Source of the DNA: a virus
Strand: one strand, 5' to 3'
Length of the DNA stretch: 36,200 nucleotides
IMG/VR virus record: IMGVR_UViG_3300045988_075886
Location: 1-36,200 of that record
A model generated the notes under the pieces. The model was not told where the DNA came from, made no database searches, and saw nothing but the letters and a program-made list of their open reading frames with translations. This document shows positions 1-36,200 of this stretch, piece by piece. Position 1 is the first letter of the stretch; every line of letters starts with the position of its first letter. The translations under genes and the position numbers were made by a program.

Positions 1-25
1 GGTATATAATTAAATCAAGATAAGA
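1..25. repeat. Left copy of a 25-nt direct terminal repeat (GGTATATAATTAAATCAAGATAAGA)
   Basis: Identical to 36176-36200. It lies inside a promoter/5' UTR, not next to the integrase core site, which favours circular-assembly overlap. Confidence 0.9.
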
Positions 26-41
26 AAAGGAGGAACAAAAA

Positions 42-257
42 ATGAAAGAATTTGATGTATTAAATAAAAGCGCTTGTAGATGGTTCACCGTCGACGAAGA
101 ATGGCTCGATGGTGTACAAAATATCGAGGACATTGACGAGTTGGCGTTTTTCATAACGCCAACAACAGAAGAGTTGGAAGTTAAATATAAATCTGGTAAT
201 ACACTCTGTTACCAGAATGTATACGGAACATGGTGTGACCCGTATACAATTAAATAA
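42..257 (+). CDS. Hypothetical acidic 71-aa protein; moron between attP and the lysis cassette
   Basis: ORF with AAAGGAGGA RBS 7 nt upstream. Its own consensus promoter (36157-36185) reads across the junction, and a bidirectional terminator follows directly. It runs opposite to the flanking phage genes. Confidence 0.6.
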   Translation: MKEFDVLNKSACRWFTVDEEWLDGVQNIEDIDELAFFITPTTEELEVKYKSGNTLCYQNVYGTWCDPYTIK

Positions 258-261
258 AATC

Positions 262-294
262 AAAAAAGGCCAGGGATTCCTCCCTGACCTTTTT
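262..294. terminator. Bidirectional intrinsic terminator between convergent ORF 42-257 and the endolysin gene
   Basis: AGGCCAGGGA ttcc TCCCTGACCT hairpin (9 of 10 bp) with an A6 run upstream and a T5 run downstream. Confidence 0.7.
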
Positions 295-295
295 A

Positions 296-1189
296 CTATT
301 TTACATGTACTTTTTTCTTGTAATAGGCTGCGATCCATCCACTTGGGCATTTGATCCAGATATCACCGTTAGATTTTTTTACCTGTTTGCAGGTAATCTT
401 TGTGCCCTTGTCCAAGCACCCATTTTTGTCTTTATCGTGTTTCTTTCCATCTGCTGTAAGTTCGCTGTGGTTTTTTGCACGATAGTTCGTGCCTGCTCCT
501 GTGCGGACTACCATATTGCTCTGTAAGGTGTATGTATTCCCTACTTTATAAGTAGGTGCGTTGCTTGTGGATGTCGTTTTATTTCCAGAAGATGTTCCGC
601 TGGAACTGTCGGATCCGCTGGAAGCTACTGCTTTTCCAGTTACCGCTTTCACAATTGCTTTAGCACATTTGTCTGCGTCCCATACTTTGGCGTCGTCCTT
701 ATCGTCCACGAAACAACACTCGATTAATACCGCCTTTGCTTTTGTAGATCTAAGGACAAATAAACTTTTGTCTATTTTTACGCCTGCATATCCGCTTGGT
801 GTCGTTTTATCGCTTCGAAGCGCATAACCAAATGTATCTGCGATTTCATCCGCGATTTTTTTCGCTTCTTTCTTTGCGCCGGTTGAATAACAAAGCACTT
901 CAACGCCGCCAGTTTTCCCGTCCCCTTTTTTATCGTTTCGCCCAGAATTAAGATGTATAGAGATATCCAAGTCAACGTTGTGTTTATTACATTTCGCTAC
1001 GATATTGGCAAGGTTTTTGCTCTGCGTAGTCCCTGCGTCGTCTGTACAATCATATACCGTATGTCCTTGAGCTTTTAAATATTTTATAACAGCATTTTTG
1101 ACTTTCCTATCCTCTGTTACTTCGTCCAAGATCCCAGCGGCTCCCGGTACTTTCTTATTATGTCCGCCATGTACATTATATTTTGCCAT
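296..1189 (-). CDS. Endolysin: N-acetylmuramoyl-L-alanine amidase (Amidase_3/CwlA-like) with a C-terminal SH3b-like wall-binding domain
   Basis: N-terminus MAKYNVHGGHN...AAG...D...SIHLNS...GVE is typical of Amidase_3. A Ser/Thr-rich linker (SSGSDSSSGTSSGNKTTSTS) is followed by a YKVGNTYTL...GWIAAYY SH3-like tail. It is the last gene of the lysis cassette. Confidence 0.9.
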   Translation of the reverse strand: MAKYNVHGGHNKKVPGAAGILDEVTEDRKVKNAVIKYLKAQGHTVYDCTDDAGTTQSKNLANIVAKCNKHNVDLDISIHLNSGRNDKKGDGKTGGVEVLCYSTGAKKEAKKIADEIADTFGYALRSDKTTPSGYAGVKIDKSLFVLRSTKAKAVLIECCFVDDKDDAKVWDADKCAKAIVKAVTGKAVASSGSDSSSGTSSGNKTTSTSNAPTYKVGNTYTLQSNMVVRTGAGTNYRAKNHSELTADGKKHDKDKNGCLDKGTKITCKQVKKSNGDIWIKCPSGWIAAYYKKKVHVK

Positions 1190-1190
1190 G

Positions 1191-1289
1191 TTATTCTTCT
1201 CCTTTCACTGCTTTTTCTGCTTCTGCAATGTCTTCTGCTGTTGGTTCTACTCCTGCGTCCAACTCATATCCTTCTTTAAATTCTCCCAT
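1191..1289 (-). CDS. Small acidic 32-aa protein between holin and endolysin (MGEFKEGYELDAGVEPTAEDIAEAEKAVKGEE)
   Basis: Not in the ORF track because it is under 60 aa. ATG at 1289 is preceded by GGAAGGAGAA. It exactly fills the gap between the holin stop (1292) and the endolysin start (1189). Confidence 0.5.
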   Translation of the reverse strand: MGEFKEGYELDAGVEPTAEDIAEAEKAVKGEE

Positions 1290-1291
1290 AA

Positions 1292-1516
1292 CTATTCTCC
1301 TTCCTTTCCTGTTTCATTTTCTGTTTTCAATTCCGGCAACCCCTTAATGGATGTAAGTAAAGACGCTACGCCTGCTAATGCCGCTGTTCCTGCAACCGTT
1401 TTCCAATCTACGGCTGTGATTGTTGCAGCTGCCGGAAGCATTGCCACAGCAGTCTGCGCCATGGTCTTTACTGCTCGAATCCCCGCCGCTTTTGCCCATG
1501 CTTTGTATTTTTTCAT
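1292..1516 (-). CDS. Holin (Ala-rich, two-TM, LL-H-like)
   Basis: 74 aa with two hydrophobic helices and a charged C-terminal tail, immediately upstream of the endolysin. The IRAVKTMAQTAVA...DWK pattern resembles LL-H-type holins. Confidence 0.75.
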   Translation of the reverse strand: MKKYKAWAKAAGIRAVKTMAQTAVAMLPAAATITAVDWKTVAGTAALAGVASLLTSIKGLPELKTENETGKEGE

Positions 1517-1833
1517 GCTTCGTTCTCCTTTCGTATTTCTTCTTTGATTTCATCTCGGATCTCGTCGATTCTTTTCCAGATCGTCCGGATCTCTGCTTCT
1601 GTTTTGATCTGCCGCTCTGTCAAGGCCTGGATCTGGCTGTTAATCGCCTTAATATCCGACCTGGTCTCATTGGTCGTGGCGCAAATCTGGTCAAGTTTCA
1701 TGTTGGCCTTCAATACGCCCTGGCTGTCCTGCTGGATATCTTTTTTTCGGTTCGCAAAAAATGTGGCCGCCGCAACCAACAAAGAGGATACGGATACTAA
1801 TATAGATACGTCAATTACCGTTCCTGGGTTCAT
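1513..1833 (-). CDS. Lysis-cassette membrane protein with N-terminal TM helix and coiled coil (XhlA-like role)
   Basis: 106 aa with hydrophobic residues 8-27 followed by heptad-rich charged sequence. Overlaps the holin start by 4 nt. Positioned as in xhlA-xhlB-xlyA type cassettes. Confidence 0.5.
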   Translation of the reverse strand: MNPGTVIDVSILVSVSSLLVAAATFFANRKKDIQQDSQGVLKANMKLDQICATTNETRSDIKAINSQIQALTERQIKTEAEIRTIWKRIDEIRDEIKEEIRKENEA

Positions 1834-1860
1834 TTCTGCTCCTTTCTTTGGATTTTCTGC

Positions 1861-1884
1861 AAAATAAAAAGACCCTTAGGTCTT
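1861..1884 (-). terminator. Intrinsic terminator between the tail-fibre module and the lysis cassette
   Basis: Minus strand reads AAGACC taag GGTCTT followed by TTTTATTTT. Confidence 0.6.
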
Positions 1885-1913
1885 GCTCTTATTTCCATAT
1901 TTTCTCCTTGCCT

Positions 1914-2606
1914 TTACACCTGCGTAAAATAGTTTCCTATCATCTGATCTGGACTATAAACAAAGCTATATTCCTTACCTTCTTCATCTCCAGATCTCTC
2001 GCACTTATAAATCACACCATTCCAGCGGTAGTACTTTCCTATAATATAAGTAAAAGCATTGGTCGTCACGTCCGCTGGTACGTCGATCGGGTCTTCCAGG
2101 GTGCCTGCCTGTTCTTCTACAATCTGTGTGTAGATAGCAGACGTTCCCTCTCCCGGAATCCACTGCGACTGGAATGTAAAGTTCTCCTGCCGTGTCTTGT
2201 ACAGCTTACCAAGGTGCTGGAATTTAAACCCTTCTTTCTCCGCTGCATATGACTGTTGGCAGAGTTCCGTCCATTCCGGATATAAATTTGTAAAGTACAA
2301 TGCCTCGGAATCTGATAAATCCATGGTATTAATCTGCTTCGTGGCCAGTTCCACGGCCAGCTCTTCCCGGCTCTTTGGCGGAGCATCTACCAGAGTCCAT
2401 ACCTGCTGGATTGTTTCTCCTGCATCCGTCCAACTGGATACATAGAGTTTATTCTCCGGTGCATCGTCTGGCATTTCTGCGGTCTGTAACTCTTTATATC
2501 CCTGTGCTTTCAGAATGTCCTCCGGCGGATTAAATATGGTCTTTCCGTCTACGATTATTTTCTTCGGAGCGTATGAGAGTGCTCCGTTTATCAGTTTTGC
2601 TAACAA
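1914..2606 (-). CDS. Tail-fibre-associated protein with two C-terminal CBM5/12-like aromatic repeats
   Basis: 230 aa. TTG start preceded by AAAGGAGATGA. C-terminal motifs GKLYKTRQENFTFQSQWIPG and GKYYRWNGVIYKCER...YSPDQ resemble small carbohydrate-binding repeats. It is the last gene of the tail module. Confidence 0.4.
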   Translation of the reverse strand: MLAKLINGALSYAPKKIIVDGKTIFNPPEDILKAQGYKELQTAEMPDDAPENKLYVSSWTDAGETIQQVWTLVDAPPKSREELAVELATKQINTMDLSDSEALYFTNLYPEWTELCQQSYAAEKEGFKFQHLGKLYKTRQENFTFQSQWIPGEGTSAIYTQIVEEQAGTLEDPIDVPADVTTNAFTYIIGKYYRWNGVIYKCERSGDEEGKEYSFVYSPDQMIGNYFTQV

Positions 2607-2619
2607 TTTATCATCTCCT

Positions 2620-2988
2620 TTACCATGCGATGTAATTATATTGTTCTGGCACTAGATAGCCGGGTTGCGAACTCGAACTTCCTTTTACAATAACTGTTCT
2701 TCCGGAAAATTCAATACAGTTTGTATCAACATTGCCGGCAGGGGATGTTCCTGCGGTATTCGTTCCAATCGCACTTTCCCAGAATCCATCTATATGCGTT
2801 ATTCCTAGAATCGTCCTGATACCATATCCAAGATTTGTAGTATTCTTCTGCAAAATAAAATTCTTGCATTCTCTTTCAAGTTCGATTGAATATTCTGTTA
2901 AATTTGTCTCTGGTGTAAAGCTACCTCTTATCATTCCGCCGCCTCCGATCTCTTCCATCATCATCCTTCGCCGCTGGAGCAGTCTCAT
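2620..2988 (-). CDS. Small distal tail-fibre-region protein, paralog B (N-terminus MRLLQRRRMMMEEIGGGG)
   Basis: 122 aa. Shares the RRRM-M--I-GG----G-FT N-terminal pattern with the 3097-3489 product but has a divergent C-terminus. Lies downstream of the (CTGT)10 tract. Confidence 0.6.
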   Translation of the reverse strand: MRLLQRRRMMMEEIGGGGMIRGSFTPETNLTEYSIELERECKNFILQKNTTNLGYGIRTILGITHIDGFWESAIGTNTAGTSPAGNVDTNCIEFSGRTVIVKGSSSSQPGYLVPEQYNYIAW

Positions 2989-3018
2989 CTCTCCACCCCG
3001 CTTTCGGCATTATTTAAG

Positions 3019-3059
<41 letters not shown>

Positions 3060-3062
3060 AAG

Positions 3063-3090
3063 ATTGTATTTGTAATTCTCATAGCGTCAA
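3063..3090 (-). promoter_or_regulatory. Putative sigma-A type promoter immediately upstream of the microsatellite
   Basis: Minus strand reads TTGACG (3090..3085), a 16-nt spacer, then TACAAT (3068..3063). A second perfect TTGACA is formed at the repeat border (3061..3056). Confidence 0.4.
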
Positions 3091-3096
3091 TCCCTC

Positions 3097-3489
3097 CTAT
3101 GCAAATTTCCCGCATATGATTTTATATTCTTCTCCGTCCGCAAGCAGTCTGTTCGCAGGAGATAAATGCAGTGTTAGATTTCCGGAACTATGCGTTGCCC
3201 ACATAGTAGTATTTCCGTAAAGACCGTCTATGTCGTAGACAAAACCTCCGTTAACTATGTTTGTGAGGTTTGCCGTTGTATATGATGCTCCTGAATACAT
3301 GTCTCTAAGAATCGCACATCCATATGCGGCATTTACATCAATCTGGAGATTTGTTCGTTTTACATAGATATAATCTGGTTCAAAATCCATCGGTATCGTT
3401 ATTTCTGTTGTGCCGTTTCCGGTAAATGTACCTTCATATTTCACGCTGTCACCTCCAAAAATCAAATCCATCAACATTCTACGTCTCAT
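3097..3489 (-). CDS. Small distal tail-fibre-region protein, paralog A (N-terminus MRRRMLMDLIFGGD)
   Basis: 130 aa. Start overlaps the stop of the collagen-like fibre gene by 11 nt. Its N-terminal motif is shared with the 2620-2988 product. Confidence 0.6.
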   Translation of the reverse strand: MRRRMLMDLIFGGDSVKYEGTFTGNGTTEITIPMDFEPDYIYVKRTNLQIDVNAAYGCAILRDMYSGASYTTANLTNIVNGGFVYDIDGLYGNTTMWATHSSGNLTLHLSPANRLLADGEEYKIICGKFA

Positions 3490-4552
3490 TCACAGCTACC
3501 CCCTTAATGTAAGCCACATTTTCCAGTATCGATACCTCATATTTCATGTTCGCTTCGATGCTGTATGTATCAGTTAGGACGTTATTTAAGGTCAGCGTGC
3601 AGGCTGTTGCCCCACTGGTGAAGAAAAAGTGATACTGGTTTGCCACATTGGAATCCGTTGGAGTTCCCAGTGTGACCGTCAGGCTTGCCATTTCCGGAAA
3701 AACATACAGCTTATTCGGTTCGAGGGTTACTGTTGTATCTGTGTTCTGCATTTCCTGCCGGGATACAACACCAGAATCTCCTGCCGGTCCCTGCGGTCCA
3801 GTTTCTCCCTGCGGACCCGCTGGTCCCTGTGCCCCGGTCTCGCCTTGTGGTCCCTGTGGTCCAGTGGCTCCGGTCTCTCCCTTGTCGCCTTTATCTCCTT
3901 TGTCGCCCTTTTCTCCTTTCAGGGCTGACAGCTGTACAAGGTCAGTCCATGCGTTATCACCTACATACCGCCACTGAATTGCTGTTCCGCTGTTCTGGAG
4001 TTCAATTTCACGTCCGTCTTTTCCCGGTGCTCCACCTCCACCGCCGTTTTCTTCCAGTTCATCCAGTCTGGCAAGAACCTGTTCGATGATGTCCGGATTC
4101 TCTGCCACAACTGCTTCTGTGGTTTCTAATCCCTCCAAGACTGTAAGCTGTGCAATGGTGGTATTAAACTCTTGCTGTACGATCCCTTCTTCGCCTGTCT
4201 TCTTTAGACAAACGATAAAGCGAATACTTCCTTTATATGCCATTGCATTGCGACCCAAAAGCCAGCTAAATGTAATGTAGTCCCCAGACACTTCTTTGTC
4301 CGTAACGACATATATATCTCCGTTTCCGTTTGCGTTTAGGTAATTAATCCGGATATCAAACGCAGACAAATCAACTTTATCGTATTGCTTGGGCATCTGG
4401 AAATTCAGCCGCCTTACATCTTCGTCTGATTCCACTCCGACGGTCTGGAGACCGGAAGGAATCGTGATAGTTCGCAGGTCATTGTCGATCGTGCAGATTT
4501 CCTCATCCACGGAGTATGTATCCGCTTGCGCCAGCGCTTCTTCTAAGTCCAT
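3479..4552 (-). CDS. Tail fibre / baseplate upper protein with a collagen-like triple-helix region
   Basis: 357 aa with about 20 G-X-Y triplets (GEKGDKGDKGDKGETGATGPQGPQGETGAQGPAGPQGETGPQGPAGDSG). The N-terminal region resembles BppU_N-type baseplate domains. Confidence 0.8.
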   Translation of the reverse strand: MDLEEALAQADTYSVDEEICTIDNDLRTITIPSGLQTVGVESDEDVRRLNFQMPKQYDKVDLSAFDIRINYLNANGNGDIYVVTDKEVSGDYITFSWLLGRNAMAYKGSIRFIVCLKKTGEEGIVQQEFNTTIAQLTVLEGLETTEAVVAENPDIIEQVLARLDELEENGGGGGAPGKDGREIELQNSGTAIQWRYVGDNAWTDLVQLSALKGEKGDKGDKGDKGETGATGPQGPQGETGAQGPAGPQGETGPQGPAGDSGVVSRQEMQNTDTTVTLEPNKLYVFPEMASLTVTLGTPTDSNVANQYHFFFTSGATACTLTLNNVLTDTYSIEANMKYEVSILENVAYIKGVAVNET

Positions 4553-4556
4553 TTCA

Positions 4557-4871
4557 TCACTTCCTTTCCTGCTTTACTTTTATCTCATTCGTTGTGATTC
4601 TGTAGCCATCTCTCTGTCCGACAACCCGCACTCCGAAGTTATCCCAAGTAAGTGCTTCTGCAGGTATTACACAGCTGCCGTTTTTAATCGGCTGCGGATA
4701 TTCCTTTCTCATGCCGGAAAATACAGCCGCCATCCGGCATCCTGCCCATTCCTCGGAAAATAAAAACTCCGCCCGGAGATATCCTTCGGTTCCGGCTACG
4801 ATTCCAGAAAAATCGCAGTCCGGGTCTTTGGTTATCGCTTGGGCGGTTATGATAAATTTTAAAGTTCGCAT
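4557..4871 (-). CDS. Baseplate/tail-fibre-associated structural protein
   Basis: 104-aa ORF in the tail-tip module. Assigned by position only. Confidence 0.4.
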   Translation of the reverse strand: MRTLKFIITAQAITKDPDCDFSGIVAGTEGYLRAEFLFSEEWAGCRMAAVFSGMRKEYPQPIKNGSCVIPAEALTWDNFGVRVVGQRDGYRITTNEIKVKQERK

Positions 4872-4892
4872 ATGACCCTCCTATATTTGTTG

Positions 4893-5738
4893 TCAATCAG
4901 CTACAAAAAAACTTTCATAGAATGGCAACCATACATTTTCTGGAGTATTGATATAAGTTCCACCATTCCGATACCGCGAAAACATAACGGGGCCCTCAAA
5001 TGATATTCTTAATGACCATATGCTTCCCTGAGAACCCTGGCACACTTTGTCAATGTGTGCCATCGGTCGGTATCCCTCTGGCAAGGTGAATATAGTATGT
5101 TGGTCTGTGCCACCTGCAATAGTTTTTTTACACTGCGCAGCCCCGCATATCGTTACTTTGTTCCCTTCCTTTCGATATCTTATAGCCCAAGTTCCTCCAG
5201 TATAATAATCAACAAATTCACTTTCCAATTCCGGGTAAATCCACCCTGTATCCTCGTTTGTGCTACACAGATTAAGTCGTTTTCTGACCTCTGTCACATT
5301 GATTCCGTCCAGTTCTACCTCAAAAACCGGGCAGTCATCAATCAGATCACCGTTTCTTAAATCTCCTTCCGTATATGCCGGAACAGTTGGGTTTGACTCT
5401 GCTGGCGTTCCCTGGATGACAACCCATTCATTTTTTTCGATTTCCGTCTCTTCTTCAACAGTGTACCGATTCACTACAAGATCAATTCGTTTCATTCCTT
5501 GCGTTCCATTTTGGATTGTAATCTCATCATAAGTTCCGTTGTCTACAGATGATATATTCCCGTGATGACACATCATCCCGGATTTGACTCTAAGCAAATT
5601 GTTTGATGCCAATTCCGGCTCCAGGTGTTCTCCGGTCTGCAAGATACAGCTTAGGCTCCCAACAGTCCCTTCAATAAACTGCCGGAACTGCGCTGATGTA
5701 ACATGGTCATCCGCGCCTCTCCCTGATACTATCTTCAT
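4893..5738 (-). CDS. Baseplate protein, candidate receptor-binding component
   Basis: 281 aa. ATGA overlap with the upstream Tal-like gene. Cys-rich, beta-type C-terminal half. Assigned by position between Tal and the fibre. Confidence 0.4.
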   Translation of the reverse strand: MKIVSGRGADDHVTSAQFRQFIEGTVGSLSCILQTGEHLEPELASNNLLRVKSGMMCHHGNISSVDNGTYDEITIQNGTQGMKRIDLVVNRYTVEEETEIEKNEWVVIQGTPAESNPTVPAYTEGDLRNGDLIDDCPVFEVELDGINVTEVRKRLNLCSTNEDTGWIYPELESEFVDYYTGGTWAIRYRKEGNKVTICGAAQCKKTIAGGTDQHTIFTLPEGYRPMAHIDKVCQGSQGSIWSLRISFEGPVMFSRYRNGGTYINTPENVWLPFYESFFVAD

Positions 5739-6739
5739 GATTCTTCTCCTTCCAGTTTGTAAGCCTTTGATTCCACTCCGTTTGTAATTGCATAAGTGAT
5801 ATTTTCGACTGGTTTCGACATATACATCCCAGTCAGATAATCCCTGCCGCCGACAATATCGCCGATATTTACATCTAAGCCCAACGATGCCGCATCCATC
5901 TTAAAGGTCTGCTTATTCATAACCTCCTGCAACTTTTCCCTAGACGTTTCTTCCAGTTCGTCTGTTTCTGTGGATGTGTTTTCGTACACTTCTGCAATCT
6001 CATCCAGCCCAGTATAATACTGTGTCTTCCCAATACTGCCATTTTTCTGCACATATAAATGTAATACGTTCCTGTCCTGCAGTTCGCCTTTGCCAGTAAC
6101 AACCAGATGATTCACGCCGTCCCGGATATCTTCCATTGTATAGTTCAGCTGACAATCTTTGGATAATTCGATTTCGCTGGAATAGTCCACGATTGGAACA
6201 GCTTCAATAAATACCTTCCCCGGTTCTCCTGCATTCCTTCGAAAAGCAATCTGCAGTCTGTATCCTTTGCTTTTTAACATCTTTGTGATGCCATCTAATA
6301 AAGTACAATACCTGTCAAATTGATAATTGCTCATCGCAACTCCAGTGTCTGTATCCGGTACATAAAAAATAGAGTCGGTTCCTTCGTCTCCACCAAATGC
6401 CGGCTCTATCAATTCTTTCATAACTGCATGCAGTTCCCCTGATACCTTCTTATAATCCTGGCCAGCTGGCGGCTCGATGACCTTTTTTGCCAGCCTGCCC
6501 CGCCAGGAGCGGCCTTTGAGTTCTACATAATCTAATGTAGTATCCGTTAATACTTGGCCAATGATCCCGCCGTATTCCGTGCCTGGAATATATATAAAGT
6601 AGGAAAAGGTAAGTTCCGGGATCCAGTTTGACCGTGCGATCTGCACTGAAAAATTCCGGTTTCCATTCAGGTCTACGGTTACATTGGCATTTTGAATAGA
6701 GCCAAGTTCCTTCCGGTTTGGGTCTGCTAAGATTACCAT
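5735..6739 (-). CDS. Tail-associated (Tal-like / Sipho_Gp37-like) baseplate hub protein
   Basis: 334 aa and second gene after the tape measure, the canonical Dit-Tal order. Confidence 0.5.
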   Translation of the reverse strand: MVILADPNRKELGSIQNANVTVDLNGNRNFSVQIARSNWIPELTFSYFIYIPGTEYGGIIGQVLTDTTLDYVELKGRSWRGRLAKKVIEPPAGQDYKKVSGELHAVMKELIEPAFGGDEGTDSIFYVPDTDTGVAMSNYQFDRYCTLLDGITKMLKSKGYRLQIAFRRNAGEPGKVFIEAVPIVDYSSEIELSKDCQLNYTMEDIRDGVNHLVVTGKGELQDRNVLHLYVQKNGSIGKTQYYTGLDEIAEVYENTSTETDELEETSREKLQEVMNKQTFKMDAASLGLDVNIGDIVGGRDYLTGMYMSKPVENITYAITNGVESKAYKLEGEES

Positions 6740-7515
6740 GCAGCTTCCCTCCTTTCCAGGTAAAGTATCAAATCGAATCCAAAATCTCCGGACCAGTTAA
6801 TGTTTAGCAGTCCGGAGGGGATTTTTTCAAAGATAGAGTGCTCCAGTCCGCGATTATGAAACAGATTCTGCGCTGTTCCATTGCTTAAGTATTTGTAAAC
6901 TGTATCGCTCTGGCTGTCTATAACCATATAATCTCTGGCATCCAGCGTTGTAAAAACCTCATATGGATAGCCATTTATTAGCACCCTAGGATTTACGCAC
7001 GGACCATATACAATCATTTGAAATTCTGAGGAGGTCGGATGCTCAATTTTCCACGATACCTGTCCTTTTTGACTCGGTGCAAAATTAAAAGGAAAATTAA
7101 AAGGAAAGTTAAGTCCATCCTGCAGTGTTTCCTGCCGTAAAGAAAATTGCTTTCTAACTTCTCTTACCCATGAAAGGGTTGGGGCAGAGAAAACAAGCTC
7201 TACTTGCGCCGATACAAAACTTGTCCACTCTGATTTTTTAGATGATTTAATCTTGCATCTTAGCCACGTATCATTCACAAAAAGTTTTCCGTATACTCCT
7301 TCTTCCGAATCAACCGCAATCACCTGATACAGATTTTCTAGGTTTGAAATCAGTTCTTCACTAGTTTTACCCAATACATCAATCGTAACTTTACGATCAT
7401 AATCCGTTCCTGTTTCTTCCCAATCTGCATCATACCAATCTGCTTCTATCGCTCTATAAGGGTATTCCATCAGATTTATTTTTTTCCCTCTTAAATTCTC
7501 ATAGTATGCTATCAT
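6733..7515 (-). CDS. Distal tail protein (Dit)
   Basis: 260 aa. Immediately follows the tape measure and overlaps it by 4 nt. Size and position are typical for Dit. Confidence 0.6.
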   Translation of the reverse strand: MIAYYENLRGKKINLMEYPYRAIEADWYDADWEETGTDYDRKVTIDVLGKTSEELISNLENLYQVIAVDSEEGVYGKLFVNDTWLRCKIKSSKKSEWTSFVSAQVELVFSAPTLSWVREVRKQFSLRQETLQDGLNFPFNFPFNFAPSQKGQVSWKIEHPTSSEFQMIVYGPCVNPRVLINGYPYEVFTTLDARDYMVIDSQSDTVYKYLSNGTAQNLFHNRGLEHSIFEKIPSGLLNINWSGDFGFDLILYLERREAAW

Positions 7516-10500
7516 ATCCGTGGCACCGCTCCTTCCGGTAATGGTCTGTCAATCCGTTCTGTTCCGATATAAATCGGTCGGTTACTTTGCTCTTTGAAAA
7601 TTTTCCGCTGGATTTGCTCAAATCTGTCATAATCAAATATTACATTGTTTCCGTTATTTTGATTTGGATTAGAAACAGACTGAACAATTTGGTATATTTT
7701 CCCTTGTTTTGATGCAGCAATACGATCCATTTGCTCTTCCATAGATCTTCTCATTTTCACATTCAACACCGGAAGGTCTAATTTTGCATTTGCAAATTTC
7801 TTTGCCATAGATTGCAATTCCGGAGACAAATCAATTTTTGAAATTTCTCTTGAAAGATTTGAAGAAAATGTCTGCCCAATATTATTCGCTTGTCTTTCAG
7901 TTAACTTCGTTGCTACATCAAGTGCTCCACCAACCATAAGACCAGCCGCTTTATTAACAGGTTTGAAACTTCTTTCCAATCCTATTACATATCCAGCTCC
8001 GGAATTTCCGCCTTCTTTAATCCATTCTTTTGCCGGAGAATGTGACTTTTGAGCGTCTTTTCCGCCGCTGATTGCGTTTTTAACAAGATTCCATCCAGCA
8101 TCAAATGCTTTTCCAAGCCATGATCCAATTCCTTCTATAAAACCAGAACCTGCATTACTTCCTTCGTCGTACAAATCATCAGAATCAGCCCCTTTTTTAG
8201 CATTATCTGTCAAAGATTTTCCTTTACTTTTTGCATTATTTTTATTACTACCAGACCCTACAGCGTTTCCGTAATCCTTTCCTGCCTTATCGCCAGTTTT
8301 TTTCATTTTAGGAGGAGTTTTATCAGCTTCTGTAGTCATAAGTTTATTCATGGCTGCTACTGCCTGCTTTGGAGACATTCTTCCATCCATAACTGCCTGC
8401 TGTATGCTTTTCGGAACATCACGTCCTGCCGCAGATGATTTGCTCAGTAAATCATTAAAAGTTACAAGGTTTTTCATCTGTTGTACTGCAGTAGATGGTT
8501 TTGTTTTACCTGAATTTACCTGTTTTTTAATGTTTTCGGGCACATCATATCCGGCCTTCTGAGCCTTAGCTACAAGGTCATTAAACTGTATTAATGCCTT
8601 CATTTCGTTTACGGCTGTAGAAGGTTTTATATTTCCACTTCTGATTCCACTTGATAAAAATTCTGGAATTTGATACCCTTTTTCTACAGCTTGTTGTACA
8701 AGACTGTCATAACTTATCAATGATTTTAGCTGTTCTACAGATTGAGGTACTGCATATTGTCCAGACAAGATCCCTTGAGATATATTTTTAGGTATATTTT
8801 TTCCCGCATCTCCTGCTTCTGATACCAAACTGTCAAACTTAATAAGTCTTTTTAATTCATCTGTTGATTTTGGTATGGAATATTTCCCTGATGCGATTCC
8901 TTCTGACAAAGAATCTGTAATATCTTTTCCGTCAACTTTAGCTTTTTTTACAGCAGACTGAAAATCACTTAATCGATTCATTTGTGTAATGGCATCTTTA
9001 AAACCAATTTCTCCTGACGCAATTCCTTCTGAAAGTTTTTTAGGTATCTCTATACCTGTTTCTTTTGATTGCTTTTCTGCCGAACTTCTCAATTCATCTA
9101 GATTAATCAATTGATTTAGTTCTTTCCCAGTCTGCGGAACTGAATATATACCTTTCTTTATTCCTTCTCCAATAGATTTTGGTACCTGTTCTGCTTTAAT
9201 TCCAGCTTCTTTTGCTAAATTATCTAAGTTCTGCTCAAATGTTGCAAAAGCCTCTTGATTACTGTGAGCTTCTCCTAATTTATCAAGTTCTCCGTTTAAT
9301 TTATCCAATTCTCCCTGGTATTTATTAACGGAATCTGTAGCTCTTTTATAATTTCCTTCGGCCTTGTTCTGTTCCTGCTGTGCCTTTTGCCATGCTTTCT
9401 CTTCTTTACTTCCTGCTACTGCTCCAGCATTAAGATATTCTTCTTTTGCTTTTTGCGTATTTTTTATAGCATCGGCTTTTCTTTTTTCCGCCTCAGTCTG
9501 TTTCTCTGTCGCCTCTGTAAGTTTTATTTCAGTATCTACAATATCTTCGCTTACATTTTCCATCTGTTTTGCATAAGCTTTGGCTACCGCAAGTTCTTTC
9601 TGCGCAGATATATTTTTCTTGATTGCTTCTGTGGATTTGTTCAGCTTATCTTTTTCAGCGTCATACTTAAGCCCCAAATCCGGAACTAATTCATTAAGGC
9701 GTTTTACAATCGTTTCTATCTGCTGTTTCTGGCCAACAGATTTTTTTTCAACGCCCATGAGACTTTCCAGTTTTTGTTCTAAAAACTCTGCCTGTGCGCC
9801 TTCGTTCTTCGCTGATTCAATCGCTTCTTCTCTTTTTTTGCGATTATTTTCTAGTTCTTCTGTATACTTTCTTTGGGATTCTGCTGATTTTTCCAGTTCT
9901 GCTGAAAATCTAGTTTCCGCTGATATGCTATGTTCCTGAGTGAGTGCATATGCCGCAATTCCTGTTGCTAATGCTCCAACTGCAATTACAGCTAATCCAA
10001 TCGGACCACCGGCTAATGTACACGCTTTATTAAAAAGACCCATCGCTGTTGCAACCAATGATACTTTACCAGTAAGCACTCCAACTACTGTCTGTAGTCC
10101 AGTAAGTCTGCCCTGCTGCGCTGCAAGTGTAATTGCATTTGCTTTTTCCATTGCCTGCAGTGCTTGATATGCAGTAGAAAGGGCTTTTACTCCTACAGAT
10201 GCTTTCTGAAATACTTTGTAAGCTCCGACAGCACCAAAATATGCCGTAGTAAGAGGAATCAGTGTTCCAAGGTTTTCTACTAATGTGCCTGTTGCAACAC
10301 CTAATGCTTCAACTCCAACTTTTGCCGTAGTTTTCGCAATCTTCCCAAGATTTTTTACAGTGTTGACCGCTTCTTTCGGAACAATCTCTTCAATTTTATT
10401 ATCCTTGATTGCTTCTGTTAAATCATTGATCTGTTCGGTTCCACCTTTGACTGCTTTTTTTATGGGATCTTCAATGTTATCATAAATTTCAATACCTAAA

Positions 10501-11483
10501 GATTCTACAGATCCTCCAAACTCTTCAACAGCCCCAGAAAGATTATCTTTCATTGTATCTGCCATATCTTTTGCAGATCCATCACAGTTTTTGTACTCTT
10601 CTGTCAATTTCTTTACATTTCCAGAACCACGATCCATAAGAGCCAGCATGCCAGACAATGATTCCTGCCCAAAAAGAGTAATAAGAGCCTGATTCTTCTG
10701 CTCATCTGTCAATCCAGACATCTTTGTTTCAAGCATTGCTGTTATATCAGCTAAAGATTTCATCTTTCCGTTAGAATCATAAAAAGACAATCCCAACTGA
10801 TCCATTGTTTCCTGCATTTCCTTTGTAGGTTTTGCAATCCTTGATAATGCACCTCTTAAGGTTGTTCCGGCCTGTGACCCTTTGATTCCGGCATCTGACA
10901 TGATACCGATTGCTGCAGCAGTTTCTTCAAACTGGATTCCCATTGCCTTTGCGACAGGAGCCACATACTTCATAGCTTCTCCGGTATCTGCAACCGCTGC
11001 GTTAGTTTCCGCAGCGTTCTTTGCCAGTACATCTGCTACATGTCCTGCAGAGCTTGCTTCTAGGCCAAATCCTCTTAATGTACTCGCTGCAATATCTGCA
11101 CTTGTCGCTAAATCCTCCCCAGAAGATGCTGCCAGATCAAGCATTCCCGGCATAGCTTCTATGATTTCCGTTGTGCTAAATCCGGCAGATGCAAGATTTT
11201 CCATACCTTGCGCTGCTTCTGTCGCAGAAAAGGCAGTATCTACTCCTAATTGCTTTGCCTGATCTCTTAATTTTTCAAATTGGGTTCCGGTTGCGCCAGA
11301 AATTGCCTTAACTCTGGACATCTGGGCCTCAAAATCCATTCCGGTTTTGACAGCATCCGAAAATATTTTTCCAATTCCAATTGCTGCAATCCCTTTTGTC
11401 ACAGTTCCTTGCAATCTGGATAAACCGGATTCCACTCCAGAACTATCTAAATCTGTTTCAATTACAACTTTTCCGTCGCTCAT
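7512..11483 (-). CDS. Tail tape measure protein (TP901-family core)
   Basis: 1323 aa and the largest ORF. Carries MSRVKAISGATG...MENLASAGF...MPGMLDLAASSGEDL core motifs, a central hydrophobic segment, long coiled coils and seven 42-aa tandem repeats. Confidence 0.95.
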   Translation of the reverse strand: MSDGKVVIETDLDSSGVESGLSRLQGTVTKGIAAIGIGKIFSDAVKTGMDFEAQMSRVKAISGATGTQFEKLRDQAKQLGVDTAFSATEAAQGMENLASAGFSTTEIIEAMPGMLDLAASSGEDLATSADIAASTLRGFGLEASSAGHVADVLAKNAAETNAAVADTGEAMKYVAPVAKAMGIQFEETAAAIGIMSDAGIKGSQAGTTLRGALSRIAKPTKEMQETMDQLGLSFYDSNGKMKSLADITAMLETKMSGLTDEQKNQALITLFGQESLSGMLALMDRGSGNVKKLTEEYKNCDGSAKDMADTMKDNLSGAVEEFGGSVESLGIEIYDNIEDPIKKAVKGGTEQINDLTEAIKDNKIEEIVPKEAVNTVKNLGKIAKTTAKVGVEALGVATGTLVENLGTLIPLTTAYFGAVGAYKVFQKASVGVKALSTAYQALQAMEKANAITLAAQQGRLTGLQTVVGVLTGKVSLVATAMGLFNKACTLAGGPIGLAVIAVGALATGIAAYALTQEHSISAETRFSAELEKSAESQRKYTEELENNRKKREEAIESAKNEGAQAEFLEQKLESLMGVEKKSVGQKQQIETIVKRLNELVPDLGLKYDAEKDKLNKSTEAIKKNISAQKELAVAKAYAKQMENVSEDIVDTEIKLTEATEKQTEAEKRKADAIKNTQKAKEEYLNAGAVAGSKEEKAWQKAQQEQNKAEGNYKRATDSVNKYQGELDKLNGELDKLGEAHSNQEAFATFEQNLDNLAKEAGIKAEQVPKSIGEGIKKGIYSVPQTGKELNQLINLDELRSSAEKQSKETGIEIPKKLSEGIASGEIGFKDAITQMNRLSDFQSAVKKAKVDGKDITDSLSEGIASGKYSIPKSTDELKRLIKFDSLVSEAGDAGKNIPKNISQGILSGQYAVPQSVEQLKSLISYDSLVQQAVEKGYQIPEFLSSGIRSGNIKPSTAVNEMKALIQFNDLVAKAQKAGYDVPENIKKQVNSGKTKPSTAVQQMKNLVTFNDLLSKSSAAGRDVPKSIQQAVMDGRMSPKQAVAAMNKLMTTEADKTPPKMKKTGDKAGKDYGNAVGSGSNKNNAKSKGKSLTDNAKKGADSDDLYDEGSNAGSGFIEGIGSWLGKAFDAGWNLVKNAISGGKDAQKSHSPAKEWIKEGGNSGAGYVIGLERSFKPVNKAAGLMVGGALDVATKLTERQANNIGQTFSSNLSREISKIDLSPELQSMAKKFANAKLDLPVLNVKMRRSMEEQMDRIAASKQGKIYQIVQSVSNPNQNNGNNVIFDYDRFEQIQRKIFKEQSNRPIYIGTERIDRPLPEGAVPRI

Positions 11484-11561
11484 AATACACCTCTCGTCAA
11501 ATAGTTAAAAAATGTCACAGCTATTTGACGCCCTGGGTGCATTATCCCTGCAGCACCAGGC

Positions 11562-12233
11562 CTACGCCTGTTCGCTCTCAAATTTTCTTAATACGCTACT
11601 AACATCTCCACCTTCCATCAATGCCTTATCAATGGCTTTCTGCAACTCGATTTCTTTTTTAGACATTCGAGTTTCAACCGGAATGGCATACAATTTCTTC
11701 ATTTGCCTTGCGTATTTTCTTTGTTCCTTATTCATCTTAGATAGGTCAGCTCCACGCCATCCCATGATCTCACAGATCTTACAGTTATCGTGCAGTGCAG
11801 AAAAAAGAGACATAAATTTCCACCAGTGCATGTAATCTATGTCAAATAGATCTATTCCGTAGTCTTGCAAAAATCCGGCATTGATATAGTCCATATCATT
11901 TTCAAAAGAAAGCGTCGGTTCTTTTGGCTTACTACCTTTTTGCTTTTTACCACAGGAATAAAACCATATTAATTTTTCTGTTGCTTCTTCCAGATCATCC
12001 GGCATGATTCCCTTATAAAAAAGCTGCATGGCATAAAAATATCTTGCATTCAACTCTGCATCCTTTGCTGAAAGATTAGAATACTTTCTTATCTCTTTTG
12101 CAAAAGCCTCTTGCTCTTCCGTAAGATTCCCGAAGATCATGTTTTCTACTTCTATGATCGTCCTAAAGTCTGTATCAATTTCATAATCTTTCCCGCCGAC
12201 CTTTAAAGTTGTCGGCGGTTTTTTCAAAATCAT
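11562..12233 (-). CDS. Tail assembly chaperone, distal ORF (Phage_Gp15-like)
   Basis: 223 aa directly upstream of the tape measure. ATGA overlap with the preceding small chaperone ORF at an A6 run. Confidence 0.55.
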   Translation of the reverse strand: MILKKPPTTLKVGGKDYEIDTDFRTIIEVENMIFGNLTEEQEAFAKEIRKYSNLSAKDAELNARYFYAMQLFYKGIMPDDLEEATEKLIWFYSCGKKQKGSKPKEPTLSFENDMDYINAGFLQDYGIDLFDIDYMHWWKFMSLFSALHDNCKICEIMGWRGADLSKMNKEQRKYARQMKKLYAIPVETRMSKKEIELQKAIDKALMEGGDVSSVLRKFESEQA

Positions 12234-12589
12234 TTTTTACTTTCCCTCACTGCCATTTTTGCAATTTCATTAACTTTTTCTTTTTGTTCTTCCAGCTGCT
12301 TTTTAGCCAAGTTATACAGTTTCTTCACTGCACTTGTCCTGTCTGCAATATCATATTTTTTTCCAAACATTTTCTTAGATGTTCCATCTCCAAATGTTTT
12401 ATCAAAAAACTCATCCATGATTTTGCATTCTACTCTGATTCCTGCTCCTTGGATCATTCCATTCACTGCATTCTTTTTTTCATAATCTGTGATGCTATTC
12501 CACATATTTTCAAAATTTTCATTGAAAGTATCCATTGTATCTGCATCCGTAATACTAAATGGATATTTTTCTTTATTCCAAATAAACAT
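12230..12589 (-). CDS. Tail assembly chaperone, proximal ORF (gpG analogue)
   Basis: 119-aa acidic protein between the major tail protein and the Gp15-like ORF. Confidence 0.5.
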   Translation of the reverse strand: MFIWNKEKYPFSITDADTMDTFNENFENMWNSITDYEKKNAVNGMIQGAGIRVECKIMDEFFDKTFGDGTSKKMFGKKYDIADRTSAVKKLYNLAKKQLEEQKEKVNEIAKMAVRESKK

Positions 12590-12609
12590 AATTCTCTCCT
12601 TTTAAATTC

Positions 12610-13119
12610 CTAAGCTGCAGCTTCTGAATCTGCTGTAAATATTTTTGTTTCTGTGTTGAATTTCCCGATTACCGGATCTCCTTTATCATGCAACGTTCCT
12701 TCTACCTGAAGTTCTCCATCGTTATCAGAAAAAGAACTGATCTCGGCCGATACTTCAAACTTCCTTGCCTTGAAAGTATTTGATTCTTCTTCTACCGCCT
12801 CATCTAAGTCGACTCTGATAAGTTCACGCTCTGCATCAGCTCCAACTTTTCTGTTTTTCCCAATGTCGATTAGGTCTTTAATCGCCGCCTCAGATACAAT
12901 CTGATCCGCTGTAAATGGATGTTCGCCCTCATAAGATGTGATAGAGGATGTACTGGATCTATCTGAAATATATCTTTTTGTAGTGGTCTGTGCGCCAGGA
13001 TCCTCATTTAATTCCTGGAATCCAGTTCCCATCAACTCATAATTTTCACCAACTTTTAAATATGCACGTTCCTGGTATCTAGGTTTTACTGCGCTGTTTG
13101 TTGTTTCTGTTACCGCCAT
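12610..13119 (-). CDS. Major tail protein
   Basis: 169 aa with a strong GGAGGT RBS. Lies between the connector genes and the chaperones. The Thr/Ser-rich beta-type sequence is typical of siphovirus tube proteins. Confidence 0.7.
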   Translation of the reverse strand: MAVTETTNSAVKPRYQERAYLKVGENYELMGTGFQELNEDPGAQTTTKRYISDRSSTSSITSYEGEHPFTADQIVSEAAIKDLIDIGKNRKVGADAERELIRVDLDEAVEEESNTFKARKFEVSAEISSFSDNDGELQVEGTLHDKGDPVIGKFNTETKIFTADSEAAA

Positions 13120-13120
13120 A

Positions 13121-13561
13121 CTAATTACCTCCTAAAAATTTTTGATAATAAACTAATTGGCACTGAATCTGGTACTGTGCCTTTGTCTCATCGGCATTCA
13201 TCACATATCCATTAGTCAGTGCCTGTATCTTTGTTGCTTCTTTTCCTTCTCCAAGATTTGGAAGGTTGTTTGTCAAACTGCATTTTTCTAGCCATTCCGA
13301 AAAATCTTCATAAAACTCTGCTACATCCATGTTTTCCACTGTGTCGAGTCCAAAGTATTCACGGCTGCAAAAGACAAAATTAAAACGGCGAATTGTATCT
13401 CCGTTTAAATATCGTTTCTGTATTGGTGTGTCTGTCACAGATGCCTCGATCATATAGGACTTTGTATTTTCTTCTAGGTACTCCACTCCTACAAGAGCAT
13501 TAAACTCTTGCAATAGTGGGCATCCGTTCACAAATTCTCGGATACTTCCTATTAAACTCAT
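13121..13561 (-). CDS. Tail terminator / tail completion protein
   Basis: 146 aa, immediately upstream of the major tail protein. Confidence 0.45.
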   Translation of the reverse strand: MSLIGSIREFVNGCPLLQEFNALVGVEYLEENTKSYMIEASVTDTPIQKRYLNGDTIRRFNFVFCSREYFGLDTVENMDVAEFYEDFSEWLEKCSLTNNLPNLGEGKEATKIQALTNGYVMNADETKAQYQIQCQLVYYQKFLGGN

Positions 13562-13890
13562 CCAACTTTACCTCCTGACATTTTTGCTACAGATTCCAAT
13601 ATGGCATTCCCATTATCAGCCCAGCATCTTTTATCCCATTCCTTTCCACGCAATCCTTTTCCCTTGTTTTCACGGTATTGTTTCTCTGAATACGGCTGTA
13701 TATAATCTACAGATTTTTCCTTTTCCTCTGCTGTATTCTTCAATAATCCACTCAAAAAAGGAACGTAAGGATCCATGCATCTTCTCATTTCATGGGTAAA
13801 AAACCGCTGTACCGGTCCGCCTTTTTGCAATCCTCTTTTTGCTAAGATTCTTTGTGTCGGATTCATTTGCAGTCGAATCTTTTGTGCCAT
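13558..13890 (-). CDS. Head-tail joining protein (HK97 gp10-like)
   Basis: The in-frame ATG at 13890 is preceded by GGGGGTG and abuts the upstream stop at 13892, so it is preferred over the longer 13929 start. Carries a YVPFLSG-L...PYSEKQY motif. Confidence 0.5.
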   Translation of the reverse strand: MAQKIRLQMNPTQRILAKRGLQKGGPVQRFFTHEMRRCMDPYVPFLSGLLKNTAEEKEKSVDYIQPYSEKQYRENKGKGLRGKEWDKRCWADNGNAILESVAKMSGGKVG

Positions 13891-13891
13891 T

Positions 13892-14302
13892 TTATGCACC
13901 CCCAATACGCCAGTGCGGGAGTCCTCCACGCCGATTATCAGAAAAAGACAGTACCTTTCCTGTGTACTGCCTTTTCAAAAACTCTGATTCTTTTTCGAAA
14001 TTATTTAATAATCCACGGCCGAATAGGTCTCCATTATTTATGGTCCAATATCCATCGGCTTCTTGGTCTGTTAATTTCTCATAAGCATCTGCATCTATGT
14101 ACTGCTTTCCCTGCGTGTCTGCATTTTCTGGAATCCGGATTTTATACAAGTCCGAAGATGACAACCCTTTATCTGTAGTCTGCACTTCCTGCTTTGTATA
14201 AAAATTTACACCCTTGATCTGTGTCCTAAAATAAATAGGGCGTGCCGTTTCTTTGTCAACGCCACGCTTATTATAAATTGTAAGATCTGCATTTGTTATC
14301 AT
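13892..14302 (-). CDS. Head closure / head-tail adaptor protein
   Basis: The ATG at 14302 forms an ATGA overlap with the upstream gene. Assigned by position in the connector module. Confidence 0.45.
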   Translation of the reverse strand: MITNADLTIYNKRGVDKETARPIYFRTQIKGVNFYTKQEVQTTDKGLSSSDLYKIRIPENADTQGKQYIDADAYEKLTDQEADGYWTINNGDLFGRGLLNNFEKESEFLKRQYTGKVLSFSDNRRGGLPHWRIGGA

Positions 14303-14673
14303 TGGCATATCCCCCTGTACATAAGACCTGTGCTCATTAGATATTGTCCTGCTGCCTGATAAGCCTTAGATTCTACCGAGTTTCCTTTTCCCTCTACGCT
14401 TGTCACATAACTTACGCTGTATCCGTCATTGTTTTCGGATTTCTTTTCTCTTCCAGCTTTATCTCTGGATATATCATCTTTATACATCAGATCAGCTACA
14501 GCACACGCCGCTAATTTTGCTTCTTCCGGGATATTCGTTTCATCAATGCGGCCGAATGTAATGTATCGAATAAAGATACCTGCTCTCAGCATGGCAGACG
14601 AAAAGTCATCTTCCGGGATTGTGCTGCCATGAAAATTTTTGATGTAAAATTCAAAATCCGCATACTCTACCAT
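14299..14673 (-). CDS. Head-tail connector protein (gp6-like)
   Basis: 124 aa and first gene after the capsid gene, with a GGAGGA RBS. Confidence 0.5.
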   Translation of the reverse strand: MVEYADFEFYIKNFHGSTIPEDDFSSAMLRAGIFIRYITFGRIDETNIPEEAKLAACAVADLMYKDDISRDKAGREKKSENNDGYSVSYVTSVEGKGNSVESKAYQAAGQYLMSTGLMYRGICQ

Positions 14674-14707
14674 ATTTTATCCTCCTATGTCTACCATGCT
14701 TTACCTC

Positions 14708-15904
14708 CTATGATTTCTTTGCCAATGAAACTTCTTTTGAAACTGGGCTGGAATCTACTGTTACACTTTCTGTAACCTGACTATATCCAGTCTTTTTGAT
14801 CTTTGCCGGATATGTTCCTGCTCTCAAATTAAATTCAGCCTGTCCAGACGCATCTGTTTTTAATCTTGATCCATTGACATCAACAATAGCTCCTTCAATA
14901 GTGCTAGGTTCATCTTCCGTATCTTTTACGGTAAATGTAACTTTCTGTGTAGTAATCGGAGTTGCTGGCTCCAAGTATGCAAATGGGCATCCTGTTCTAT
15001 CTTCATTCATTTTTGTTGCTGGGTTTGGAAGTGCCCATCCCATTCGGAATACAATACGGAGAGCCACCATATCCTGCTGCGCCAAGTTATATACAATTTC
15101 TTTTGTGGACGGGTCCTGAATTACACCCTGATCCAGAATTTTAACTGTTACATCCTGTCTGATAGCATATACAGCCTGTTCAAAATCTCCTACAACTAAC
15201 TGCGCAACTTTATTATCAAACGCTCCATTTCTTGGGAAGTATAATGGTGCTCCATCTAATGAATACTGCGTTGCACCCTGCATATCAGATTTAAAAATTG
15301 GAGTTCCATCATTTGCTCTGATTCCTCTCAATTTTGCCCTCATGCTCATGGATGACAATGCTCCTGTACACATATATCCATCTTCTTCTACTTTTGCAAT
15401 CACTCCATTTTCTGCCATAATTAAATTAAAATAATCTGCATTTGAAGATGGTGTGGCTACATTATTTCCTGCCTGTCTTGCCAATGTGATAATGTCATTT
15501 TGCCAATTTGCCGGTCGATTAACTCCAAAAATAACTGCACTATCCACTCTTTGGCCAATCGCTTCATTTACTCTTGGCGTAACTTCTCCAAAAATATCAA
15601 ATTCAGCATCATCCAGCACTGCTTCTGGAATTGGAACAATAACAGCAAGTTCAGCTGCATTAAGATATACATTATCCCATGCCTGCTTAGTTGTCTGTTT
15701 CATTCCTGTATCTCCGTCTACCCAGTATGCTGTTGGTAAGAAATCCAGAACTCTGATTCTTGTCTGGTTACTTGTCATGTTTGGCAATTTTCTTGCCATA
15801 CTCATAAAAACAGATTGTTTTGGAGCATCCTGGAAAATCGTGCTTACAACCTGTTCTCTAATAATCGCTTCTGCATCTTCCCTATTAGTAATGTTTGCTG
15901 GCAT
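14708..15904 (-). CDS. Major capsid protein (HK97 fold) with a C-terminal Ig-like/CarboxypepD_reg-like decoration domain
   Basis: 398 aa following the scaffold gene, with an AGGAGGT RBS. The final ~80 aa (VTFTVKD...GAIVDVNG...DASGQAEFNLRAGTYPAKIKKTGY) look like a beta-sandwich add-on. Confidence 0.8.
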   Translation of the reverse strand: MPANITNREDAEAIIREQVVSTIFQDAPKQSVFMSMARKLPNMTSNQTRIRVLDFLPTAYWVDGDTGMKQTTKQAWDNVYLNAAELAVIVPIPEAVLDDAEFDIFGEVTPRVNEAIGQRVDSAVIFGVNRPANWQNDIITLARQAGNNVATPSSNADYFNLIMAENGVIAKVEEDGYMCTGALSSMSMRAKLRGIRANDGTPIFKSDMQGATQYSLDGAPLYFPRNGAFDNKVAQLVVGDFEQAVYAIRQDVTVKILDQGVIQDPSTKEIVYNLAQQDMVALRIVFRMGWALPNPATKMNEDRTGCPFAYLEPATPITTQKVTFTVKDTEDEPSTIEGAIVDVNGSRLKTDASGQAEFNLRAGTYPAKIKKTGYSQVTESVTVDSSPVSKEVSLAKKS

Positions 15905-15916
15905 ATTTACCTCCTA

Positions 15917-16456
15917 TCATCTGCCTAATACGCTTCTTAGCGCATCATTTGCTTTCGTTTTTAAGTCATCTGTATTTTGAGATACACCAGGGGTACTAGA
16001 TACAACTTTTGGAACTGGTTTGTCAGAAACAAACATATAATCGCTTTCTTTTTTTACTGCTTCGATTGCTGCTTGAATATCTTTGTCCTGATTTTTACTT
16101 TCTTTTAACGCATCAACATCCAACATAGCCATAATAGCTTTTTCATTTCTTCCTCCGGCTTTTCGGATCGCTGATTCTAACGCCATTCCGAACTTAAGAT
16201 CGGCAACTTTTTTATCGCCTTCTTTTCTTGCGTTTTGTAAATCCTGCGTTAATGTGGTAACTTTAGTTTCCAATTCTTTTACGTTCTTAATATCAATACC
16301 TTCAAACTCCTTTAAGCTCTCCTGCGCATTGTCGAGCTGAGTTCTTAAGTTATCTCTATCTGCTTTAATTGGATTTAATTCTTTTCCATATTCCGACATA
16401 ACATAGTTGATCTGATCCTGATTTAATCCCTGTTTTTGTAATTCTTCTGTATTCAT
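15917..16456 (-). CDS. Capsid scaffolding protein
   Basis: Coiled-coil acidic protein immediately upstream of the capsid gene. The ATG at 16456 (MNTEELQKQG) is preferred over the GTG at 16507. Confidence 0.7.
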   Translation of the reverse strand: MNTEELQKQGLNQDQINYVMSEYGKELNPIKADRDNLRTQLDNAQESLKEFEGIDIKNVKELETKVTTLTQDLQNARKEGDKKVADLKFGMALESAIRKAGGRNEKAIMAMLDVDALKESKNQDKDIQAAIEAVKKESDYMFVSDKPVPKVVSSTPGVSQNTDDLKTKANDALRSVLGR

Positions 16457-16629
16457 TTCTTGTTCCTTTCCCACTATTAAGTTATTTATAGGTGCGTAAC
16501 TATTCACCGAGTGACTGGACTGTTTTAGGTCTCATCTCCTGACCAAAATGCATAAAAATAACACCCAGATTTTTATGAGTGCCTCATGCAGCTTTACCCT
16601 GCTGCCGGGAGATATTAGATCACCGCCTT

Positions 16630-16899
16630 TTATTCTTCTGTGTGGCATGTATTTGTAAGTTTCTTGTATACATCTTCGTACAGTTCTTGCTTATCTCCAT
16701 TAAATGTATACTCAGCATAGATTCCGTCTCCACTAACAGCTGTAGCAGCCAAACATTTATAATTTTGGAGTGTTTTACAACTCCATACGATAAATACATC
16801 TTTTAAATCAATATGATTTTCTGGCATATTTTTGTTGTACCACTCTACCAATTTCTTTTGGCATACACTTTCAAAATGTTTCATTCCTGTGATAATCAA
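16630..16899 (-). CDS. Hypothetical 89-aa protein inserted between the MuF and scaffold genes
   Basis: ORF flanked by non-coding gaps of 14 and 122 nt. No recognisable catalytic motif. Confidence 0.5.
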   Translation of the reverse strand: MIITGMKHFESVCQKKLVEWYNKNMPENHIDLKDVFIVWSCKTLQNYKCLAATAVSGDGIYAEYTFNGDKQELYEDVYKKLTNTCHTEE

Positions 16900-16913
16900 T
16901 GTAATTCACTCCT

Positions 16914-18149
16914 TTACTTTTTTGATTTTCTATTTGCCCATACTGCTTTCTGCGATACACTTCGGCTAAACCCAACAATATTCCCGTTTTTATCTCTGGT
17001 AGCATGGACTTGTGTCCTGGCCGATTCATATCGCCTTCCAGTTTGGTAGCATAAATTTTTCAACTCAGTTTCTTGTTCTTTTAGTTTTACAGATTGCGTA
17101 TCAAATTCCTTTTTGAGTGCATTTTTTGTTTCCTCATTTCTGGATGACTCCATTCCGGAATTAAGTCCAGCTAGAACCCTTTTGTATTCTCTTATCTTTC
17201 TTTCGTGCGCCCTTTGCATTTGGCTTACTTCATATTCTGTGTATTTAACTCCGTTATACTCCATGTTTTTGGAATCATACTCTCTTAACATGCTTTTGGT
17301 ATAAGCCGGAGAAGAAATTCCAGGAAAATAAGCATGGAAATTATGGCGGCAGTTCCATCCACACAATCCAGGTCCTGTGCCGTATCCAGTGCTTTCGTAA
17401 AAAGGAGGATAGTCTTTATCATTTCCTGATATGCAAAATACTCTGCCTTGCCATACTACATGAGATGGTCTGGCTCCGGCATGTGCTGTTGTCTCTACAT
17501 AATCACATCCGGCTTCTTTCGCATATTGCAGATTGATTTCTGCTGCCGTCTGATTCACACCAGTAAGAGCTGCTCTCCTAGTTGCTACATCTAACTTGTC
17601 CACATGACCTGTCGGATATAATACTTCTGTGCTTATTCTGGCAGCCTTTTTTATTGCATTAGCAACAGCTCTGTTATAATTTAATGCCCCTGTTTGTATC
17701 TGCATCATAGCAACGTTGCATGTATCAATAAAAAGAGTCTGTGCTTTGATTGCTGTTGTCATTGTCAAATTGCTCAAGTCTCCAAAAGTTTTTTGGATGT
17801 TTGCACTTAAAATCTGTTGTATTGATTCAGACTGATTCAGTGTTATCGTTTCTTTTCCTGCTGCTTTATAGTAAACAGATTCATTTTCTATATTCTTAAC
17901 ACCTGCTTCTTCAAACATCCTTTTAATTTCTTCTTCTGTATATCCGGTTACCTGACTAATACGACGAATCACATCATCGTATATCATTCCAGCATTTTGT
18001 AATATCTCAATCTGATAATTACTTGTCTCTGATATATTTCCCATCCTAATAATTCGTTTTGCAATGTCAGATACAACTGATACTGAAAACTCATCAATTA
18101 TCGCAAGAAGCTGATCTGAGAATCTATCCAAATATTCTGGGCTTAACAT
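16914..18149 (-). CDS. Head morphogenesis / minor capsid protein (SPP1 gp7, Phage_Mu_F family)
   Basis: 411 aa after the portal gene. Carries the HVVWQGRVF...GLCGWNCRHNF motif typical of MuF domains. Confidence 0.85.
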   Translation of the reverse strand: MLSPEYLDRFSDQLLAIIDEFSVSVVSDIAKRIIRMGNISETSNYQIEILQNAGMIYDDVIRRISQVTGYTEEEIKRMFEEAGVKNIENESVYYKAAGKETITLNQSESIQQILSANIQKTFGDLSNLTMTTAIKAQTLFIDTCNVAMMQIQTGALNYNRAVANAIKKAARISTEVLYPTGHVDKLDVATRRAALTGVNQTAAEINLQYAKEAGCDYVETTAHAGARPSHVVWQGRVFCISGNDKDYPPFYESTGYGTGPGLCGWNCRHNFHAYFPGISSPAYTKSMLREYDSKNMEYNGVKYTEYEVSQMQRAHERKIREYKRVLAGLNSGMESSRNEETKNALKKEFDTQSVKLKEQETELKNLCYQTGRRYESARTQVHATRDKNGNIVGFSRSVSQKAVWANRKSKK

Positions 18150-18152
18150 CTT

Positions 18153-19538
18153 TTATTCCTCCTGTATCTGGAATCTAGTGTCTACCGCCGGCATCATTTT
18201 CAATGCTTCTTCTTCCGAAACTCCATATTTCTTTGCGATATACAGTTCTTTCCGGATAAATCCTAAGGATGCATCCTGCTGCATGGATAAGAGTTCTTTT
18301 TCTTTATCAGCTAAAATGCTGTCACCCCAATCAAAGACAGTGTCATAGTTGCCATATGGTGCAAGATTATAAATGCTAGCATAAAAATCCATTGCAAGTA
18401 TCATATCTTCCAATGCAATCTGTAAATTTTTTTGAATATCTCTTGTAAAATCAAAAGATCGTTGTTTGCTGCTTCTGATCTCTTCCGCTGTCTTATCTGT
18501 GTTATTAGGATCAGAGAGTGTACCATATGCCAGTCCGCAATTAAATTCCACTAGCCGAAGCTGGTGATTAAGCCCGTTGTAATAAGAGGTATCTCTTATG
18601 GCAGGAGAAAAAACATCAAGCAGCGGTTTATCAGTTGCGCCAGATGAATATTCCAGTGCACGATACAAGCGTTCTCTGCCTCCTGGATATACCATTTTAT
18701 CTCTGGATGGTTCATATTTCAGAAGAGAGTCTGCAATATGAACCGCTGTTTCTTTTGCGTCATATTCCCAATCTATCTGTGAATATCTCTTATCTGCCAT
18801 ACGAATCGGATCAATCGCTTTTGCATAAGCAGACACACCAATGGGCGATGTTTCATCTGTATTGTTTGCTAGTGGCATCTTCAAATACCCAAACGGTAAC
18901 CGATCCATACCAGAAAAAGAAATAGATGAAGATAGTTCTGACCACTCTGGAACTGATCCAACAGATATTTCAGATCCTAAGCTAAAGTCATTTTTACTTA
19001 CAAATGCTCTGTTACTAATTTGCAGCAGACCATTTGCAATTTCATGCATTTCAAGTTTTGTATAAATCTTATCCCCTTTCCTGATCTGGCTTGCAAATAC
19101 ACACTTCGTCATTTTCCCGGAGCTATCAAAATCAATTGGGAAAAAGGCATCTGCCTGAATAAACTCAACGCTGATTCCTGCCTGTGTAACGTACGGCTTG
19201 AAAGCCAATCCACCTTTTGCGCATCCATACTCAAGCATTGGCCGCAAGTTGTGAATTACTCTTTGATATGCGCTATTTAACATGTCTGCTCTTGCAGATC
19301 CTGTAATCCTTGTATCAAATTCCAATAAGGTTAATCGGGCAAGCTCTCCTGTAATGGCCCCGGGAAGTCCCATAGTGTAAATCTTATCTTTTACTAACCA
19401 AGGCGGGTGATTTCTATACATTCTGCTCCATAGTTCAATGTCTGACGCCATTTGAGATGTCAGACTAATATCAACTTTGGTATCAGAATCTTTATTAAGA
19501 ACTTCTGTGATTAAGGTTAAAAGTCTTTTGAATTTCAT
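18153..19538 (-). CDS. Portal protein (SPP1 gp6-like)
   Basis: About 461 aa directly after TerL. The ATG at 19538 lies 6 nt after TAGGAG and is preferred over 19544. Confidence 0.85.
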   Translation of the reverse strand: MKFKRLLTLITEVLNKDSDTKVDISLTSQMASDIELWSRMYRNHPPWLVKDKIYTMGLPGAITGELARLTLLEFDTRITGSARADMLNSAYQRVIHNLRPMLEYGCAKGGLAFKPYVTQAGISVEFIQADAFFPIDFDSSGKMTKCVFASQIRKGDKIYTKLEMHEIANGLLQISNRAFVSKNDFSLGSEISVGSVPEWSELSSSISFSGMDRLPFGYLKMPLANNTDETSPIGVSAYAKAIDPIRMADKRYSQIDWEYDAKETAVHIADSLLKYEPSRDKMVYPGGRERLYRALEYSSGATDKPLLDVFSPAIRDTSYYNGLNHQLRLVEFNCGLAYGTLSDPNNTDKTAEEIRSSKQRSFDFTRDIQKNLQIALEDMILAMDFYASIYNLAPYGNYDTVFDWGDSILADKEKELLSMQQDASLGFIRKELYIAKKYGVSEEEALKMMPAVDTRFQIQEE

Positions 19539-19547
19539 ATGCATCTC

Positions 19548-20921
19548 CTATTCATATCGGATCAGCCTTGAAATATCTCGTTCTATCGTATATTCAAAAC
19601 TGTCCAAACTATCAATGTCGCTTGTCCCGTCGTCCAGCCTCACATTTTTTGTAATTTTGTCCGGATCCCATACTGCACTGCAAAGAGCCGTCACCAAGTC
19701 ATCACACGTAAGATCCATATAACTATATCTCCCTTGTGCCATAAGCCTTGTTGTAAGACGAATACGGTTGTTGATCTCTTCTTTCAGCGCATCTTCAACA
19801 CGGATCCAGCCAAGTCCAGCCTTTCGAAGAGCGGATTTTATCCCAAGAATCAATGTTTTTTCTGCGCTGTCACAATACACCACAGTGATATATCCATATA
19901 AATTAATTACCTGAAGACAAAAATCCACAAACAGATTTCCTAGTTCTTCTGGATCAATATCGATCTGATTGCCGTTCTCGTCCTGACACAAGTGCCGTTT
20001 CGCAGCCAGCGATACAACTTCTTGATAACCTCTGGTAATTGCCGTTGCGGAAAAAGCATGTCCAGAAGATGAGCCTCCAAAATCCACACCCAGAATGATT
20101 TCCATGATGTCTTTCGGTTTCTCTGTCCTTCGGAAATTATGCAAACCGTTATTAAAATCTTCCGCGAACTGTCGGTAAATAAGTCCTTGTGCCGTAACTC
20201 TTTTTCCTTTTATATCCTGCATATACCATATGCTTCCCGGAACATATTGACTTTCTACTTCGCGGATACGCTCCTTTGACAAATTGATATTGTCATAAAG
20301 AGTGCAGTGTATATAGTTATAGCCGCCAATAAGCTCTCCGGCAGCAGCCTGCTTTGCGTATTTATCGATATATTCCTTGTATATCCAACTATTCGGATTG
20401 TCTGGGTTCAGATCCCAAAAAATTTTCCTTCGATCTGCAGCGATCGTTCGGTTAAATGCTTCTCGGATCGTTTTCCTGTGATGTAAGTTAATTTCTGTTG
20501 CAATCCACATTCCATAAGAATTTCCACGAATCCTTTTATAGCTGTCTTCTTTTGCCGCCCCCGCAAAAATAACTACTCTCTGATGGTTTCTTGTTGCTGA
20601 TCCTTTAATAAACAAAGCTTCATTGTCTTTATATTTTCCCCAGCGGCATTGTCCTCGAAAAATCCACTCTAGTCCAAATCCATTTGCGTCTCCGATGTTT
20701 AGCTTTGCGGCTCCTACAGTAGATCCTGTAGCCAAATGAATCCTATCCTTTGTTGTCTTCAATTCGTGGGCAAAGGCAAATACGTTATCAATAGTTTTCC
20801 CTGCCCTGACTGCTCCTTCTGCCACATTGTACATACAAGACTCGCATTTTCGAATGTATTCTTTGTGTTTTTCTCCAAACCGAAAAGGAATTGTCTTTTT
20901 TCTTTTAATCTTTGCCGCCAT
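19548..20921 (-). CDS. terL: Terminase large subunit (PBSX/Terminase_3-like)
   Basis: Walker A-like AEGAVRAGKT near the N-terminus and a nuclease-type acidic C-terminal half. The ATG at 20921 is preceded by GAAGGAGAA and is preferred over the TTG at 20936. Confidence 0.9.
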   Translation of the reverse strand: MAAKIKRKKTIPFRFGEKHKEYIRKCESCMYNVAEGAVRAGKTIDNVFAFAHELKTTKDRIHLATGSTVGAAKLNIGDANGFGLEWIFRGQCRWGKYKDNEALFIKGSATRNHQRVVIFAGAAKEDSYKRIRGNSYGMWIATEINLHHRKTIREAFNRTIAADRRKIFWDLNPDNPNSWIYKEYIDKYAKQAAAGELIGGYNYIHCTLYDNINLSKERIREVESQYVPGSIWYMQDIKGKRVTAQGLIYRQFAEDFNNGLHNFRRTEKPKDIMEIILGVDFGGSSSGHAFSATAITRGYQEVVSLAAKRHLCQDENGNQIDIDPEELGNLFVDFCLQVINLYGYITVVYCDSAEKTLILGIKSALRKAGLGWIRVEDALKEEINNRIRLTTRLMAQGRYSYMDLTCDDLVTALCSAVWDPDKITKNVRLDDGTSDIDSLDSFEYTIERDISRLIRYE

Positions 20922-21348
20922 AGATTTCTCCTTCAATATCCTCCAGATCTTCTATCTCTTGATTATTTCCGGTAAGTTTATCTACCTGCGCATTCAAAAG
21001 TCTGACCCGTGCTTCCTGCTCGTCCGCCTTTTCGTATCGTTTCATTAACTCTCTTCCAGCAGCCAAGCGGTCTGAAAGTGATGCATCCATATCAAATTGA
21101 TCTTTTATCTCGCCTCTCAGGACGGAAGAATAAAACTCTAAGACCTCTTTTATATTCGCAATACGCGAATCCTCAATTTGCTTCTGACGTTCTGCTATAT
21201 ATTCAAGAATGTTAGGTTTGCTAAGGTTTTCGCTTCCTATGACTGTTGCCGTTTTCTCTGAATATCCTGCTTTTCTTGCCGCTTCCGCAGCGTTCCCACA
21301 TATTAGATATTCATCAGCAAAGGCTTTTTGCTTCGGTGTGAGTTTCAC
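20905..21348 (-). CDS. terS: Terminase small subunit (Terminase_4-like)
   Basis: The N-terminus KLTPKQKAFADEYLICGNAAEAARKAGYSEKTA is the classic TerS HTH. GTG start. Confidence 0.9.
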   Translation of the reverse strand: MKLTPKQKAFADEYLICGNAAEAARKAGYSEKTATVIGSENLSKPNILEYIAERQKQIEDSRIANIKEVLEFYSSVLRGEIKDQFDMDASLSDRLAAGRELMKRYEKADEQEARVRLLNAQVDKLTGNNQEIEDLEDIEGEIYGGKD

Positions 21349-21416
21349 ATTTACCCACCATCCTTTATAATCTCAATATTTCTCAACCGCTTATCATCCT
21401 TTTTGGTTTCTATCAC

Positions 21417-21668
21417 TTATTTCACCGCCTTCCATATATCACTTAAACAATTCACGATTTCTACCTGTGATGCTGTTCGTATGATTTCATAATCTTTTTC
21501 TTTCCACTTCCCGTATTTATTCCGGTACGTTATCCTTGTACTAAGAATCCGTATGGTTATCATTCGATTTTGTTCTTTGCTGTAAAATTGCGTTGATCCT
21601 ATTTTTACAACAAGTCCACTCTGTAAAATCGCACGTTGCAACTTTCGTGTAATACTATTTAATTTCAT
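21417..21668 (-). CDS. Hypothetical 83-aa basic protein
   Basis: ORF abutting the upstream gene (stop 21669, start 21668). Confidence 0.5.
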   Translation of the reverse strand: MKLNSITRKLQRAILQSGLVVKIGSTQFYSKEQNRMITIRILSTRITYRNKYGKWKEKDYEIIRTASQVEIVNCLSDIWKAVK

Positions 21669-22037
21669 TTACCTTCCTTTAAATCGGTTATCTATTTCTT
21701 TGTCCAGCCTTCTCTGGCTTCGTTTATATGATGCAGAAGTAATTTCTCTTGTTGTAGCTTCTCCATAGCCGTTCACAAATTTTCTTCTCGTCGTACTTGT
21801 ATCTGTGCTTTTTCTATTTTTAAGTTTTGCATCTAACAATTTTCTTCTTTGCGCCTCTAAGCCTTGTCTTTTTCTTTGCAAGCTATAATATCTGTCTGGA
21901 AGATTCATCGCACTTCCGTTGCTACGAACAATCTTTTCCAGTTGTGTATTGATATTTTCTATTTTTTTGTCTAAACTCGCCGCGCTTCTACCTGTTTTTC
22001 CGGCGCCCATTCGTGAACTTGATCCTCTTCCGCCCAT
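21669..22037 (-). CDS. Hypothetical basic protein starting MGGRGSSSRMGAGK
   Basis: The ATG at 22037 is preceded by GAGGA-N5 and forms a TAATG overlap with the upstream ORF. Its N-terminal motif duplicates that of the interrupted gene upstream. Confidence 0.55.
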   Translation of the reverse strand: MGGRGSSSRMGAGKTGRSAASLDKKIENINTQLEKIVRSNGSAMNLPDRYYSLQRKRQGLEAQRRKLLDAKLKNRKSTDTSTTRRKFVNGYGEATTREITSASYKRSQRRLDKEIDNRFKGR

Positions 22038-22402
22038 TAATGTCCTCGCCATCCTTTCCTAGGTCTTGGAGCCGCCCGATACCACTGATCGTTTAGCCAT
22101 TCATTTGTTTTTTCTCTGTCTTTTTTATAATCTTGCTTCGTCTTCTTTATTTCCTGATCAGATATTTTTTTGACCGAAGCGCCATTGTTTTTTGCCCGAT
22201 TAATAAATTCTTGCATCGTCATATTATTCGGCGTAGGCTGTGGCTTCCCATCAATTAATCTCTGATAATAATTGGTTCCTTCGCTAGAATGAAAGTAATA
22301 TTATGTGGTCTCACCGTTAAGCGAAACCAAGACCCCTCGCGTCTTTATTTTGCCTGCTCCTCCTTTGCTTCCCATTCCGCTTGAACTTCCTCTGCCTCCC
22401 AT
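22037..22402 (-). pseudogene. Gene starting MGGRGSSSGMGSKGGAGK, interrupted by a single in-frame TAA (22303..22301); pseudogene or readthrough candidate
   Basis: The ATG at 22402 has a GAGGT RBS. After 33 codons there is a TAA, then the same frame stays open for 88 more codons, including the 61-aa track ORF. That track ORF's own ATG has no RBS. Confidence 0.5.
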
Positions 22403-22404
22403 GT

Positions 22405-23025
22405 TTACCTCATCTCCTTATACTTTTCCTGATAGGCTTTAATCGAAACGATATTCCCGTTACACTCATCAGGAACTTTCCCGTAGAAAATAATCGTTGT
22501 AGGATTTAGCCTGTCCATCATTTCCAGATACCCTTGAATAAAGAGATCTATGCGCTGTTTACTATTCATACAGCCAACAGAAGAAACCGCCACTGTACCG
22601 CCAACAGGTTCTCCATCAAAACACCATTCAAAGGATTCTTGATCACTCCATGATATTGTCGGAATTACATCTATTCCATACATTTGTAAATATGCACCTA
22701 TCCAATGCTTGCGATAATGGTTGTAAATCTGCATAGCCTTTGGAAAATCTGTATAAGTACTAAAATCCGGAGACATGACGTGAGTAAAATCTAATAACAT
22801 ATTTATGTATCGATCCGGCGCATTCCACAAGCGATTAAACTGATAGTCATCTATGAAGAAATGGATTCCTTTGCCCTCTCTGTTTTTGCAGCTCTTTGCA
22901 TAGTTAAAAGGCATAAAATCGCACTTTTTGTAACTTGTAGGCTGTATTTCTGGAACCTGATATTGCCCAACTCCATCAAAAATCATTTTCTGTAAATTTT
23001 CATAATTTTTCTTTTCTCTATACAC
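22405..23025 (-). CDS. DUF4417-like protein (function unknown), first gene after the late leader
   Basis: 206 aa with the motif pattern FFIDDYQF...SPDFSTY-D-P...N-YR..W.G...Q..GI.VIPT.SW, recalled as DUF4417. GTG start after GGAGAA. Confidence 0.5.
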   Translation of the reverse strand: MYREKKNYENLQKMIFDGVGQYQVPEIQPTSYKKCDFMPFNYAKSCKNREGKGIHFFIDDYQFNRLWNAPDRYINMLLDFTHVMSPDFSTYTDFPKAMQIYNHYRKHWIGAYLQMYGIDVIPTISWSDQESFEWCFDGEPVGGTVAVSSVGCMNSKQRIDLFIQGYLEMMDRLNPTTIIFYGKVPDECNGNIVSIKAYQEKYKEMR

Positions 23026-23061
23026 GATGCTTATTTCTCCATTTCCTTTCTAAATTTGTGC

Positions 23062-23090
23062 ATAAAAACAGCACCCATCTCTGGATGCTG
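23062..23090 (-). terminator. Intrinsic terminator 36 nt upstream of the first late-operon gene
   Basis: Minus strand reads CAGCATCCA gaga TGGGTGCTG followed by TTTTTAT (8 of 9 bp stem). Confidence 0.7.
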
Positions 23091-23272
23091 AAAAAAAATA
23101 ATAAATAAAGGAAGCTTTGTACGACAAAACCCACCATCAAACAATTCATAGTAGAGCCCCGGAGTCCGAAGATCATCCAAGTTCGTTCCTTGAGTGAGAG
23201 GGCGCCACTTGGGACGCCCATAAGAAGGCTATATGAAAAAACGTTAGATCATCATCTACTCGTTCTAGAATA

Positions 23273-23281
23273 ATTATAGCA
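23273..23281 (-). promoter_or_regulatory. Extended -10 promoter element (TGcTATAAT) just downstream of the late regulator gene
   Basis: Minus strand reads TGCTATAAT with no good -35. It lies about 190 nt upstream of the terminator at 23062-23090. Confidence 0.45.
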
Positions 23282-23301
23282 TATCATTTTGTTTAATAGG
23301 T

Positions 23302-23718
23302 TTAATCTTTCACATATTGGCCAATTATTTGAGATATTCTTCCTTTGCTGTATCCTGCTCTTTCACCAGCCTCTTGTTGTGTTTTTCCGTTCAAGAATAC
23401 CATTTCAAATATCTGACGATGGCTACTATCCGGAATATCTGCAATGAACTCTTCTATCTCGATCAGAAGATCATTCACTTGATCTTTACGCCTCTCATTG
23501 ATCATCCTCTGTCTGATGATATGATCCATTTTCTTAGGCTCGTCCATAGCTACCATCATATGTGTCTCTATGTATGGAAATTCAGGCGCAGATCCCTTTA
23601 CTTTTCCGTAGATCACCGGAACATCGTCCTCTCTTTCCTCTAACCTATCGAGCTTCTTTTCTATCATCTCCTGTTCTCTCTTTAGTGATATGTACTGCTT
23701 TAATGTCTTCTTGTCCAC
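23302..23718 (-). CDS. Late transcriptional regulator with a sigma-70 region-4-like HTH (ArpU/RinA/DUF1492-type)
   Basis: The C-terminus RQIFEMVFLNGKTQQEAGERAGYSKGRISQII is a region-4 HTH. The N-terminus is a coiled coil. GTG start with a GGAGGGGAG RBS. It is the last gene before the packaging/structural operon. Confidence 0.7.
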   Translation of the reverse strand: MDKKTLKQYISLKREQEMIEKKLDRLEEREDDVPVIYGKVKGSAPEFPYIETHMMVAMDEPKKMDHIIRQRMINERRKDQVNDLLIEIEEFIADIPDSSHRQIFEMVFLNGKTQQEAGERAGYSKGRISQIIGQYVKD

Positions 23719-23854
23719 GCTCTCCCCTCCTGCTTACGTCTTTGATCTGCTTCTTTACTCTGTCGCAATAACTGCCGTACCATTCCAGATACTTGACCCG
23801 ATCCCGGCACAAGCCCATGCAGTATTCTGCACAGGCCTTGCATGGGTTCTTCAT
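23645..23854 (-). CDS. Small Cys-rich protein with a basic tail (paralog of the 23998-24213 product)
   Basis: 69 aa. Carries CKACAEYCMGLCRDRVKYLEW, compared with CPCYSC...CHPDCKRFLDW in the paralog. Overlaps the regulator gene by 74 nt. Confidence 0.5.
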   Translation of the reverse strand: MKNPCKACAEYCMGLCRDRVKYLEWYGSYCDRVKKQIKDVSRRGERGQEDIKAVHITKERTGDDRKEAR

Positions 23855-23994
23855 GGTTTTAACTCCGTTTCAGCCAGGAACCGGAGCATTTTCTCTTGCC
23901 GCTTGATGGTTTCTCGCAGTTCGTTGTTTTCTTTCGCCAGCCCGGAGGCAAGCACTGCTAGTCCACATACTGCTAAAAATAGAATTATGTCCAT
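23851..23994 (-). CDS. 47-aa single-pass membrane protein (MDIILFLAVCGLAVLASGLAKENNEL...)
   Basis: Not in the ORF track. GGAAGGAGGT RBS 5 nt upstream. Its stop forms an ATGA overlap with the next gene. Confidence 0.6.
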   Translation of the reverse strand: MDIILFLAVCGLAVLASGLAKENNELRETIKRQEKMLRFLAETELKP

Positions 23995-23997
23995 TCC

Positions 23998-24213
23998 TTA
24001 CCTCCTTCCCGCCTTCTGGTTCATCTGTTTTCTTTTTATGGATTTCGCCATCGTCTCTGATCGGTACGGCCTATCCTTCCTTTTCTTCTCCCTTGCTCTC
24101 TGCTGTTTTACCTTCCAATCTAAAAATCTTTTGCAATCCGGATGACAAGCGACTCTTTTGGTTCCTATCGCCCGATCGGTGCAAGAATAGCAAGGGCAAT
24201 CTATGTAAGCCAT
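23998..24213 (-). CDS. Small Cys-rich (zinc-ribbon-like) protein with a basic tail
   Basis: 71 aa with Cys at positions 6, 8, 11, 23 and 27 and a Lys/Arg-rich C-terminus. Confidence 0.5.
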   Translation of the reverse strand: MAYIDCPCYSCTDRAIGTKRVACHPDCKRFLDWKVKQQRAREKKRKDRPYRSETMAKSIKRKQMNQKAGRR

Positions 24214-24543
24214 TCACTTGTCCCCCTTTGTTGCTAAAGCTTCTGCCCTTCGTTCCTCTCTTATTAGCTTCCTGTCAATAATGTTTTCTATTTTCTCATC
24301 CGGTATGTTTAATAGTATTTGCACCTGCTCGAGACAAACAATAACGCCTGCCATTTCTTCCGTTATTGCTCTTATGTGGTCTTTGTTGTACGTTATAATC
24401 CCGCTGTCTTCTTTCCACTTTTTGTTTATTGCCTGTGTGAGTTTTGCCATTTCTTCTATCAGCTGCCGACTTTGTGATTCATAGCCGCACATAAAAGCCG
24501 TAGTATAAATTTTATCTATATCAATGTTTCCTGGAAAAATCAT
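24214..24543 (-). CDS. MazG-like all-alpha nucleotide pyrophosphohydrolase (putative)
   Basis: The EEMAKLTQAI...EEMAGVIVCLEQ pattern resembles small MazG/NTP-PPase proteins. The ATG at 24543 is coupled by ATGA to the upstream micro-ORF and is preferred over the GTG at 24594. Confidence 0.45.
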   Translation of the reverse strand: MIFPGNIDIDKIYTTAFMCGYESQSRQLIEEMAKLTQAINKKWKEDSGIITYNKDHIRAITEEMAGVIVCLEQVQILLNIPDEKIENIIDRKLIREERRAEALATKGDK

Positions 24544-24653
24544 GATTTTCTTTCCTCTCTTTCTTTCTGCCTTTTTGCTTCTCCCAGTGCCCACAAAGTA
24601 ACACCTACGGCACCAAATCCGGCGCCTATAATAAATGCTAAAATAGCTCCCAT
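24540..24653 (-). CDS. 37-aa single-pass membrane peptide (MGAILAFIIGAGFGAVGVTLWALGEAKRQKEREERKS)
   Basis: Not in the ORF track. TAATG overlap with the upstream gene and ATGA overlap with the downstream gene. Confidence 0.5.
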   Translation of the reverse strand: MGAILAFIIGAGFGAVGVTLWALGEAKRQKEREERKS

Positions 24654-24976
24654 TATTTTACTCCTTTCTTTGGAATGTATAAACCTGGAAGTGGCTGCCA
24701 TGCGATAATTCCATCTATATCCCCAAAACTTGCGTCTAAATCTGCGTCGTATTCTGTGAGATATGTGTATTTTCCATCAGTGCACAAAACAGAGTCACCA
24801 TCTCCTGGAGAACATTCTTCCACTGGAATCCATCCGTCATTCATGTACTTGCGGATGATCTCTTCTGCTCTATTTCCTGCGTCATTGTCTATAATGCATC
24901 CTTCTGCCTTTAATTGTTCTATTATCTCTTCTAAAATCTTCTCTAACATGTCATTCTCCTTAACCTTTCTTAACAA
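24653..24976 (-). CDS. Hypothetical protein, DUF551-like (GWIPVEE...AWQPLP)
   Basis: 107 aa. The motif pattern is recalled from phage DUF551 proteins. Confidence 0.4.
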   Translation of the reverse strand: MLRKVKENDMLEKILEEIIEQLKAEGCIIDNDAGNRAEEIIRKYMNDGWIPVEECSPGDGDSVLCTDGKYTYLTEYDADLDASFGDIDGIIAWQPLPGLYIPKKGVK

Positions 24977-24982
24977 TTAATG

Positions 24983-25552
24983 CTATATAAAGTCAAATAG
25001 TTCCATTTGTCCGTCTACTGCTTCCTCTGCCATTGCCTCTTCGATTCTCTTTCTACACTCTGCAAAGCTTCCCAGAAACCTATTTGGATGCCTGTGCCTT
25101 CGCATTGCAAGAAGATCATTTCTCTTTATCGCTTCTTCCAATCCGGAGACATATCCCATCACTGCTTCATAGCAAACCTTCTTCTTTATATTCGTACTGG
25201 CATTACATTGCGTAAGCCATTGATAGTTTTCGTCCGCTTTGTACTTCGTCAAGCTTTCCCTTGCGTCTTTTTCAATCCGCTTCGGTTTTGCCATGTAATA
25301 CTTCGGCACTTCCGGCGGCGTCTGGAGGTGATATTCTTCCGGAAGATCCAGGCTGTTTTCCTCACAGATCTCTTTGATTTTTCCTTTATCGTAAATCACA
25401 TGATTTCTTGTCAGGTTCATGTTATATCCATCTTCCCAGAACGGATCATTTCCACCTTGTATCTTTAGATTATTCCAACGATCTATTTCTGATTTTATCT
25501 CTTGACATAGCTCCTTAAGCTGTTGCTCTGGGCTCTTTTCCTTTCTCGCCAT
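24983..25552 (-). CDS. Hypothetical 189-aa protein
   Basis: ORF with a GGAAAGGAGAAG RBS and no recognised motif. Confidence 0.5.
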   Translation of the reverse strand: MARKEKSPEQQLKELCQEIKSEIDRWNNLKIQGGNDPFWEDGYNMNLTRNHVIYDKGKIKEICEENSLDLPEEYHLQTPPEVPKYYMAKPKRIEKDARESLTKYKADENYQWLTQCNASTNIKKKVCYEAVMGYVSGLEEAIKRNDLLAMRRHRHPNRFLGSFAECRKRIEEAMAEEAVDGQMELFDFI

Positions 25553-25771
25553 CGCTTCTCCTTTCCGCCCACTGCCAAAAAGGCAGCAGGCTCATGGCTT
25601 ATACATTGGCTTGTTTCTTATGCGCCTTGGTTTTTGTGGTATACAAGGTGCTCTATGCGTAAACTAACTTTCCCAGGTCCCACCGAAACATTTTTTGACT
25701 AAGACTACGAATTACAATATTTAGTATGGGTTTGCAGTGACATGGCGGCACCTGATCCGGTCAGTTCTTGC

Positions 25772-26101
25772 CTAATCCTTTATGAGTCTGTACACGGCGA
25801 CTCTGCGCTTTGTGACGCTGTCCAACCGCTTCCCAACAACTTCAATCAACCCATCGTTCTGCAGGTCATTCATCCTGGGCTGTACCTGCTGTCTTTCTGA
25901 CGTTGGAACCAATCCATGGCGATACAGCACAGCGGCAACTTCTCTGGCTGTCATATCTCCATAGGCTAATTGATCCAGGATTAATTTCTTTATGTTCCTG
26001 CCATCTGTCTTTTCGTAAGATTCCCGGCGTGTCTGCCGAGTGATCCGATTGCTTCGGTATGCGCTTGGGCATCCGAACATGTTAAGCTGCTCCATCATCA
26101 T
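25772..26101 (-). CDS. Winged-helix DNA-binding protein (MarR-like wHTH)
   Basis: 109 aa. The pattern ILDQLAYGDMTAREVAAVLYRHG...QPRMNDLQNDGLIEVVG is typical of wHTH domains. Confidence 0.5.
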   Translation of the reverse strand: MMMEQLNMFGCPSAYRSNRITRQTRRESYEKTDGRNIKKLILDQLAYGDMTAREVAAVLYRHGLVPTSERQQVQPRMNDLQNDGLIEVVGKRLDSVTKRRVAVYRLIKD

Positions 26102-26826
26102 ACCTCCTGCTTTTGTTCGCTCTGTACATTATCCGCAATGCATGCAATTCCGTTTTCGATTTTTCTGTAGGTATCATTTGCCATCAAGATATTTAAAACA
26201 GATTCCGACAACATCTGTTTTGTACTGGTATCAAACAACTCTTTGACATTCTTATTCACCGTGTCTTTGATCTCCCGGATCTGATCATCCAGATATGTTT
26301 TTACATCATTTCCAATTGCAAGCTCTGACCGGATATAATCATCAAATTTGAAGGTTTCCGTTTTTGCACATAGTCTATTATTGTATCTGTCTTTCTCATA
26401 TCCGATTACCGTATGGAACTTTCCGTCCTTGATTGCATCAGCAATACACTTCTTTGCATACTCCTGCATGGAGTATTCTTTTAACGGTTCATCATCCCAG
26501 AAACTGTTTCCTCCAACCGTAATCTTCTCATGAGCAACATAATTATCGATCATATCTTTTACAATCTCGTGAGCAGAAAGCATAATAGTCCTTTCCATCT
26601 CTTCGGTAATGATCTCCTTTTTGATCTCTGCCAGAATCTCCTTTTTCAGACTTTTGATCACTTCGCTTTTGACATCGTTGACAATTCCTTGCGCAAAGTT
26701 CTGCATGTTAAACCTGATCTCCAGTGTTTCTCCCTGTGTTTTCGCTTCTGTATCCTGCCGTCCTATTTCCTCTTCAGCCACTTCGTCGTATCCTTCATAA
26801 TCCTCGTATTCATCATAATAACTCAT
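26098..26826 (-). CDS. Hypothetical acidic protein of the replication module
   Basis: The ATG at 26826 lies 6 nt after TAGGAGG and is preferred over the longer 26886 start. Confidence 0.5.
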   Translation of the reverse strand: MSYYDEYEDYEGYDEVAEEEIGRQDTEAKTQGETLEIRFNMQNFAQGIVNDVKSEVIKSLKKEILAEIKKEIITEEMERTIMLSAHEIVKDMIDNYVAHEKITVGGNSFWDDEPLKEYSMQEYAKKCIADAIKDGKFHTVIGYEKDRYNNRLCAKTETFKFDDYIRSELAIGNDVKTYLDDQIREIKDTVNKNVKELFDTSTKQMLSESVLNILMANDTYRKIENGIACIADNVQSEQKQEV

Positions 26827-26836
26827 CTTCATCCTC

Positions 26837-27580
26837 CTAACTGAACTGCTTCTCCATGAGCTGTCTTTCCAGCTCATCAAAGTCATAGTTTCTTTGCGTA
26901 AAGTTGTGATTCCCGCAACCTTCCGCTCTGTCTTTGGACTCTAGCTCTACGTAGTTCGCATCCAGATAATCTATGTACCCGGAATTAAAAAACGTGCTGC
27001 CATTTTGGGGCTTTTTCCAGGTCTCTAACGCCAAGTCCGCCTTGTATCGGTCAATGGCACGCTGAAGTTCTTCAAAACCGATATCAAGTAATCGCCTCTT
27101 ATTGGTATCTGACACCCTCCCCTTCCCACGCTTTTGCGGGTATAATTTCCAGAGTCTCTCAAACAGTGCATCAGCATCAGCTTTGCACTTTATATTTTTA
27201 TTTCTATCTTCTTCTTTCTCTTGATTCTTTATCTTTATCGGGTTTTTTGGGTTTTCGTTTAAACCGTTCGGTTTTTCAGAAACCGAACGGTTTTTTGGGT
27301 TTTTGTGCAAACCGTTCGGTTTTTCCTCTTTCCTTGGTCTTCCACCCTTTTTCCCGTTCTCCCGGTTTGAATTGCACCGGTTTTCATATTTCTCCGAATC
27401 CCGATCCATCTGTTTCTGGATAAAGGAAAATGCCATCATGGAGATTCCGTCCAGTTCCGGGACCGTGCCTGATTCAGAGTAATCGATCAGGGCCATCAAG
27501 AGCCGGCCCCTCTGCTCATCTGTCAGTAATTCCAATGGCTCCCGATACTCGTGATAGATCAGGAAGCTGCTCTTCTGCAT
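26837..27580 (-). CDS. Replisome organiser / replication initiator-like protein (DUF6291-like N-terminus, DnaD-like C-terminus)
   Basis: N-terminus LTDEQRGRLLMALIDY, a central basic repeat region and C-terminus LFERLWKLYPQKRGKG...AIDRY. Iteron-like DNA repeats lie inside the gene. Confidence 0.55.
   Translation of the reverse strand: MQKSSFLIYHEYREPLELLTDEQRGRLLMALIDYSESGTVPELDGISMMAFSFIQKQMDRDSEKYENRCNSNRENGKKGGRPRKEEKPNGLHKNPKNRSVSEKPNGLNENPKNPIKIKNQEKEEDRNKNIKCKADADALFERLWKLYPQKRGKGRVSDTNKRRLLDIGFEELQRAIDRYKADLALETWKKPQNGSTFFNSGYIDYLDANYVELESKDRAEGCGNHNFTQRNYDFDELERQLMEKQFS
27240..27325. repeat. Iteron cluster, a candidate origin of replication
   Basis: AAACCGTTCGGTTTTT occurs at 27261-27276 and 27309-27324, and the inverted AAACCGAACGGTTTTTT at 27280-27296. 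GGTTTTTTGGGTTTT is duplicated at 27241 and 27289. Together these form a tandem unit of about 48 bp. Confidence 0.6.
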
Positions 27581-27929
27581 TCACCTCACCCTTTTCCATA
27601 AGTTCCATACCGGCTTCCCATTCCCGGTAGATCTCCATAAAATCATCCAGGAGCATCGTGGCCATCCAGGGTTCACGGTTCTTCCTGTGCATCACACAGG
27701 GTTTTTCTCCCTCCCTGGCATCGTGGATGCTCTGGCTCATGGCAGCACGCAGGTTCAGTTTTTCCACCCGCTTGCACTCGATGTGCAGGTAGGGAAGCCC
27801 AACTACGTCAGCGTCTCCGTTGCTACCACAGTATTGCTGTCCTCTCCTGGTGTCATATCCGTGCTCTCTTAAGACTCTGGAAAGTTCAAGTTCACCCTTC
27901 TTTCCCTTTTCTCTGCTGTTTATAGCCAT
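27516..27929 (-). CDS. PD-(D/E)xK nuclease, Holliday-junction-resolvase-like
   Basis: 137 aa with the KGKKGELE...GDADVVG...HIECKR motif arrangement (D...E-x-K). Confidence 0.55.
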   Translation of the reverse strand: MAINSREKGKKGELELSRVLREHGYDTRRGQQYCGSNGDADVVGLPYLHIECKRVEKLNLRAAMSQSIHDAREGEKPCVMHRKNREPWMATMLLDDFMEIYREWEAGMELMEKGEVNAEEQLPDLSRVSGAIGITDR

Positions 27930-28210
27930 GATCTCCCAAACTCCTTCCTGAAATCTTCCCTGGTGCCGATATATTCTTCCCAGTACTTCTGTGCTGTCTG
28001 TTTCAGGTCTGTATCGATATCTCCGTTCTTTGGATCAAAGTGCACACCGTTCGGATGGTAGTCCGGCCGGAGCGGTACGACAAAGCCGTACTTCTCACTC
28101 CGGGAGCGGTTTGCTCCTCCGAAAATGTGATGCCGCTCCACCTTGTGGGAACCGGTATAGATACAGCAGTCCATGTTGTCTGTAAATGCACTCCATAGTT
28201 TCTTAGCCAA
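27920..28210 (-). CDS. Conserved phage protein with a Cys/His motif (CCIYTG...ERHHIFGG-NR), function unknown
   Basis: 96-aa ORF in the recombination module. Confidence 0.4.
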   Translation of the reverse strand: MAKKLWSAFTDNMDCCIYTGSHKVERHHIFGGANRSRSEKYGFVVPLRPDYHPNGVHFDPKNGDIDTDLKQTAQKYWEEYIGTREDFRKEFGRSWL

Positions 28211-28778
28211 AATTTACACCATGCCTTTCTTTCAGTATTTCTTTTTCGTTTGGAGACGCGATCTCTGTTTCCGGGATCCCCGCTTCCTTACAGCAGGTGA
28301 TCAATCCGTCGATCAGTCTTGACATCTCCTTTGTGTCATAGGTCCTGGAGCCTCTTAACAGGCGGTATGTCCGGTACATCACTCCATCATTACCGAGTCT
28401 TACCTGTGATGTAGGGGCAAGATGATAATCTGTCGCATTGTTTACCTTTTTCTCTGCCTCTTCGGTGTCCGGTATCGTCACATAGACCGCTTTTCCGTCA
28501 AAGATCTCCGATTGTCCGTATCCACGGAGCATCATGTTGTGGGCTTCCGGGTTGCTCAAGCCTATCACATCCGCAAACTTCGTAAGCAGTGTCCAGTAAT
28601 AAGCATTGGCATCCAGAGACCGCTTCTTCCTGTACTGCACGATACGGATCCGCAGCTTCTCTTTATCCTTCAGCTTGTCGTATTCTTTTCGGATATCACT
28701 GTCTACCTCGATCTCCAGCTTCTGGTGCCTGGACATCAAGTCGATGCCCAGACCCTTGAGCCTGCCTATGCATTCCAT
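28203..28778 (-). CDS. Recombination-associated protein (HNHc_6/NinB-like; family uncertain)
   Basis: 191 aa with a KKRSLDANAYYWTLL motif, adjacent to the annealase gene. Confidence 0.35.
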   Translation of the reverse strand: MECIGRLKGLGIDLMSRHQKLEIEVDSDIRKEYDKLKDKEKLRIRIVQYRKKRSLDANAYYWTLLTKFADVIGLSNPEAHNMMLRGYGQSEIFDGKAVYVTIPDTEEAEKKVNNATDYHLAPTSQVRLGNDGVMYRTYRLLRGSRTYDTKEMSRLIDGLITCCKEAGIPETEIASPNEKEILKERHGVNFG

Positions 28779-29506
28779 CCATCAGCACCCCACTGCTTCA
28801 TGCATTGAGCGTGCACCCGGATGATCGTTGCATGCTGATTTTCGTTCAGCTCCGAAATGTCTTTCAGCGCATAAGAATCCAATATCTTTCCGATATCCAG
28901 ATGCTTCTCATCACAGAACTCCAATAAGCTTTTCTGTTTTTCTTTGCTGATCCTCTGCTTTCCAACCGGTTCCTGCGCTTCCTGGGTTGTCTCCTTGCCG
29001 TATCCCCGGGAAAATACCACTTTCTCTGTCCTCTGATTTTTGATCTCGAGCTTTACGATCTTCTTGTCCTTTATCTCCATCCTGCTGACCCGGAAGTTGT
29101 CTCTGGTCCCATATTTCCCTCTGTCTTCGTATATATTGACGTCGCCCGGGGCGATCCAGATGAACGGAGCTGTATAGAGTTCTCTTCCAATACCCAGGTT
29201 AAAACATGCCCGCTTGAAAGAGTCCGAAGCCTGTCCCTTCTCCTTCTCTGATCTGGATTCTTTTCCAACATCCTGTTTGGAGATCCACTCTCCTTTCTCG
29301 GCATCATATAATTCCACGGTACAGAAGAGATTTCCTGCGATCATCTCATGATGCCTCTTCCATCCCATGATCCCGACTGTCTCATCTAATATATTCATGT
29401 CGCACCGAGCGTCTTTGTACAGTAATAAGCTACAACCGGTTGATTTGCAGGTTGCCACCCTGCATTCTACTTCGTCCGCTCTAAGGTCTCTAAACTCAAT
29501 TCCCAT
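28766..29506 (-). CDS. Rad52/Sak-type single-strand annealing protein
   Basis: Motif string DARCDMNILDE..G..GW...H......L.C...........W....DVG.ES..EKEKG.ASDSFKRACFNLGIGRELY. Confidence 0.8.
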   Translation of the reverse strand: MGIEFRDLRADEVECRVATCKSTGCSLLLYKDARCDMNILDETVGIMGWKRHHEMIAGNLFCTVELYDAEKGEWISKQDVGKESRSEKEKGQASDSFKRACFNLGIGRELYTAPFIWIAPGDVNIYEDRGKYGTRDNFRVSRMEIKDKKIVKLEIKNQRTEKVVFSRGYGKETTQEAQEPVGKQRISKEKQKSLLEFCDEKHLDIGKILDSYALKDISELNENQHATIIRVHAQCMKQWGADGWNA

Positions 29507-29522
29507 TTCCTTCTCCTACTAT

Positions 29523-29915
29523 TCATGCTTGCCGCCAGAATCCTTTCTTCTGGCTGTTTTCTACTCTGTTTTCTTTTGCGTATCTCCGGTATCTATCTGC
29601 TCCATACCTTTTAAGCTTTGATTTCCGGTCTCTTAAAATCTGCTCGATCAATGCATCTGTCTGATCCTGGCAAAAATAAAGTCTGGGAAATCCTCTTTTA
29701 TTTTCGTATCGATATTCTTTCACGAATGAGCCTATGTTGTACCTGTATTTCAGGTATCGCTTTCCCGGATGATCAGAGATCCGGATAGAGTTACATACTC
29801 CGAAATCCAATTTGAGATAGATACTATCGGTCTTATATGCGTCATATCTCTGCACTGTAAAACCTTCTGCGATCAGTCTTTTGCACAGGTAATCAGCGAG
29901 TTCTTTTAGGTTCAT
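29523..29915 (-). CDS. Hypothetical basic protein
   Basis: The ATG at 29915 forms an ATGA overlap with the HD-domain gene and is preferred over 29948. Confidence 0.45.
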   Translation of the reverse strand: MNLKELADYLCKRLIAEGFTVQRYDAYKTDSIYLKLDFGVCNSIRISDHPGKRYLKYRYNIGSFVKEYRYENKRGFPRLYFCQDQTDALIEQILRDRKSKLKRYGADRYRRYAKENRVENSQKKGFWRQA

Positions 29916-30484
29916 AACGCTTCGCTCTCGAGAACCCGACTTGCCCACATGTCTGCAAAGTGCAGGATCAGATACAGCGCCGTTTCCTTCCCCTGGATCT
30001 GGTACCGGAAGTTTCCATATAATCCGTTATGCCAAAGGATCGCTTGCTGTTCTTCCTCTGTCAGTTCTATATATTGCTGTGCGATCACAACAGAACGAAC
30101 TTCGTGGTCTACATACATCAGGTCTGGATTTGTTTTATACGGCTTGCTTGCACTCTGCTTTCCACTCTTTAAGATGTTCTCTACATAATTCGATTTTCCG
30201 TACTGCCCCATCTTTCCAAGGTCATGAAGGAGGCACACAATAATCAATTCATCTGCTGCATCCAGTGAAAGTTCCCCTCTCTCAGATAAAACACGAGATA
30301 TATCTGCTGCAACATTCAGCACGTTTAAGCTGTGTTCTGCCAATCCGCCTTCTTTCGCCAAATGGTATCCTCCACTGCAAGGAGCTGTGAAGAATCCTCC
30401 CTCTTCCATTACCTTGATGAGTTTGTCCATTCCAGGTCTATTGGTACTTTCTAATAAACGAATGATCCGTTCTTTCGTTTCCAT
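29912..30484 (-). CDS. HD-domain phosphohydrolase
   Basis: 190 aa with H...HSLNV...LLHDLGK and downstream H/D residues. Confidence 0.75.
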   Translation of the reverse strand: METKERIIRLLESTNRPGMDKLIKVMEEGGFFTAPCSGGYHLAKEGGLAEHSLNVLNVAADISRVLSERGELSLDAADELIIVCLLHDLGKMGQYGKSNYVENILKSGKQSASKPYKTNPDLMYVDHEVRSVVIAQQYIELTEEEQQAILWHNGLYGNFRYQIQGKETALYLILHFADMWASRVLESEAL

Positions 30485-30781
30485 CTATTCTTCCTCCTTC
30501 TGTTCTTCGATTAGTTCCAGCAGATAATCTCTACAAGCCTGAAATTCGTCTTGATTGATTTCTTCATCGAAGTAAAATTCAAAAACTTTATCAGGGTCAC
30601 TGTACTCTTTCCATCCGTATTTATAAATTCGAATACTCAAAAGAGCTACATGACCGCTCATTTCAAAAAACACCGTTGGTCTATCATTTTTTTCTGCATA
30701 TCGTTTCTCATAACTTCCATCCTTTCCTTTCTGTGCTTCCATACAAAGATGGAAAAGATATTCAATCTGATTATTTATCAT
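30485..30781 (-). CDS. Hypothetical protein
   Basis: The ATG at 30781 follows GGAGAG-N7 and is preferred over the TTG at 30796. Confidence 0.45.
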   Translation of the reverse strand: MINNQIEYLFHLCMEAQKGKDGSYEKRYAEKNDRPTVFFEMSGHVALLSIRIYKYGWKEYSDPDKVFEFYFDEEINQDEFQACRDYLLELIEEQKEEE

Positions 30782-30823
30782 TCTCTTTCTCTCCAATCTG
30801 TGCTATAATGCACGTGAATAATA

Positions 30824-31027
30824 TTATTTTTTTACTTTGCCCTTGGAAGTTGCCGCTTCCGGGGCATCTTTATTTTCCAGAACATGCAAGACTTCGGTAA
30901 GAGTCACTAACCTGCCTTCCAGCGACGCTATCTTTATCAAGTCCGGACAAGTTTGATACTCTTTTTCCAATGAGTATTCGCACTCCTTAATTTTTGTCTC
31001 TATGTAGGTTTTTACTGGATCGTTCAT
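30824..31027 (-). CDS. Hypothetical protein
   Basis: The ATG at 31027 is preceded by GGAGGAGGTGAGG and is preferred over 31066. Confidence 0.45.
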   Translation of the reverse strand: MNDPVKTYIETKIKECEYSLEKEYQTCPDLIKIASLEGRLVTLTEVLHVLENKDAPEAATSKGKVKK

Positions 31028-31148
31028 CTGCCTCACCTCCTCCCAAGATTGCAGGGGCTGCCACACAAAGGCCTAACAAAAACGGGTAATCCATCCATAC
31101 CAGGGCAAGTCCCAAAACAATCAAGATAGATAGCTCTATTTTTGTCAT
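30987..31148 (-). CDS. 53-aa two-helix membrane peptide (MTKIELSILIVLGLALVWMDYPFLLGLCVAAPAILGGG...)
   Basis: Not in the ORF track. GGGGGTGAGGT lies upstream. Overlaps the next gene by 41 nt. Confidence 0.4.
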   Translation of the reverse strand: MTKIELSILIVLGLALVWMDYPFLLGLCVAAPAILGGGEADERSSKNLHRDKN

Positions 31149-31153
31149 CTACC

Positions 31154-31372
31154 TCACCCCCTCATGATTGACTTGTTTTCTGTTTGGAGCATCTTGAGCC
31201 TCCATTTATCGAACTCTTCTGTATCGAAAACGATCGGAGAGTTCTTTTGCCTTGAATCTATCTTCTGAGCAAACCTTTGTCCCGGATATCGATAGGCGTT
31301 CATTAACATCTCCTTTGGGAATCCCATGGCTACAAGCTCTTTTATTTTCATGACAGGTTTTTCGTATTTCAT
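31154..31372 (-). CDS. Excisionase-family/MerR-like HTH DNA-binding protein (Xis or early regulator)
   Basis: 72 aa with the pattern MKIKELVAMGFPKEML...IVFDTEEFDKW. Confidence 0.4.
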   Translation of the reverse strand: MKYEKPVMKIKELVAMGFPKEMLMNAYRYPGQRFAQKIDSRQKNSPIVFDTEEFDKWRLKMLQTENKSIMRG

Positions 31373-31400
31373 GTTTTCACCTTCTTTCTGCTATTCTTCG

Positions 31401-31429
31401 TTGAATCTTCTCTGTATATCTCCTATACT
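31401..31429 (+). promoter_or_regulatory. Sigma-A type promoter for the plus-strand membrane-protein moron
   Basis: TTGAAT (31401-31406), a 17-nt spacer, then TATACT (31424-31429). Confidence 0.5.
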
Positions 31430-31477
31430 TTAAATACAGGCACTGCCATGCCGAGTATTATGAAAGGAGAGTTCTTC

Positions 31478-31924
31478 GTGTATGCTTCAATAATTGTTTC
31501 AATCATATCAGTCGTGGGATCTTTTATATTGGTTTATCTCAGCGTCATAAAAGATTCCTTCGATCAAAAAAGATCTGTTCAAAACGAGCAATTAGAAAAA
31601 TTCTACATACCTTTTTACAAAATGTATTGTCGCGGTTTTATGTCTAACATTAAGTTAAGCTCTTTTCCTTTAGATGTTAGGTTGAATATTTTAGACTTGA
31701 TGAGTGATAATATCCAATTTTTAGAACCGCTATCGCAATCACTATACCCCAAGTACTATCGTTGCTTACTGGACTTGATGGAAGCTGAGGACTTAAATCC
31801 GCGCTTTCCTTTAGAAGAAACTCAGCAGGAATTTGATGATATTTCTGAGCAACTCATCCAAGCAATATTAGATGAATACAAAGATATATTAAAGAAATGC
31901 CATCTACCAGTGCCTTCCATATGA
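31478..31924 (+). CDS. Membrane-anchored protein of unknown function; moron and candidate exclusion/abortive-infection factor
   Basis: The GTG at 31478 lies 7 nt after AAAGGAGAG, and ATG at 31448 is also possible. It has an N-terminal TM helix, AT-rich coding sequence, the opposite strand to the surrounding early operon and its own promoter. Confidence 0.6.
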   Translation: MYASIIVSIISVVGSFILVYLSVIKDSFDQKRSVQNEQLEKFYIPFYKMYCRGFMSNIKLSSFPLDVRLNILDLMSDNIQFLEPLSQSLYPKYYRCLLDLMEAEDLNPRFPLEETQQEFDDISEQLIQAILDEYKDILKKCHLPVPSI

Positions 31925-32010
31925 AGGCGCTATTCTTTTGGCGTTTGGCGTCTTTGATCGCCATAACATTTCCAAATATTACGAATAAAACTACTATGCT
32001 CGTCATACCT

Positions 32011-32412
32011 TTACAGCTTCTTTCCATTTAAAAGCAACGGATAGCCAAGCTGGACTATGGATTCTAAATTCTGTAGCCCTTCGTCCGTCATTCCTTCTGC
32101 TAAAAGTTTTGCAAGGTCTTCCGAAGTGCCGGTATGAGAAACCAGATCAAACATTAAATCACTAAATTTTTTTATGTCTGTCATCCCTCTGATAACATCA
32201 AACTTTGTTACTTTTTCTTCCTTTTGATCTTCGGTACTTATCGCATTAATAATTTCAATTTTAATGTTTTTAATGATTTCCAAAAGATTTTCATTTTCTT
32301 TATCATGCGTTTTCAAATGATCAATGAAAATCCCATATTGAATTTTAAACTTTTGTTCAAGGCAAGCTATTTTCTTGTTTATTTCGTCCCATTCATATTG
32401 TGAAATTTGCAT
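32011..32412 (-). CDS. Hypothetical early protein (AT-rich)
   Basis: 133 aa with a GGGAGGGAG RBS, second ORF downstream of the lytic promoter. Confidence 0.5.
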   Translation of the reverse strand: MQISQYEWDEINKKIACLEQKFKIQYGIFIDHLKTHDKENENLLEIIKNIKIEIINAISTEDQKEEKVTKFDVIRGMTDIKKFSDLMFDLVSHTGTSEDLAKLLAEGMTDEGLQNLESIVQLGYPLLLNGKKL

Positions 32413-32427
32413 ATCTTCTCCCTCCCT

Positions 32428-32586
32428 TCATTCCGTTGCTTCTTCTTTTTGTTCGCTTTTTTCTTTCTGTTTTCTCTCTGTTACCATTGCTTCTCCCATA
32501 CCTAAGATGTAACCTTTGTTAAAGTCAGACATCTTAGTTACTGTCTCGGCTATGGTCTTTACAATTTTTTTGTCTTTATCAGACAC
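32428..32586 (-). CDS. First lytic-operon ORF, 52 aa (SDKDKKIVKTIAETVTKMSDFNKGYILGMGEAM...)
   Basis: Not in the ORF track. The GTG at 32586 lies 8 nt after AGGAGG, and a competing ATG at 32588 gives only 9 codons. It is tightly packed against the next gene. Confidence 0.45.
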   Translation of the reverse strand: MSDKDKKIVKTIAETVTKMSDFNKGYILGMGEAMVTERKQKEKSEQKEEATE

Positions 32587-32603
32587 ATTGTCCACCTCCT
32601 TAT

Positions 32604-32619
32604 TTGACTTTGTGAGTTT
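32604..32619. promoter_or_regulatory. Operator copy A (TTGACTTTGTGAGTTT) over the +1 region of the lytic promoter
   Basis: A 16-nt sequence identical to 32668-32683, with the two copies 64 bp apart. Confidence 0.55.
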
Positions 32620-32648
32620 AGTATATCATTTCGAGAGTTTTTAGTCAA
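32620..32648 (-). promoter_or_regulatory. Leftward early/lytic promoter
   Basis: Minus strand reads TTGACT (32648..32643), a 17-nt spacer, then TATACT (32625..32620). Confidence 0.65.
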
Positions 32649-32667
32649 TACTTTTCTCTCAAAAATA

Positions 32668-32696
32668 TTGACTTTGTGAGTTTTATGTAATATAAT
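32668..32696 (+). promoter_or_regulatory. Rightward repressor promoter containing operator copy B
   Basis: TTGACT (32668-32673), a 17-nt spacer, then TATAAT (32691-32696). The operator repeat covers the -35 and the spacer. Confidence 0.7.
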
Positions 32697-32725
32697 TAAT
32701 CTCAAGAAAGGTGGTGATGCTACAA

Positions 32726-33097
32726 ATGAGAGAAAGAATTAAAAAAATCAGAAAACATTTTAATTTAACTCAAGTAAAATTTGGAGAACAAATTGGAGTA
32801 AAAGGAAATACAGTAACGAATTATGAAACTGGCTTAAGAACCCCAACAGATGCTGTAATAAAATCGATATGTCGCGAATTTCATATAAGAGAGGAATGGT
32901 TAAGATTCGGAGAAGGCGAAATGTTCATAGAAATGGCAAGAGATGAGCAAATCTCTGAATTTGTGGGAGGAATTTTAACAAATGAGTCGGATTCATTCAA
33001 GAAACGTTTGATTTCCGTTCTCGCCAATTTAACAGAAGAAGAATGGAAGATCTTAGAAAAAAAAGCAAAAGAACTCGTAAACGAAAAAAGGGACTGA
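32726..33097 (+). CDS. CI-like XRE-family HTH repressor without a peptidase S24 domain
   Basis: MRERIKKIRKHFNLTQVKFGEQIGVKGNTVTNYETG is a canonical XRE HTH. The product is 123 aa from the ATG at 32726, which follows AAAGGTGGTGA. The C-terminal half is helical with no Ser/Lys protease motifs. Confidence 0.8.
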   Translation: MRERIKKIRKHFNLTQVKFGEQIGVKGNTVTNYETGLRTPTDAVIKSICREFHIREEWLRFGEGEMFIEMARDEQISEFVGGILTNESDSFKKRLISVLANLTEEEWKILEKKAKELVNEKRD

Positions 33098-33199
33098 TCA
33101 CCTCAGCCCCAGCAACGCTCTTACATAGTAATAAATCAGCCTTAAGTGCCGATCATCTGCTTTGTCGAGCATTTCAAAGATAAGTGTTTTATAATCCAT
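33098..33199 (-). CDS. 33-aa micro-ORF (MDYKTLIFEMLDKADDRHLRLIYYYVRALLGLR) under a LexA-box promoter; candidate antirepressor
   Basis: Not in the ORF track. GAGAGGTGGA RBS 5 nt upstream. Its stop abuts the repressor stop, so the two genes are convergent. Confidence 0.5.
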   Translation of the reverse strand: MDYKTLIFEMLDKADDRHLRLIYYYVRALLGLR

Positions 33200-33221
33200 A
33201 TGTATCCACCTCTCACGAACA

Positions 33222-33235
33222 CGAACAAACGTTCT
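33222..33235. promoter_or_regulatory. LexA (Cheo/SOS) box 1 in the 5' UTR of the micro-ORF
   Basis: CGAACAAACGTTCT has a perfect GAAC-N4-GTTC core. Confidence 0.6.
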
Positions 33236-33252
33236 AAAGTAGCGATACATAA

Positions 33253-33281
33253 ATTATAGAACAAACGTTCTAAATTTGCAA
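33253..33281 (-). promoter_or_regulatory. Near-consensus promoter for the micro-ORF with LexA box 2 (33258-33271) in its spacer
   Basis: Minus strand reads TTGCAA, a 17-nt spacer, then TATAAT. The spacer contains AGAACGTTTGTTCT. Confidence 0.6.
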
Positions 33282-33295
33282 TAAAAATTCATTAA

Positions 33296-33324
33296 TTGGA
33301 TAAAATTGTACAATTAAATATAAA
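33296..33324 (+). promoter_or_regulatory. Putative promoter of the Ltp-like gene
   Basis: TTGGAT (33296-33301), a 17-nt spacer, then TATAAA (33319-33324). Confidence 0.4.
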
Positions 33325-33363
33325 ATTTTTTCTTATTATAAAGTTGCTCAAAGGAGGAAAAGC

Positions 33364-34311
33364 ATGAAAAAGAAAATTGCCATAGTTGGCGGCATTTTAT
33401 TAACAATATTAGTTGTTTATGTCATAGTCATCAATACTAAACCTTCAAACTCTACAGATTCTTCTACATCAACAGTCACTTCAGCCGAGAAAAAAGATGA
33501 TTATAGCAATTTTAAAGAATACAAAGATGAAGATTTTACTTACAAAATACCTTCATCATGGAGCAAGTCAATACAAGGTGATACGACGTATTATTACAGA
33601 AATGATGATGATAGCATGGACGGAATGATAATGATATATAAAACAGAATTGGATGAATCCATCATGGAGCCAGGAAGTTTTGATTCATATGTAGAAGGTT
33701 TCGAAGAAAGCGAAGAATACTTAGGCGAAACAAAAAAACGAGATATAACCATCGATGGCATTGATGCAAAACAAATGTCTGCAAAAACCAAAATTCAAGG
33801 AGAAGAATCTTATATCGTGTCATCTGTATTTGATTATGATGAAGGTATTGTAACTTTTGGTTTTCTTACACGAGAGAAAGATCAGTACGCTGATGAATAC
33901 AATGCAATCCTAGAGTCTATTGATATAATTGATAACACAAGCGAAACAACTACCGAGAAATCAACAACGGAATCGACCACTGAGAAAGTTACGACAGAAA
34001 AAACGACACAAAAAGATACAACGCCAACTACCGGAGAAATAAACGCACTAAACAGCGCATATGACTATTTAGATTATTCTGCTTTTTCAAGATCTGGATT
34101 AATTGAGCAACTTGAATATGAAGGATATACTAATGATGAAGCAACATATGCTGCTGACAATTGTGGGGCTGATTGGAACGAACAGGCCGTAAAATCTGCA
34201 CAAGAATATCTTGACTACGGATCTTTTTCAAAGATCAGATTAATTGAACAATTAGAGTACGAAGGATTTACAAAAGCGCAAGCTACATACGGCGTAAATC
34301 AAGTTTATTAA
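33364..34311 (+). CDS. ltp: Ltp-type superinfection-exclusion protein: N-terminal TM anchor, unknown beta-rich domain, Thr/Glu-rich linker and two Ltp repeats
   Basis: The C-terminal tandem repeats ALNSAYDYLDYSAFSRSGLIEQLEYEGYTNDEATYAA and AVKSAQEYLDYGSFSKIRLIEQLEYEGFTKAQATYGV match the Lipoprotein_Ltp repeat pattern. The gene lies between the repressor and integrase genes, as in phage TP-J34. Confidence 0.8.
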   Translation: MKKKIAIVGGILLTILVVYVIVINTKPSNSTDSSTSTVTSAEKKDDYSNFKEYKDEDFTYKIPSSWSKSIQGDTTYYYRNDDDSMDGMIMIYKTELDESIMEPGSFDSYVEGFEESEEYLGETKKRDITIDGIDAKQMSAKTKIQGEESYIVSSVFDYDEGIVTFGFLTREKDQYADEYNAILESIDIIDNTSETTTEKSTTESTTEKVTTEKTTQKDTTPTTGEINALNSAYDYLDYSAFSRSGLIEQLEYEGYTNDEATYAADNCGADWNEQAVKSAQEYLDYGSFSKIRLIEQLEYEGFTKAQATYGVNQVY

Positions 34312-34320
34312 AACAAAACC

Positions 34321-34340
34321 GCCCGGCGGCAACCGGGCGT
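34321..34340. terminator. GC-rich hairpin after the Ltp-like gene, with a T-tract only on the minus-strand side
   Basis: CGCCCGG cggcaa CCGGGCG forms a 7-bp all-GC stem. It is preceded by AAAACAAAAC on the plus strand. Confidence 0.4.
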
Positions 34341-34413
34341 GCAACTGAAAATTATAACACGTGGCTAAAGTGCTATACTTTTCCATAGACAGTTAAAGTA
34401 TACCATTTTTAGC

Positions 34414-34440
34414 TACACCTAACAAGGGGTGTATTTTTTG
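34414..34440 (+). terminator. Intrinsic terminator 28 nt upstream of the integrase start codon
   Basis: TACACC taacaagg GGTGTA followed by TTTTTT. Confidence 0.6.
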
Positions 34441-34468
34441 TACCCTTTTTTAGAAAGGATGAACAAAT

Positions 34469-35566
34469 ATGGCTGTAAAATACAAAAAAGGGAAAGATGG
34501 ATACTTTTCTACTCGTGTCTGGGATGGTACCTATACTAAGAACGGTGAAAAACACTATAAGCATCTGCGATCCAAGAAAAGTAGCAAAGATCTGGAACGC
34601 AAGGTAAAAGAGCTGGAATACCAGGTAAAGGAACGAAACGTCGTTAAGAGAGACGATATTACCTTTTACGATTATGCAAGGCGTTGGAGAACTTTATACA
34701 AAGATTCAAAAGCGAATGGAACGAAGATGATGTATGACCATATCATAAAAACTTACCTACGCGAACTGGAATTTGTTCGATTGCAGGACATCCAGCGTGT
34801 CCACTTGCAACTTGTTCTAAACAATGCAAATAATAAGCCGCGGACACAACAACAAATCTTGATGACCTTCCGACAGATCGTTGACGCCGCTGTCGCCGAA
34901 CGATTAATGCCAGCCAATGTAGCAGATGATATTCTTCGGAGCATGCAGAGAGTAAAATATAAAGCTCCGGAAAAAAGGGCACTGCTTCCACACGAACGAG
35001 AAGCTGTTTTTAAGGCGGATTTTAATCCGATGGATAAAATCTTCGTCTTTTTAATTTACGGCTGTGGAATAAGGCGAGGGGAAGCCCTGGCGTTAACTGT
35101 GGATGATATATCTTTCGACGAAAGAACTCTGTACATAAATAAAGCATATGATTTTATTACCATAAAGGAACCGAAAACAAAGAATGGGTACCGTACTCTT
35201 CCGATTCCGGATATTATTTATCCTGCTATTGAGCAGTATGTGTCTGTCTTAAAGGATCAAGAGAAAACTTATCTATTTACTACCAAGCGTGGAGAATTAA
35301 TGACCAGGAGCGCATACAGACGGATGTGGGAACGAATTATAAAAAAAATGGACAAAGTATCGGATACGCCAATCGAAGGGCTTACAGCGCATATTTTTCG
35401 GCATAACTACTGCACGAACCTTTGCTATGAAGTCCCACGCATATCCATTAAGATGGTTGCGAAATTGCTGGGGGATAAAGAAGCGACGGTCCTTAATGTG
35501 TACAATCACTTGATGATGGAAAAAGAGGATTCTACTGCTGCCATAAACGCCGCTTTGAACTTTTAA
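34469..35566 (+). CDS. int: Tyrosine integrase with an N-terminal arm-binding (AP2-like) domain
   Basis: 365 aa with catalytic signature ...GIRRGEAL...HIFRHNYCTNL...LLGDKEATVLNVYNHL. It lies adjacent to the attP-like region. Confidence 0.92.
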   Translation: MAVKYKKGKDGYFSTRVWDGTYTKNGEKHYKHLRSKKSSKDLERKVKELEYQVKERNVVKRDDITFYDYARRWRTLYKDSKANGTKMMYDHIIKTYLRELEFVRLQDIQRVHLQLVLNNANNKPRTQQQILMTFRQIVDAAVAERLMPANVADDILRSMQRVKYKAPEKRALLPHEREAVFKADFNPMDKIFVFLIYGCGIRRGEALALTVDDISFDERTLYINKAYDFITIKEPKTKNGYRTLPIPDIIYPAIEQYVSVLKDQEKTYLFTTKRGELMTRSAYRRMWERIIKKMDKVSDTPIEGLTAHIFRHNYCTNLCYEVPRISIKMVAKLLGDKEATVLNVYNHLMMEKEDSTAAINAALNF

Positions 35567-35570
35567 AAAT

Positions 35571-35590
35571 TGGAACAAAAATGGAACAAA
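35571..35590 (+). repeat. Arm-type integrase binding repeats, left arm (TGGAACAAAAATGGAACAAA)
   Basis: TGGAACA motifs occur at 35571, 35582 and 35623. The same 18-mer recurs at 35837-35854 on the other side of the core. Confidence 0.5.
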
Positions 35591-35739
35591 TGATTTTTAT
35601 TAAAACCGTTTACTTTTGATAATGGAACAAAAAAGGGAATATTTGTAAAAGAAAAAATTAGAACTATGAGATGCCGGAAACCCGCATAAATACAAGAAAA
35701 ACGCTGCTTCTGGCATCTTCCAAAAGACAACGTTTCCGA

Positions 35740-35786
35740 TGAGCGTGCGGGGATTCGAACCCCGGACAACTTGATTAAAAGTCAAA
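35740..35786 (-). other. attP core: 3' portion (anticodon stem to acceptor end) of a tRNA-Lys(UUU)-like sequence
   Basis: Minus strand reads TTTGA CTTTTAA TCAAG ttgtc CGGGG TTCGAAT CCCCG CACGCTC A, giving perfect anticodon and T arms. The 5' half does not form a D arm or pair as an acceptor stem. Confidence 0.6.
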
Positions 35787-35836
35787 AGACCTAATGCTGT
35801 TGTATGCCCATAAAATAAGCCATTTTCCCACAAACG

Positions 35837-35854
35837 TGGAACAAAAATGGAACA
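35837..35854 (+). repeat. Arm-type integrase binding repeats, right arm (TGGAACAAAAATGGAACA)
   Basis: Identical 18-mer to 35571-35588, in direct orientation. Confidence 0.5.
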
Positions 35855-35912
35855 TCATGTATTATATAGTAAGCATATATTTTTGTCAATAAAAATTTTT
35901 TTAAGTCAAATT

Positions 35913-35958
35913 CCATCGCGGTCGCTTCTATATATAAGGGGGAGGACGACCGCAATGG
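35913..35958. repeat. GC-rich 12-bp inverted repeat (CCATCGCGGTCG ... CGACCGCAATGG) with a 22-nt AT-rich loop
   Basis: 11 of 12 positions are complementary. It is conspicuous within an AT-rich non-coding region. Confidence 0.6.
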
Positions 35959-36113
35959 AGATAATAAGAAGGTATTTAATAATCTGATTATAATATATTT
36001 ACATACAAAAAGAAAGCCGGAGATTTCTCCCCTGCCTGATACAATTTTTATATATGCGCCTTTCTTAAGAAGGAGTTCGCAGAAAATGGCTGTTTTGCGC
36101 GGTTTTTCGTATA

Positions 36114-36135
36114 TTTGTCACTAGTTTGTCACTAG
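36114..36135 (+). repeat. Two tandem 11-bp repeats (TTTGTCACTAG x2) upstream of the junction promoter
   Basis: Perfect tandem duplication with one helical turn of periodicity, ending 21 nt upstream of the -35. Confidence 0.8.
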
Positions 36136-36156
36136 TAAAAAAATGAAAAAAATCTC

Positions 36157-36185
36157 TTGACTATTCGTAACGAATGGTATATAAT
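36157..36185 (+). promoter_or_regulatory. Consensus promoter with a palindromic spacer element, driving ORF 42-257 across the junction
   Basis: TTGACT (36157-36162), a 17-nt spacer containing ATTCGtaaCGAAT, then TATAAT (36180-36185). Confidence 0.65.
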
Positions 36186-36200
36186 TAAATCAAGATAAGA
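36176..36200. repeat. Right copy of the 25-nt direct terminal repeat
   Basis: Identical to 1-25. Confidence 0.9.

Follow-up and report, generated by a model that had tools for sequence, protein, structure and literature searches.

A 33-codon gene behind two LexA-type boxes and convergent with an XRE repressor gene: a candidate SOS-controlled antirepressor in a gut Clostridia prophage

Introduction

Prophages of gut Lachnospiraceae and Oscillospiraceae mostly carry short XRE repressors without an autocleavage domain, and to our knowledge DNA-damage sensing by these prophages is largely uncharacterised. The question of how such a prophage could receive an SOS signal is raised by a locus within the 36.2-kb stretch of viral DNA analysed here (the window). 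The locus is part of the lysogeny module of a siphovirus-type prophage of roughly 35 kb, the host of which is a gut Clostridia-type bacterium. In it, a 33-codon open reading frame (micro-ORF) lies behind two LexA-type boxes and runs head-on into the gene of a short XRE repressor. An earlier note on this DNA had proposed that host LexA may directly gate a very small antirepressor, an antisense or transcriptional-interference arm of the lysis-lysogeny switch, or both. Whether the micro-ORF is a gene, to which partner it is linked and how it may be controlled are considered here in turn.

The lysogeny module and its repressor

The repressor gene (32726..33097, plus strand) encodes 123 aa when read from the ATG at 32726, with alternative starts at 32711 and 32717, and gene callers gave the same length, in agreement with the earlier note. 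It was assigned with Pfam (HTH_3, 7.8e-11) and an AF2 model; Pfam matches were to HTH families only, and no peptidase or S24 domain was found in the protein by this search. Its description as an HTH-only protein had to be revised, as the AF2 model (pLDDT 87) places behind the XRE HTH domain (residues 1–61) and a linker a C-terminal domain of roughly 55 residues with three helices (72–85, 91–100 and 104–122). In fold searches its best full-length matches were 9iaq and 9sf2, both AimC-type structures (TM-scores about 0.5, 109–116 columns), and SinR was also among the fold matches. The 9sf2 entry is an AimC repressor solved 'in complex with AimX'. When the repressor profile was compared with 9sf2_A and 9iaq_A, the match was limited to the HTH domain (residues 4–66). 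Homologs of the repressor numbered 653. With the single repressor sequence as query, a scan of viral contigs gave no relatives.

Upstream of the repressor gene lies the lysis-lysogeny switch region (32604..32696), with divergent promoters and repeats. The plus strand carries TTGACT-17-TATAAT at 32668..32696 as the promoter for the repressor and the minus strand TTGACT-17-TATACT at 32648..32620 as that for the early lytic operon, accompanied by two copies of TTGACTTTGTGAGTTT (32604 and 32668) and an inverted repeat at 32643..32673. No LexA box was found in this region. The first lytic gene (32595..32428, 55 aa) is divergent from the repressor gene and is kept in two related loci, L007 and L119; its product had no HTH match in Pfam and its sole PHROG match was to a family of unknown function. 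On the other side of the micro-ORF, positions 33282..36200 hold ltp and an integrase gene, both on the plus strand, and no minus-strand ORF of at least 110 aa. A Pfam scan of the 16 window proteins revealed no S24, ImmA-type or Ant/KilAC domains.

The micro-ORF and its terminator

The micro-ORF (MDYKTLIFEMLDKADDRHLRLIYYYVRALLGLR, 33098..33199, minus strand) is a candidate antirepressor gene of 33 codons plus a stop. It begins with an ATG at 33199, preceded at a distance of 5 nt by the ribosome-binding site GAGAGGTGGA (33214..33205), and ends with a TGA at 33100..33098, all as the earlier note had read it. A purine-rich ribosome-binding site is found at the equivalent site in relatives. The stop adjoins the TGA of the repressor gene (33095..33097), the two together forming TGATCA, so the abutting stops of that note are likewise borne out.

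Selection on the reading frame was apparent from a pN/pS of 0.28 overall and of 0.39 for codons 13–33, the part left unconstrained by the DNA search pattern used to collect relatives, against 0.89–1.36 in control frames. With HMMER, 21 representative clusters of the peptide family were obtained at E≤1e-3 among 1.84e9 proteins, and gene callers predicted the ORF on 22 contigs, on all of which it is unannotated. The 33-codon ORF is thus a genuine protein-coding gene under purifying selection, belonging to an unannotated micro-protein family. No relatives of the peptide were found in Pfam, PHROG or PDB, and among the annotated phage records of INPHARED there was one weak 128-nt blastn match and no significant tblastn match. 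A literature search found no earlier description of the peptide family in Clostridia. A longer reading of 50 codons from the ATG at 33250 was rejected: it would start inside the −10/+1 interval, conservation begins at MDYK and gene callers choose the 33-aa form. It should also be noted that a distant peptide subfamily occurs without the present repressor, in ParA/integrase/primase elements.

The micro-protein is predicted to form a helix-turn-helix (helices 3–13 and 16–30; AF2 pLDDT 79). It is amphipathic, with 11 of its 33 residues charged (D, E, K, R) and hydrophobic stretches of at most about 14 residues, a composition on which its reading as a membrane toxin was rejected. Nor were the hallmarks of an SOS-induced type I toxin of the TisB/DinQ kind present, there being no membrane-spanning helix and no Rfam match at the locus.

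The earlier note had seen no terminator between the two genes. One is present, as an intrinsic terminator on the minus strand (33080..33110) consisting of the hairpin GGGGCTGA-GGTGA-TCAGTCCC (33110..33090) followed by the T-run TTTTTTCGTT (33089..33080). Its stem of 8 pairs, closed by the loop GGTGA, covers both stops and draws on the 3′-terminal sequence of each of the convergent genes, and on the plus strand no T-run follows the hairpin. A comparable hairpin with a T-run was found 3′ of the micro-ORF in 48 of 49 loci with unique peptides. Termination there is predicted to leave about 10–20 nt of the repressor gene, at its 3′ end, within the transcript.

Linkage to the repressor

Of 144 matches to the peptide pattern, 105 (49 distinct peptides) converge on a homolog of the XRE repressor, with E values of 1e-26 to 1e-60 and a stop-to-stop gap of −4 to 50 nt, mostly 3 nt. 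These linked loci were retrieved solely via the N-terminal pattern of the peptide and not via the repressor. In the reverse search, 27 of 50 repressor-anchored genome loci had a convergent micro-ORF preceded by a ribosome-binding site.

Divergence of the peptide followed that of the repressor C-terminal domain (rho 0.65, p 5e-4) rather than that of the HTH domain (rho 0.08), a correlation which the physical adjacency of the coding regions could partly produce without interaction. In locus L119, three cassettes lie in tandem and each type of C-terminal domain is paired with its own type of peptide. A profile comparison with hhalign aligned peptide residues 3–18 to repressor residues 91–106 over 16 columns (score 18, P 0.0011, probability 21%); a reversed profile scored 9.1, none of 200 shuffles reached the observed score, and a shallower comparison of the peptide and repressor profiles gave a P of 0.024. 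The helix-turn-helix geometry of the peptide matches the repressor helices in the AF2 models. The peptide may therefore be said to weakly resemble the penultimate helix of the repressor as far as these profiles go, and the C-terminal domain (residues 67–123, encoded by 32924..33094 on the plus strand) is proposed as the putative target of the micro-protein.

Promoter and LexA-type boxes

By direct reading and promoter scan, the micro-ORF promoter consists of a −35 hexamer TTGCAA (33276..33281) and a −10 hexamer TATAAT (33253..33258) on the minus strand. The hexamers, their positions and the 17-nt spacer stand as the earlier note gave them, but its term 'consensus promoter' does not: the promoter is near-consensus, as 10 of 12 positions match. 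The position of TTGCAA aligns with a TTGACA conserved among relatives.

A 16-nt sequence, TTTAGAACGTTTGTTC, occurs in identical copies at 33274..33259 and 33238..33223 of the minus strand, and both perfect GAAC-N4-GTTC cores reported before (GAACGTTTGTTC) were found where they had been placed. Box 1 (AGAACGTTTGTTCT, 33258..33271, core 33270..33259) occupies part of the spacer and shares one base with the −10 hexamer, namely its first; box 2 (AGAACGTTTGTTCG, 33222..33235, core 33234..33223) belongs to the 5′ UTR and spans about +13 to +24. These are the only perfect GAAC-N4-GTTC sites of the window. By chance 0.43 perfect boxes are expected per window and at least two occurred anywhere in 5 of 100 shuffles; here both sit within 48 nt of one promoter. 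Both boxes contain the Firmicutes/Clostridia LexA operator core GAAC-N4-GTT[CT], and their placement, over the spacer and −10 and downstream of the start, fits that of a LexA operator and is the same or equivalent in relatives.

Among the relatives, GAAC and GTT[CT] are constant and the N4, the flanks and the register are variable. Box 1 has a conserved counterpart (consensus CGAACAAATGTTTG), whose register with respect to the promoter takes at least three values. Many relatives carry a counterpart of box 2, G(A/T)ACGTGCGTT(C/T), roughly 29 nt ahead of the ATG; in some lineages this site has decayed. Upstream of the micro-ORFs, perfect boxes occur at 3.6 per kb against a background of 0.029 per kb, an enrichment of approximately 125-fold; if one mismatch is allowed, the densities are 8.8 and 0.29 per kb. 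At least one box with no more than one mismatch was found in 39 of 49 linked loci, with about 10 of the 49 having no recognisable box (e.g., L030, L045, L047 and L062). Given these loci and the decay of box 2 in several lineages, SOS gating would be frequent and not universal. In the related loci, every background box stands ahead of a phage gene or of another micro-ORF, and none ahead of a host recA or lexA gene. The same overlap of box and −10 was detected upstream of other genes on 21 viral contigs.

LexA motifs have been defined for Bacillus subtilis, Clostridium acetobutylicum, C. perfringens and C. difficile, and the recA operator of C. difficile bound LexA in SPR (PMC4234289). The core of the box consensus is that of this recA operator. 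From motif, placement and enrichment we infer that host LexA gates the micro-ORF promoter.

The predicted first 13 or so transcribed bases, ATCGCTACTTTAG (33234..33246, minus strand), are near-invariant among relatives, and the segment (+1..+13) is invariant across 24 distinct 5′ UTRs. RNAalifold found no conserved RNA structure in the 5′ UTRs. A hairpin sequestering the ribosome-binding site, seen when the window was folded by itself, was rejected as a feature of the family (−0.96 kcal/mol in RNAalifold, no compensatory pairs).

Proposed mechanism and alternatives

It is considered probable that the LexA-gated 33-residue protein antagonises the adjacent XRE repressor and thereby gives the prophage its SOS input. 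Coding selection, linkage to the repressor, box enrichment and the precedent of phage φ106 (see below) all lend support to the antirepressor arm of the original proposal. The absence of an S24 autocleavage domain from the repressor suggests the micro-protein as the SOS link of the phage. In the uninduced lysogen, host LexA dimers on both operators would shut the near-consensus sigma-A promoter. Following DNA damage, RecA-stimulated cleavage of LexA would open it, giving a transcript of about 160 nt which would end at the terminator of the abutting 3′ ends and be translated into the 33-residue helix-turn-helix protein. This protein may then bind the three-helix C-terminal (oligomerization) domain of the repressor and stand in for a partner subunit, in the manner of SinI/SinR or AimX/AimC. 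The repressor would no longer oligomerize or bind its operators, and the early lytic promoter, which is divergent, would be freed.

A role of the LexA-gated promoter mainly at the RNA level, with the ORF incidental or secondary and repressor expression lowered by the transcript, is thought to be very unlikely. Such a role would suit convergent genes with abutting stops and a transcript that overlaps the final 10–20 nt of the repressor mRNA ahead of the T-run. Intrinsic terminators are moreover leaky, and as there is no plus-strand terminator between the repressor gene and ltp, some form of convergent transcription across the region is to be expected. Yet a conserved terminator coincides exactly with the end of the ORF, here and in 48 of 49 relatives, and the ORF is under purifying selection at the protein level. 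In φ106, recoding and mutation of the start codon to a stop showed that the protein is required and the antisense overlap dispensable (bioRxiv 10.1101/2025.11.23.689978). With its premise of a missing terminator false, the antisense or transcriptional-interference arm of the switch is weakened and is regarded as unlikely. The boxes themselves could be operators of a regulator other than LexA, either phage-encoded or another host factor, so that the gene would not be SOS-gated. The identity of the two copies over the 16 nt of TTTAGAACGTTTGTTC, beyond the length of the LexA core, would fit this, as would the neighbouring invariant 13-nt segment and the absence of boxes in some relatives. Against it, the core is exactly the Firmicutes/clostridial LexA motif, the consensus is that of a LexA-bound operator, and the same overlap of box and −10 precedes other genes on the 21 viral contigs mentioned above. 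Phages with unrelated HTH domains in their repressors also share the box, which argues that it is not the operator of the phage repressor, and control by a non-LexA regulator is accordingly given very little credence.

A somewhat less remote alternative, though still an unlikely one, is a micro-protein induced by the SOS response but not directed at the repressor, such as a LexA/RecA modulator, a cell-division inhibitor, a small toxin or a superinfection exclusion effector. Very small effectors are frequent in SOS regulons, and a small protein of phage GIL01, gp7, is reported to bind LexA and act on it (PMC4551915); a related peptide subfamily also exists without the present repressor in other mobile elements. 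What speaks for the repressor as target is that the gene is nearly always tail-to-tail with one repressor family and that the peptide co-varies with the C-terminal domain, also within one locus, but shows no such relation to the HTH domain. The repressor has no other recognisable SOS input, and the charged, amphipathic peptide without a membrane-spanning stretch argues against a TisB-like toxin.

As to the origin of the antirepressor gene, a conceivable, if rather improbable, source is an inverted duplicate of the repressor gene's own 3′ end; the peptide would then be a self-derived SinI-like decoy under LexA control in a modular cassette. Peptide residues 3–33 correspond under this reading to repressor residues 91–121, with both frames ending within two codons of the same point, and the palindromic junction would now act as the terminator. 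Units of C-terminal domain and peptide would recombine with different HTH domains and form tandem arrays of up to three repressor/antirepressor cassettes, as in L119. If true, inverted duplication would provide a general and easily evolvable SOS input for non-cleavable XRE repressors, and the modular cassettes may give several SOS-releasable immunities in one prophage of human-gut Clostridia.

On the preferred reading, that of a LexA-gated antirepressor, a protein family of roughly 33 residues found on many human-gut metagenome contigs is a likely SOS input. Further cases can be sought by a simple sequence signature, a micro-ORF which has a LexA box over its −10 and +1 and shares a terminator with a convergent repressor gene. 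Expression of the peptide, or mutation of the boxes or the start codon, would offer a handle for predicting and manipulating prophage induction in gut Clostridia. The locus also illustrates the number of functional micro-genes that are absent from phage annotation.

Comparison with known systems

The closest parallel is AimX-AimC, the antirepressor/repressor pair of the 'extended arbitrium' Bacillus phages (Kabel et al., bioRxiv 10.1101/2025.11.23.689978; PDB 9sf2, 9iaq). The AimX of φ106 has 29 aa; its ORF follows a LexA site and overlaps, in convergent orientation, the gene of a short, non-RecA-responsive XRE repressor. AimX binds the C-terminal oligomerization domain of the repressor and blocks oligomerization (bioRxiv 10.1101/2025.11.23.689978). 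Both systems have a very small ORF just 3′ of a LexA site (29 aa in φ106, 29–80 aa in the family), and in both this ORF meets or runs into the 3′ end of a convergent gene for a short XRE repressor (80–140 aa). In both, the repressor consists of an HTH and a helical C-terminal oligomerization domain without an autocleavage domain and is divergent from the early lytic operon, and the small protein co-varies with it. The design of the micro-gene is thus near-identical to that of φ106 AimX/AimC, without an arbitrium system or sequence homology. There is no aimR/aimP quorum-sensing input at the present locus, where ltp lies upstream on the other strand, and two LexA boxes are present in place of one site plus AimR control. 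No sequence similarity between the peptide and AimX was detectable in a PDB profile search at E≤10 that included 9sf2, and similarity of the repressor to AimC is restricted to the HTH domain. The C-terminal domain of AimC of BMBtp14 has two helices plus a beta-hairpin, whereas three helices are seen here; AimL has an HTH signature, of which Pfam found none in the 55-aa first lytic gene product; and the hosts are Bacillus in the one case and gut Clostridia in the other. The 2025 description of AimX/AimC concerned arbitrium phages of Bacillus; the comparison suggests that this logic is neither bound to arbitrium nor restricted to Bacilli.

Antirepressors under SOS control have precedents among prophages of Gram-negative bacteria in Tum of coliphage 186, a protein of about 146 aa, and in the Gifsy prophages. 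As proposed here, a LexA-repressed antirepressor inactivates a non-cleavable repressor without proteolysis, in the case of Gifsy under LexA control (Lemire et al., 2011; PMC3121763). These proteins are several-fold larger, unrelated in sequence and encoded elsewhere in the genome, their LexA box is of the CTGT-N8-ACAG type and some act in trans on several prophages. The much smaller product and convergent layout emphasised in the earlier note hold relative to Tum and Gifsy, but φ106 AimX, with its 29 aa and convergent gene, now provides a precedent for them.

In the Sar-SroF system of SPbeta/phi3T phages, a small antirepressor gene preceded by an SOS box is LexA-controlled (bioRxiv 10.1101/2025.11.27.690993). 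This is again a Firmicutes phage system with a repressor that is not RecA-cleavable and with antirepressors specific to their cognate repressor. Sar, however, is a protein of about 100 aa with a mixed alpha/beta fold that mimics DNA as an intertwined dimer, the target is an integrase-fold repressor binding DNA as a monomer and not an XRE protein, and the gene layout is different. The small antirepressors of the TF-smORF/Qtip kind in Vibrio linear plasmid-like phages (smORF72, 171 nt; smORF63, 183 nt; Silpe et al., 2023, PMC10432266) are likewise small, orphan, phage-specific proteins that inactivate a cognate cI without proteolysis. Unlike the present candidate, they are SOS-independent, being triggered by a divergent transcription factor or quorum sensing, they act on autoproteolytic repressors and they are about twice as large.

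Outside phages, SinI of B. subtilis (SinI-SinR, PDB 1b0n) is a small helical protein resembling the C-terminal oligomerization helices of an XRE-type repressor, and the heterodimer stops assembly of the repressor on DNA; comparable mimicry by the 33-residue protein is hypothetical. SinI-SinR differs as a chromosomal biofilm and sporulation switch under Spo0A, neither SOS-controlled nor a phage system, and any homology to the present pair is undetectable.

Genomic context

The window is a siphovirus-type prophage. Its long minus-strand operon comprises genes for an Erf-like protein, the large terminase, the portal and major head proteins, a tape measure of 1,322 aa and an endolysin. On the plus strand are located the genes for a 123-aa XRE repressor (32726..33097), an Ltp-type superinfection-exclusion lipoprotein (ltp, 33364..34311) and a tyrosine integrase (34469..35566). 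A minus-strand micro-ORF of 33 codons (ATG at 33199, TGA at 33100..33098) faces the repressor gene, with its TGA directly adjoining that of the repressor (33095..33097). This element probably serves as a micro-antirepressor under LexA control, acting on the neighbouring XRE repressor, which is non-cleavable. In the divergent switch region (32604..32696), which carries separate repeats, no LexA box was found. The 16 window proteins scanned against Pfam yielded no S24, ImmA-type or Ant/KilAC domain.

The early lytic operon opens with a gene (32428..32595, minus strand), in the usual position of Cro, that encodes a conserved protein of approximately 50–55 aa with the motif ...KMxDFxKGYxLGM..., with counterparts in the related contigs L007 (approximately 6500..6646) and L119 (3735..3884). 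It gave no HTH signature, and its sole match was a PHROG of unknown function. Just past the integrase gene, a weak Rfam match (14 bits, E 0.008) to the tmRNA 3' end (RF00023, model 346–363) was detected at 35748..35765 (minus strand). Judged by this similarity it may be an attachment-site copy of ssrA; ARAGORN, run on the window, detected neither a complete tmRNA nor a complete tRNA. It should also be noted that the related loci L213, L216 and L218 have peptide and repressor identical to those of L211 and L212, with an unannotated 218-aa protein replacing the 315-aa Ltp lipoprotein between micro-ORF and integrase. The gene in this superinfection-exclusion slot has thus undergone mosaic exchange.

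Conservation of the micro-ORF and linkage to the repressor

The micro-ORF is a genuine gene and is conserved. Among 1.84 billion representative proteins, searched exhaustively with HMMER, 21 clusters belong to its family (E<=1e-3), with a core of approximately MDYKxLIIEMLDxADxRxLRLIYxYIKALLGL, and the exact 33-aa product was called by gene callers on 22 contigs, many of 35–38 kb, without annotation. Among 31 distinct 99-nt ORFs the pN/pS was 0.28, and 0.39 for codons 13–33, the part left unconstrained by the peptide search pattern, while the two other frames, used as control, gave 0.89–1.36. The AF2 model of the peptide (pLDDT 79) consists of helix 3–13, a turn and helix 16–30.

Peptide-anchored loci were fetched solely by a degenerate pattern for the peptide N-terminus, giving 144 HMM hits; for 105 of them, representing 49 distinct peptides, a homolog of the window repressor (E 1e-26 to 1e-60) lay convergent to the micro-ORF, with a stop-to-stop gap of −4 to 50 nt, most commonly 3 nt. 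When genome loci from Blautia, Enterocloster, Anaerotruncus, Pseudoflavonifractor and other Lachnospiraceae and Oscillospiraceae were anchored on the repressor, 27 of 50 showed a convergent, RBS-preceded micro-ORF of the same helix-turn-helix pattern ending near the repressor stop. The viral contig L007 repeats the whole layout, including the divergent first lytic gene of ~55 aa.

Tandem cassettes of XRE repressor and convergent micro-ORF, two or three in number, were observed in L119 (4082..5800), L110, L171 and L151. They sit between the lytic switch and the integrase, with a different HTH domain in each, and may be additional immunity cassettes in which every repressor has a separate SOS-gated antirepressor. 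A distant peptide subfamily, MDYKKMIIELLDKVQSQxTLxRVYxLLEYLYxRE, was recorded in L160, L190, L185, L200, L156, L194 and L145, often in tandem with other small ORFs in ICE- or plasmid-like ParA/integrase/primase elements; no linked repressor homolog or LexA box was found at these loci.

Promoter and LexA boxes

Direct reading of the minus strand places a −35 region, TTGCAA (33281..33276), 17 nt from a −10 region, TATAAT (33258..33253). An earlier note on this DNA had termed this a consensus promoter; its elements and spacing hold, but with 10 of 12 consensus matches in a promoter scan it is near-consensus only. The two boxes are identical 16-mers, TTTAGAACGTTTGTTC (33274..33259 and 33238..33223, minus strand), whose perfect GAAC-N4-GTTC cores, correctly recognised in that note, are the only two in the 36.2-kb window and lie on one promoter. 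Shuffled windows contained 0.43 perfect sites per window, with at least two anywhere in 5 of 100 shuffles. The RBS GAGAGGTGGA (33214..33205, minus strand), the start codon, the 33-codon frame and the abutting stops had also been read correctly.

In the regions upstream of the linked peptides (49 distinct), the density of perfect boxes was 3.6/kb versus 0.029/kb in 1.29 Mb of background, and that of boxes with at most one mismatch was 8.8/kb versus 0.29/kb, with at least one box in 39 of 49 loci; a recognisable box is absent in about ten, and box 2 has decayed in some. The aligned upstream order is TTGACA, CGAACAAATGTTTG, TATAAT, ATCGCTACTTTA, G(A/T)ACGTGCGTT(C/T) and RBS. By lineage, the box occupies at least three registers (immediately next to the −10, 2 nt farther away from it on the upstream side, or ahead of the −35), with GAAC/GTT[CT] constant and N4 and flanks variable. 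Some over-extended family predictions start with 'MFYN..TLER', which translates TTGTTCTATAAT...ACTTTAGAACG, and those relatives therefore retain the box/−10/box DNA. The box-1 consensus core has exactly the sequence of the recA operator of C. difficile, AGAACAAATGTTTG, which bound purified LexA in SPR, and for C. acetobutylicum, C. perfringens and B. subtilis the motif in use is GAAC-N4-GTT[CT] (PMC4234289). From this agreement in sequence we infer that host LexA would bind at the boxes.

The exact box/−10 overlap GAACGTTTGTTCTATAAT was also present in 21 viral contigs (L001–L021), upstream of unrelated small or medium genes and in several cases with a second box ~25 nt downstream, a pattern which suggests that Firmicutes phages have a LexA-gated promoter design in common. 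The 13 bases predicted to be transcribed first, ATCGCTACTTTAG (33234..33246, minus strand), lie between the −10 and box 2 and are nearly invariant in 24 distinct 5' UTRs, despite near-saturated synonymous sites in the ORF and decay of box 2 in some lineages. RNAalifold found no conserved RNA structure there, and the element is not the repressor's operator, since it is kept across repressors with different HTH domains.

Transcription across the convergent genes

The earlier note saw no terminator here and proposed that read-through of the micro-ORF transcript may act against the repressor at the RNA level. A terminator is in fact present on the minus strand, namely the hairpin GGGGCTGA-GGTGA-TCAGTCCC (33110..33090) followed by TTTTTTCGTT. 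Of 49 loci, 48 have a hairpin (dG <= −6 kcal/mol) with a T-run that overlaps the micro-ORF stop or comes after it and is made of the last codons of both convergent genes. The read-through argument thereby loses its basis, and an antisense arm is considered very improbable.

The hairpin region 33080..33110 has a T-run on the minus strand only. On the plus strand the first terminator-like site downstream is found beyond ltp (34414..34433, in the region 34414..34441), so that a single transcript, antisense to the micro-gene, may cover both repressor and ltp. Such transcription, crossing the micro-gene and the micro-ORF promoter on its way into ltp, could keep down leaky expression of the micro-ORF in the lysogen, an effect opposite to the interference proposed earlier.

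Repressor structure and likely target

The repressor had been described as HTH-only; however, its AF2 model (pLDDT 87) has, beyond five HTH helices (1–61) and a linker, three C-terminal helices (72–85, 91–100 and 104–122). Solved relatives found by sequence match the HTH domain only, and the best full-length fold matches were 9iaq (AimC of BMBtp14) and 9sf2 ('Phage Phi106 repressor in complex with AimX').

Across 33 cognate pairs, peptide divergence correlated with that of the C-terminal domain (Spearman 0.65, Mantel p about 5e-4), to which linkage alone adds because the DNA of this domain adjoins the peptide gene, and was uncorrelated with HTH divergence (0.08, p 0.23). HTH and C-terminal-domain distances were themselves uncorrelated (rho 0.06), indicating domain shuffling. 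L152 and L030 share an identical C-terminal domain and have near-identical peptides, with HTH halves that are unrelated, and in the three tandem cassettes of L119 every C-terminal-domain type goes with a peptide type of its own. These comparisons imply a modular repressor family in which recombination at the linker would join different DNA-specificity and oligomerization domains. A peptide target other than the repressor is unlikely, if less so than an antisense arm. Profile-profile comparison aligned peptide 3–18 (YKTLIFEMLDKADDRH) to repressor 91–106 (FKKRLISVLANLTEEE) with a score of 18.0 (P 0.0011), against 9.1 for the reversed profile and 6.8 ± 1.5 (maximum 12.8) for 200 column shuffles; an earlier, shallower comparison gave P 0.024. 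The resemblance is suggestive, not proof, of SinI-like mimicry of a repressor helix, and one possibility is that the micro-gene arose by inverted duplication of the repressor 3' end.

Comparison with known systems

No earlier description of the 33-aa family was found in the literature; the family lacks annotation, occurs widely in prophages of human-gut Clostridia and is open to direct testing. The classical examples of LexA control are Tum and the Gifsy antirepressors (PMC3121763). Sar/SroF of SPbeta and phi3T, also LexA-controlled, is an antirepressor of about 100 aa (bioRxiv 10.1101/2025.11.27.690993), and the smORF antirepressors of Vibrio have 56–60 aa and are SOS-independent (PMC10432266). 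The aimX gene of Bacillus phage φ106 lies immediately behind a LexA site, codes for a protein of 29 aa and is convergent with aimC, with a 30-bp overlap. AimC, a short XRE repressor, is unresponsive to RecA, and AimX, which co-varies with it, binds AimC and stops its oligomerization and DNA binding; recoding and start-codon mutants showed the antisense overlap not to be consequential (Kabel et al., bioRxiv 10.1101/2025.11.23.689978). That survey covered Bacillus genomes only and reported very few aimC/aimL homologs outside arbitrium systems. The window module differs in that aimR and aimP genes were not found in the window, its peptide has no detectable sequence homology to AimX and the C-terminal domain of its repressor appears different. 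It also has two LexA boxes, and the hosts of such modules are Clostridia. By analogy with AimX and AimC, the module is nevertheless predicted to work alike.
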